Shown here one piece after another: positions 1 to 64,000 of a stretch of 64,000 nt of DNA. The stretch comes from Octopus vulgaris (Eukaryota): the NCBI GenBank assembly GCA_951406725.2, contig OX597828.1:31682001-31746000 (forward strand), read 5' to 3'. The notes under the pieces were generated by a model, which had not been told where the DNA came from, did no database searches, and saw nothing but the letters and a program-made list of their open reading frames with translations. How positions within the stretch are numbered: the first letter of the stretch is position 1; each line of letters starts with the position of its first letter. The translations under genes were made by a program, and so were the position numbers.

Positions 1-1710
1 TATACACGCAGATAAATCATAATGCCGCGAGTTCGTCCATTCATCTCTATTCCTATCTATCCACCTATTCATCTATGTACATCTTTTCTTGATTTTTTTT
101 TGTCCCTATTGCCTTGTTTAAATCGTGACTGGAATTATTATGCATTTATTAAAATCCTCACAATCAATAGCGGCAATTAAACTGAATGTTGCTCAGTCTA
201 CTATGTAGTATATACAAAAAATATCGCGTGTCTGGCGACAATGTCTTGTCCATCTTTTATTTATTCGACAAAAAATGTATTACTGAAAATAACGGTGCCT
301 CCTAACAAAGACAATATCACTATTTGTACCATAGAATTGACAACAAACTCATGAATAAAAGTGAAGAGAATATTCCACCAAACTTTCTATAACAAATGTC
401 ATTCAACGAAGTATATAAGGCCAATTATCCCATGCCAGTGGTAGGAAATTATTGCTATAATTACCTCCAGACTGTCTTAAAAACGATTGCAGTAACATCG
501 TCATTTACATCTGTTTAAATTTTAATTCGCTGTTAATGTATAATGACTAATAACACTAAATCTAGCATTTGTGATAATGCTCGTTATGAAGGAAGAAATG
601 CTTCAAGATGTTATGAGGCATTGATATCCCTTCCAATATAACAGGTCTAAATCCAGTAAGAATTACGTTTAGATAGAACAATCGCAGCTTCAGTGGAAAC
701 GAAAGAAAGTATGCTTTCTTTTAGTAAATATGACATCAGTGAAAACATCATTCCCATCTCGGGGAAAATTAATATTGTATGATTATTCAGTGATCGCAAA
801 TTTACTGCTAAATTTAATTAAAACACATCCTCTGAGCTTAAAGAAATAAGTATAAATGAAATAATGTAAAAACTGATATAGAAAAGTTTTGGTATATTAC
901 AGTTGGGAGGTATCTAAACATGGTTTGATTTCTCGGAAGTAAGCGGGAGCCAAACAACTCTATATCAGTCTCGACCAGAAAAAAGAGATTTGGAAGCTTA
1001 ACCAAAGTTTATATTCTTCACTCAACGTGTCTACTTTCCAACGCCTAATGCTTGTTTGTTTTTATACAAACATATTTCAGCAAAAATCGGTATTGATCAC
1101 CTAAATTGTTCTGCTTATGTTGAGGTTACACGTCCAAGAGCATATATCTAAATGTGAAGTGTACTTCTTTTCAGATGATTTACCCTATTTTGGCTTCGCC
1201 CAATCATCAGAGAGCCAATTATGGTGTCGGCTTGATATAGTTAGTTACATATTCATCAAAAGCTATTACATTTTCTATGATCTTGGCGTTTTCAATCTTG
1301 GTAAAATATTTGTTAATAGAGTGTTCATATGTCTTCATGGTATCGGGATGAAAGTGATACACTAATAATTGTATTACCGATGTTAGTACAATTGCTGGTA
1401 TCTGTTTGCTTGATAGTCATTTGTTTCGCAACACTTTCAAATATTGTATTTCATGAATCTTTTGTTTCTGCCACATCCAGTAATGATACTGTTCATTTAA
1501 TACTTCTCATATACCTCCAACTGAGACAAGTAATTTTCTCGCACCATTTTAATTCTGTATTTCATCTTTTATTATTCTTTTGTTAATTTGAAAGTTTGCC
1601 GATATTATATTAGGAAATATTTCCAATAATTAAAATTCTGGATATAATAAACTACGCAGAATATATAAATGCATAACATAAATACTTTCGTGAAATATAT
1701 GCAGGCACAC

Positions 1711-1741
<31 letters not shown>

Positions 1742-1918
1742 TGTATGTATGTATGTATGTATGTATGTATGTATGTATGTATGTATGCATGTATGTATGT
1801 ATGTATGCATGTATGTATGTACGTACGTATATATTAACATATATATACATAGATACGATAGAATCAATTATGAAGTGCTCAAAGGCACCCAACCACATAT
1901 ATATCACATGTATACAGT

Positions 1919-1965
<47 letters not shown>

Positions 1966-2121
1966 TGGACTGAGAAAGAAATAGAGAGAAAAAGAACATA
2001 GAAATATATATTTATGCAGCAGAAAACCAGGCAAACCATATATATCCTGTTGGCAGTATATGTATACATCTGTGTTTGTGTGTATATATATATATATATA
2101 TATAGATAGATAAATAGATAT

Positions 2122-2192
<71 letters not shown>

Positions 2193-2245
2193 CATAGATA
2201 TATATACAAATATACATATATACATACATACACACATGTATGTAT
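1711..2245. repeat. Compound microsatellites (ATGT)n, (AG)n, (TA)n, (GATA)n
   Basis: Direct observation. Confidence 0.95.
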
Positions 2246-2848
2246 ACAATTTTGCGCACATATTAATAATGTACAGAAAATTGTGTGTATATATATTATG
2301 TGTGTGGTATATATGAGTGTGAATCTATATGTTAAACAGACACGTCAGTAAAATTTCTTCATATCACTTACTGGAAATCTATGGCAAGTGTTCGAGAGTT
2401 GTACAGAGGCGTCATGCCTAAATGGTAAAGACAATTGGAAACGCTCCCAATATTCACAAAAACTATTATTCATAAAACACAGAGAGGTTCAAAATGCTCA
2501 AGACCTATTTTATTGCTTGTATAATTTTGTCGCATATTTCTTTTTAAATAACTATACTTCCCCAAAAATGTGTATAATCACACACAAGTAGTTATCAATG
2601 AAACACACGTCTCAACATATTTTTTTTCTTCACAGCAAGAGAATACAGTTCACATGATATATCTTTGCAATAATCCGCGTTTTCGACTATGCTACATTCG
2701 TCGTGATGAATAGAATAAACATTTATTAATGTCCGTTGTATATGTAGAAATATAGGTTTACATAATAAATATAACTCGCCTATTGATTTCTAATACATAT
2801 TATATTTCATTAAAGTTAAAGGTCCGTACTATCACTGACGTTGGCTTC

Positions 2849-2850
<2 letters not shown>

Positions 2851-2892
<42 letters not shown>

Positions 2893-2921
2893 TATATATA
2901 CATATATACATATATGCATAC

Positions 2922-3008
<87 letters not shown>
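2851..3008. repeat. (TA)n(TG)n microsatellite
   Basis: Direct observation. Confidence 0.95.
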
Positions 3009-3009
<1 letters not shown>

Positions 3010-3530
3010 ATTCAGCCCAAAATATACTTTAACATAAATTTCAGACAGTTTTATGGACTAAATCCTTTGCTGCTGCACAGTATATTCTGGAATTGATTTT
3101 TGTTCATGTTTAATGAATTTTCATAGATCTTCTTAACAAATGCATTCCTATATTTCTAGAACATAGTTGCATTACGCATGAATGAAGTGTAGACGTGAAC
3201 TTGTTTGTTGTGCTATTGAAGTAATCTATATTTATACTTAAGAAAATATGAGTTTACTACAATCAAACCCACGCACATGTGTATGTGCTTATATATGCAT
3301 GTGTATATGTATACATGCACACATATATACATATATGTATGTATAGATATAAACATTATTTGTATACATATATGTATGTATAGATATAAACATTATTTGT
3401 ATACATATATGTATATATATATAGGTGTGTGTTGTGTGTGTTTGTCTATATACGTATATGCTTATATGCATGAATATATATGTGTGTATAAATACACATT
3501 ATGTGTATATATATATATTCTTTTATATAT

Positions 3531-3700
3531 CTCAGTCATTTGACGGCGGCCATTCTGGAGCACCACCTTTAATCGAGCAAATCGCCCACAGAATATATTC
3601 TTTCTAAGCCTAGTACTTATTGTATCAGTATCATTTGCCGAAATGCTAAGTTACAAGAAGTAAACGCACCACAATCGGTTGCCAAGCGATGGTGGGGAGA
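3531..3700 (-). mobile_element. SINE family B, 3' half
   Basis: cagtcatttgacggcggccattctggagcaccacc matches the family B tail. Confidence 0.75.
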
Positions 3701-3929
3701 CTATATATTATTTATATATATATATATATCACTCTGTGTGTGTGTGTGTGTGACCTACTTATAATCATTTAAATTTTCCTTTGAAGGAAGAACTGATTTC
3801 TAACAAATATACAACGCTCCATGTTTTGAATGTAGATAACCAAGACGATGTCGCATTTTTTAAACCTTAGAAACGTTTTGCATAATTTTACTGCTTTTTT
3901 GTTTCTCACTTTTGAAATTATCCATAGAA

Positions 3930-5170
3930 AGAATTGTGACAGTCCTTTAAGACATACATCTTCACAAACACGAAATAGTTTAGCAGATTGTGTTTGTAAT
4001 GTCCGAATCAGTTGCTTGATATCTTTTATCTGAAAATGCAAGCCCCTCCACCCTGACTGATAGGCATTTACTTATAAATCAGAGTACTCCATTTTGTATT
4101 GGTATAAATGTAAACTTCTAATGCAGATATAGAAGCTGGCGTTTCGAATCAGTTGTCCAAAGTTATCTTCTTGCCTTTGATTTTCTAAGTGATATCGACA
4201 TCAGTAGTGCATCCGACCTCTATGACGGCATCCTTTTTCCTGTCTGTCCCAAACAACAATAAACGATCAGTTATTGTTATACTTGGCAGATATTTTTATG
4301 GGAATGAACCACCCGTATTTCTTGTGCTGATATTTATGAACGTATTCAAAGACAGGAACAATCCTCTATATTTATTCCAGGACAATCTTTTTTTATTCCT
4401 GAATGGCATTGTATATTTTGTTGTGACAACGTATTATCGCATAGGGAGGTAGTGCCTTGATGCTGCTAATCACATGTGTTATGTCTTCCACGGAAATATG
4501 AAAGGATCCACGTTTACAGTTTCATCTTGGAACTCTAAGGACTGTACTGTCTCATTTGTCGATTAGGTATTTAGTATCTCATCTCGAATAGTTGGATTGC
4601 AAATGCATAGCTTTGGGAGTGGGATGCGACCTAAGAGTAACAAGTTCAAAAGAGACTTCGCTTCACATCGATCTTAGAATCTTCTTCAAGTTCTGAGCAA
4701 ACATTACCAAGCATGGTCTTTCTTTGGTATGCCGAGCGTTTCACCTCCTGGTCTTATTTGGGACATGCTGGTCCGGCTGACTAAGAATAGTATAGGAGGA
4801 GGTCATTGGAAGAGAGTACTTCCAACACGAGGAGCTCTCTTCCAACACGTAGGAAATTGTTTTCTTCACTTTCCAGCACCAATTTAACGTATTTAATTTT
4901 GGTACTGTTGCATAGCAACTGCTAACCGAGAAAGGTTATGCGACAATCGAAGCCTGCTGCACTGAACACAAGCATCTACCTATTTTATCTTTCCTATGGT
5001 AGAGCCCGTGGATATCATTATTTCTGTGGAGATTTCCAGTTGATGTTAGAATATTTAGGGTTTTAATATCTATAGAATGTATTTTTTCTACAGGGCTATC
5101 GGGTATCCCAAATGTTGGAATCAGCACTGACACTGAAATTGTATTGTTGTAAGAGGAGAGTCTAGAAGCG
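3930..5170 (-). mobile_element. Highly decayed RLE-type non-LTR retrotransposon (R4/Dong-like), 3' part
   Basis: Minus-strand fragments occur in the expected order. RT thumb: VLIPTFGI...IDIKTLNILTSTGNLHRNNDIHGLY...GRCL (ORF 4936-5133, parallels the 12445-13755 ORF). Then SYAFAIQ, the zinc-knuckle remnant VEDITHVISS, and the RLE remnants IVVWDRQEK, VIEVGC, EDNFGQLIRN and KFTFIPI. Many stops and frameshifts. Confidence 0.7.
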
Positions 5171-6450
5171 TGTATATATGTATAGGCGAATAATTATTAG
5201 AAATACAGATTGCGAGGCACTAATGTTTCTGTGCTGAAGTATATAACTTATGAAATTAACAAATGAATTACTGGTACTATTTTTTCTTTACAATTTCCAC
5301 CTTTAACAATTGTTCTCACTCTGAGAATGCAATACTTATTCTGCTACCACCATCTATATGTGCGTCGTCTTCGATTTAAGTTCTGACGATTTATGTTGAT
5401 GTGTTTCATGTTATAAACTGTCCGCAATTGCTTCCTTGGAAGATTGCTCTATTTCCAAATAACTCTAAGTTTCCACAACAGTTATTCCACAACGGCATTT
5501 CAACGCTTTCTCATTATTTTCATGAAATAGATTCACACAGTGAGGCAAACGGCACACACGCATATTCACACACGCGCGCGCTCGTAGTCATACAAGTATG
5601 TATCTGTGCCTTATTGAACCGGGAGGAACATACCGTTGTAGTTTGCACTACTTGGTACATAACACATAATTATATATCAGAATTTGAAATCAATAGCAAT
5701 TTAAATGCATTTTATTGCATTCGTTTCAGTTGTACTTAAAGATTTTCACAGAACATATTATCTATCAGTTATTGCATGTTTCGGAAAAACCTCTAAATTC
5801 AATTAAAAGGTCCGTATATATTTCAAGTCTGCATACGGTGAGATTGTATAAGAGACCGACACTTACGTAATATACTCTATATAATGATAGCGAAAGATAA
5901 TATACTTAAATGTGAGATTTTGGAGGAATAGAAATCTAAAACGAATGCTACCTCGTCTACAGATACGCACATTTATTAGGGCAACATGTGGACACTTTTC
6001 AAATTTGAAGAAATGTCGAAATGATTGCCTCCTTTAAATTAAGAATTGAGTGAGCAACATTGGGGATAAGCATTAACATTCATTTTGCTCTTCTAGAAAA
6101 TGCAATTAGATGAAATGTCGAAGAGGAGCGTGTGTTTTCTAAATTACTTCATGTTTTTGAAGCTGTACATATTTTATAGGACTGTGACAATACTTCGTAT
6201 GGATAATTTCGAAAATGAGAAACAAACAAAAGTGAGACTTACTTGCCTATAGACATACACGATTAAGGCTTTTAGCTGATGGATTATTAATGCATTAATT
6301 CGCAGTATTCAAATCTACCTATTCAAATGTAAAATTAATTTATACAGTAAATAAAAAGAAAGAAAAAATAAGGAGTGCATCAAAACAATGTGCATTTCCT
6401 ATTCATCTATAATAATTAACGGGCATGGTCTGTATATGTATATGTATATG

Positions 6451-6481
<31 letters not shown>

Positions 6482-7283
6482 ATACATATATATATCTAAA
6501 CATATATATATATATATATATACATGTTTATATCCATATATATATATATATATGTATATCCATATGTGCGTATAAAATATATGTATGCTTGTGTATATAT
6601 ACATGTATATATATATATAGAGAGAGAGAGACAGAGAAAGAGAGAGAGAGAGAAACAGAGAGAGATGTATATAAGTGTGTGTGTGTATGTCTGTATGTCT
6701 GTTTGTGTGTGTGCGCGTGTATACACATATAAACGGTTAGAGATACCATTTACTCAACCTAGTTGATAGTCTCTGCCAGCTATGTTTCGCTTTTCTATGC
6801 GAGAAACATTAATCTTTGTGAAAGCGAATGTCCCGAGGACAAAAAATGGATTTGTATGCTTCTAATAAATTTCAAAGCCATTCATTAGCTTTTGCTTCTT
6901 CTGCTTGCATATATTTAATCAGACGACATTAATGATTCTGGATAAAAATCCTAGTCATTTAAATAATATATTCATTAAATTAACATTCTATTTTCTTGCA
7001 ATCTAATAAAGCTGATTAGATTTCAGAATCTCATTATTATCTGTTGGGGGGGGGTGATATCATAGTTCGTTTCTCTCATATGATCTTAAAATCTGTTTCA
7101 TTGTTATATTTTAGCCCTTCAATGCTGAATACTGAAACGTTGGATTTGTTCTTCGAATCGAGATTACATGTAGAACAACCTAGATATTAGTATACCGTAT
7201 CGCACTTGCCAGTAATGTGATACAATCCTCTCTATATATGTAATTGCAAAAACGACTAACGAAGAAATCCTTTAAATTTTTTT

Positions 7284-7337
<54 letters not shown>

Positions 7338-7537
7338 TAATGATAAATATCAAAGTGAGTTATATACAGTAGCGGTAACACATTGTGACGTATTTTTGCC
7401 ATTTCTATATGGCTAACCCTTAAGGGGGTATGCTACTGTAGTTTTTAGCCCCAGGAGGACACACTCCTCCAGCTGGCCATAGACACACTTTCTGTGTCCT
7501 GTCAGTATTTGCAAAGGGAAGTCATCCTTCCCGTCTT

Positions 7538-7607
7538 CAACTTATGATACACACGGACTCGAGTTTCGATGTATTGACCTCTCGTCAGCGTGTGACAATC
7601 ATAGTTG
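7538..7607 (-). ncRNA. Type I hammerhead ribozyme, copy 1
   Basis: Minus strand reads caactatgat-tgt-CACACG-CTGACGA-GAGG-tcaata-CATC-GAAA-CTCGAG-TC^CGTGTG-t-atcataagttg. It has an intact CUGANGA/GAAA/GUC core, a 6-bp stem I with a bulged extension, stem II, and a palindromic stem III. Predicted cleavage is between 7556 and 7555. Confidence 0.92.
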
Positions 7608-7890
7608 TCGGCGAGAATTAGATTTCCTTCACAAATACTTATACTTTTTCCAGCGTCCACTGTCGCTGATATTGAAAAAGTGAAATCAAACAATGATAAA
7701 TATCAAAGTGAGTTATATACAGTAGCGGTAACACATTGTGACGTATTTTTGCCATTTCTATATGGCTAACCCTTAAGGGGGTATGCTACTGTAGTTTTTA
7801 GCCCCAGGAGGACACACTCCTCCAGCTGGCCATAGACACACTTTCTGTGTCCTGTCAGTATTTGCAAAGGGAAGTCATCCTTCCCGTCTT

Positions 7891-7960
7891 CAACTTATGA
7901 TACACACGGACTCGAGTTTCGATGTATTGACCTCTCGTCAGCGTGTGACAATCATAGTTG
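7891..7960 (-). ncRNA. Type I hammerhead ribozyme, copy 2
   Basis: Identical to copy 1. Confidence 0.92.
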
Positions 7961-8242
7961 TCGGCGAGAATTAGATTTCCTTCACAAATACTTATACTTT
8001 TTCCAGCGTCCACTGTCGCTGATATTGAAAAAGTGAAATCAAACAATGATAAATATCAAAGTGAGTTATATACAGTAGCGGTAACACATTGTGACGTATT
8101 TTTGCCATTTCTATATGGCTAACCCTTAAGGGGGATGCTACTGTAGTTTTTAGCCCCAGGAGGACACACTCCTCCAGCTGGCCATAGACACACTTTCTGT
8201 GTCCTGTCAGTATTTGCAAAGGGAAGTCATCCTTCCCGTCTT

Positions 8243-8312
8243 CAACTTATGATATACACGGACTCGAGTTTCGATGTATTGACCTCTCGTCAGCGTGTGA
8301 CAATCATAGTTG
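8243..8312 (-). ncRNA. Type I hammerhead ribozyme, copy 3
   Basis: As copy 1, except C>T at 8255 removes the outer pair of proximal stem I. Confidence 0.9.
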
Positions 8313-8594
8313 TCGGCGAGAATTAGATTTCCTTCACAAATACTTATACTTTTTCCAGCGTCCACTGTCGCTGATATTGAAAAAGTGAAATCAAACAATG
8401 ATAAATATCAAAGTGAGTTATATACAGTAGCGGTAACACATTGTGACGTATTTTTGCCATTTCTATATGGCTAACCCTTAAGGGGGATGCTACTGTAGTT
8501 TTTAGCCCCAGGAGGACACACTCCTCCAGCTGGCCATAGACACACTTTCTGTGTCCTGTCAGTATTTGCAAAGGGAAGTCATCCTTCCCGTCTT

Positions 8595-8664
8595 CAACTT
8601 ATGATATACACGGACTCGAGTTTCGATGTATTGACCTCTCGTCAGCGTGTGACAATCATAGTTG
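8595..8664 (-). ncRNA. Type I hammerhead ribozyme, copy 4
   Basis: As copy 3, with the same variant at 8607. Confidence 0.9.
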
Positions 8665-8946
8665 TCGGCGAGAATTAGATTTCCTTCACAAATACTTATA
8701 CTTTTTCCAGCGTCCACTGTCGCTGATATTGAAAAAGTGAAATCAAACAATGATAAATATCAAAGTGAGTTATATACAGTAGCGGTAACACATTGTGACG
8801 TATTTTTGCCATTTCTATATGGCTAACCCTTAAGGGGGATGCTACTGTAGTTTTTAGCCCCAGGAGGACACACTCCTCCAGCTGGCCATAGACACACTTT
8901 CTGTGTCCTGTCAGTATTTGCAAAGGGAAGTCATCCTTCCCGTCTT

Positions 8947-9016
8947 CAACTTATGATACACACGGACTCGAGTTTCGATGTATTGACCTCTCGTCAGCGT
9001 GTGACAATCATAGTTG
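8947..9016 (-). ncRNA. Type I hammerhead ribozyme, copy 5
   Basis: Identical to copy 1. Confidence 0.92.
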
Positions 9017-9299
9017 TCGGCGAGAATTAGATTTCCTTCACAAATACTTATACTTTTTCCAGCGTCCACTGTCGCTGATATTGAAAAAGTGAAATCAAAC
9101 AATGATAAATATCAAAGTGAGTTATATACAGTAGCGGTAACACATTGTGACGTATTTTTGCCATTTCTATATGGCTAACCCTTAAGGGGGGATGCTACTG
9201 TAGTTTTTAGCCCCAGGAGGACACACTCCTCCAGCTGGCCATAGACACACTTTCTGTGTCCTGTCAGTATTTGCAAAGGGAAGTCATCCTTCCCGTCTT

Positions 9300-9369
9300 C
9301 AACTTATGATACACACGGACTCGAGTTTCGATGTATTGACCTCTCGTCAGCGTGTGACAATCATAGTTG
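9300..9369 (-). ncRNA. Type I hammerhead ribozyme, copy 6
   Basis: Identical to copy 1. Confidence 0.92.
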
Positions 9370-9651
9370 TCGGCGAGAATTAGATTTCCTTCACAAATAC
9401 TTATACTTTTTCCAGCGTCCACTGTCGCTGATATTGAAAAAGTGAAATCAAACAATGATAAATATCAAAGTGAGTTATATACAGTAGCGGTAACACATTG
9501 TGACGTATTTTTGCCATTTCTATATGGCTAACCCTTAAGGGGGATGCTACTGTAGTTTTTAGCCCCAGGAGGACACACTCCTCCAGCTGGCCATAGACAC
9601 ACTTTCTGTGTCCTGTCAGTATATGCAAAGGGAAGTCATCCTTCCCGTCTT

Positions 9652-9721
9652 CAACTTATGATACACACGGACTCGAGTTTCGATGTATTGACCTCTCGTC
9701 AGCGTGTGACAATCATAGTTG
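9652..9721 (-). ncRNA. Type I hammerhead ribozyme, copy 7
   Basis: Identical to copy 1. Confidence 0.92.
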
Positions 9722-9759
9722 TCGGCGAGAATTAGATTTCCTTCACAAATACTTATACT

Positions 9760-10041
<282 letters not shown>

Positions 10042-10050
10042 CAATCCAGT

Positions 10051-10383
10051 GTGTGAGGGCGCGTGGCTTAGTGGTTAGGGCATTCGGCTCATGATCGTAA
10101 GGTTGTGAGTTCGATTCCCGGCGACGCGTTGTGTCCTTGAGCAAGACACTTTATTTCACGTTGCTCCAGTCCACTCAGCTGGCAAAAATGAGTTGTACTT
10201 GTATTTCAAAGGGTCAGCCTTGTCACTCTCTGTGTCACGCTGATTATCCCCGAGAACTACGTTAAGGGTACACGTGTCTGTGGAATGCTCAGCCATTTAC
10301 ACGTTAATTTCACGAGCAAGCTGTTCCGTTGATCGTATCAGCTAGGACCCTCGTCGTCGTAACCGGCGGAGTCTTTTAAAAAA
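10051..10383 (+). mobile_element. tRNA-derived SINE (family A), full length with TSD
   Basis: A box TGGCTTAGTGG, B box GAGTTCGATTCCC, CORE-like tgtgtccttgagcaagacac. 11-bp TSD agcaatccagt at 10040-10050 and 10384-10394. Confidence 0.9.
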
Positions 10384-10664
10384 AGCAATCCAGTATATAA
10401 GAAGAGACACGAGATATTGTTCAAATTACTCAAATTCTGCATTAATATCGTTAGAATATAATTTGCTTAATGTATTCAAATATATTTATAAAATGAATGT
10501 AATTCTCCCAGGTAGCATGTCAGCTGAAATGGCTCAAGACCGTAGCTAAGCTAGAATACAAACAACAGCATCACTAACAATACAGGTAGTTAACCAATCC
10601 GTTGCGCATTGACTTACAACATATAAATTAAATTTCCCTAAAAGAACAAGTTGCACGTGAATAA

Positions 10665-10915
10665 TTAAGGAGTGGTTGTGTGTTAAGTGGCTTGCTTACC
10701 AGCCACATGGTTCCATGTTCAATATATACGTGTATGTGTGTATATGTGTTTGTCCCCCACCATCGCTTGACAACCGATGCTTAATGAGTTGGCCAAAGAG
10801 ACCGATAGAATATGTACTAAGCTTACAAAGTAGGAAGTCCTGGGGTCGATTTGTTCGACTAAATGCGGTGCTCCAGCATGGCCGCAATCAAATGACCGAA
10901 ACAAATTAAAGAAGA
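10665..10915 (+). mobile_element. SINE family B, internally deleted
   Basis: Head and tail match 48234-48640. Confidence 0.8.
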
Positions 10916-11509
10916 AAAGAAATGTACGACGCATTAGATAACAATAATTTGTATGCATTTCCTGATTATAACAATAAATGTTCATAACTGGAGATTATTT
11001 TCACAATTGCTGACCTGAAATTATCAAAACATTTTCACCGATTACTCAAATTTAAGAAATATGGTGAATTGTGGATTGTAATACATTATTTAAAAAGAGT
11101 GAGAAAATGAGTGCATGTATTCGCACAGTTCGTCAGGTTATATACGATGAGATGAAATTTAAATCAGCGGGTGTTATATTGCATTATCGTGCAGATCCTG
11201 TCATGTTCAAGTAAAACGTAAATTAAATTGGATAAAATATAAAATTTATTCTATAGCAAATATGTTGTATGCATGTCAGTATGTATGTATATATGTATGT
11301 AAGTATGTATGTATGTATTATGTATGTATAGATAAACAGATAGATCGAGAGAAAGCCAGAGAGACAGACAGATAAAGCGATAGATATAGATATACGGCTA
11401 TTTGTATATTTGTATCTTTCTCTTTCACTCTATTTATCGCTTTATATATGTATATTATATAAATATTATCTCTCTCTGTATGCACGTTTTTATGTATGTA
11501 AATGTTGTT

Positions 11510-11556
11510 AACACTACGTTTCGGCTGATATACCCTCCAGTCTTCATCAGGTGTGT
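11510..11556 (-). ncRNA. Minimal PLE-type hammerhead ribozyme motif
   Basis: Minus strand reads ACAC-CTGATGA-a-GACTGG-agggtata-TCAGCC-GAAAC-GTA^GTGT. Core is intact, stem I is 4 bp, stem II has one mismatch, and stem III is the ACGT palindrome. Confidence 0.6.
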
Positions 11557-11602
11557 TGGGGAAATTTTGAACCCGGGTTCTCATTCCTAAGGTAGTTTTC
11601 GA

Positions 11603-11603
<1 letters not shown>

Positions 11604-11675
<72 letters not shown>
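11604..11675. repeat. (TTA)n microsatellite
   Basis: Direct observation. Confidence 0.95.
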
Positions 11676-12220
11676 GAGTGAGAGAGCAGTGCATGCCATC
11701 AAAGTGACGCTGGGGTAAAATATACGAAGCCCAGTATACCCATCATAACTACCCGTCTCATAAGAGTACACTAGGTACATCATCACAACCATATGTGCGC
11801 GACATGGTGATCTAATATCAATATAAACAGCACGTGACCTTGCAGGTGAGGCCCAATGAGAATTTTCTTCTAGTAGAATAACTCATCCCGCTCAAAAGGT
11901 CCCTGAGTAAGGGTGGTTTAAGGATGTTGAACGACCTACCCATGTCTCCAGAGGTTAATTTTTCAAACCCCAAAGAAATCCCTCTCAACACATGGCTATG
12001 ATGTTCCCCACTACTTCTGCACGTGATCAGATATGCACATATCATCAGCCACTAAGGGACATGCTTAACTGGTTAAGGTCAAACGAATGACAATCAAATC
12101 TGTGGTATTGAGCAGAATATTTGCTGTAGCCCATCTTTTATACCAAGACTAAACAATGTACATGATAACACTTCCAATCAGTTTAGGTCAGAAGCCATGA
12201 GAGCCACTGCCTGGTACTGC
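11676..12220. mobile_element. 545-bp non-coding insert between two (TTA)n tracts (probable non-autonomous element or 3' UTR of a TAA-targeting LINE)
   Basis: Complex, higher-GC sequence with sharp junctions to (TTA)n at 11675 and 12221. No credible ORF. Confidence 0.55.
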
Positions 12221-12246
12221 ATTATTATTAATATTATTGTTATTAA

Positions 12247-12307
<61 letters not shown>
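12221..12307. repeat. (TTA)n microsatellite
   Basis: Direct observation. Confidence 0.95.
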
Positions 12308-12308
<1 letters not shown>

Positions 12309-14516
12309 TATGTTTGACTTTTGCTTTATATTTGTACAAGTTGGCTCCAAGTCTCACCCAGAGACCTCACGAGACAACAGGGTTGGAAGTTCATGTTGTT
12401 GTTATGCCTAGTGTGCCATATATTTGGGGGGTCGGGGTGTTGTACTAATGAATGTCTAAAAAAATTTTTTTTTTTTTTTTTAAACCGAAAATTATGTTTG
12501 TTTTAGAAAGTATTTTGCGTAGGATATGAGCAGTTCCTATGAGCACTATCTTTTGAATTTCTGCCATTTTTGGGTTTCCTGGTATCTGAGTTAGGTAGCT
12601 ATCTGCCCCTTTTGCTATCATTCCCAGGGCACCTATGGCAACAGGTATTGTTTTAGTCTTCAGCTTCCACATTTTGCTGATTTCTATTTCAAGATCTTTA
12701 TACTTGCTCAGTTTTTGGTAGGTCTTGACAGATACGTTTATATCGATTGAGACAGTCATATCAATGAGGAGGCATGTTCTTTGTTTGAAGTCTTTCAATA
12801 TGATGTCTGGCCTATTTGCATCTATCTTTCTGTCAGTTTGAATGGCGAAGTTCCAGAGGAGTGAGATGTGGTCATTTTCAAGCACTGGGGGTGGTTTGTG
12901 TTCCCACCAGTTTTTTTCATGGGGCAAATCCAGGTTTTTACAGATTACCCAGTGAATATATTGTGCAGCTCTATCGTGCCTGTTGAGATATTCTGTAGGC
13001 GCTAGAAGACTGCACTTGGAGACCACATGGTCAATGGTTTCATTTTGTGGCTTGCATACACGACACGTTGGACTGCTTCTGATCTTTAATATGTTGGCCT
13101 GGTAGTTTCTTGTTGGTAGGCATTTATCTTGAGCTGCTATGATAAACCCCTCTGTTTCAGATTTTAAGCCAGAGGCCATTAGCCATTGATGGGTCAGGGC
13201 TTTGTCAACATCTGCATTATTTGCTCTCTTTGGGTATTTGCCATAGAGAGGTTTTTCTTGCCATTTATCATTCAGAATATCTAAGGCCGCAGATTTAGCA
13301 CGGGTTTTCATGCGCTTAGCTTTTTCTGTGCCTGTTTCTTGTATGTCTATCTCTAATTCCGAAATTTGTTGTATTCGGAATTCACTTAGATATTCCTTTG
13401 CCTGTTTTGTTACTGAGTATGATGCTTTCTTGTTTTCATGTTTTGAGACAAGTTTTAACATCCAGTCCTCAGAGTTTTTCAGGTAGGTGTCTAGGCCAAT
13501 TGTAACAATCTTCATTGTTATTGCCAGTTGTAAAAGTCCACGGCCTCCCTCTTTTCTCGGCAGATAAAGTCGTTCTGTATCTGCCTTAGGGTGGTGCATT
13601 CTATGCATTGTCAACAGTTTTTGTATTTTTCTGTCAAGATTACATATTTCAGTAATTGACCAGTTAACGATACTGAAACTGTAAGTCACGACTGGTATGG
13701 CTAATGCATTGATCGCTTCGATCCTGTTTCTCGCATTCAGCTCTGTCTTGAGCATTGCTCTTACTCTGCGATAGCATTCTCTCCTATCCTTTCCTTCATC
13801 TCTGAATGCCTTATTCCTTCTCCTTCAATTACCCCTAGATACTTGTAGTTCTCTGCTGGGTCTAATTCTTTTATGACATTCTGCTGGTCAAGGTTAACGT
13901 TAGATGTTTCTGTCATTTTTCCTTTGATAAAGGTAGCTTTTGCGCATTTATCGAGGCCAAATTGCATTCTGATGTCATCACTGAATTGTTTGACAATCGC
14001 TAGTAAGCCCTTGAGTTGTTGGTCATTTTTTGCAAAGAGCTTTAAATCATCCATGTAAATGAGATGATTTATATTTTCATCAAACATTTTATATCCGTAC
14101 TGCGCATCATTGAGCAGTTTTGAGAGAGGTATTAAGGCTAAACAGAAGAGATGCGGTGATAGTGAGTCACCCTGGAAAATGCCACATGAAATTTTTACAT
14201 CACCAGCATTTAGAGATTCATTGTCACTGTTCAAAGTTAGTGTGGTTCTCCATGATCTCATACTTACAGACAAAAAGTTTCGCAGAGCAGGTGCTATCTT
14301 ATACATTTCTAGGCATTTATTAATCCAGCTATGTGGTAGGCTATCAAAAGCCTTTTTATAGTCTATCCAGGGTATTTATAAGTTTTTGTGTCGTTTGTGA
14401 CAATCTTCTAAGATCATCTTATTGATGAGTAGTTGATCTTTACAACCGTAGGATCCACGTTTACATCCTTTCTGTTCATTAGGGAATATGCTGCTGTCTG
14501 TCAAAAAAATTATAGG

Positions 14517-14517
<1 letters not shown>
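12309..14517 (-). mobile_element. 5'-truncated R4/Dong-clade non-LTR retrotransposon (RT + CCHC + restriction-like endonuclease) inserted in (TAA)n
   Basis: RT motifs EQKG, WIDYKKAFDS, GIFQGDSLSP, YMDD and YKYLG; LYLPRKEGGRGL; CRVC-x8-H-x4-C knuckle; RHD and NRPDII..LLIDMT endonuclease motifs. Flanked on both sides by (TTA)n. Confidence 0.92.
12445..14515 (-). pseudogene. Disrupted RT-RLE ORF of the Dong-like element
   Basis: In-frame stop at ~14376-14378 (HKNL*IPWIDY), frameshift near 13780 between ORFs 13761-14306 and 12445-13755, and missing N-terminus. Confidence 0.88.

Positions 14518-14582
<65 letters not shown>
14518..14582. repeat. (TTA)n microsatellite
   Basis: Direct observation. 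Confidence 0.95.
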
Positions 14583-14586
<4 letters not shown>

Positions 14587-14662
14587 CCACAAATATCCGT
14601 CAAATGTAAATAATGTAAATAATGTACATAATTCCTCATCTCTTACATATAGAAGTCTATTA

Positions 14663-14798
14663 TATACTGTTGTGTCTGGGGAGAGTCATTCACTTTTAGT
14701 GCCTTATAATTTAACACACTCACCGGTAAACTTTCCAGTCATTTACTTAAATTATAAGGCACCATAGAGAACGACTCTACCCAAACGCAACAGAATAT
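14663..14798. repeat. Imperfect ~50-bp inverted repeat (fold-back)
   Basis: gtgccttataatttaa / ttaaattataaggcac perfect core with diverged outer arms. Confidence 0.8.
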
Positions 14799-14824
14799 GC
14801 TTCAATTCACATAAAGAATCTTAC

Positions 14825-14864
<40 letters not shown>

Positions 14865-16509
14865 ACTATTGTAGTGTGAGTGCGTGCGCATATTTCTCTT
14901 TGTGTTTGCGGCTCAAAAGGACAATTACATTGCGAAAGTAACTTCTATGAAATTGAAATTTTGCCAAAGGAAGTGCCTTATATTCTGGAAATAAATATAG
15001 AGATATATACACCAATGGATATATTAGAGGACAACTGATATTTCGGAACGTCATATGTAGCAGACTGGGTCAATAAATGCAATAATTATCGATACATATT
15101 TTATTACAAAGATAAATACCCTTTCTATTACTTCATGTACATTAACTGCTAGTTATTAAGTTACAGCTTTTGTCTCTCCTTCAGAACATCAGGGCAGATT
15201 TTAATAAAACTTCGCCAACATTCTTTCATGAATTTTGCTCACAAATAATATCATTATCGAATCGTATTAAATCATTCAATTTTTTTCCAGGCTGAGTAGA
15301 CGAATGGTTTCTTTAAGAGGTCGAAAGAATACGCGTAAAATGCACACATAATGTAGCAATTTTAGGTCAAGAATTGTTGGAATATCACTGTGTTGTATTA
15401 GGTGTTGGAGTAGCGAGATTGAACATCTAGTAGACAAATTGCCCACGGACAGATTCATACGTGACATCATACAAGATGAAACTTTTCCTGGTTCTTTTGC
15501 AAATGGGTTTCAGATCTGCGAATAACGGATATATAGTTTCAGTAAAGGTATTCTTCGACACTCTTACTTCAGGACCAATCACTGTTACTTTTCCTTTTTC
15601 TGTGCAGTTAAGCATGAACAGTGAAACCTTTATAAAGAAATGAACTAACGCCAATTTTCTATCGTACAGATTTCAATTATATCGGGATTTGGTAACCCCC
15701 ATGTATGTTCAGCTGAAATATATCAGTGTTACGATATCACAAGCCTAGTCGGTCAAAGCTACGTAATATTAAATTTAAAATAACAAGTACTAAATTTCGT
15801 AACACTTCCTCAATATTTACCCTTAAATACAGAAACTATAGTCTGAGAAAAACCTACATAGGTTTGTGATACACGCCAGTATACATATTCATTTTCAGTG
15901 GCGATGTGAAACAAATGTTACATATAAACCTACGGGGAAAATTTATGTATGTGAAATCTATAACGTATAGGATGGACAGTATAAAATAGGAACATAATTG
16001 CAGGTATGAAATATAAGCAAACTTGATTCTATATTAAATGCTGATTCCACTTTTTCATTCTAGTGTGATTATAAGTGTTCATATTTATTGAAGACGATGA
16101 AGATGGAAACGTTATAAAGAATAAATCGATTTGAACAGACATACATCCATTTGTGATGGAAAATAATTGGAAATTGCCATTGAATGCCATAGCAAATGAA
16201 CGAGATATTGAGATGCTCCTATATAATCACATAATACGCTTTACTTTTAAATAAAGGGCATGTTTAATACGCCTAGGGCAAAAAGTATGTTCTATGAGAA
16301 AACACGCGGAAATAAATAAACAAATAATACTTATCAATCAGTGTCCTTATTTCTTGGATCACAGCTTCGAGTAAAAATATAAAGATAATTCTAATATTCT
16401 GGATTGAAATTATGATGCAAATTTATTTTTTGTTGACATATATCCAGGTGCAAATCAAATTTGCTGTAAAGTAGTAGTTGTATTGGTAGTAGAACTAGTA
16501 GTAATAGTA

Positions 16510-16652
16510 GTATATATACATATATATGTATATGTATACATATATATATATGTGTGTATGTATGTATATATATATACATATATATGTATATGCATATATA
16601 TACATGTATATACATATATATATATATATGCATATATATATACATATATATA

Positions 16653-16714
<62 letters not shown>

Positions 16715-16832
16715 AACACACACAAACACAGATAGTTAGATAGACAGACATATAGACAGATAGATAGACAGACAGACATATAGATAGATAGATAGATAGA
16801 TAGATAGAGACAGAGACAGAGAGAGAGAGATA
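16510..16832. repeat. Compound (TA)n/(CA)n/(GATA)n/(GA)n microsatellite
   Basis: Direct observation. Confidence 0.95.
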
Positions 16833-17876
16833 GTTTGAGGGGTAGATATTATCTGCGTTGCTTGTATATTTACATATTTTGCACAGTTTCTGTGTTTTTT
16901 TTTTATTTTTCTCTATTGTAATACATCTTTTTATTGTATCTATGAAACATATCGTCGTTGCACATCAATAGCGAATTTTCTGCTGAACATCAATATAAAT
17001 ATATTTTAGTTACTTTTTTGTCCCATGAGATTTCTATTTGTATTTAAACCAAAGTATTATCCATCATTCACGAGCAGAGATAAAGACGTTTAGAAGTAAA
17101 TAGTTATATGTATATTAATATAAGTTTTTTCTGTATTTTCTAAATGCATGTATATGTATACAACAGCGTATGTGAACATAGATACGTGTGCATGGAGAAA
17201 AAGATAACTGCAAAAACATATATAGTATAATCCTTCAGCGATTACTAGGTTTATAACGAATATACTCATAACGATATTAAGTGTCAGTCTATCCGTATCT
17301 ATCAGCATATCTGTCATTCTCTGTCTGCCTCTAATTCTATATATTGATAGATACATCCAGATATATGCATAAACACACACACGCACGCATACATATATGG
17401 GGCCATGGAGTGATGGAAGAATGGAGGAAGGAATGTATGAATGGGTGGATTACGTATACACGGAATGTGAGAGAGTGCGAAAGCTAGGTATTAAGAGAAA
17501 TAGACTTACAGAATGGCGGACAGACCAACATACAGATAGATACAGCGTACTATTGTGGTTCTCCCCGTAATGATATGCTTAGTAACACAGTGTTTGTTTG
17601 TCTACGAATATGTATATTTCCATATACTTCATTTACAATTCATGAAATTTCTTATTTTGTTAACATGATGTATGAGGTATGAACGCCTCTAAGTAACTAA
17701 ATGGATATTCCCAGTCTGAATAATGATATTACATTGATTTAAAAAAAAAGAAAAAACTTTATAATGCTTTTATTGTCAGTTTTTATTCAGTTGAAACTGA
17801 TTGGTATTCATATATAGAAACCTCCAGCAAACCACACACGACACATATATTTATGTATGTATGTATACATACATAC

Positions 17877-17929
<53 letters not shown>

Positions 17930-20003
17930 TATATATTATTATATATACATAGATAGGTGTCTGCGTCAGTGTTATGAATTTTAATAATTTCTCTGGGTGT
18001 ATATGGGGGTCAAGGGCGATTAATTTGACAGATGAAACATGAATATGACTCACTTCATCATTTTAAATATAAAATTTTTATTATATTCCCGTGGAAGAAC
18101 TTCCTTGCAAAGGCACAATTCTTTGCATTATCTAACGTGCGCATTATAGGAAATCGTTGACGTTGCTCTTTTCGGCTATATAGCCTGGGGAAATGCATGT
18201 GTAGAAAATATGTGTTCATTTGATGCATAACATTTACTACGGAATGTATAACTGATACACAAATGAATATAAAGTTACGTTTGCGTGTATGTGTGTTTTC
18301 TCTTCTCATATATGATGTCTTTAAAAAACAGTTCCTTTTATTTTTGATTTCTTGTGTTTTGCTTTCTACTGATGGTCTGGCCTCGAATTATTAGGCTTCA
18401 TGAACAAATTCATAGACAGAACAGCAATGAAAGAGTATGTTAAAAAGGCGCCGGGACACGGTATTTGCTGACCCATTAGAAAATTCAGGTGTTCTCGTGG
18501 AAGAAACTTTCCTTCGATTCCGGAATGCCTCAAAAGCTCCTCGAATGTCTTACTCCACATTCGAGTATTGTGGAGGTTTTGCTAATATCTTATTCCCACT
18601 TCATTGTCCTTGGATTTATGGACATGTATCAAACAAGTGCCGATTCGTTCCAGGAAAGAACGAACGAGATTTTCAGGCATTTTGAAAAAATGAACTACTG
18701 TAACGAAGTACACGACAACATGCGCGACAAACCCCTCGTGTCTCAAACATATATATACACACAACTAAATATAAATAACATCTTCAATCGTTTACCTTTT
18801 TATTTGTTTCTCTGTTATGAGGATGGAAACAGTGAAGCTCACGCTATCAAACCATGTTTGACGATACGCAAAGAAAAACATGCATATTTGTAAATATATA
18901 CATAAACGACGGCTGCTAGATGATATATAAAACTAACAAGGACAATTTAATCTGTCACTAATAGTCATTGGGGGTGATGGGTAGCACCTATATTGCTAGA
19001 AACAAGAGTCAAATACACTTATATTTGCCAAAAAAGCACATATCTATGCACTGGCAGAGGAGATAACCACCTCTCAGCTAGCGAGGTGACTATACTAGCT
19101 AGTTTCGCTTAGCTCATCAGTAATGGTTAATTCATTCATTTTATTATATATTTGAAGTCATATATAAAAATAGATTTTAGTTGTGTTCGTGGTATATAAA
19201 AGAAATGCTCGCCCACAGTTAAATCAATTCTTGAAGCTTGGTGATGATTAGCTTATATTCGATTCGTGCAGATTCACTTTAATCAGAAATTTCGAAACTA
19301 ATATATTTGCCTGGTTCTTCAAATTTATATTTAGTTGTACACAATTAAACTTTCAAATTTTTTTTTCTGCTGGAAGAATAGCTTCAGATATCACTTACAG
19401 AGAAGAACAAGGATATACAAATCCACAAACAAAGACACAGACGCAGAAATACATTACGTGTATGTGTGAGTGCGCATGTGCCTTCTGCTATGTTCCAGGT
19501 TACCGCTAACCGCACTGATTATTATTTAACGTCTATGACAAAAATGTGTTGTCTCTCACGCTGTACGTTCCTCTGATGGGTAACTCCGTATTCGCTTCTC
19601 TTGTCGGTAGTATTATCTGGAGTTTGTGATAGCAATAATTATAACGATTGAGAATATGGAGACGTGTTCCTCCTACTTTTATTTTATAGTGTCATACAGC
19701 ATATTTTATAGTTATTACACACGATCCTACTACACATACTATTGGCACGTTCATATGCAAACGAGTGCATGTTTCTCTGCAGCTTCGTTCAAGGTCTACC
19801 CACCATCGATGGAAACACAGAGTTCGTAATGACATGCAAGAATGAAATTGTAATATAAATGGAAATATATTTTGAGGATGAAGAATTATTTTTCCATTTT
19901 AGAGCGTTATTCTCCTTCCATATATATATACACATATAAAGAAATACACACACACACACACATATATATACATATATATATAGATAATTATATATATATA
20001 TAT

Positions 20004-20050
<47 letters not shown>

Positions 20051-22849
20051 ATATTTATACATATATGTATATATATGCACAACTACATGCACACAAAACA
20101 CATTTATGTATGTGAGTACTATCGCAATGATCAATGAGCGTTTATTTGCTTTTGACGATCACGAGAATTTTACCTATAATAATTTGGCGGACGGATAATT
20201 TTGAATGATATGATAAATAAATAAATTATTCATATTTTGTAAAAATCTCTTTTCCTATGTCACAATCTATTTGATTATTTCTAAGAACATCAACACCTGC
20301 GTAAATACATAATTCGATCATGGTTATTCATTGTTCTTACATGTTAGCGGACATTTCTTTTAAATTATCCGGAACTTAAATGATGTATCAAGACGAATCT
20401 AAATAAATCTCTGTAGTTCATATTGGAATAATCGCATGTTTAGTAAACATAATTGAATGCATGGAGCGATTTATAATTAGATAGTTAATTATAATCTAAG
20501 CTAATTTTGAAACCAGAATTAAATTTCATTTCTTAATGTTTAGATTCCGTGCATATCCGGGTGCGTGTTATATTAAGACAGAAATTCGAATTCAATAAAT
20601 AGTTTTGGATATAATTGAGTTCTTAGAGTTATGAAATATATATTCATGAAATATTAAAAACCAACATGTTTATTTAACAAAATATAGAAATAAACTAACG
20701 TAATATTCCAAAACCCAATAAAAACACGAATTGGTTTTATTCAACTGAAAATATAAATGTTTACAAGTCAGGTATTTTACTTCTACGTATTTACAGATTT
20801 GTCAAACTTACCCTCAATAAATCTAGAATATCATTATTGGCCTGAATACACAATATCTTAACGTTTTATGTAAAGAGATCCAAATTACACACTCCAATCC
20901 ATGTTTATTTATAACGTAGTTTTATATCATTCAATCTTCAATGATCAAATATTATCATGATATAATTTGAATACACACGCATAAAATATTTGCAAGATTC
21001 CATGAAATTTGCATATAATACACTCATCTAATATGTGTTTTCAGCACTGTAATACGAGGCAAGTAAGTTTATCCGCCTTTTATAATTAACCACGGAAGAA
21101 GAAGTTTATGGCTGCGGCATTTACTTGCCTACATAGACAGGTAGTCTTGGTATTATTGTTTTTGCTGATTTAATATTTATTGATTAATAATCGAATACAA
21201 AAGGAGTAGTCAAGTTGGATTCCCTTCCGATAAGGCAACACAGATAATTAAATACATCGACTATGATGAAAAAGTGAGACACATACTGGCTTAGATGTTT
21301 TGGTTCACGAACTGTGTGAAGCTAATAATATTATATAACATTGTATTGTGTAATGCATTGAAATAAGACGTTGACTAGAACTGTTTGCAATATATATTCT
21401 CTGTTCTTTAACATCAAACACTGGTGAAATCAATTACATATTATCTTAGGTTTGATAACTAAAATGTATATCAACTAATAGACTACTTATTTATCTCTTT
21501 ATATCTGGATTGGTTATATTCCTCTGCCATTTGTGTCGTGTCACGATGTCTCTTTCTCAAATTATGAAAAGAAGTAGATGCAGTAACTACAACAGTCTTA
21601 TATGATAGAGGAAGGGATATGTTCTGCTTTTATATGGCGTCACACTTTGAAATTCTGCAGAGGCACTTAACTGTTAATTCTAGTAAGCTTAATACATCGC
21701 TAATATTACTGGTGATACTACTTGCATATCTATCAACGAAAACAACAGAAAGAACATTAACTGCAGGGTAGTAAAAAAACATTGTGTGCTTGTAAGTTAT
21801 TTATTATTAATAGTTCGTTCCATAAGAACTATTTTATGGAGACTGAAATAATATATACCTCCATCAAAATTACACTATGGAAACTGTTATCTGTGCCATA
21901 TTCATTGCCGAATTTGTTATATTTCGGTATGTGTATATGAATGTAATTATTTCTTGAAAGAAAATATGTCGCGTTGATCTCGATTTCTGAAATTTAACCA
22001 GTATGTTATTCAGATGTCTAAAATTTTAAGAATGTATTTTGCAGCACAGAAACTTTATATTTTACAAAAATATTTTGCACATATGCAAATTTTGCAAAAT
22101 TCTCGTTTCATTAAATTATGGGGAAATAGTTGAATCATTATGTTAAATTGAAATGTATATTATCTGAACTTCTAATTCCCCTCCAACAATATATTGTTTC
22201 GATATATGCAATCATAGATCAATTTTATTTCGCATACAGAAAAATTCAACTGGAGTGAAATGCATTTGAAAGTTTTACGAGTAAAATAAAATTTGTATAT
22301 CTACAGCGTAACACTATGCCGCTTTGCAATGCGTCATGAATATATGAATGTTACGAACACACGATCTACGTATTAAAATTTTCAAAATGATTTATAGTAC
22401 TTAAAGTATCAATGGGAAAAGAAAATAGAAATACGTCAATATATATTTTTTCATAGGAAATAGAAAACTTCAAAAAGAAATACCCAAATTTTCAAAAAAT
22501 GATAATTTTATACTCGAGGATTGTCATTAGAGTAAAAATGGTTTTCAAAAAGTGGACATATTGAGTGTTCTTTTCTATTTCTATTTAATTCGACGCATAT
22601 GTTACATCTGACGAAAAAAGAGGAAATATTCAAATCATTTCGATACATTTTTTCACTATATACATTTCAAAACGTATGTTATTGTTATAAAGGTTTCCTG
22701 CAGCTCTATTATTGAAAATATATAGTTTCATAATACACACTTATAAATTCAGTTCAGATAACTTATTATGTATATGCAACACAAAAAGTTAGCGTACGCA
22801 CATACACGTTTATACAGTTTACCTACTCTTTTATTTTGTCATTGTGTTA

Positions 22850-22995
22850 CTTGCCGCATTCATTACTCTGCGAACATACTGGGAGCGCCGCCTCGCAGAA
22901 TTTTAGCAGTCGAACGAATCGACCCGAATTATATTTTTAAGTCTGGTACTTATAATCTCGGTTCATTTTGTCGAACCACTAAGTTACGGGAACAG
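22850..22995 (-). mobile_element. SINE family B, decayed 3' fragment
   Basis: gtcgaacgaatcgaccc..gtactta..gaaccactaagttacggg. Confidence 0.6.
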
Positions 22996-23048
22996 AAAGG
23001 CATCAACATATCTATCTATTCATTTATCTATTCATATATATATGTATA

Positions 23049-23355
<307 letters not shown>

Positions 23356-24097
23356 TATGTAAATATGCATACATTCTTACATATATGTCTTCATACACAC
23401 TCACACACACAATATTAATTGAACAAAAGCATGAGGAGTGTAGTCCCATGTTGCTTATTATCTGGTCGTGTGAATCATCACAAAATTATTGCGGTGGTAG
23501 ATATAAAGAAAGAACAAGATTTAGAACAGGGTGGAGGGCAAATTACAAACATACAAATTGAACCGTGTTGTACATTGCAATATTTTCAAGGTGCATTGTA
23601 GTTTTTGACGGCCAAATTAAAACAACAGACTCGCAGACGAATTCGTTGTGTGAAATATACTTTTGACTATCGCCGCATTACGAAATGCTAGGCAGACCAG
23701 GATTGGTCTACATGACATGGAAGACGTTGACGTAATGCAAGTGAGAATGAAAAGAATTAATGTTGGGATTGGTTCTGTGGCAGTAGAATATAAGATATAA
23801 TTCAAATGAAGGAGACGTGAAAGAAAAATTGAGAGAAATATGTAGTGAGAAGCACGGGGCTCAAGGACAGAGTATCACACCAAGAGAGAGACAGAGACAT
23901 AAACAAGGATGAGTGTAAGCTTCCGAGAGAGGATCAGCGAATGGCTGAATGCTGCACCATTAGTCCAATAAATCAACCTTCGTGCTTATTATATTTTAAT
24001 ATGTTACAATTCCTATCGCTCTTTGTTTCGTATCACCAGGTTTCCTATGCATAAAGATAAAAATAAGACACATGCACCCACTTACACGCATACGTGC

Positions 24098-24176
<79 letters not shown>

Positions 24177-27100
24177 TGAGAAAGTTGGTGTGTGAAAGCA
24201 CGTGGTTGAATATATAGAAAATAGTAAAAAGTTAAAAAACTACAGAAGGCCTATACACATACATGCACACACAAACGCATATGTATATGTAACAGTCGAA
24301 CAATGAGGATGAGTACTCAACACCACAATGGTGGATAAAGTTTCGTTATTTTTGTTTTAATGTTAACGATAGCTTCATGCTAAGAACAAATATTTTAATA
24401 TCTTAGCAAATTTTCAAGCCGATCATTTCGAGGAATGGTGTTTAAAGATGTTTCTTAACGTAGAATCATTCGTTGTCTTAATACACAAGAAAACGTTATA
24501 TACATGTGTGTGAGTGTGTGTGCGTGTTTATATGTATCTGTGTGTGTGTTTGTATCGTCAGTAAATCATAAATCCGAAAGAGAAGATATAGAGCAGTAGA
24601 GAATTCAGTACAATTTATGCCTGGTTTATAGATTTATCCTACGTTCCCCGTTTATAAGGCAAGGGTCGCCAGACCCTAATGTGTTTAAGGTCTTATGAGA
24701 CATTTGTAAACCTATGCACTTTATGAACGCGAAACCATAGGTAACCCTATAAAGCACTCATAAGGAACATTCACTTTATCTCTATCTCTCTCTCTCACTG
24801 TTCTCTGTAAATACGCACACACACATACACATCTGTACATAATTCAAATTTACAGACAGCAAAAAACGAAGACAGGTGAAGGAAAAACAAGAGGATTAAC
24901 GCTCGGTTTACTGCTCCAAATCTTGGTCACCGCAGAGAGTAAAACCGATGGTAGAACTTGGGGCAATTCAGCGTCACTAAATAAAAAAGGGCATCTCCGT
25001 CCACTTCACTACTTCAGTAGAAACACACAACCAGACACAATATGGAAAAGCGGTGTTCTTTAACCGTCTTCAATCTGTGGAGAATTTTTTGGTGAGTGGT
25101 ATCACGTTCGTAAACAAATTTTCAAAGCCATGTTTCGATGTCACACAATCTTCACACCTACTTCATCAGGAAATGAATGATGGCATGTCACTTCTGATTA
25201 GATTTAAGTGAATACGAACATGTCAATACAAATGTTATGCCCTCTTTTGAGCGAAATACTTTATTTATTAGATAGATGTGCATGAGTTGAAGCAGCACAA
25301 TTTAAGTCCTTCAGAGTATGGCATCGGAGGCTTCAGTGGGCACGACGACTAAGTCGACAGTTTTAAGAATATGTATATATCAAATTGAATTATGATATTT
25401 TATTGTATATAATGTTGAACGAGCCTAAGATATATTAGAAGTTTCTTGCTAAAAGAAAAGAATTTAACCCGACACGTTACCACAGTTTAATTGCTCGATA
25501 CATTCTCATACCTACGCCACTTAACTGATTAATATTACCAAATAATTATCTATGTATTTACTATATTTGTATGTATAATTCATAGCTTGTGTGTCTCTGG
25601 GAGATTATATTATTCAACATGCATTGAGAACGATTTGAGAAAATAATGTCATTTTAAAGAATATTTAGGTTATTGTACCAATATTTCAAACATAATTTAT
25701 GGCAAGCTCCTAACAGAACTACTGCGTTTCTTTTCTGTCATTCTGTTCACATTACAAGGGCATGTCGAATCTGAAGTGTTAAGTTGCATAAATTTTGCTT
25801 TAAATAAAAAAAACAACATAGAGCATGTGTTTGTAGCGATAATTATTTAACTCATTAAATGAAAATTTCTCTGTTGTAGCATAAATATTCTAATGTTTCC
25901 CATTTTCCTAAAAAAATGACTTGAAAGTCTTCCGTCCATTCTTCATTGAGAGACTCTTCTTTGTGATACACTCCTGTGAAATGGGAAAACATCCCGTGTT
26001 ATTTTATGCATCTCAGTTTCCGGGTCTTCTTTTAAGTATTTCACTGTAACTCTAAACATATTTAGGAAGACCAACATAAAAATATCGACTCCATAGGTCA
26101 GAGTATGGCAATTGAAAAAGGTTGAACAAAAACGAATAATCACTGGTATGGAAACCATCACAAATTTATTTTATGTTTTTGCAATAATGCTCAAGTTTAT
26201 GCTAACCAATGATATTAAAAGGAAATGTTTTTGCTCCTCATTGTAGATGTAGAAAATGCATAGCAAGAACTGAGGGAAAAAATGCTTTTTTTATATATAT
26301 CCATCGTGTTTCAGATGCATTTGAAGCACTGCATAACAACAAGCAACATGTTCTTGTGGAATGATTTGTTCCTTTGGGAATATTGTATTCAAAATCATTT
26401 GTTAGCACAGATAATACTAACACACGTGCACATAATTATGAATATAAATCTCTCGGTTACCTATAATTTTGTTCCATGAGAGCGTGTGAGTAGAGGGATT
26501 ATAGATCGTTTATTTTGCTTACAATGATACTCAAGCTTCAAAAATGGAATCCCGTTTGCTACTAAATTATATTCATTTCAATAATATGGTAATATTTTCG
26601 CATCTGTCCATCTAAACGGTTCTAATGCTATCTAATTTCTTGGAATCTAGTAACGTTATACGTTATTATTTATGCATATTCCGAACGTGCACGCATAAAT
26701 ATTTTGACACAGTATGTGTGCAATAGTATGCCACAGAGTGTATAAGCTGTTGGTGTCAGATACACTTACACATAAATGTATGTGCGCGGACTAGTATACA
26801 ATTAAGTCGTGTAATGCAAATACTTGAAGGGAGAGAAAACTTAGTGCTGTTCAAACAACTCTCTCTCTCTCTCTCTCTCACTCACTCACTCTCTCTCAAA
26901 TACAATACGAACGTTGGCACTCCCGCTGTTAAAAAAATATAGGACCGTTTCAATCAGGAAGAAGCCAGGATATTCTTTACTAGTTGCGATACCAAATGTA
27001 GTAGTATCAATAATATTCTTATTCTGCAACCGATTATCCTTAGAGAAACTCTGATTGAGCAAACGCATATTTATTCCAAAGCATTGAATTCAGAAATACG

Positions 27101-27777
27101 TTATCCTGGTTGCTACTCTTTGTTATGTTCGGAGAAAAATAATTTAAACTCTTAATTGTAAGATTTTATGATAGCTAATTCTGCTATGTCTAGCATACTG
27201 CGACATTTGTTGCCCAGAAATTGAAATGAAATGTTGACAGGAGATGTACTTGCCTGTAGTTTAATGATTATAAAAATTTATAATTTTTGCATAATTTGAG
27301 AGAAAAAGTGGATGGATATATGCCATGGCATTCTAAACAGATTAATTTGAGTTACATATGTTTTGTTATTTCAAATTCCGTTTTGGATTTCCGGCACAAA
27401 TAAAATAAAGCATGAAATGTTACAGGTGATTCGTTACATATTTGTTTTGTTTTGTTTTTAATTTGGCTCTTGCGTTTTCATATCTTTATATTTTGTTGCC
27501 ACTTCTTGCTTCCCAAAATAAGTTTGGAAAATATCACGTTATTAAAAGAAATATAGAATCTTTTATTTTTAATTGTTTCCTTCATTACAGCGTAGTCAGG
27601 ATACGGCAGCGCATTCCAATCGAACAGTATACACCAGTACATACCTTCAAATCTACTATATCTTCTAATGATCCCTATTGGCAAACCAAGGGTATAAACA
27701 AGCCAACACCAGAGATAAGGTGGCGAGATGACAAGTTCAAACACAAAGGCATGCACACACTGGTATACACACAGATA

Positions 27778-27829
<52 letters not shown>

Positions 27830-27834
27830 TGATA

Positions 27835-29530
27835 CTATTATAGGTTTGGGCCATTTTTGGCCCAGGCCATGTCTAACTTAATAGTACCACCTGGTGAAGT
27901 CTTTCAAGTCAGAATTTGGGCACTATGGCCCACTCAAGTAGTGAGTTATTGTTTACAGAGACATATCCGGGTGTAGGAGGTTTATCCGGGATTACTTGAT
28001 GGAAACTGTCCAAACACTTCTTGAACATTATAGGGTGTGTTTCTGTTTTAATGTGTTTTTGTGTAATGTTAAAGAGAGTTGGGCCAATTGAGGTGAAATA
28101 ATTGTGCCGTATTGTTGTTATATGATGAGAGTGCGATTTCTGTTGTGTGCGGATGGCACGGGGCCCAAGCCTTGGATGTACCTTAAAGGTGATGCCAACA
28201 TCATTTGGGCAATGCTGATGGAATATTTTCCACATCATGCAGATGATGTAGCGTTCACGGCGACGTTGGGGAGAATAAAGTTTTATCTTTTTTCTAGTCG
28301 ACCCCAATAGTCGAGACCTGTCTTGCCATCTATCTTTTTTGTGATTGACCTTTGAGGTGCTTCATCTTTTATGATACTTTGTTTTGTGTGGGGAGACCAC
28401 AGTGGACAACAGTATTCAAGGTGGGGTCGGGCAAAAGTGGAGAAGAGAAGGATGATGGTGTGGATATCTCTCGACTGGATAGTTGAGAATCCAGGAACAC
28501 ATTCTGCGGGCCATGTCAACTTTGGTGTTTATATGAGTGGCCCAGCTTATGCTGTTGTCCACAATTACTCCCAAGTCTCTGATGTTGTTGGATGCCACGC
28601 GAGTTTCACCTTAAAGAAGGGAGTATGGAAGTTTTAGGGCATCCTCTTTTCCAAAGTGGATTAACTCGAATTTATCCTCGTTCAGCAGCATATTGTTCTT
28701 TTCTGCCCATTGGATAACAGCCAGTAGATCTTACTGAAGGCATGTCCGGTCACTCGCCTCAATTATGACCTTCTGGAGCTTGGAATCATCTGCAAAGATT
28801 TTTATGTTACTGTGTTTGATGATGTCATTAAAGTCATTAATGTAGACGATGAAAAGAAGTGGGCCCAGCACAGTGCCCTGCGGAACGCCACTACTGACTT
28901 TGGCTGGGGTTGATTTTACTCCTTGAGATCTGTCTGTCAGGAAACACTTGATCCATTTCAGTAACGTTCCAGAGACACCAATGTTGGATAGTTTTTTCAA
29001 TAGGATCTTGTGATCAACCCTGTCGAAGGCCTTCCTGAAATCAAGGTAGATGACATCGGTGTTGGAGCCCTCACCCAAAGCTCTCAAAATATCATCAAAG
29101 TGATGCAGGAGCTGCGTTAGGCAGTCCCTTCCATTACGGAACCCATGTTGGTTAGAGATCAGCCGTCTGTTGCTTTCCAGAAATTGGATTATTCGAGATC
29201 TCACCACCCTCTCAAATACCTTGATGATATGACAGGTGAGTGAGATCGGACGGTAGTTCACTGCAAGGGACTTGTTTCCTTTTTTGAAAACTGTGACAAC
29301 AGACTGGGACAGAAAGTCTTTAGGAATATAGCCAGCATCCAGTGAGTTTCTCCACAGATTAGCAAGGGGAGATGCAAGTTGGTGTCGACACACCTTCAGG
29401 ACACAAGCAGGGAACCTATCGGGGCCTACTGCTGAATTCGGTTTTATTTCGTTTATCGCCGCTAAGACATCAGAGGCACCAAACGTTATGCCCGATATAG
29501 TGTGTTGGGGGTTGACATCACTGATACAGC
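27835..29530 (-). mobile_element. 5'-truncated CR1/L2-group (Crack/Daphne-like) LINE with RT pseudogene
   Basis: RT motifs GPDRFP, NYRPISLT, QHGFR, YLDFRKAFDRV, GVPQGTVLGPLLF and FADD. C-terminal DLGVIVD, RPHLEYCCPLWSP, LYSPQRRRERY, GPTLFN and NSLLEW. Stop at 28731 plus frameshifts. The 3' end abuts (TA)n. Confidence 0.92.
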
Positions 29531-30256
29531 CCAGTATATATACATACACCCATATACGCATATGTATGTTTGAATATATATACTCATATACGCATTTATA
29601 TATGTGCATATATGTATATATATACACATACTCATATATGCATAGGTATGTTTGTATAAATAAATAAATTAATATATATGTGTGTGTATGCGTGTGGGAT
29701 GAGACGGTTGAACATTATGCATGTATCCTGTTCCTTTACCAGGTATTGATCGCTGTAGGGATATAGGAGAATACATTTCATTTCGGAGCAGTCCACTGAG
29801 ACTGAACGTAAAACCTTTCGGTTTCGTCCTCTTTGTGTTTAGCCCCTTGTGGGTGGTAAAGAAATAGGTTTCAATGCGAGCTGGAATGGAAGTACAATAA
29901 AAATTATATCAAGTTACTTCCTAAGAATAAGAGAAACACAGGAATACTATGATTTATGATCCGTGTGAATAGTTATATGTATATGCACGCGCACACACAC
30001 AACCATACACACACACGCACATGTATGTCAATATTTCACTGGAAGAAATATAAGCGAAAACCGTTTTACGTTATTCAAAAACGCAGACATAAATTGAAAT
30101 TTAACTGCAGAAGATGATGCTGTTGTTTGTTTTTTTGTTTTTTTGCTATAATTGCTTTGCAGATTTTAATGATTGAAATAAAGGGAATGTGTCTTAACGA
30201 AGCTGTGAATTTCCTCAAATTTCATTGCATGACTAACAGTACCTACTCTGGTGCGA

Positions 30257-30578
30257 GTGAAAGCGCGTGGCTTAGTGGTTAGGTATTGGTCGTGAGTTCG
30301 ATTCCAAGCGACGCGTTGTGTCCTTGAGCAAGACATCTTATTTCATGTTGCTCCAGTCCACTCAGCTGGCAAAAATGAGTTGTACCTGTATTTCAAAGGG
30401 CCGGCCTTGTCACACTGTGTGTCACACTGTGTGTCACGCTGAATCTCCCTGAGAACTACGTAAGGTGTACATGTGTCTGTGGAGTGCTCAGCCACTTGCA
30501 CGTTAATTTCACGAGCAGACTGTTCCGTTGATCGTATCAGCTGGGTCCCTCGTCGTCGTAACCGACGGAGTGCTCCTT
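30257..30578 (+). mobile_element. tRNA-derived SINE (family A) with TSD
   Basis: Highly similar to 10051-10383. 11-bp TSD ctctggtgcga at 30246-30256 and 30579-30589. Confidence 0.9.
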
Positions 30579-32129
30579 CTCTGGTGCGATAAAAACGATC
30601 GTTTTTATCCCCGTCATGTTCAGCCATTTCTTCGGTTCACGAATATTCCAAGAAATTTTTTACTGTAGATTGTTCCATCTGTATTTCAGAAACGGCTATG
30701 TATCTAAACCATGGGAGTGCGACCTTTCGCCCTATGTCATATCTGGAATCTCATAGCCTTTTTATAATACGAATAAAGAAAATATGATTGATATATTCCG
30801 TTGATTTTCGAAAGGACAAAGAGCAAGATTGTACAAGTAACGTAAAGTCTTATATTTAAGTACCTCAGTCACATGCTTGCCGGCCTGCGATTTATAGTTA
30901 TCAGTCACACACATTTTCATATTTGAGTATTACTTCGGAAGGTAAGGAATTTAGTGTATTGATTTCCGGGAATATTTTGAAAAATATCTGGGTATAGTGA
31001 CGTCATATTTTTCTGTAGAAGTTTCTTTAGGTGTTTCTTTAAACTCTCCATGATTTTCTTTTACACAAGGATTTATTCGGTTTCATGTTGCACATAACTA
31101 ATATTTTTCAGTAGACACACACACACATACACATTCACAAACACACAGAGTGTTAATCACTTTCGGTATGCAAATTAGGGAGACCTTCATAGAGTAAACA
31201 CTCCTGCATTTGTTGAGTATACAAATAGTTTGTTTCCTTGTTTCCCTGGAGGCTGAGAATTATGGACTACTCCGATGAGAAAACAATAAGGTTCAAAATC
31301 CGATTAAATTTGTTCATTTTTCTAGTGTGCGGAGAAATGGTTAAAATTTGCCCTGCTTATAATTATACCATAGTAGCTACATCGATATATAATAGATATA
31401 TTTATATAAGAATATATATATATATACCTACAAATACTCATATTTATAAATATACTTGTAAATAGACGCATATTTATACATATATATGCACGAGTGTATG
31501 CGTATGTCATCTATTATTTTAACAAATAGTAGAAGATGGAGATAGTGGTCTTCATTGACTACTACTGACTTTTAATTACTCTCGTCTATATATAAATACA
31601 CTCTACGTTGCTAGTGAGTGCAATCTACTTTGTTTGAAACCACTTGTGTGCACATATATGCATGTGCATGCTGTTTAGATGATTGGCTGTTTGTGCATAC
31701 ATGCCCTATCAATTTCACAGTACGTGGTTTTTCCTCTTCGTCTGTGTTCATATTGATTCAGACAACTTTCCATGAAGACCATGTGATTTCATTCTAGATT
31801 GATTTTAGTATTCAGAAGTTTCATTCACAGTATGGTGCATGCCTCTGTTTTTCGTATTATGTAATCTCCCTTAGAAAAATCAATAATTTGATTAGTTTCT
31901 TCAGTTCTTCAAATCTCTAACGTCATCTTAGGTACTATATTTATCAAGTGATAAGACACGTAGTCACGCATGACATTTAAACATGACCAAACCGAAAATC
32001 ATGTTTTTTAACCAAGGATTTTAATAAGAGCAGCCTAAATACTTTTTCGTCAACACACGATTTATTAATACACACGTTATTAATATTTTAGAATTTAATT
32101 GTATATATATAAATATAATTTTATTATAA

Positions 32130-32166
32130 GTATATATATATATGCATACATACATATATATATATG

Positions 32167-32224
<58 letters not shown>

Positions 32225-32400
32225 TTCATACAAATGTGCACATATATACTTATATATGTATATTTATATGTGTATATGCGCGTGTGTGTGCGTGTGTGCA
32301 TGTGTGTATGTGTATATATATATATACACATATATATATACACATATATATGTATACATATACATATATATAAATACATATACATACATACATACATATA

Positions 32401-32455
<55 letters not shown>
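32130..32455. repeat. Compound (TA)n/(TG)n microsatellite
   Basis: Direct observation. Confidence 0.95.
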
Positions 32456-32456
<1 letters not shown>

Positions 32457-34529
32457 GATGTGTATGCAGCGAATATTCTGCGTGCGCGTATGCATATGTA
32501 TAACCTTGTATATGTATGCACCTACGCATGAATTTCGGGATGGATGTATAAGTCTGAATAACATCAAGAAAAGAAATCATGATGGGCACATTGAATAAAC
32601 ATATATATTGTACACATACTTTAATGGAAGGTCTAATTTTGGGGATATCAATGACAATAATTTGATTGTGTTTCTTTCTGTTTCATTATATTTTTTTTTA
32701 ATACAGATCTATCATCATTGTTTGTAGCTTGAGAGAATTTAGAAAAATAATTCGAAAACAAATCTCAGAATGACATTTAATATTGGTTTGATATCAATAG
32801 GCACAGGTGGATTTAATTGATTTAATAGAGCATACAATACAATTGATTTGTCCATTATATAACGCTGATGAGTAAATGCCATGTTGATTTTTAACCTTTT
32901 ATCCTTTCACTAAATGGCTCTCGCTGGATAGTCTTATTTATTTCCTATTAAACTAACGAAATGAATATTATGTAGTTTCCATATTTACTGAATTTCTGTT
33001 TTTAAAAAAATGCTTCTCTTACGGTACACATATATTTTTTTTTTACAATAGATATAGATTCATATATATTATTCCCTTCCATTTGTTTTGCAGAAGCATT
33101 TGCTCGCAGAGTATTATGCTTCTCTTTAAAATATTCGGGAATTAGACTCCATTTGACTCCGACAATTCATTTCGAATTTCTATTACAGTGTTGTAAAGGA
33201 TCTAATAATTTCTTCCTCGCAAACATCTGCTTTATTTATGATCATGCATTATTAATTAAGGAAATATCATTCATGTCATGCTATTTCCATTAATTAAAAT
33301 AATTGTTAATACAACGCCAACAATATCTCCTTTTATATGGTTATATTAATACATTGAAATATGAAGAAACTGGTTTATTTCATTGTATACGTATTATTCC
33401 TATTGCTAAACTAGAATCATATATCACTATGATTTTCTGTTAACGATGTGTTTCATCGGATGAATATTATATGTTTACGGGACACGTTTCATTAAATATC
33501 TTCATAAACATACTCTTATTTGAGAACAACTGCTTCGAAATCGATACAAAATATTCATTTATATTATAACCTCGGCAGTATATAATAACAGAATTAGTTC
33601 TTTATTCTTCGTACATTTGGTGATTCCAGTTATATATGATCTGATTTGTGTTTTATTTACACCGTTTATGTTATTATGCATTTAAATATTCCAAGAGAAT
33701 TTCATTCATGATAGCTTTTCACATCATTAATTCTTTATCGGAGAGAAATTCACGTTTCACAGAATGAACAATGACTGATGCTATAGAAGATACTAGATGT
33801 TATAGTAATCCGTAGAAATGTTAATCTTCGTGAATCGGTAAGGTCCCGTTTCCTAATTCATATAACCTTTTGCCTATCATATATAAAAGTGTAATATAAA
33901 ACATGTCAAGTTGCCATAGTTCTACATATAGCGCTGAAATTTCCTTTTTCGAAGAGCTTTATATTCAAAATCGTTTGGCCAGTAGTCGTTGCAAGTTCCT
34001 TCATTTCCAAGAATTGCGATACTTCCTGAACATCGAATAACGATCTTCATGAAAATGAAGTGAGACGATAACACTACAGGGTTGTATGAACAGAATTACA
34101 GAATACTAACTTTAGCAGGTAGATATAATTGGACACAAGAAATGATAAAATAAACGTGTTAGCATTTATCTCAATGTAAGTTTATATCGAACAGCTGAAA
34201 ATTAATAAATGTAATGATATATCCCAAAATAGATAGTAGAAACATCTGCTGCAGTGTTGTCCTCTACCACAGGCTAATATACTGTTCAGTAATTCATTTC
34301 CTGATAGTGATGCAGATGAAAGAATTTTAGATCGGCTTTTTCGGTTTCTTTTTCTATTTGTGCGTGTGTGTGTGTTCGATGGGAGTGAAAGAGCCGTTTG
34401 AAGCACACCAGTTTTGTGTATAATTAGTGCTAAAAGTTTTCAAATCATATACTTCTCTTATATTTAAAAGAAGGTGAATTTCTAACAGTATTCGCGCCAC
34501 GTCTCCTGCGGAATTATTAATATGTGTGT

Positions 34530-34650
34530 AGGCTCGTCCCTGAGTCGTCCTTGTGTAGCCCTCATAATCATAAGATTGTGGTTTCGATTCCTGAAGCGGG
34601 CATTTTGTTTTGTTCTTGAGCAGGTTGCTCCAGTTCACTCAGTTGGCAAT
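34530..34650 (+). mobile_element. Decayed SINE head
   Basis: B-box-like gtttcgattcc followed by ttcttgagca..gttgctccagttcactcag. Confidence 0.55.
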
Positions 34651-35229
34651 TATAATTAACCGAACGGCACTCTGTCGTCCCGTCCCTGGGGAATATATAT
34701 GCCAACGCTATTGGCTCAAAAGGCGGGCCTTCTGAACCTATTGCACGGGAAGGATATCTGATTCTTGCTTTTTTTAAACAATTTACTTTACTTAGAAACG
34801 GTTATTATATATCAATGCAAGTAACCGTATTACATAGACTTTGTTGAAAAGTGCATTCGTTCTTAGCACAAGATGTTGAAACAGCTTACTCCTCGAAATC
34901 AAAAGTGTTGGTGTATAAAAAAAAGTGTTAGAAGTTCTGTGGGAGGCATAGTATAATAGTTTCCTATGAATTCAAATTTATGAAATAACGTGCAATGGTA
35001 TAGGTAATTCCAGTCATGGTATTGCTTTTGAAATATACCTGAAAATTTGTTTATAAATTATAGCATATGCAGCCTTGTAGCACACCCACTCAGACACACA
35101 CATACACACAGACACGCTCACACACTTATATAAATATATATTTAAACACTATGTCTGATGATATCCGTCGGATTCACAGCTCTAGGCAAACAGATGCTAA
35201 TTATTGATAACATCGATATAGAGGAAACT

Positions 35230-36170
35230 GATGTCTTTTAAGAAGTTATGTAACCCATCTCCCAGTTTTCTCTCTATACCGAGTCTCCTTAGTTTGTAAC
35301 ACATCCACCTGATAAAAGACTTTGCAATATCAAGAAAGAGTCACATCCACGTTTGAGCGATTCATTAGTTGTGTCTACACTGTTATTATGTTGCAAAATC
35401 TGTGTAACATTGCAAAAGCCCTGGATGGAACGCATGCTGATTATCAAGGATCGAGTCATTATCTTCGAGCAACGTGATCATTATTCAATGGCAATGCATT
35501 GTATGGTTTTGCTGACTTGAGAGGGGAGAGAGACAATGTGTTTGGGCTCATTACACCAACGGCTGGCATTACATCAGTTTCCTCTATATCAATGATATCA
35601 ATAATTGACATATGTTTACGTAGATCTGTGAAGCCGACGGAACTCATCAGTCATAGCTATTTGTAATCGTCTCAATGGATTTGTAAAACTATTCCTGTAG
35701 TGTACATTCGGTATTTCACTCATACACAGAGGAATGCAGGAGGTGAGTCATTTTCTTCGAGCAGTGGCCCTAACGTGTACCGCACTAAAGTAGACTCATT
35801 TGGAAATATACAGAATGCTTTAAGTTTTGTCTTTATATTTATGACATCGCTGGGTTCTTTCTCTGCCCTCTCCATTTTATAGGTGGGGTTGAGTTCATAC
35901 TCGGCGCCGAGACATGTTTGTTTCACATACGATCATTTGTATTCCTTTTGCGGTCCATTTTGACGCAGTGAGATATTGCAGGGTGCCTCATTCGAATCGT
36001 CCTAGCCCTTAAAGAGTACGTTTGCGAGGTCGAGCAGGGGTTCTGCATGCCTTTAGACTATTTCGTATTAGGGATGTTGAAGTCTCTTAGAGGAAGTGTG
36101 TAAAGGCTGTCATGAACCATCCTTAATATTTCTTCCACCGTTTTTCAGGCTCTCTTCGAATGAATCCTCA
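35230..36170 (-). mobile_element. Decayed CR1/L2-group LINE fragment (APE, linker and start of RT, internally deleted)
   Basis: Minus-strand fragments in order: RDFNIPN (APE GDFN motif), NIKTKLKAF..TLGPLLEEN, IDIEETDVMPAVGVMSPN, DNQHAFHPG, LDIAKSF, KLRRLGIERKLGDGLHNFLKD. These are collinear with the 27835-29530 element. Confidence 0.7.
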
Positions 36171-36272
36171 AGATTTTGAGCATGAATATGTGTGAGTGCT
36201 TGTGTGTATGCAACTGTGTATGTATGTATCTGTAAATATCTATGTATACACAAACACAAACACACACACACT

Positions 36273-36327
<55 letters not shown>

Positions 36328-36364
36328 ATGTGTGTGTGTGTATGTGTGTGTGTGTGCACGTGTG

Positions 36365-36597
36365 AGAACGCGCATGGCTCAGTGGCTAGAGCGTCGAGTT
36401 TAGGATAGTGAGGTAGTGAGTTCCATTCCCGTACCGGGCTGCGTTTTGTATTTTTGAGCAAGACAGTTTATTTCACGTTACTCCAGTTGATTAAGCAGTA
36501 GAAATAAGTTGGGACACCACTGGTGTCAAGCTGTATCGGCCTTTGCATTTCCCTTGGATAACATCAGTGGTGTGGAGAGAGGAGGCTGGTATGCATG
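36365..36597 (+). mobile_element. tRNA-derived SINE (family C), 3'-truncated
   Basis: tggctcagtgg A box and gagttccattccc B box. The body matches 38410-38737 on the opposite strand. Confidence 0.8.
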
Positions 36598-36874
36598 TGT
36601 AGAAGAAATATTACGTGTAGAAGTATTACTGTAGTGCTGTTAGCAAGGCACTTAAATCTTCACTCATTTTAAGAATGAACCTGAATGTAAAATTTCTCTG
36701 TATTTCATAAATGAATGTTCGTGCCAAACCAATGTCAGATTTTATAAATTGAATTCTGTCTTTATATTTTTGCGAAATTTCGTGTGATATAATCTATGTA
36801 GGAGTAATGGACAAAACAATATTTCAAAAAACCAGTTGGCGGGCATAGCACACATATATACATATATATATATA

Positions 36875-36933
<59 letters not shown>

Positions 36934-37740
36934 GAAAAAACTCGTTATAAGTATAAAGCTACCTCAATCAAGTATAAAAATATGTTAAAATCAAAATTGT
37001 ATTTATTACATGCGCACGTTTCAAAAGACAATACAAATATGTAAGGAAAAATTATAATAATGATTATAATTAAAGTTATGCATTGTCATTCTCATCAGTG
37101 GGAAACATTTACGAAGAACATCAAAAGGTTATCAACAAAATTCAGTAAGGAAATATAGATGGGGTAAAAGGGAAAAATTAAACCGGATATTTACAAACAA
37201 GTTGTTACAGGGGAAAATAATAAGAAGGAAGACATATCAATGTTTATATAAGTCTATTTGTGCAAAAATATATAACCATACATATATGTATGTATGAATG
37301 TGTACAGGCATCCATTTACAATTCCAAAAGTTTATGAAACCAATATATCTTTTACAGCACAGTATATGCATTTTCACGGCATTAAACCAGCTCACCTGGC
37401 ATTGTTATTGAATACAACTTTCCTACTTAGCAGATCATGCTACGTGCGATATTTGCTTGTTTCACAATTTGAAACGGGATTTGGATATATCACGATTCTG
37501 CTTTTCAGAATAGCTACAATAATCTGCAAAGTAGATTTGGGCCTCAGCAAATCAATATGTTGATATGGTTGATTCTTAAGACTTGCTGCAATTATACAAC
37601 ATGCATGTCAATGTGGTAAAGTACTAGCCCAAATGTATATTAGAATGCTACCATGTCCATATACGTGGATGAAAACGTGTAAATACCGATATATAGCTGC
37701 AAATGTGTATGAGTGATTGTGTATGTGAGTATATGTGTAC

Positions 37741-37793
<53 letters not shown>

Positions 37794-37961
37794 GAAAAGC
37801 TCACTAGAATGGGAGAAAGCGCTATTGATCTAAGTGATATGATATATATATAAAAAATGTAATATATAAATACATATCTGTAAATATAAACCATCCGATC
37901 TTTTGAGTACCTCATTTCTTCTAATATATATATATATATATATAGTGTATATGTGTATGCG

Positions 37962-38045
<84 letters not shown>

Positions 38046-38409
38046 AGATAGATAGATATTAGATATGTGTAAATATCTGTATGTATGTCTATAGGTATAT
38101 ATCATATAATATATCCTGGAATTGCCTAAGCTCCTTCTACATTGACTTCGAAGGCATGAATAATTAACTTGCAATAAATGTTTAATTAAGTGGGCAACGT
38201 GTTGATGTTTGAGGTCATTCCTTATTAACTTGGGAAACTTTGTGATGCAACTGCATTAAGATACACGTCATTTAAAATATATTTTCAACACAAAGTGATT
38301 ATTTCGTATTGCACTTGGAGTCGGGCGATCTATGTTATCTCGAGTGGTACACTATTTAGCGATGGAGTTGTGATAGGTTGTATGCGTGTAGCCATGATTT
38401 AAGATTGTA

Positions 38410-38737
38410 ATATGTAAACGGGTAAAGCAAAGACCCCTTGGTTCGTGAATGACTGTTGGATTGAAACTAGTTAATTCCCTTCAGAGTCACAAGTTCGAGA
38501 AAGGTTATCTATGGAAGACCAGCTGTCACCCATGTATACCAGCCTCCACTCTCCACGCTAACAATGTTATCCAAGAGAAAGGCAAAGGCCGATATAGCTT
38601 GGCATCAGTAATGTCGCAACTCATATCAACAGCTGCGTGAACTGGTGCAACGTGAAAGACACCGCGCAGCCCAGTCAGGGAATCGAAACCTATGATTGAG
38701 AGCCTGCGCTCTAATCACTGAGCCATGAACCTTCACT
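38410..38737 (-). mobile_element. tRNA-derived SINE (family C)
   Basis: Reverse complement has tggctcagtga / gtttcgattccc boxes and shares aagct.tatcggcctttgc.tttc.cttggataaca with 36365-36597. Confidence 0.8.
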
Positions 38738-39751
38738 TGCAATGTATATGGTGGCATAAATATATAAAAGCATATATTTCATTAAAAGTTGTGCACATGT
38801 TGTTGTCTAATAACGATATGTGCAAGTATAAAGGCAAATAGTATAAATTTTATGTAACGTTTATATAGTTGACTCTCAATTGTATTATAAGGATGCATAT
38901 GTACATATTTACAAATATATAGAATTTGCATAATGAGTGAAGCAAACGGTCTCTTTTCAATGTTGTTAGTCACATTACGCAGAAATTCCTATTATGTCGG
39001 AAACCATGTATATAAGTCAAAAGTATTTATCTGAACTTCTCTACTTTAATAATCGGATTAAAAAGATTCATGTAAATGAATGTAAATTAATAGTTTTGGG
39101 AAAATGAATTTCGTAAAGCTTGCAATTATCTTCACTTTTGTTTCTGAGCTGAAAAAAAAACACCACTCTACTTTCTACTAAGATGCAAATTTTAACTAAT
39201 TGTAAACATTTTGAGTTATTCAGTACAAAAATAGTGAAGTACACAAATACGTACGTCTTCCTGATATAGAGTTTTGCTAACATGGAATATCATTTTACAT
39301 AGATCAATGTCGGTTATATTATATGACAAAATACTCTGCTTCGTGCGTCTTTGAAGTTTATATATATTGCCATTCGAGTATACATTGTACAAATGTTAAC
39401 ACTACACATTCGATGAAGCATTCTCATATTTACGAGAAAAGCTTCCAAATATACGAAGCAAATTTGCTAATACATCATCCAAATGTTTGGAACGAAAGTG
39501 TTCGTGCAGATATGGCTTAGTTTTTGATACGTCAAAAGGCCCAAGAATTATGGGTGGCCGTATATTTGCGAAATATATTAAATTAAATCAGACTAACACG
39601 TAGCATAGAGTGTAATAGTTTCTAACTCCTTTAACTTCTTTTAGATGTCGCTTCGAGACTGAAGTACTATAATTCATAATTACCAAATTTATCATATGTA
39701 TTCACGTTGATGCCTTCTCCGTTTATGTATAAATACACCACCATTGACATA

Positions 39752-39902
39752 TAGGCGCAGGCATGACTGGCTAGCTGATAAGAAGCTTACTTTCCAGCCA
39801 CATGGCTCCGGGTTCAGTCCCACTGCATGGAATCATGGGCAGGTGGCTTCTAATATAGGCTCAGTCCGACCAAATCCGAGTGGGTGGATATGTTAGGCTG
39901 CC

Positions 39903-39947
<45 letters not shown>

Positions 39948-40815
39948 ACGAATGCTGTCGTTGATTAGCTCCAAGATGCCATCGCGTCTAGCTAGCTATG
40001 TGACACACAAATCTGTATCCATTATAACCTTCGAACAGGGGAGTTCAGCAGCTTCCCCATGTTGGTCTGGCGTCCAAAGATTAGTTTCGAGGTTGTTGCC
40101 TCTTATCACTGTGGATAGTTATCGTCAAGCTAGCATGGCAGGATTCGGCCTATTTATCTAGAGTACCATGTTAGTTTGTGATAACCTATTAATATCCAGT
40201 GCCACTGCCGTTGTCTCCTTTAGAGGGAATTAGAAATAATGATATTTCTATTTTTGAAAACCGGCTGAATTTAAATAAATAATCTTTCGAACAGACGGTC
40301 AGTAGCGACGCCTGTTGGATTCGGCTGCTTCACATTAATAAGAAGCAAACAACGCGAAACTAGTCTGTGAGTGCCAGACCAGCAAGGAGAAGCTACCGAC
40401 CTCTCCAGTTCGAATGTTATAATGGACAAAGGTTTGTGTGCTGCCACATAGCTAGCTAGAGGCGATGACTGCTTGGAGCTAATCAACGGCAGCATTCGTC
40501 CTGTTTATCTGAACTGCCATGTCAGCTTGGTGATAACAATTAATATCCAGTACCTCTGCCGTAGTCTCCTTTAGAAAGAATTAGAAATAACGATATTTGT
40601 ATATGTGTGTGTGTGTGTGTGTGCGTGCGTGCGTGTGTGTATGTGTGTATTTGTATATGTTTGTGTGTCTGTGTTTGTTCTCCCCACCATCGCTTGATAA
40701 CTTTGCGGTTCAGCAAAATGACCTATAGAATAAGTCCTGCGGTCAATTAGTTCGACGAATGGCTGTGCTCCAGCATGGCCACAGCAAAATGACTGAAACA
40801 AGTAAAAGAATAAAA
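39752..40815 (+). mobile_element. SINE family B split by an insertion (head 39752-39905, tail ~40600-40815)
   Basis: Head and tail each match 48234-48640. The interruption falls at the SINE's internal TA tract. Confidence 0.75.
39946..40598. mobile_element. Rearranged PLE/retrozyme-like insert with inverted and direct repeats and two decayed hammerheads
   Basis: 39946-40150 is an inverted homolog of ~40300-40502, and 40151-40247 is a direct homolog of 40502-40598. Hammerhead-like motifs lie at 40073-40115 (-) and 40330-40370 (+). Confidence 0.7.
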
Positions 40816-42962
40816 GAATAACAGAACATATACCTCTCTCTCCCCCTCTCCCCCTCTCTCTCATATATATATGGCACAGCAATTTTTAAGTTGTGCATAC
40901 GAAGATTTTGTTGTATGCAATATTTGAATATACTGCATAATATAAAGACTGTAATCTCAAATGATTTATATTTATTTGAATTAATAGTGACAGAGCTTTG
41001 TTTCTTTCTTTTTAGTCTGAATTATGGCGGAGGTGGATGCGTCAGGCATTCGGAGAAAAATGTAATTTCCTGCAATCAAATGCTTCACATTTCTTTACAT
41101 CGAACTTTCAATACTTCAAGTGTGTTGTTTTAACTTTTCTATACGCTTTCTGGCGAATTTGTTATAAATTTATAAGTACATACATGTTATACAGCAAAAA
41201 ATTTGGAGAAATCGATTCTCCTGCCTAGTTTTTCTTCATATTTTTCCTACATATTAGTCTTACACATATTAATCTGAAACGATTACCTAGTTCCTAACAA
41301 AAATAATTCAAGAAACTATATTCAAACGATTGACTACAAACTATGTTATTATGAAAAAAATAAAACTAGCAAAACAGCAAACAAGAGTAAATAGTGATTG
41401 TCTCTGCTTTTGTTTGTCGTTTCTTCTTCATAGCCAATTCATATACGTACCACGTTTAGGCCTATTCAGCTACAATTTTTTTATAGTATTCTGACGACTG
41501 GACTAGATATATTTTCCACAAAGCTTAACTGATTTTAGAAGAGGAGAAAGAAAATAGAAAAAAAAGTATTCGACCGAATTTTCATTCAATTCATGTAATA
41601 TTCAACTTTTGATGTCTACCAACTTCGATTTTCTACTAAATGTTCCACTGCAGATCACAGATGCTTTAATTTTTTTTTATGTTTCAACACACTTTACTAT
41701 TCTCCATAACAGAATTTTCTTTTTTTTACTGTTATTATAATCTTTCTACTCTGAAACATAACACGTGTTTGTTTTTTGTTTGGATTTGTTTGTTTTTTTT
41801 GTTGTTTTGACATCAGTATCTGTGCCCTAAACTATAAAGGATACATTAAAAAATACTCTTTTGCAAGGGAAAGTATTACGTTCTCATTTTCCCCTATCAG
41901 TTTTATTTTCATTCGTTATGATATCTTCTCGCTCTATTGGGTAAATATCCATCATAGCATTTTATTCATTAATATTTTTGTATTTAAAAGCATCCATTAA
42001 TGTTTTTTTTTTTCTATTTAATTTTTTATTAGTAATATAATGATTCAGAGAAATAATCATGTGTGTTTTTATTATAAACTTTCACTTGTTTCACTATGAT
42101 TTCATCAGAGATAAATTTGTAGAACAAATAACGAATGCATCGAGAGTGAATCTTTGAAGGTGAACACTCTTTTACGTTCACTTTTAACTTATTATAATCA
42201 TATGATGATATATAGTGTAATCATATGATGATATGTAGTGCAATCTGCAAAATGATTGTCCACCAAGCGATAGATACGTGGATCTTATCCAGTGAAACAT
42301 ATTTTCTATGTCCATTTTACCTCCTAAGTTGTTAAACTGGTAATATATTTTTACCGTGATTGGTTTAGCAGTAATTGATTTAAGACATTTATTAATATGA
42401 TTTTATGTGCAATGTTGCATATTAGTATATCTCTAAGATCGTATTTATTTGTCTGTGGAATTAAAATTTCACTAATTAGAATAACGTGATATTATTCTAC
42501 CTCTCTCAAACTACGAAGCCCTAAGTTACGGCGGACGTAAATAAACCAGCATTCGCCGTCGAGAGTTGTTGAATTACACCACACACATGAAATCACAAAC
42601 ATAGATACATGCACACTCGCATATGCTTATGTAACGGATTTATTTCAGATTCTGTCTACGAAATTCATTCTCAAGTAACTTTAATAATAAACATTTAGCC
42701 TCAATGAAAACACGGCATTTTATTGCTTAGATATGTTTCAATATAACTCTTGAATAGAAAACGAAGTTTTCTGATATAGAGTATTGACATGATACAGTAT
42801 ACAAAGCACTGATTTATGAGTAATTGATGTTGTATTTATGTTGTAAGCAAACAGTAATTTATATCTCAATGTTTTCTAGGAAAAGAATCACGAAAGAAAT
42901 TTTGATTAATTTTAACTAAAAATGTATTCAGTGTCCTGATAAAGAGTCACACATTCTAGATC

Positions 42963-43098
42963 ATACATACATCCATGCATACACGCATACATACATACAT
43001 TCATACATTCATACATACATACATACATACATACATACATACATACATACATACATTCATACATACATACATACATACATACATACATACATACATAC
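42963..43098. repeat. (CATA)n microsatellite
   Basis: Direct observation. Confidence 0.95.
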
Positions 43099-43462
43099 AA
43101 ACAAAAGGGTACCTTCGTGCGTATGTGTGATTAAACACATCTTTGGGTGTCGAAGACAGAAATTTATAGAATTTTCTTTGGTTGCAGCCAAAGTGCAATA
43201 AATCGACTTATGGTTTTTTTTCCACACTTATCCACTGAACGATGTATTGCAAGTAAAAATAGGTTTCCAACTCCCAGTGTTGCTATTTCAACATTTGCTC
43301 TAAATAAATGGTGAAGTATGCACTCAATCATATGTAATTGTTTTATGTCATCTGTTTTTATTTACACAACTGAATCAATGATCATCACACATCACCTCCC
43401 TACGGAAGCAGCTAACAATCTATAAGCCACCATCTCACATACCCTCATTCATTAATATATAA

Positions 43463-43473
43463 ATGTATGCATG

Positions 43474-43570
<97 letters not shown>

Positions 43571-43574
43571 GTAT

Positions 43575-43619
<45 letters not shown>

Positions 43620-43704
43620 CTATATATATATCTACATACATATCTACGTATATATGTATGTATATGTGTATATATATGTGCATATATATATATATGTATA
43701 TGTG

Positions 43705-43775
<71 letters not shown>

Positions 43776-43790
43776 ATGTGTGTGTATGTG
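43463..43790. repeat. Long (TA)n/(TG)n microsatellite
   Basis: Direct observation. Confidence 0.95.
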
Positions 43791-44427
43791 GACGTCTGTT
43801 CTAAAATACATGTGAACAGTTAATCCGATCAGATAAACTCAAGAACCTATTTTGGCACCGATACAAACATAACTTCAGTAGTAAGATTAGAGAATTCAGT
43901 AAATGTTTACCCACGAATAACACTTATTTACCGAGCACCTCACATGTTTAAAGATATTGATGTCATTAGGAGTCTTTAATTAATAGAAGTTTACTTAAAC
44001 TGATTGACAGGTGACAAATAGACTACAAAAAAAATAGAACGTTGTATATTTAAATCCTAATAAACATGTTGATAATTAACTTTTGTGTTAAGTTTTAAAT
44101 AGGTAAAAGTTCCATTCAGAGAGCTTAGATTATTATTCCTCTACAAATTCTACATTTACGTACACGGTCAGGGAAGCAAACACATTATGAGACAAACACA
44201 TATAGACTTACACATATACACACAAAAGCACACGCATGAACTCATACAAAAAACTTTATCTACAGACACTCGAATATATATGTTTAAAAATGTTGATTTG
44301 CTCTAACATACATCTATCGCGTTCTCTATATATCTATTTACCAATGTATCTATCTAGTAATCTATCTATGTATCAATATATCTATCCATCTATACATTGC
44401 TTATTGAATACTCTTACTCTGGTTATT

Positions 44428-44626
44428 GAATACTCTTTTACCATTTGACTTGTTTCACTCATTTGACTGTGGCCATGCTGGAGCACCACCTTTAGTCGAG
44501 CAAATTGACCCCAAGAATTATTATCTGTAAGCCTAGTACTTATTCTATCGTTCTCTTTTGCCGAACCGCTAAGTTACGGGGACGGAAAAATACCAGCATC
44601 GGTTCTCAATCGATGTTGGGGTCGGG

Positions 44627-44686
<60 letters not shown>

Positions 44687-44860
44687 CATATATACGACCG
44701 GTTTCTTTCAGTTTCAATCTACCAAATCCACTCACAAGGTTTTGGTCGGCCCGAGGTTATAGTAGAAGACACTTGCCCAAGTTGCCACGCAGTGGGACTG
44801 AACCAGGAACTATGTGGTTGGTAAGCAAGGTACTTACTACACAGCCACTCCTACGTCTAT
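44428..44860 (-). mobile_element. tRNA-derived SINE (family B), full length
   Basis: Reverse-complement homolog of 48234-48640. Confidence 0.9.
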
Positions 44861-44889
44861 AATGTGAAAGTAAAGAAGTTTTTTTTTTT

Positions 44890-46006
44890 ATATATACAAA
44901 GATGACCATCTTTCACGTCATCTTTCTTGCAACTTCATGATTCCGCGCTTATAGAATTTCTGTTCGTTATTAGTCAAATACGGAAGTGTGATTTCAGGTT
45001 ATGGTCATTATTGACTGGTTTATCATTCTAAGAATTTTGCAAACATCGAAATAGATAGTAGCCTGATGGTGCCAGATCAGGACTATATGGTGAATTGAGC
45101 GGCACTTCCCAACCAAGCTCCAATAATTTTTCACGAGTTAGCAAAGACGTGTGAGGTCTAGCCTTGGCATAGTGGGGCACCATTCCTTTACGATTTGAAA
45201 ATTCTGGCCGCTTTTCTTTTATTGCTTCCTTCAGGTATCATTATTTGTCGAGAGTAAACATCTGAATTGATCGTTTGGCTCATTGGAAGCAGCTCAAACT
45301 ACACAACACCACTCTAATCCCACGAGATTGACAGCATGCTCATTTTATAATGTAATTCTGATTTGGACGTGGTTTGTGCTGGTTCATTGAGCTTGGTCCA
45401 TGATCATTTTAGATTGATGTTATTTTAGACAATCCATTTTTCGTCACCAGTGATACTTTGTTTCAAAAGCAAATTAATTTCATTCGTTGTCTCAAGTGGA
45501 TCTCTTTGAATTTATGTGGAACGCAAATATCGCAAATATCGATGCCAAGATATTTTAAATGGTATTCAATTATTTTGTGTGACATGTTTAACCGTTCTGC
45601 AGTATCTAGCACAGTTATATGATACTCAGATTCATATGTCGTTGTGATTCAGTCATTATTAATTTAAGTAGGTCGACCAGAACTTTGCTCGTCTTTCAAT
45701 GAAAGTCAGCAGAAGGGAAAGTTTTTAAACGAGTTCTTTAAACCAATCAAAAATATAAACTTATGATAACTCTTAGTGATCCTCAGCGGCAAAATATGGA
45801 GAAAATAATCGTTTTTGCACTCCATTTAGAAATTGACACTTAATTAACTGATGTAAACAACATTACGGGCAATTTGCTTCTAAACTAAGCTAAAAGTAAC
45901 GGCCATCAAATGTCAAAAGGACAAAATCATAACATTGACAAGCTTCATTCAAACAATTAATAACAATTTGTAAAAATCAAAATTACTCTCTTGCCAAACC
46001 AATATA
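44890..46006 (-). mobile_element. Decayed mariner (Tc1/mariner) DNA transposon
   Basis: Start MECKNDYFLHIL at 45825; ITGDEKWIV; KEKRPEFSNRKG..ARPHTSLLTREKLLELGWEV..SPYSPDLAPS; QKFYKRGIMKL. A mariner-like 5' TIR, TA-ttggtttggcaagagagtaatt, lies at ~45980-46006. The 3' TIR is not seen. Confidence 0.88.
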
Positions 46007-46309
46007 TAAACAACCACACACACACACACGCACACACACATATATATATAGAGAGAGACACACACAAACATATATATATATATATATATGCATACATATT
46101 AGTGTGTCTGTGTGTATTGTGTTACATCCCAAAACACACATGAACATTGTTATATACGGATTTATATGCGCATGCACAAACACGACCACAAAAATACCTA
46201 TGTAGTTATGTATCAATCGCCCACTTGGCCTCTCTTATTCTATCTTCCTTTCTCTCTCTTTCTATCTCCCTCTTTCTCCCACTTTCTCTCTGTAGCACAT
46301 ATGAAATGC

Positions 46310-46403
46310 ATTTATATATACACACACATACATATATATATACACGCACACACACACACATATATATATATATGTACATATATAAACTTGTATAAATAAA
46401 TAA

Positions 46404-46447
<44 letters not shown>

Positions 46448-46499
46448 AAGGGTATATGTGTATATATATACGCATATATGTGTATATATACATATCGAT

Positions 46500-46573
<74 letters not shown>

Positions 46574-46592
46574 ATACGCACACATATATGTG

Positions 46593-46631
<39 letters not shown>

Positions 46632-46653
46632 GCATATATATAGATATATATAT
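46310..46653. repeat. Compound (TA)n/(CA)n microsatellite
   Basis: Direct observation. Confidence 0.95.
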
Positions 46654-46963
46654 TAGTAAATAGTTTAGGTAATGCATAGTAAAGTGCTTGTTTTCTATTA
46701 CATCAAAGAAATGAGAATTGTATTAATATCCATTGCGGAGTAATTCTTCAGAAATCTAAGTATAAATTGATGATAACATCCACATATAACTGATGGTAGT
46801 TTGACGCCATAATGAAATATGTCTGTAAATTAATAGATATAGAATATAAGAACGTACGCAGATAATCGGCGACTATGTACAAGAACATAAGTTAACTGGA
46901 CATTAGTTTTCAGAAGTTTATATACATATATCTATCTGTAAGCAGTGAGTGTATGTATATACG

Positions 46964-47002
<39 letters not shown>

Positions 47003-47043
47003 ATGTGTGTGTGTGTGTATGTGTGTGTGTGTTTCTGTATATA

Positions 47044-47089
<46 letters not shown>

Positions 47090-47529
47090 TTTATAAACAT
47101 ATATACATATATGCATAGATACGTATATATGCACACATGTATATATGTACGTACGTGTGTGTGTATACTAATTACATAGCTGTAGTTAAGTTATTGATTG
47201 AAAGTTTCATGTCTATCACATAAAAATTTGCTTTCATGTATCGTCAGCTGTTTATATGATATCTCCTTTGTAATGTCAATTGAATATTATTAACATTATT
47301 AGCGTCCGGATATACCGTATATCCCTATAATGATTTATATATGAAAATCCTTTATTGAGATGAAAAATAATGCAGTACTAAACATTACGTTAATTACAAC
47401 TCATTCAGCATCTTCTGTATTTCACTCTTATATGCTGAATGCTTCATGTTTTGCTAATATCTCCAATGAATATTATACGTGTCTATTATACATATCTGCA
47501 CGCGTCGGAGCATATATACACCTATGTAG

Positions 47530-47576
<47 letters not shown>

Positions 47577-47621
47577 TGTGTGTGTGTGTGTGTTGTATGT
47601 GTGTATGTGTGTGCATATAAG

Positions 47622-47659
<38 letters not shown>

Positions 47660-47743
47660 CTTATCTATCTATCCATCTATCTATTTAAGTATCTATTTAT
47701 ATAACTCTTTTTACCTGTACATATGTATATATATATATATATA

Positions 47744-47782
<39 letters not shown>

Positions 47783-48233
47783 AGCTACACTCACACAACA
47801 TACGTACATATGTTGATATATATATATATAATGGCCTAATTCGAGAATTACCAAGTAAACGGATTTTTATGTGGATTCAATTATTTGCGTTTTAATCTTC
47901 AAAACTCGTTTATTAAATTACAGGCCATCACTGGTTTCACTTAAGCAGTCTTCCTCTGCTATTCCATGGGTATCTGTCACTTCTCTATCCCAAACTATTC
48001 ACGATGATATATTCAAGATTTTCTGTCCTGGAACTATTTTATATAATGATAAATATTCAGAATGACACGAGAAATATTCAAATCAATTTCATTGTTTCTG
48101 GAATATGCCTGTATCTTTTTAAATAACAGTTCAATTAACTCCCCAACCTTATGGATTGTATTTACATTTGGAGAAACAAAATTGGCCACACAGAACAAAA
48201 TACGGATCTAAAATTTAAAATGCAATAACAGTA

Positions 48234-48640
48234 TAGGTGTAGGAGTGGCTGTGTGGTAAGTAGCTTGCTAACCAACCACACGGTTCCGGGTTCAGTCCTA
48301 CTGCGTGGCATATTGGACAAGTGTCTTCTGCTATAGCCTCGGGCCGACCAATGCCTTGTGAGTGGATTTGGTAGACGGAAACTGAAAGAAGCCTGTCGTA
48401 TATATGTATGCATGTGTGTGTTTGTGTGTCTGTGTTTTTCCCCCTAGCATTGCTTGACAACCAATGCTGGTGTGTTTACGTCCCCGTAACTTAGCGGTTC
48501 GGCAAAAAGAGACCGATAGAATAAGTACTGGGATTATAAAGAATAAGTCCCGGGGTCGATTTGCTCGACTAAAGGCGGTGCTCCAGCATGGCCACAGTCA
48601 AATGACTGAAAGAAGTAAAAGATTAAAAGAGTAAACGAGT
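48234..48640 (+). mobile_element. tRNA-derived SINE (family B), full length
   Basis: tggctgtgtggtaag A box, gggttcagtcc B box, internal TA/TG tract, tail ggtgctccagcatggccacagtcaaatgactgaaa, and short tandem 3' repeats. Confidence 0.9.
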
Positions 48641-51600
48641 AGTATTTCTGCTCTTTTAAACTTCATTATTTCTACACAGGAGATCATAATATTTTAAGAA
48701 CGGGTATTGATTTCAGTCATATATATAATGATTCAGATAATCGATAAATATTTAAGGAAGTATAGAAATGAAAAAAAAAACAAACAATACGCCTACTTTC
48801 TACATTCCTGTGATAATGACCCTTGTACACTTTGTCTATTAATATTGTGTTCGACATTGTCAAAACCATCGAGAAAACACCCCCCTCTACGATAGATGAA
48901 AATCCGTGAAGTATAACCAGTACTGTACTGTATTTTATTATTATAATTTTTTTTATAGTTTGTATACATTGAATTTATCCTAAATGCAAAACAACACCGC
49001 AGAGGAATGGACATAAATTGAATTAATAAACTGCAATAGGTGAACCGCGATATGGCCAAGGATTACTGTATACACTTTGGATTCGAAATTCTGCAGTCGC
49101 CAAACTGTCATATGCTATGGACATGTTGTGTACATTCTGTGCGACCTAAATAAATAATAATTAGATGCTATTTAAACTCCCAGAATTACTCATTGAACAG
49201 AATATTGTACAGACATATAATTGTACTGATATCATACAGAAAGATATACACATATATATGTTATATAAGTGTGTCCATGCGTAACTATGTATGCATGTAG
49301 CTATGGTTAATATATATTTATATACATACTCACATACACATATGCATATGTTTGAATAGATATACGTATGCATAGATAGAGAGACAGAGAGATAAATTGA
49401 GAGACAGACAGAGGGAAGATTTATGGAAGCCCTAGATCAAATATATTCATACGTAAAATATACTGGTCATGCTAGAATATAAAAACTATAAAAACGAACA
49501 AAATATATATGGGTGATAAATACGTTAAATAAATAATGAAAATAACTCAATAACAAACCTGTGCCTTGAAATTAGGTAAGTATATTACTATTAAATTTAA
49601 TATTTGATACCAGTTGCATTTGTATAAAATAAAAACTGCTACAATAACAACAAAAAAAACGAAGAAACGCTCTTGGTGTAACTATCTCTTTTGAAGAAAT
49701 ACATCGCATTAATCAGGGCCAATAATCAAGCCTGATGGGTTATTGTTGCCTTAGTATCCATGCATGGAAAACGAATGCAAATATTTGTTAAAATATTTCA
49801 CAACATTTACTCATAAAGTGCATGTGTTTATGCAAAGACGTATGACTTGTCAGAAAGAAAACCTGTATCCAGGTAAACACACACAGATATATACATATGT
49901 ATGTGTGTATGAATGGTTGAGTGTATCCATGTATATATGCATATATGTACGCGTGTTTGTGAGATGCAGCGCGAATTCCGCCAGACATACTGGCAATAGG
50001 AAGCTATGGATTATAGCTTTTTCTTGCTATAATTATGGTGACTAGGCAATGTCTATAAATTGAAATATATGTTTATATCTCATGCCACTGTAAGTTCAGT
50101 TTTTAGATTGATGCTTGCGCATGTGCTGAAATGTGATGAAGAAAGTTTAGCAGCCAACATTTAGCAATATTACAATCCCTACGTAAAATATCTTTTGTAA
50201 AGTATTCTCTATTACACAGCTGAACACGTGGACCCCCTTGCAATAAATTTATATATTGTACATATTTCGAATTTCAGAGATATGCATTCATCCAAAGCAT
50301 ATTTTATTGATAGGATTCGAGCAAGCATTGCTTGACATTATAGATGCGTTATTCATTGATGGTTGAATGGAATCATTCAGTATATTAAAATCGGAGCATT
50401 TTCTACCTCTTCTGTAGTGATGAATGGCAGAGTTAAATGTGTATTACATTTGCGCGTGTTGCCTTTATGCCGACTATCTCAGCCGTTTCCGTAGCACTTG
50501 AATTAATATTCATTTACATCAAAGTAACACACATGCACATGTAAGCATGTGTATAAACGCACTGTACACTCCGTTCTCGGTGTGCATACAGCCTCAAACG
50601 AAAACCACAATTATATCGATCGATCTTGATGCAGTAACATGGAATCTCAATAATTGATTATGAACAATTAAGCAACTAAAATTGCCTCTGGACAGGTAAA
50701 TTGAAAATTGACTATCAACAGTTTATAAACAATGTAATATTAGTGTTGAGTCTTTAAAAGTAAACCAGTACATGTTTAGAGGCCTTCAAATTCTGAAGAA
50801 ATTAATGCTGAATAATTGATGTAAACAGAATTATATCAAGCGTACTTGTTTCTGTTTTATATCGGTGAATGTTGGTGTCTGCTTCGTCAGTATGAGCACA
50901 ACAGGTGCAACATTACTCGTAGGAAATGTAGCACGCTGCAAATATTTTATTTTTTAATGAAAAGAGGAAACGTTTGCAGTAAATAATATAATATAAAGCA
51001 TAAGCAGAAAAGAAATTTACATATATTTGTTTAATCAAATCTATATAATGTTTATGCGTAAGATTTGTAAGACGCGATTGTTAGACATTTGAAGGTGTAA
51101 AGATATAACTTATTGAAATAAAATCATATAGACGTTTACTATGCAGACATGATTATTGGATTTTGAAAAAAATCAATACTCATATATATATTCAGTTCTA
51201 TCACCCCTCCACTAATGAATACTCGTCTAAAAATTCTTAATCTTCCTTAACTGTTGCATTAGACTTTTGTCCAGCTAGAATATGTGAGAAGCACGTACCG
51301 AAAAAGGGAAATGAACTATTACTTTGGTGTCTTAACTATTGTTACAAAGTATGATGCAATCTTGAATATACGTCAGATATTAATAGACAGATACCGCTGA
51401 AGTCGCTAATCCACATTAAGAAAACCTTAAACATATATAATTATCTTAAATGAAGTTATTTAGAAAACCCCGACCAGCAACCCGGTTTTAGAATTACTCT
51501 AGGAAAATGCCCCTTATTATTGAAAATGAGACCTTGTGAGTTTTCATGTATACTTGTCCTCCTTCTCATCGAAAGTGTCATATCCTTGAGAAAGGACCTG

Positions 51601-53414
51601 TAAAATCTAGGAATTATATATCCATAAACGTAATGTTTAATAAACGAATAAAGAAAAAAAAAACTGAATAACATAGCAATAGAGACAATAAAGTATACAA
51701 TTTAAAGACTGAAATTTAATTACATAGAACCGTCTAAAAATATCAGAGATATTTTATAGCTACTTGACTTCGATATATATAATATGCAAAATTACACTCA
51801 CATCTGTTTGAATAGGTGAGTACATACACACAAGTATTATATTGCAAAGTATATCATTATAGTATATCGTTATAAGTATAAACATTGCAATGTATATCAC
51901 TACTGCAATAAGAATATTGAGACCATCAGGATGTAGTACATCATTGACAGTAAGCATTTTAGTATGTACAAATGTACAGAAGCATTTACGCATACATTTA
52001 TTCGGTAACCGGCCTCTCTGAGCAGCTTAACATATTGCATATGCCAAATACGAATCTATTATTCAACGGCAAACACCCACGTGAAAAGAGATTTACATGC
52101 ATTTGAAACAGACAGGTGACAAATTGTGCAGATAATTATGTTAATATTATATCGTTACAAATAAATCTCCTGTATATCCCGTGCAGCTTGTAGCTCCATA
52201 ATTTTACACTTGATCGACATGATAATCAAGCGACCTAATTTTCAACTTCCCTACAAACCTTGGAAAATATTCAGCGTAAATTTCTCTGGCAGTCCAAAAG
52301 TCATTCCACATCCACGCGAATCAAAACATCAAAAGCGCTCTTTAAAAATTTCGAAGCAGCCCAACGGAACGAATTCAGCCGAGTAACACAGTGAACATTT
52401 TATGAATTCACCAACACTGTAAAATCAATGTAGATTTTGCAGTATATATATTTAATAAAATCGTTATCAATGAATCAATAAAATATATCCCGCAAGGCAA
52501 CATAAAAAATACAATCTCAATTATACACCAGAAATAGCCAAAATGATAAAAGCCAAAAAAAGCAAATCATTAACAAAATATAATAAACAGATATCTGCCT
52601 TGATGCACATGAGAAGGTCGTGTGTGTAGGAGCTGATGTAAAATAGAATGATATCCGGCTTCTTTCGTTGATCATTGAAGCTTTACTTACTGTAGTGTTT
52701 GCCGGTACTGGTCTCAGCATTTCAGCACAATAAATAGCTAACACATATAGCTGAAATAACTACTCGCCCCACTATGTATTGCCGCAGCACCTAGAAGAAA
52801 TAGCAAGTGTCTCTAGCCTCACTAGTAACTTTGTAAAGAACACATACCATAATGTTTACTTTGACCCATGGCAAAGACACAGACAGTTAAGTCACCATTA
52901 AAATTCATATGAGTAGTAGTCTCCTCGATAAGATCATGTCTGATGCCAGCATCCAACAAGTCGGTACATTAAATTAAATATGTGCGCAATAAATATATGT
53001 ATTCTTTGTTACGGACATTATGCTCCAGAAACGAACTTTCTCTGGCTAAAGTTAGTGAGGCGAATCCGTCACTGTATTATCTTTCAAATACAACTTTATT
53101 TTATAAGGATCCATTGCTCTTAACAATCATGCACAATACCTATTGTCAAGAACATCTGCAAATTGGGCTCTTCTCCTTATAGATGGCTTCCTTGTTGTCA
53201 CAGAGCTACAGCGACTGAAATTCCATTATCATCATTCCACAGCATCGGAGACCTTGTAAGTTTTCATGTATACTGGTCCTCCTTCCAGACACAGTAATTA
53301 TATAAAAGAACAGCAAGAACCATTAACAGTAGCAAGATAAACACATGGAACCTTCAATTCTAATGGACATCTTGTTTCACTCTTCGAATTAAATAAGTTG
53401 TGAAATTCACATTT

Positions 53415-53460
53415 CTAATATCTAGGTACACACACCTGCTTGTGTGTACCTAGATATTAG
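53415..53460. repeat. Perfect 20-bp-stem hairpin
   Basis: ctaatatctaggtacacaca-cctgct-tgtgtgtacctagatattag. Confidence 0.9.
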
Positions 53461-54408
53461 GTTCACACAAGCGGATGTTTCTGGATGTATTTGGATATTT
53501 CTGGATCTATATGTGTACCTTCATGTATATATGAAGTTAGGATGAAGAGAGTCATTAAAGAAACATTGAAAGAGATATGTTGATACTGAAACAACCAAAC
53601 ATTTCTGTTAGTTCCTTAATCTGTTTTATGTATGTAAACTAAATTATAGGTTTCATTGGTGTTTATATACAAATATGCCCATAGAATATTCGAATGTTTT
53701 CCGTGCATCTTAAAAAAAAAAAATAATATGATTAACTCCTAAGTTCGCTAACTCTCGTTTCCACTTGAAAATTTAAATGGTGTACGCTGATCTATATGAA
53801 ACTAGCGTAGTTAGTCAACATTATCCAAATACCAATTATCAAAAATTATGTTCTTTCGGTTAAACGTAAAAGGAATAATAACATATATATAGTCTGTTAT
53901 TTTGTAGTCATCCTCTATGTAAATATATGTGCATATATCTTTCATTTTAATGCAGATAAGTTTAATGTATTTTCAGGTTTCTATGATGTGTGAAGCTTTC
54001 AATATTTTGTTTATCTTGAATTTTAATTACGTGATTTAAAAAATAGCATCTCCGTTTTTACTTTTCTATTTTAAAAAAAATCCAGCTTAATATGCAATAG
54101 TTTTCAAGTTTTGATAATATTAGAAGTTATGTCTTGAGGAGCAGATAAATAAATATACAAGTATTCTGAATAAACACACCTACAAGTTTTGAAAATAGAT
54201 ATTCTCACAGGAGGAATGTGATATAAAAAAAAAACTAAAACAAGCCTCCGTCTTTGAAAGCGTGTAATACCTAAATAGGTTTTGGTTAGTTACATCTATT
54301 TGTGTCGCTATCTATGTACACAATGATGCAGATATAGATATTTATATACAGTTAAGTATATGTGTGTCTATATATAAATACATACATGCTCATACATACA
54401 TACATACA

Positions 54409-54464
<56 letters not shown>

Positions 54465-56375
54465 TGTGTATGTATGTATACATGCACTCATATAGGAACA
54501 CCTACGCACACTCTCATTACGTGTACGTATATAAATACATATGATGATTATTATAAGATCTCTTGGAAATATTCGTTCGTAGGAAATATATATGTCATAA
54601 TATGTCATATGTAGTGAAATATATGTTCAAATCATACAAATGAAACGTTTATTTAGATTTATGTTGATTATTATGAAGTCTTTTTATTGTCCCTCTTTCA
54701 TCGCTGAATGCATATCATTCACAGATATACAAAGCGAAATGTAGAGATGTATCCCAAAAGGCGTCCTTGAATCTTTTATTTATGAATTATTCTCGCATGA
54801 AATAGGATTTGTACGACAAAGTAGGTAAAATATTGTTCTTCAAAAATCGATAATTTGTTCCAGACGTGTTCGTTTATCTATCGAGAAATGCACAAAAGTG
54901 CGCTTTTTAGTTTTAGTAGCATTTAATAATATGTGGTTCCATAATACTCATCGACAAATTGCAGCCTTAGAATGAGCGTGCATAGCATGTTTGATTAGCG
55001 TTGTAAATAGCTATTAGATTGTCCGGTTGTTCCTTTCAGAACTAAAAACAAATTTTAACATATCACGCAATTTATGGCACTGTGCTGTTACTTTCTCTTG
55101 GATATCCGTTTGCTGGAATTTTGAAGTTATGTTCCTTCATTATAGATTTATCAATCTCGAATCGAAATACAGTATTTATGATTCTAAGTATCTCTCTTAC
55201 TGCGCGTACTTTAATTCATCAGATGAAAGACTTGGCACGACGGCAGGAGAAAAATATTGGCATCAATTCCAATTATAGTTATTTCTGTTATTCACGGAGA
55301 CGATTTGCATCAAATGATCAATATCGACTCTAGTGGTATTTTAAAATGAAATATAGATGTTAATAATTAACCTCTATTCACATGCTGAAGTGCAAATAAG
55401 AATAATTTATAACTGGTTATTGTTGTTAATCATCAGCTCAATTTCAAAACGAAATGAACCAGGGTATTCGCCAAGTAGACTGGAAAACAGGTTTAAATGA
55501 TTCTAAAGGATATACTCGAATTTAGGGACAATTACACGTAACTGGATGACTTGCAAATGTTTTTTTTCTCTATTTGCTATAATAATTTAAATCCTCAAGA
55601 ACCCACCACTGTTGTATCAAGAAAATTATTTTTTTTTGTAATGACCTATATAAATATGCCCCATTGCTACCCTTGTCAGTGCAGTAGTATGTCAAATAAC
55701 GAATGCGACGCATCATGTTCTATGCTCTACAAGTTCAAACCAATGCGTCTATGTAAATTTATGTTTTAATCAACCCCATAAATATAAAACAGAAACTTGA
55801 TCTCGAGATTATTTGAAACCAGAGCACAAAGAAATAGGAAGAATGCCGCGTGGATTACCACGTTACTGAATCTGCAAAATCGTATCCATTATGTAATACG
55901 GATCCTCACATCAACATTTCACCGTGTCTGAATTTTTTCAATAATAAGCAATTGGTACTGTGATATTGTCCCTTAGATAGCAGATGTACTTGTATACTTG
56001 TTAGCAACTGTACATTATGTAATCATTGGGTTAAAGCAAGCATTTGTGACATATATGAATTTCTGAAAATATTTAGGTGTGACAGCAATGATACAAATAG
56101 ATGTGAATAAAATCATGAGCAACATCAAACTAAGAAGAGTTCGGTTAGACGGGTGACATTCAAATTGTCTACTACGCTTTATCATCGATTTATGTTTTCA
56201 TATTGGAGGCAGTGCATTTCCAGTAACTACTTGAAGCCTACCAACATTCGCATATACTAACTAGGTCAACTTTTCAAAACAGCTGTTATACGGTTTTCTG
56301 TTTAGACATTTTAACTATGGATATATGTGGGTGTATATATATATGTAGATAGATTGATAGAAAGATAGATATACA

Positions 56376-56459
<84 letters not shown>

Positions 56460-56552
56460 CGTGATGTATGTCTATATACACATATATAGAATGCGTAACG
56501 TGCTGGACGTTCATCTACAAAGTCAACCAGGCAGCGAGATAACTAGATAAAG

Positions 56553-56619
<67 letters not shown>

Positions 56620-57054
56620 AAAAAGTGAAGGTAGAAAATGCTAAAATATTTTTATAAAAAAACATTCAGTACCGGTCTCAGTCATTGAGACATTTTAAAC
56701 TTTAAGTATGGAAAACAATTAAATTTTGGAAAATTTTTTAATCTTATTTAAAAGAATATTTGCATAGTATTCAGATACAAGTGGTATTTTCCTTATTTCC
56801 TCTTCTTCTTCTTCTTCTTCTTCTTCTTCTTCTTCTTCTTCTTCTTCTTCTTCTTCTTCTTCTTCTTCTTTACCAAGAATTCACAACGACCGCGAACCCG
56901 CGAGGGTATTCAAGACAGACAGAAACAGGTTGCAACAAGGAAAATGCCACTTGTATTTGAACACTAATCAAAAATTCTTTTAAGAAACTTTTCTTTTAAT
57001 TTTTCCAAAATGTAATTGTTTTCCATACTTCCAGTTGAAATAGTCTCAATGACT
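56620..57054. repeat. Inverted-repeat element with central (CTT)n
   Basis: Arms at ~56679-56794 and ~56937-57054 are diverged reverse complements. (CTT)n spans 56800-56870, and (TA)n lies on the left. Confidence 0.75.
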
Positions 57055-57349
57055 TGATTTATTTTCCATATAACGTACACAAACTCATTCTGTGTAACAC
57101 ATGAATGGGCACAATTACTCACACACGCAAAGATAGACCCTTATACATTAACATGAAAGGTAGCTCTGAAAAGAATTGTGGAGGTAATATTGATTTGTCA
57201 TGTATATACGGGTAGTTCATTAACATCTTACAAGTCCCTGCCTGCAACTTCCATATCTGGCAGGGAAGCTGGTTTAAGTTTTCAATATCCTGCTTATATT
57301 AGCTGCTTATATTAATTTTAGTTGTGTATTTCCTTAATGATTACTTGCT

Positions 57350-58620
57350 TAGATCCAGGTGGACAAAGCCCTCATCTCAAGCGATATCATAATTATGTAA
57401 CTTGCTTCTTCATCTTGGAAGACTTTAAATAACCTTAATTTCCCATACTTGTATTTTTCTGAGAACATCTAGACATAATCTTCAAACAAGAGAACTGAGT
57501 TATTTCCATTAATTTTGTATTTCATGGATATACTTAGATTTTTATTGAGATGTAAATATGAGGCATTTTAGGCTATTGTAAATACATCGCAAATGACAAT
57601 TTGGATGTTTTAGACTCTGCTTTGGACGATCCTTTGCTGATATTGCAAGTAACATACTTATTAGCACCTCCTAAATAGAAGCTTTAATTTTACTAGGGCT
57701 GCATTTCCACCAAATACGAAACTTTCTGCAATCCGAGATGGAAAATGTGCATATAAAATTCCATGGCTTTGACTGACGACATAATGGTACAAATAATTAT
57801 TAATATTTCATCTACAAGCATAAAAACAACATAGCAAGATCTTATAAAGCCAGACGATAATTGTCCTACATGTGACAGACTCTTTCACTCATTAAGTGTA
57901 ACATATAAGCGAATTACTATACTACTGTAACTTAGTCTTTTGTACCGAATCTGGGTAATGTGATTTCATGCCAGACGTCGAAACATAAGATAAAGCACTG
58001 GCCTCCAAGTATCAATTGTTTATCTTGAATGGCTATTAGAGTGATGTGTAAAAATGACACAATTGTAACGAACTTTCGTAATGGAAAAATTTAAAGGTAT
58101 ATTATTGATCTTTTCTGACAAGTGTTTCCCGTTGTTATCATCATAATGGTTGAGAAACAACAACAATGCGCAGCAAGTAGCCAAACAATATATTTTTCCT
58201 TCCTTGCTAGCTGTAAACCGGCCACTTTTGGTGTCGTAGTCTCCTACTGTGTATCGACTTGAAGAGGGCTTTGTTTCAAACGTGTCCTGCAGTAGATGTC
58301 GAGTAGCTGAATTTGAACTGTTCGATGGTAATGATAACTTTAGTTTCTATGACGACATAGAAACAGGTCAGAGTGGAAAATTATGTTTAAACGATTGGGT
58401 ATGCAAATCAGAAAACTGTGATGTGTTTTCAGTTTAATAATGAGGGGAAGATCAGCTATGACCGCACTTCGTGTATTTTTGTATTTTGACCTAGCATTAC
58501 GTTTGTTGATTTGCCTATACATAATTGTATATATAAATATGGCATAAATTAGATATCCAAAAAGTAGAAAAATTATTCCGAGTACATCTTGGACGCTAAT
58601 GCTCATTCCGAAACAGAGTG
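57350..58620 (-). mobile_element. Probable very old RTE-like LINE RT remnant
   Basis: Weak but ordered motifs: STSTAGHV*NKALFKSI (cf. SLLSTAGKVFNKILLNRI), GRF, LLRIVV, FFHYES (cf. FIDYEK), FVFGGNAAL (cf. LFADDAAL). Confidence 0.4.
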
Positions 58621-59477
58621 TTATAGTATCATAGTTTGTGTTTTAGTTTTAGGATGAAACAAAGCAGTAATGTACTGCTTGTAGAGATACCTATATATAA
58701 AATAAACAACTGAACACAGCGCTGGTGCGTCCGTCTGGTAGATGTTGTTACCATAGCCATTTCTTTTATTTCGCATTTTAATCTAAATTTCACTCCTCCC
58801 AGTTCGGTCGTCCTTCTCTAAAAGGAAACACTAAACTAAAGCAGCGTATGCTTTTATTAGCATCCTGTGTCATATGTACATTTATTATCACTTTTCCAGC
58901 AAGTACACTCTTTACTTACAAACACAGATATGCAATGTATCGTTGATGTTATGATTGTATCAGAAAATTTCATCAGTCAGTGTTTATAAAATCTGCCCAT
59001 ACAAATGCGTCAATTAGCGTAGCATAGGCTTTATACTTAATTTACGGGAAAGTTTCGGTTCTACCACAGATTTACTTCACACGAACACAAATACAAACAC
59101 CCAGGTTCAAAAATACATTTAATATTCTTAATCCGCTGAGTTTGTGCACGTGTATACGCATTATAATAACATTGTTGCAGTTAGAATGTAACATTTAATC
59201 TCATGTAGATCTGTATTTGCATGTATCTGTAAGCTTATATATACATACATACACACACACAACTGAATAAATACATGCCTGCATACAGATAGATATGCAT
59301 ATATTCACACACACATATATATATATATATATGTATGTATGTGTGTCTATATACATACGTATCTATATATATGCATATATATATATATACATATGCATAT
59401 ATGAGTATATACATATGTAGATATATATATATATGTATATATAAATACATACACCCATACACATACATAATAACATA

Positions 59478-59540
<63 letters not shown>

Positions 59541-61411
59541 AAATATATATATATATATAAATACGCTGTGGCGTATGTGTGTCTACCACCGTGTTTGTGT
59601 TACATATTAGTGTGTTTTTGTGAAAAATCATCGCTTATTATTCCGGTTTCACTTGCATTATATTTATTCGCAAGCATATACATGCATAGATAAATACGTG
59701 AGTAGTATGTGGAAATAGATTGAAAAGTCACAGCTAAATTACATATTTTGAAATGCCAGAGAGTATGAGAGCTATTAAATGTAAGAATTCAGCATCAAAC
59801 TTTGAAACTATATTCAAAATTAAATTAAATTATAGTCTGTTCAGTGCAATTTTGATAGGAAATATTATTAACATAATACAATGTTTATGTATTGGTTTTA
59901 TCTTGCGGGCTGTATTTGTTAAAGAATATTATTTTTTCAGAATTTCTATTAGAAAGTGTAATGCATATAATAATTATATCTCCTTTCTCATGTGATAGAA
60001 ACTTTGAAAACAATATTTCGATTTCTTTTTTTTAATTCTTTGACAAGCCAAGTTGTGAAGAAATATGTATTATACTGATATTTCGAAAATACAAATAACA
60101 CTTGATTGCACTTGGGTTCAATTCGATTTATGTAACAAGATCATGTTGACAGCATTGTATATTCCTCGGGGTAAAACCGTAATTCTTCTTTCTTCGAGTT
60201 TTAACTGGGCTTTTTTTCCACTAATTAGTCTCTAAACATATGAATGCTTTTTGTTGTTAATAGATGCACGATGAAAGACAATGATGTACGAAGAATATAC
60301 TGCTGGTAACTTGAAGAATATTGTATATGTATCTTATTTAAATTGAAACCATATGCACAATATCTGCAAATATACATCCGTTTTTAGTGGGGACAAAGAT
60401 TCCGCACTCGCACTTGAATTACAATAGCAATCCACTTTAAGCTTTAGTTTAACAATTATCTGTTTAAATGTTTCACGTTCCTTGTAGAGATGAATATTCA
60501 GTGTTATAAAATAAACAAAATAAAACTAGTTATCGGCTGTAGTAAGAAAGCTTAGAATTTTAAGCCTTTCTTTTCTTTGTAATTATTTACTGTTTTCTGT
60601 CTTTGATCTCCTGTCACATTTTACCGTCACTAAAATCATTTTTTTTCTAAAGAAGCTGGAAATATTTCGGTGAGGCATGACTAAATTCAGAATAGGCGCA
60701 TTGTAAGAGAATGAAGCTACAGAGATTAATTTACGGTACTTTTGAATGCAAGCACGAATGCGTGCACAAACACACGCATGCATATACATATGCACACACT
60801 CAGACTTGTGCAGACACGTGCAAACATGCATACGAACACACGCACACACCACACATGCACATGTTTATATAAATATCGGTATTGTGCAAGCAATTCGGTT
60901 ATTCTGCTACAAATCAAAAAAATTGTTACAGAGTTATATAAAAGAAAACCAGTAACAAGTCTCATATAGAACATACGGATAAATCTAAAGTTTATAACTA
61001 TCAAAATTCTTTTAAAAGGAGGAAATATTTATGATTCATTGCACAACCAGAGAAACAAACATTATGATATATATTCTTCTATAATATCTCATCCCATTTC
61101 GTGTTCGAATATATTTTAAATACGAAATTGTCTCAGTTGGTCTATAGATGTCAGAATTCTAGACATTGTATACACATAAGTAATTCTAATAATAAGTACT
61201 CACATTTAAGAAGGCATTATTATGTTTTTACTTTCTTTTCCTATATTTTATATAGAAGATATGTTTTCATTTGATTACTAGCCTTCAGAAGCATCTGGAC
61301 ATTTTATGATTCTATTAAACTCGAAACTTTGACGTATGTCCAAAGTAATCTATTGTAACTATTAATTAGACATTTTATTTTTTCCAGCACGATTGCTTTG
61401 CTTTTTGGTTA

Positions 61412-61471
<60 letters not shown>

Positions 61472-61494
61472 TACATGCATACATACATCCATAC

Positions 61495-61530
<36 letters not shown>

Positions 61531-61954
61531 TGGCTGAGAGACCGAGAGAAAGAGAAAGGAACGGAGAAAGAGAGAGAGAATGTGTGTGTGTGTGTCTGTC
61601 TTCCTATTCGTATTTCAATGTGTTTAGTTCTATTCAAACACCCGTGCTACGTGTTACATAATTGCTTATTTTATATTCCATTTACTAGAAGTGTTTACCA
61701 TTTTATTGTAATTAGTTGGAAAATGTTCACTTAACATCGCGAAAGATAACTTCTAAAAATAGGTATTTACGTTGGGATATATAAGAGCTTAATCATTATA
61801 ATTAAGTGCAAAATTCTAATTTTGTTTTATTAACGATTTCCTTGGGATTGCAGGAAAAGTAAAATGAGAGCGTGTTAGTTAAAAATATTTTTTCGTGAAA
61901 TGGCGTAAAAAAGATAGATAAGATTAATTTCAGATTGTAGTGCAATGCCGCTAA

Positions 61955-62045
61955 TTTCGGGGGAAGGTGTAAGTCGACCACATCCTGCCAATACTCCGCT
62001 GGTACTTACTTCATCAACCCCGAAAAGATGAAAAGCAATTGACTT
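61955..62045 (-). mobile_element. Decayed SINE central-domain fragment
   Basis: ctggtacttacttcatcaaccccgaaaagatgaaa resembles the conserved mollusc SINE domain tttcatcctttcggggtcgataaa..agtaccag (from recall). Confidence 0.5.
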
Positions 62046-62915
62046 TTGCACGGAGTGCTAACGATTCAGCCAACACGTGGAAGATTGAGAGCCGTTTGTT
62101 TCATTTATGAGATAATATTACACATTTTTTATAGTCTGATATTCACACGAATGCAATATATCTGAAGGATTGAGAGAGACACAAATCAAAATCTGACGTC
62201 AGTGTTGAGTATCATGGTGAATGATAAAATACGACGAAATATATACATTCTTCGTTAATGTCTCTCAAATAATTACGTTGAGTATGTGAAGCTTTTGAAA
62301 TTTAATTAAGCATATTTATAACGTAAAGCTACTTGATTTTGAGTCTGATAATCACATATATTAGACCGGCAATTGCGTTCGTAATACGTTTTTCATAGGT
62401 CATCAAAACATTTAAGCAGGAGATCAGCGAAGATATGGTTTATGCTCAAATAATACAGTTTAAGAAAACTGAATGTTTCTGGGTTACAATGAATGTTTCT
62501 GGAAGAATATTGTTTCGCACAAAAAGATGAACGTTTGATACAAAGGATCAAGTTGCACACCATACAATTTTATATGGTTACATGTCATTTATTGCTTATC
62601 GGAATTGAGATAAATATAATTGCATCGGATTATCAGATAAACAGGTTGCAAAATTATGAACATACCGTAACATTTGGAATATCTTTGAGCGTTGATTGTT
62701 GTTAATGTTATCACTTTCCAGTCCTCGTCACACACAAAAACATTATAGATGTAACTTTTTATTGGGTTTGATATCATAAACGAGTAATAATCACACATCA
62801 TCACGTCGACGGTACGTCTTCATTTAATTACTCTTCGTTGTTCTTTTGAATTATTCCCAGTATTCCTATAACATATCTACACACGCACACACATACAAAT
62901 ACACACACATACACA

Positions 62916-62960
<45 letters not shown>

Positions 62961-63057
62961 CATCTACATATATATATATATACATATATATAGACGTAGA
63001 TGTATATGTATATACCTATACACATGTATATAAATATATGTGTACCACACACACGCG

Positions 63058-63088
<31 letters not shown>

Positions 63089-63185
63089 GTGCATACACAC
63101 GCACTTACACTCGTATGTATATGTATTCCTGTATGTACATATTATGTTGCACTAAAGTAACATTCATAAGGATTAAATAACTCAC

Positions 63186-63248
63186 CTGGGGATTAGCCTT
63201 TTTCTGACAATTATTGCTATGTTGATTTTTGCCGATGCTCATGTTAAT
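63186..63248 (-). other. Candidate 63-nt spliceosomal exon
   Basis: Acceptor ctgtctgtcttcgttcag| and consensus donor CAG|GTGAGT. Phase-0 open frame INMSIGKNQHSNNCQKKANPQ. No homology recognised. Confidence 0.3.
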
Positions 63249-64000
63249 CTGAACGAAGACAGACAGCTGTCAAAACATCGCACGATTTCCTCATAATTCC
63301 TAAGATTTGCTGGAAGCAAATTCTTCCATAAATTCTACATTTCTAATGCCACTTAATTCATTATCTGCACCTACCTCCCTTTATATCTCTTGACGTATGA
63401 CTGTGGGATTTACGATTGTATTTCGCTTACATTTACGGAGAAAGTGACATCTATGGCAATGCAGAGAAACCATGAAGGAATAACATGAAGAACCTCTTAA
63501 AATACAAACGAAAGTGAAAACGTCAAAAAACTTCAAGTTTATCATATTTTTAATAGTAGCTGGCTTAATTTATACTTTTAAACAATCCATTTCGGGGGAT
63601 AATCTATACGAGAAATATCGATGCTTTCACAAAGTCATTCAATAATTGATCTGTGACGAAATTAGTTATATTATCATTATTTAATGTATTTTGATTTATT
63701 CTTTCATTTCCAACAGAATTAGAGTAATTATTGTTAATGGATTTGCATGACACAAGAATAGAATTTCTTTGAATTTTGAATGTTTGCGATCAATATATAT
63801 GCTTCTGTATGCATAGGAAATTATGAGAAAACACAATTACAAGCGTACTAATAGATGTATGCAAAATATATGCTATGTTCTATATGCTATAAAATATACA
63901 TAACTCTGTTTCTGTGTGTATGTGTGCTTTTGTATACATACATAGTCTTTCATAATAATATTATCTCACTTTTGCGTATATAAAAATCGTGCCTGTAATT

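Follow-up and report, generated by a model that had tools for sequence, protein, structure and literature searches.

A young hammerhead retrozyme array in Octopus vulgaris and the Penelope-type insertion ends of its family

Non-LTR retrozymes of metazoans are known as 350–390-bp repeats in mussels, as repeats in corals, and as 330- and 350-bp repeats in the axolotl (PMC7229834). As described there, the unit is a non-coding tandem repeat of about 350 bp with a GC content of about 41%, dispersed as dimers to multimers, each unit has one canonical type I hammerhead with a 2-bp helix III and a palindromic tetraloop, and Penelope-like elements (PLEs) are present in the same genome. The octopus family reported here agrees with that description on each point, and this kind of element was thus already known from a mollusc (the mussel), with a link to PLEs already proposed. 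In that study, cleavage and RNA circles were demonstrated and PLE mobilisers were proposed, whereas the octopus elements constitute a new sequence family with mapped insertion ends; the main text of PMC7229834 nowhere uses ‘inverted’, ‘target site’, or ‘rolling’. For Xenopus retrozymes, dependence on PLEs was likewise concluded (bioRxiv 10.64898/2026.07.22.740005), based on co-occurrence and pLTR homology, in a text that includes no mollusc and proposes local amplification; as in the octopus, up to seven units are the usual limit in 75% of vertebrate retrozyme families. In PMC7229834, PMC7761336, and the bioRxiv text, both the mobilising enzyme and the circle as a transposition intermediate have the status of proposals.

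PLE insertions are characterized by 5′ truncation, an adjoining inverted copy, a one-ended 30–40-bp tail, and a bias toward (TA)n (PMC8557442), and the tail corresponds to the stretch between two internal start sites of the reverse transcriptase (RT) that are used on both target strands (PMC11167929). The octopus retrozyme shares with Neptune-type EN+ PLEs (PMC8557442, PMC11167929) the head-to-head, 5′-truncated inverted copy, the one-ended tail, the (TA)n target, and the two start sites, but it has no open reading frame, a tail of 43–46 nt, and a canonical rather than minimal hammerhead. A green algal element, Chlamys MRC1, is also a non-autonomous PLE partner with multicopy head-to-tail insertions, but it belongs to the clade with an N-terminal endonuclease and shares its 3′ sequence with its autonomous partner; a canonical hammerhead is not part of its description in PMC8557442.

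The analysed DNA (hereafter, the window) is a 64,000-nucleotide stretch of a chromosome-scale contig (OX597828.1, positions 31,682,001–31,746,000) of the 2.8-Gb O. vulgaris assembly GCA_951406725.2, and all coordinates below are window positions. The original prediction of a tandem array at 7339–9759 was borne out by repeat analysis (period 352, 6.9 copies, 99% matches). The array has its RNA sense on the minus strand and consists of 6.88 units (353, 353, 352, 352, 352, and 353 bp plus a partial unit of 305 bp), with a 5′ truncation at phase 263 (phase 1 being the first base 3′ of the predicted cut). Its left end runs into a (TA)n microsatellite at 7287–7339 (26.5 copies of period 2). The element had been thought to end at 9759, but it continues there into an overlooked inverted arm of 174 bp (9759–9932, plus strand, phases 351 to 171), which lies head-to-head with the long arm and is followed by a second (TA)n tract at 9932–10040 (54.5 copies of period 2). 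The long arm ends at phase 216 and the inverted arm at phase 171, leaving a one-ended tail at 7339–7382 (minus strand), found only at the left end. The inverted arm shares the alleles of the array at phases 66, 135, and 149.

Seven hammerhead cores were found on the minus strand, as claimed, at 7550–7594, 7903–7947, 8255–8299, 8607–8651, 8959–9003, 9312–9356, and 9664–9708. Their spacing is 352–353 bp, and the predicted cuts after GUC fall at 7556/7555, 7909/7908, 8261/8260, 8613/8612, 8965/8964, 9318/9317, and 9670/9669, respectively; no core occurs in the inverted arm. A loose core pattern matched nine times in the window (1.08 expected from shuffling), with seven of these matches being the array copies. 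The layout is that of the canonical animal type I form, with 6 bp in helix I, 4 bp in helix II, and 2 bp in helix III closed by a palindromic loop; the published canonical form has 6 bp, 4 bp, and 1–2 bp with a palindromic loop, and is held to cut as a dimer (PMC4209133). The Rfam Hammerhead_1 model, suggested earlier as a check, aligns over its whole length at 7550–7594 (30.0 bits, E 7.4e-6), but below its gathering score of 34, so that a scan of the window at the gathering score returned no match. The common family allele (32.2 bits) also falls short of that threshold, and routine annotation would therefore miss the family.

GC content is 0.41 across 8001–10000, within the range of non-LTR retrozymes, whose units have about 170–400 nt and a GC content under 45%. 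The longest stop-free frame of the unit spans 84 aa, its one ATG frame spans 38 aa, and there is no RT plus GIY-YIG frame of its own, in line with the view that the unit encodes no credible protein. Taken together, the tandem, non-coding 352–353-bp unit, its GC content, the type I hammerhead, and the dispersal of the family identify a non-LTR retrozyme, and the window array is one young insertion of such an element. A plant LTR retrozyme was rejected as an identity: the motif is type I instead of type III, and the units are purely tandem, with no unique core between LTRs. In the literature searched, neither this family nor any cephalopod retrozyme turned up (Repbase, Dfam, and supplements lay outside this search and may list the family); the text of the giant squid genome paper counts 235 Rfam hammerhead matches and takes them no further (PMC6962438).

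The seven window hammerheads had been called intact. This holds for the core nucleotides, which are all unchanged, but not for helix II, where a G·A mismatch (GAGG/CAUC, third pair, A for C; position 7570 in the first copy) is present in all seven copies. Copies three and four additionally share a G-to-A change in helix I. Elsewhere, helix II reads GAGG/CCUC in 93 hammerhead copies from 38 of 39 other loci. The 28-base core, with any base allowed at the mismatch position, has 472 exact occurrences genome-wide, and the position is C in all of the first 100 matches listed; the exact window motif occurs seven times in the assembly, always at the window locus. The nearest relatives, on C31, have other alleles in common with the window array but an unmutated helix II. 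The mismatch weakens the predicted fold of the whole motif by 6.6 kcal/mol (window: −5.7; family: −12.3), and the helix II hairpin by itself is predicted to fold no longer (window: 0.0; family: −4.4 kcal/mol). Short helices II can retain hammerhead activity, and we therefore call the window ribozyme weakened rather than dead; on these models, we are fairly confident that its allele is clearly weaker than that of the family. The change is also present in the terminal partial unit, and was thus most likely already on the template; its position lies outside the span of the inverted arm, which cannot place the mutation on the template. The weak ribozyme was considered as a cause of the long array and set aside, this being a single case: the window locus totals 7.4 units, whereas locus L035, with unmutated motifs, totals 7.8.

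When the unit was compared with the assembly, the 40 top-scoring places out of 2756 candidates contained 169 matches, establishing a dispersed, multi-locus family. The sample initially comprised 94 loci (the window locus, 39 further best-scoring loci, 48 from the first 100 listed cores [C1–C3], and six picked for resemblance to the window alleles), and 92 remained after removal of two exact duplicates; the 39 best-scoring loci are biased toward long arrays. The supposed youth of the family is upheld by divergence within arrays, which amounts to three differences in 2347 positions (0.13%) in the window and 128 in 38,784 positions (0.33%) in the family, with homopolymer and end regions excluded. 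In a census of 44 loci on C1–C2, arm length had a median of 385 bp and a maximum of 1800 bp; the window arm of 2421 bp is the longest seen.

At least two sister families exist. Family B has a 356-bp unit, identical in 259 of 360 columns, and ends at the same two sites as the window family (see below). Family C, with units of 356–357 bp, comprises 40 scored places that are 96–100% alike over a 202-base query, and its arms, too, lie head-to-head and run out into (TA)n. When seven sequences from the family and its sisters were compared, seven of the 19 ribozyme pairs were found to change on both sides (0–2 such pairs in slid controls), and none of 500 shuffles reached the observed covariation score, although the sequences are related, so that this is not a probability. 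Among these pairs is the core pair C3–G8, which becomes U3–A8 in family C; PLE hammerheads are described as having this variant (PMC4209133). In helix III, the palindrome changes from UCGA to UGCA, with self-complementarity kept in family B (a predicted −11.1 kcal/mol, compared with −10.7 in the window family) and to a lesser degree in family C (−5.5 kcal/mol). Most family B cores are altered (CCGAAGA in 15 and CUGAAGA in six of the 29 motifs read), and a mismatch lies at the base of helix II in family B and in most copies of family C, recalling the helix II base mismatches of axolotl HHR_Amex2 (PMC7229834). Consensus folding of 10 divergent copies did not recover the ribozyme, which several of the rows lack, but found four downstream hairpins. 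The clan keeps the ribozyme fold while tolerating weak versions, and covariation among these related sequences points to selection on the ribozyme. A functional ribozyme in the family, with cleavage predicted, is likely.

The ends of the insertions bear on mobilisation. The 3′ ends cluster at two sites about 45 nt apart, site A (phases 168–175) and site B (phases 213–222), with site A falling at a predicted hairpin loop, much as the anole PLE starts in an AC-rich stem-loop (PMC11167929). Head-to-head arms are present in 53 of the 92 loci; 47 of these pair one A end with one B end, none is A/A or B/B (binomial p 1e-14), and six have one unclassifiable end. The window tail, between about phase 173 of site A and phase 216 of site B, conforms to this pairing. 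Among the 39 single-arm loci, 30 end at A, six at B, and three elsewhere. Among the first 80 loci, (TA)n adjoins 112 of the 117 ends at A or B, 5′ ends have scattered positions, and no tail-to-tail locus was found. Mobilisation by PLEs had been put forward only as what is thought of such repeats; with these end marks found genome-wide, the case is stronger. Mobilisation by a PLE is strongly indicated, and the octopus repeats very probably form a PLE-mobilised retrozyme family.

Candidate autonomous elements are present. In a GIY-YIG search of the assembly, many open frames of 781 codons were recovered, which combine RT and GIY-YIG domains with a linker (CX4CxxC) of the Neptune or Nematis type. 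Insertions of this family have two end sites 38–40 nt apart, in (TA)n, and 14 of 16 copies, picked for their open frames, lie within 0.7% of the majority sequence (compared with 0.33% within retrozyme arrays). A second PLE family has a tail of about 42–45 nt and a young branch at 97–99%. In the partner searches, which scored the best 150 of 6136 and the best 150 of 14,481 candidates, no sequence common to the unit and an autonomous PLE (pLTR) was found in 41 plus 30 loci covering at least three PLE families, and tail similarity to two candidate families was not significant (p 0.14 and 0.99). Several apparent contacts were rejected as evidence of a partner. Locus L111, with two cores 3.25 kb apart that could have been the pLTRs of an autonomous element, is a duplicated piece in simple satellite with no PLE frame, and the related fragment that follows a PLE frame at a distance of 1.3 kb (L107) lies in a (TA)n tract of its own, as an independent insertion rather than part of the PLE. 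The retrozyme–PLE junctions of L145, L123, L179, and L040, read as template switches, would have named a partner, but are better explained as nested insertions: in the first three, the PLE is in contact with a piece on the opposite strand, tail-to-tail, an arrangement that nesting in a shared (TA)n followed by deletion would produce, and L040 lies against the truncated 5′ end of a different PLE family. The PLE parts of L145 and L123 differ by 3–6% from their nearest sampled kin.

To characterize the template, nine polymorphic sites were used for allele comparisons. Between the two arms of a locus, 327 of 337 comparisons agree, whereas some 95 disagreements were expected; any disagreement occurred in 10 of 46 loci, compared with 36.5 in permutations (minimum 28), in a set that included one duplicate pair. 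Among units of the same arm, 570 of 586 comparisons agree, the other 16 being mixed. In addition, 19 loci have rare variants that every copy carries, 23 in total, and 12 of these (nine loci) span both arms; against them stand 153 single-copy and six partial variants (homopolymer and end regions excluded). All 185 cut-site junctions are without indels, and the region within 5 nt of the cut shows no excess of 5′ ends (3 of 129; 4.0 expected). Given the shared haplotypes, the clean junctions, and the absence of ends at the cut, a circular monomer is the simplest template and was probably the usual one.

The principal alternative is that a PLE copied uncut, multimeric read-through RNA, with no circle involved and the hammerhead a passenger or in some other role. 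In vitro, unprocessed RNA was the main substrate of the anole PLE, its hammerhead was dispensable, and no RNA-seq ends mapped to the cut site (PMC11167929); counting against a circle, eight of nine dimers of frog retrozymes failed to cleave in vitro (bioRxiv 10.64898/2026.07.22.740005). The octopus data offer some support as well, in that L032 and L038 resemble mosaics of two haplotypes, a pattern that one pure circle could not produce, family B is mobile although its ribozymes are altered, and in the window array itself the weakening of helix II would make a long, uncut template more likely. Nevertheless, as a new mutation arises in one unit, uncut templates would require a monomer bottleneck to account for rare variants fixed across units and arms and for nine sites homogeneous within loci. 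Arrays would also shrink with each round, yet arms of five to seven units exist among arms with a median of 385 bp; no parent array with the window allele is present in the assembly, and the ribozyme pairs covary. We consider this alternative unlikely.

Local amplification into minisatellites has been proposed for retrozymes (bioRxiv 10.64898/2026.07.22.740005), and the window array could accordingly have begun as a short PLE-type insertion that grew in place by unequal crossing-over or slippage, with the helix II change arising later and sweeping the array. Variants are common to the adjoining units 1–2 and 3–4, the six partial variants include cases in the three longest loci (window, L035, and L135), and the census length distribution gives an arm of 2421 bp a probability of 0.006 per arm. 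However, the genome contains several hundred arms, so that a few of this length are expected, and 153 single-copy as against six partial variants indicate little homogenisation after insertion. Tandem duplication cannot fix variants across inverted arms, the terminal partial unit is mutated too, such that a sweep would need to have replaced both original copies, and the window array has barely diverged internally. As the origin of the whole array, growth in place is very unlikely. The shared variants do suggest about two local unit duplications, and the ends and haplotypes argue that arrays arrive largely ready-made, in contrast to the local amplification proposed for the Xenopus elements; unlike in Xenopus, no pLTR homology was found in the PLE loci examined.

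A linear self-cleaved monomer, with tandems made by an RT that jumps from its 5′ end to the 3′ end of that monomer or of a different one, would explain the mosaics by jumps between molecules and the start of the window inverted arm within 2 nt of the cut (phase 351). The latter feature was also considered as proof of cleavage in vivo and rejected, given the lack of 5′-end enrichment at the cut across the family, and this lack likewise counts against linear templates. Template jumps, from R2 work, usually leave extra bases, which the 185 junctions do not show, and we regard linear templates as highly improbable. An assembly artefact behind the copy number of seven is hardly credible: the identical neighbouring pairs could reflect assembly duplication, but five distinct unit types are present in the array, L035 and L037 have arms of 6.0 and 5.1 units, respectively, and the locus is inside a chromosome-scale contig.

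The best explanation, which we hold to be likely, is that a non-coding, non-autonomous retrozyme borrows the RT plus GIY-YIG protein of a Neptune-type PLE and is copied from a circle. A tandem copy would first be transcribed, and neighbouring hammerheads would pair via the palindromic helix III and cut out a 352–353-nt monomer, to be circularised by a host ligase; cleavage and circularisation are inferred from the family fold, the covariation, and published relatives. The PLE protein would then nick both strands of a (TA)n tract, and reverse transcription would be primed inside the RNA, at site A on one strand and at site B on the other, in keeping with the ends observed some 45 nt apart. Both cDNAs would be copied repeatedly from this one circle, over variable lengths, and joining of their 5′ ends would produce a head-to-head insertion whose units and arms have one haplotype, as observed in the architecture and haplotype sharing of the loci. 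The window array would be among the longest products of this process, made from a template that most likely already had the weakened helix II and then enlarged by the local duplications; it has no daughter in the assembly.

The window array had also been cast as a possibly active source of six unit-length RNAs, a role that is not supported. Its weakening helix II allele is private to this locus, and no host gene or promoter for minus-strand read-through was found in the window. Specifically, none of the 136 open frames scanned was recognised as a host gene (small exons would escape), the remainder of the window has only LINE-type RT remnants, and ARAGORN gave no matches. Among 20 sequence datasets that match the unit, none is listed on record as RNA and 14 are only guessed to be RNA. 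Contigs from four such datasets cover the unit and wrap round it, with a joint that is identical for a circle and for tandem DNA; the family base is present at the helix II position at all depth in three of them and at 164 of 181 in the fourth, in contigs that carry no information on strand, ends, or level. The window locus shows no sign of a host function and probably represents a selfish insertion in weakened form.

More tentatively, the loci may be a fossil record of rolling-circle, double-primed integration by PLE dimers acting on single ribozyme-made circles, with A and B cDNAs yielding A/B palindromes and the window locus as a ‘cheater’ insertion; we regard this as possible but short of probable. 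If true, an intact neighbour in a double hammerhead, where the core of one partner serves the cut site of the other, would release a helix II-crippled unit, which would then be circularised and written seven times as a ribozyme-weak dead end. What is new here is evidence at the level of insertion ends for PLE-type double priming from one template. The strict pairing of A with B ends from a single template haplotype does not appear in the accounts of PLE insertion structure in PMC8557442 and PMC11167929, and it bears on how PLE tails and inverted ends form. The octopus genome provides a test system, with a young family, base-readable ends, candidate PLE proteins of the same age, and its sister families; the natural weak-ribozyme allele serves as an internal control, and the published in vitro PLE assay makes the question testable.

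Two sister families of the window retrozyme, B (loci L196-L225) and C (loci L226-L255), both carry ends of the Penelope type, and their units are of similar length (356 bp in family B; 356–357 bp in family C). The catalytic cores of family B are mostly altered and its targets are AT-rich and looser; family C has the U3-A8 core. More distant relatives were found at L101, L107, L135, and L211. At L200, some 330 bases past the stretch that matches family B, a copy of this family is closely followed by an open frame whose sequence appears to resemble the start of an Hsp90. Identical retrozyme junctions occur in two pairs of loci, L114/L115 (contig C1; spacing about 1 Mb) and L182/L183 (contig C31; about 2 Mb), which are either segmental duplicates or assembly duplicates.

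Among the Neptune-type Penelope-like elements (PLEs), the family at L091-L106 is very young, with 781-codon frames encoding RT and GIY-YIG intact in many copies. Canonical PLEs are described as having a single ORF. In this family, a second frame of 479 codons lies upstream of the 781-codon frame and overlaps it (e.g., L104:1318-2754 and 2676-5018), and a Pfam search with this upstream frame returned no matches over the cut-off. This family's 3' end carries a hammerhead-like motif whose core reads UUGAUAA and whose helix III is palindromic. Within the window, the only protein families recognised (RVT_1 and zf-RVT) belong to broken LINE-type RT remnants on the minus strand (12445-14375 and 28731-29714). 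Immediately after the right (TA)n, a tRNA-like repeat head (10041-10370, plus strand), which resembles a SINE, is oriented away from the array; ARAGORN predicted no tRNA.

Downstream of the ribozyme, several hairpins are predicted in the retrozyme unit (window 7385-7510, minus strand; columns 82-234 of alignment A1), and 7 of their 24 pairs show compensatory changes between families. In the predicted fold of the unit, site A, one of two fixed 3' ends of retrozyme insertions, lies at a hairpin loop within a multi-branch structure. This loop is a candidate recognition element for the RT.

Follow-up and report, generated by a model that had tools for sequence, protein, structure and literature searches.

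The window analysed here is a 64,000-nt stretch of Octopus vulgaris contig OX597828.1 (positions 31,682,001 to 31,746,000 of the forward strand), and all coordinates below refer to it. It contains an array of 6.9 tandem units of 352/353 bp with seven hammerhead motifs on the minus strand (main arm, 7339–9759), adjoined by a shorter copy of the same unit in inverted orientation (inverted arm, plus strand, 9761–9932). The arms lie in a (TA)n target, which flanks them on the left (7287–7338) and on the right (9933–10040). With monomer numbering that starts at the cleavage site, the main arm has its outer 3′ end at nt 217 (a long end, position 7339), and the inverted arm spans nt 1–172, stops at a short end (9932) and carries the private variants of the array. 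Units of the main arm differ from each other by 0.38% substitution, and this arm is the longest single arm among 41 loci examined. The array has no open reading frame of 150 amino acids, nor the reverse transcriptase (RT) and GIY-YIG frame of an autonomous Penelope-like element (PLE). A search of the element for a tRNA gene or tRNA-like head found none, and matches to microRNA families were set aside as inverted-repeat and (TA)n artefacts, far under their cut-offs. The predicted monomer circle is 63% paired, and the GC content of the element is under 45%.

The motif in these units has the form of a type I hammerhead ribozyme with the cleavage triplet GUC. In the first copy, which reads from 7607 to 7538 on the minus strand (core 7550–7594), the 5′ strand of helix I consists of an outer segment CAACU-AUGAU (7607–7598), a UGU bulge (7595–7597) and an inner segment CACACG (7594–7589), followed by the core CUGACGA (7588–7582). 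Helix II pairs GAGG with CAUC (7581–7578 and 7571–7568), with a G·A mismatch at base 7570, and is closed by the loop II UCAAUA (7577–7572). The 3′ side then reads GAA(A), the helix III palindrome ACUCGAGU (7557–7564), C17 (7556), CGUGUG, U and AUCAU-A-AGUUG, so that helix I extends through a UGU/U internal loop into two further helices. Cleavage is predicted 3′ of C17 from the hammerhead consensus and the alignment to RF00163, and the conserved bases make the UGU bulge the likely partner of loop II in a tertiary contact. The palindrome would form 2 bp and a UCGA loop in a monomer, or an 8-bp duplex between two copies. C17 of the seven cores lies at 7556, 7909, 8261, 8613, 8965, 9318 and 9670; in copies 3 and 4 (8261 and 8613), the 6-bp helix I has lost its outermost pair through a shared G>A change. 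The palindromic stem III, the stem I extended through UGU/U and the loop II UCAAUA that the first-pass annotation had described are thus all present, on the minus strand.

Support for the assignment comes from the complete set of core features (CUGACGA, GAAA, GUC and a 6-bp helix I), from 11 matches to a loose core pattern in the 64-kb window, where 1.9 were expected, and from a folding z of −2.84 for the 75-nt motif. Against RF00163, copies in the window score 30 bits (E 3e-05 at 7550–7594) and family-type copies 32.2 bits (E about 3–5e-05 overall), in both cases under the gathering score of 34 bits, which is a curation cut-off and not a functional criterion. No RF00163 match in the window reached the gathering score, and two loci of older subfamilies gave no match at E ≤ 0.1. 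The genome-wide RF00163 search scored 73 candidates only and returned six other motifs, and is unusable as a census.

A tight hammerhead pattern has at least 612 matches in the 2.8-Gb assembly, including 407 exact copies with a fully paired helix II (GAGG/CCUC). The copies are organized in arrays of one to seven units dispersed on many contigs. This is the layout described for non-LTR retrozymes: dispersed non-coding tandem repeats of 150–450 bp with a type I hammerhead in each unit and no LTR, PBS or PPT (PMC7229834). Judged by sequence, the array is a young, multi-copy, non-coding tandem element that forms a new family within this known class. The literature searched, which leaves many journals outside its coverage, holds no description of the family.

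The G·A mismatch in helix II is a mutation private to the window array and no conserved design element. All seven assembly matches to the G·A form are units of this array, and at base 7570 the family allele accounts for at least 99% of the depth, and the variant for at most 1%, in 8/8 sequencing runs. It is one among about five private changes of the founding template of the array, and all seven copies have it because they descended from that one template. The first-pass annotation was right that the mismatch is fixed in all seven copies; as a conserved feature it is ruled out by the genome counts (seven matches against 407 paired copies) and by the read depth at 7570. Folding predictions give helix II alone no stable fold with G·A (0.0 versus −4.4 kcal/mol for the family form) and make the catalytic fold 6.6 kcal/mol costlier. 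The mismatch is thus predicted to weaken helix II, which probably slows the seven copies and makes them more dependent on a dimer than is usual in the family.

The same helix varies among older subfamilies, which are about 72–93% identical. At base pair 10.1–11.1, 26 of 39 aligned copies have C·A and 4 have U·U, in both cases in older subfamilies. C·A, C·U or U·U was seen at the older-subfamily loci L132–L171 and L022–L040, and the canonical G-C is confined to the youngest subfamily. A weak helix II is thus nothing recent in this lineage, and since subfamilies with C·A or U·U have spread, rapid cleavage may be dispensable for mobility.

For covariation, we aligned 39 copies that represent several subfamilies; rows were chosen partly by helix III allele, and columns fixed by the search patterns are uninformative. 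Pairing is found in 91.7% of the cells and two-sided change in 31 cells; neither value is reached in any of 500 shuffles, and slid controls pair 16–53%. Covariation across genomic copies, which the first-pass annotation had proposed as a check, is present in the helix I extension (G-C/G·U/A-U), in helix II (G-C/A-U) and in helix III. The third pair of helix III is C-G in 16 rows, U-A in 13 and U·G in 10, with none unpaired, these being counts and not frequencies in a set picked by allele. Because of this choice of rows and the relatedness of the copies, the pattern represents about two substitution events on a compensatory path, not many independent ones.

Three helix III loops are common, UCGA, UCGG and CCGG, and all are self-complementary in RNA, as are 36 of the 256 possible tetraloops when G·U is allowed. 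Hand counts of 42 copies with a loop not starting with U, taken without picking, gave 24 CCGG, 6 CpG-decay products of CCGG and 7 non-pairing CCGA/CUGA; for loops that start with U and do not end in A, UCGG makes up 88 among the 100 listed of 143. Self-complementarity of helix III therefore looks selected, given the covariation of UCGA, UCGG and CCGG across subfamilies. The pattern fits a double hammerhead; a monomer with a 2-nt loop closed by the third pair would fit it as well. Outside the positions fixed by search patterns, the first U of the bulge (38/39), its purine (39/39), the opposing U (38/39) and the first U and last A of loop II (39/39) are conserved, and we read these bases as a loop 1/loop 2 tertiary contact. 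A short helix III with a palindromic loop and conserved loop 1/2 nucleotides are the traits that PMC4209133 gives for canonical metazoan type I hammerheads.

We determined the ends of the insertions in 41 loci, the youngest and not a random set (40 from the best genome matches and the pattern list, plus the window). Among their 70 outer 3′ ends, 67 fall into two groups, 36 at nt 160–180 (31 of them at 174) and 31 at nt 212–225, and (TA)n adjoins 68. Two-armed insertions have one short and one long end in 27 of 29 cases, as in the window, and in none of the 29 are both ends short or both long. The two ends of the element (short at ~174, long at ~217–220) are 43–46 nt apart. A further 59, mostly older loci gave 42 short, 25 long and 17 other ends among 84, with 13 of 25 two-armed loci having one of each kind; BLAST ends are noisy in this set and unreliable at 70–90% identity. 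An inverted arm that starts at the cleavage site was considered as a rule and rejected, being true of the window array and a few loci; elsewhere the inversion junctions are scattered along the unit.

Penelope-like elements are described as leaving an inverted truncated copy, a tail of 30–40 bp at one end only and a bias toward (TA)n (PMC8557442). The octopus element has all three traits, with an inverted truncated copy, a tail at one end and a microsatellite target. The genome also has a PLE family of young age, in which intact frames of 781 aa contain RT and GIY-YIG domains and copies end in (TA)n at two places ~38 nt apart; 2/2 two-armed copies have one end of each kind. The tail of the element (43–46 nt) is longer than that of this family (about 38 nt). 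Members at L112–L128 (e.g., L114:81-4772) have many such frames intact, overlapped from upstream by another of up to 479 aa, and the 3′ region of the family contains a degenerate hammerhead look-alike near its end. Within 1.8 kb downstream of the 781-aa frame, 17 of 18 PLE copies have no canonical hammerhead core, and the sole match lies beyond the (TA)n end. The 3′ regions in 65 GIY-YIG loci (45 + 20), sampled from about 6,100 candidates, have no sequence in common with the element, so we infer the enzyme at the level of its class. Matches within the PLE loci L117 and L129 proved to be independent neighbouring insertions and not a homologous terminus. Two hammerheads 3.25 kb apart on C2 (L021) were considered as the pLTRs of an autonomous partner and discarded, as there is no RT frame between them. 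Overall, judging by its insertion ends, the family was likely inserted by the enzymes of Penelope-like retrotransposons.

Variants shared among units allowed us to evaluate the template of each insertion. Within an arm, 303 of 390 comparisons showed sharing of rare alleles; the figures were 170 of 243 when units of the two arms were compared and 3718 of 33427 when units of different loci were. At eight common sites, 31 of the 41 loci are uniform and 10 are mosaic. All units of one insertion thus derive from one source, usually one haplotype. Uniform loci fit a single circle copied by the rolling-circle route, and also a uniform multimer as the template. At another locus (L080:1368-3562), the unit variants, read from the 3′ end, follow one order that is mirrored in both arms, for which a multimeric template is needed and a monomer circle does not suffice. 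The ends lie 174 or 217 nt past a cleavage site and the arms cross several such sites, so the template would be a circle or an uncleaved multimer. Runs that we guessed to be RNA, none of them recorded as RNA, yielded family contigs and one closed loop of 383 nt (353 + 30), in which circle and tandem, RNA and DNA, and the two strands are indistinguishable.

Folding predictions favor pairing between copies, under nearest-neighbour models that ignore core and tertiary contacts. The 8-mer self-duplex is predicted at −10.7 kcal/mol and the hairpin at +2.9 kcal/mol (hairpin pairing probability 0.0), in line with the earlier description of stem III as weak in a hairpin and able to form an 8-bp duplex between copies. 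For the window and family sequences alike, a two-copy transcript is predicted to be 15.3 kcal/mol more stable as a double hammerhead than as two single ones. The minimum free energy fold of a single motif (−24.4 kcal/mol) is non-catalytic, and the catalytic fold is predicted at −17.4 (family) or −10.8 kcal/mol (window). Helix I comprises 16 bp (−15.4 kcal/mol predicted). Helix III has 2 bp and a tetraloop, and not the 0–1 bp of the obligate dimer hammerheads (newt, Amex1 and the minimal PLE type).

According to PMC7229834, the monomer of a coral hammerhead cleaves at 0.8/min and that of mussel at 0.1/min, and the axolotl Amex2 monomer is 22% cleaved in 1 h, its dimer performing much better. 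Most invertebrate type I hammerheads with a 2-bp helix III and tetraloop are described as cleaving efficiently as monomers (PMC7229834, PMC7761336). Among Xenopus dimer elements, 8/9 are reported to give no product at all (bioRxiv 10.64898/2026.07.22.740005). By analogy with the related invertebrate ribozymes, the family is most likely dimer-enhanced yet monomer-competent, and we place this before strict dimer dependence. The dimer idea behind the suggestion of the first-pass annotation that cleavage may be efficient only in multimers is physically sound by the folding energies and is backed by the covariation of helix III; the strict dependence on a dimer is not established.

The explanation that we favour, with a probability of roughly 0.7, is a type I hammerhead in a non-LTR retrozyme that is dimer-enhanced and mobilised by a PLE. 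It ties the observed sequence, copy numbers, end structure, haplotype sharing and covariation to a cleavage reaction, circles, a dimer effect and a PLE enzyme that we infer. Predicted self-cleavage after GUC would likely release monomers of 353 nt, which are likely circularised, and the RNA would likely be reverse-transcribed into (TA)n sites by the enzymes of a Penelope-like element. Through the palindromic helix III, neighbouring copies most likely form a double hammerhead, by which multimers made by read-through would be cleaved faster, and a family-type monomer is most likely moderately active through contact of the UGU bulge with loop II. The window array was founded by a single template bearing G·A. 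Somewhat more tentatively, yet still on balance in favour, we suggest that PLE machinery copies the family, given the fixed ends, one per arm, the (TA)n targets and the derivation of both arms from one RNA, and that the helix III alleles reflect selection in vivo for the double hammerhead.

Strict dimer dependence would mean a nearly inactive monomer, cleavage as a double hammerhead in multimers and protected circles, as in newt and axolotl retrozymes. The unstable helix III hairpin and favoured double fold agree with such a system, and so do palindromy kept via a G·U intermediate, a central CG kept apart from CpG-type decay and a long-standing weak helix II pair (C·A, U·U) like that of Amex2, which combines a weak monomer with a strong dimer. 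The model itself is stated in PMC4209133, and the Xenopus elements without product point in the same direction. However, the invertebrate helix III of 2 bp and a tetraloop is of the type reported as monomer-active (PMC7229834, PMC7761336), the covariation of the third pair fits a monomer with a 2-nt loop too, and metazoan retrozyme circles are said to be probably protected by some other mechanism (PMC7229834). A 16-bp helix I could also fold while transcription is still 350 nt short of the next copy, and would then have to swap strands. We consider strict dependence unlikely; it is likelier for the window array, whose G·A helix II has no predicted stable fold, than for the family. A related reading concerns the window locus alone and is compatible with the favoured explanation for the family: the seven copies may be crippled by G·A, two of them also by the helix I change, and the array would be a dead end from a mutant template, no longer processed. 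This is possible, if doubtful. The predicted loss of helix II and the costlier catalytic fold suggest it, as do the absence of a daughter locus of the variant from the assembly and its low depth at 7570 in every run; yet the copies retain their core nucleotides, G10.1-C11.1 and the bases of the tertiary contact, and the mutant template was itself mobilised and gave the long main arm.

It is improbable that the array arose in place, by a satellite-type expansion (unequal crossing-over or slippage) of one inserted unit resembling a PLE terminus. Cross-arm allele sharing of 0.70, versus 0.11 between loci, argues against this. So do the private alleles of the array in its inverted arm, a sharing seen in six other loci, and the many dispersed young insertions that have fixed ends and tandem units in either arm. 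What recommends local expansion is that amplification of an inserted terminus is discussed in bioRxiv 10.64898/2026.07.22.740005 and that the adjacent copies 3 and 4, with their shared change, may be a local duplication.

The element can be compared with several known systems. Most metazoan hammerheads are described as type I, with a 6-bp helix I, a 4-bp helix II, a conserved loop contact and a helix III of 1–2 bp with a palindromic loop, and two copies can fold as an active dimer, which is thought to permit cleavage of multimers and avoid cleavage in monomer circles (PMC4209133). Palindromic stem/loop III was also noted for repeat-type hammerheads (PMC3088659), and the RF00163 type I consensus likewise has an 8-nt palindromic helix III, with the loop CAAAUA. 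The combination of a palindromic helix III with a helix I/II loop contact, which the first-pass annotation had singled out, is thus the canonical metazoan type I design in PMC4209133; the earlier finding restates a published description and is not surprising. Its proposal that dimer-only cleavage protects circles is plausible and is a hypothesis already published there. With RF00163 and Schistosoma SM-alpha, the octopus motif shares the 6-bp helix I, the 4-bp helix II, a 6-nt loop II (Y...A), the 2-bp helix III with palindromic loop and a U-purine bulge in helix I. It differs from them in its score of 30–32 bits, the private G·A of the array and the C·A or U·U at 10.1–11.1 in older subfamilies. 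Axolotl HHR_Amex2 also has a 2-bp helix III with a tetraloop and a weakened helix II, and works better as a dimer; Amex1 and newt have a 1-bp helix III, unlike the 2 bp found here, and helix II of the young family is fully paired.

At the level of the repeat, the family resembles the metazoan non-LTR retrozymes described in PMC7229834 (coral and mussel, ~350–390 bp; axolotl, 330/350 bp) in its ~350-bp non-coding tandem unit, low GC (under 45%), single canonical type I hammerhead in each unit, dispersed copies numbering in the hundreds and highly paired predicted circle. The family differs from the retrozymes as described there in that its insertions into (TA)n have inverted arms and bimodal ends at fixed places. 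Inverted arms, two alternative 3′ ends (one per arm) and (TA)n targets are instead features of Penelope-like elements, which have a C-terminal GIY-YIG domain and a pLTR (PMC8557442). Unlike these, the family has no open reading frame, no similarity to the 65 sampled PLE loci and a tail of 43–46 nt, and its hammerhead is the full canonical form where that of Penelope-like elements is minimal. PLEs have been named as the likely mobilisers of retrozymes from co-occurrence and pLTR homology in frogs (PMC7229834, PMC7761336, bioRxiv 10.64898/2026.07.22.740005). In the retrozyme papers examined, no such signature of tail and inversion is described for a retrozyme. The insertion junctions of the octopus family carry this PLE signature directly, and so provide evidence on the open question of the retrozyme mobiliser. 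If PLE machinery does copy the family, the element would offer a 353-nt minimal substrate for testing the mobiliser and the formation of PLE tails. Its natural variants of helix II (G-C, U·U, C·A, G·A) and helix III (UCGA, UCGG, CCGG) form a series for kinetics of monomer versus dimer.

Other mobile elements and hammerheads were identified in the window and the surveyed loci. An unrelated, minimal PLE-like hammerhead-like motif (11505–11560, minus strand) sits just beyond a (TAA)n run and has a relative in L180; it has a short helix I, CUGAUGA and a helix II with a 10-nt loop, followed by GAAA, A-CG-U and A17. Two overlapping non-LTR retrotransposon frames of 204 and 459 aa (12445–14375, minus strand), flanked by (TAA)n runs, contain a CCHC-like stretch together with motifs of RT and of a restriction-like endonuclease. 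By its motifs, this retrotransposon is presumably R4/Dong-like. The broken RT frames at 27909–29714 (minus strand) belong to another LINE, presumably CR1/L2-like by its motifs. Another PLE family (L129:4305, L176, L179, L185 and L191) has a hammerhead-like motif with the helix III A-GUAC-U (1 bp and a palindromic tetraloop), and several copies have CCGAAGA replacing CUGAnGA. A further hammerhead family, of 108 nt and notable for its very long helix II (L082, L083 and L086), passes the Rfam cut-off, and its L083 member has the helix III palindrome AC-GAUC-GU.
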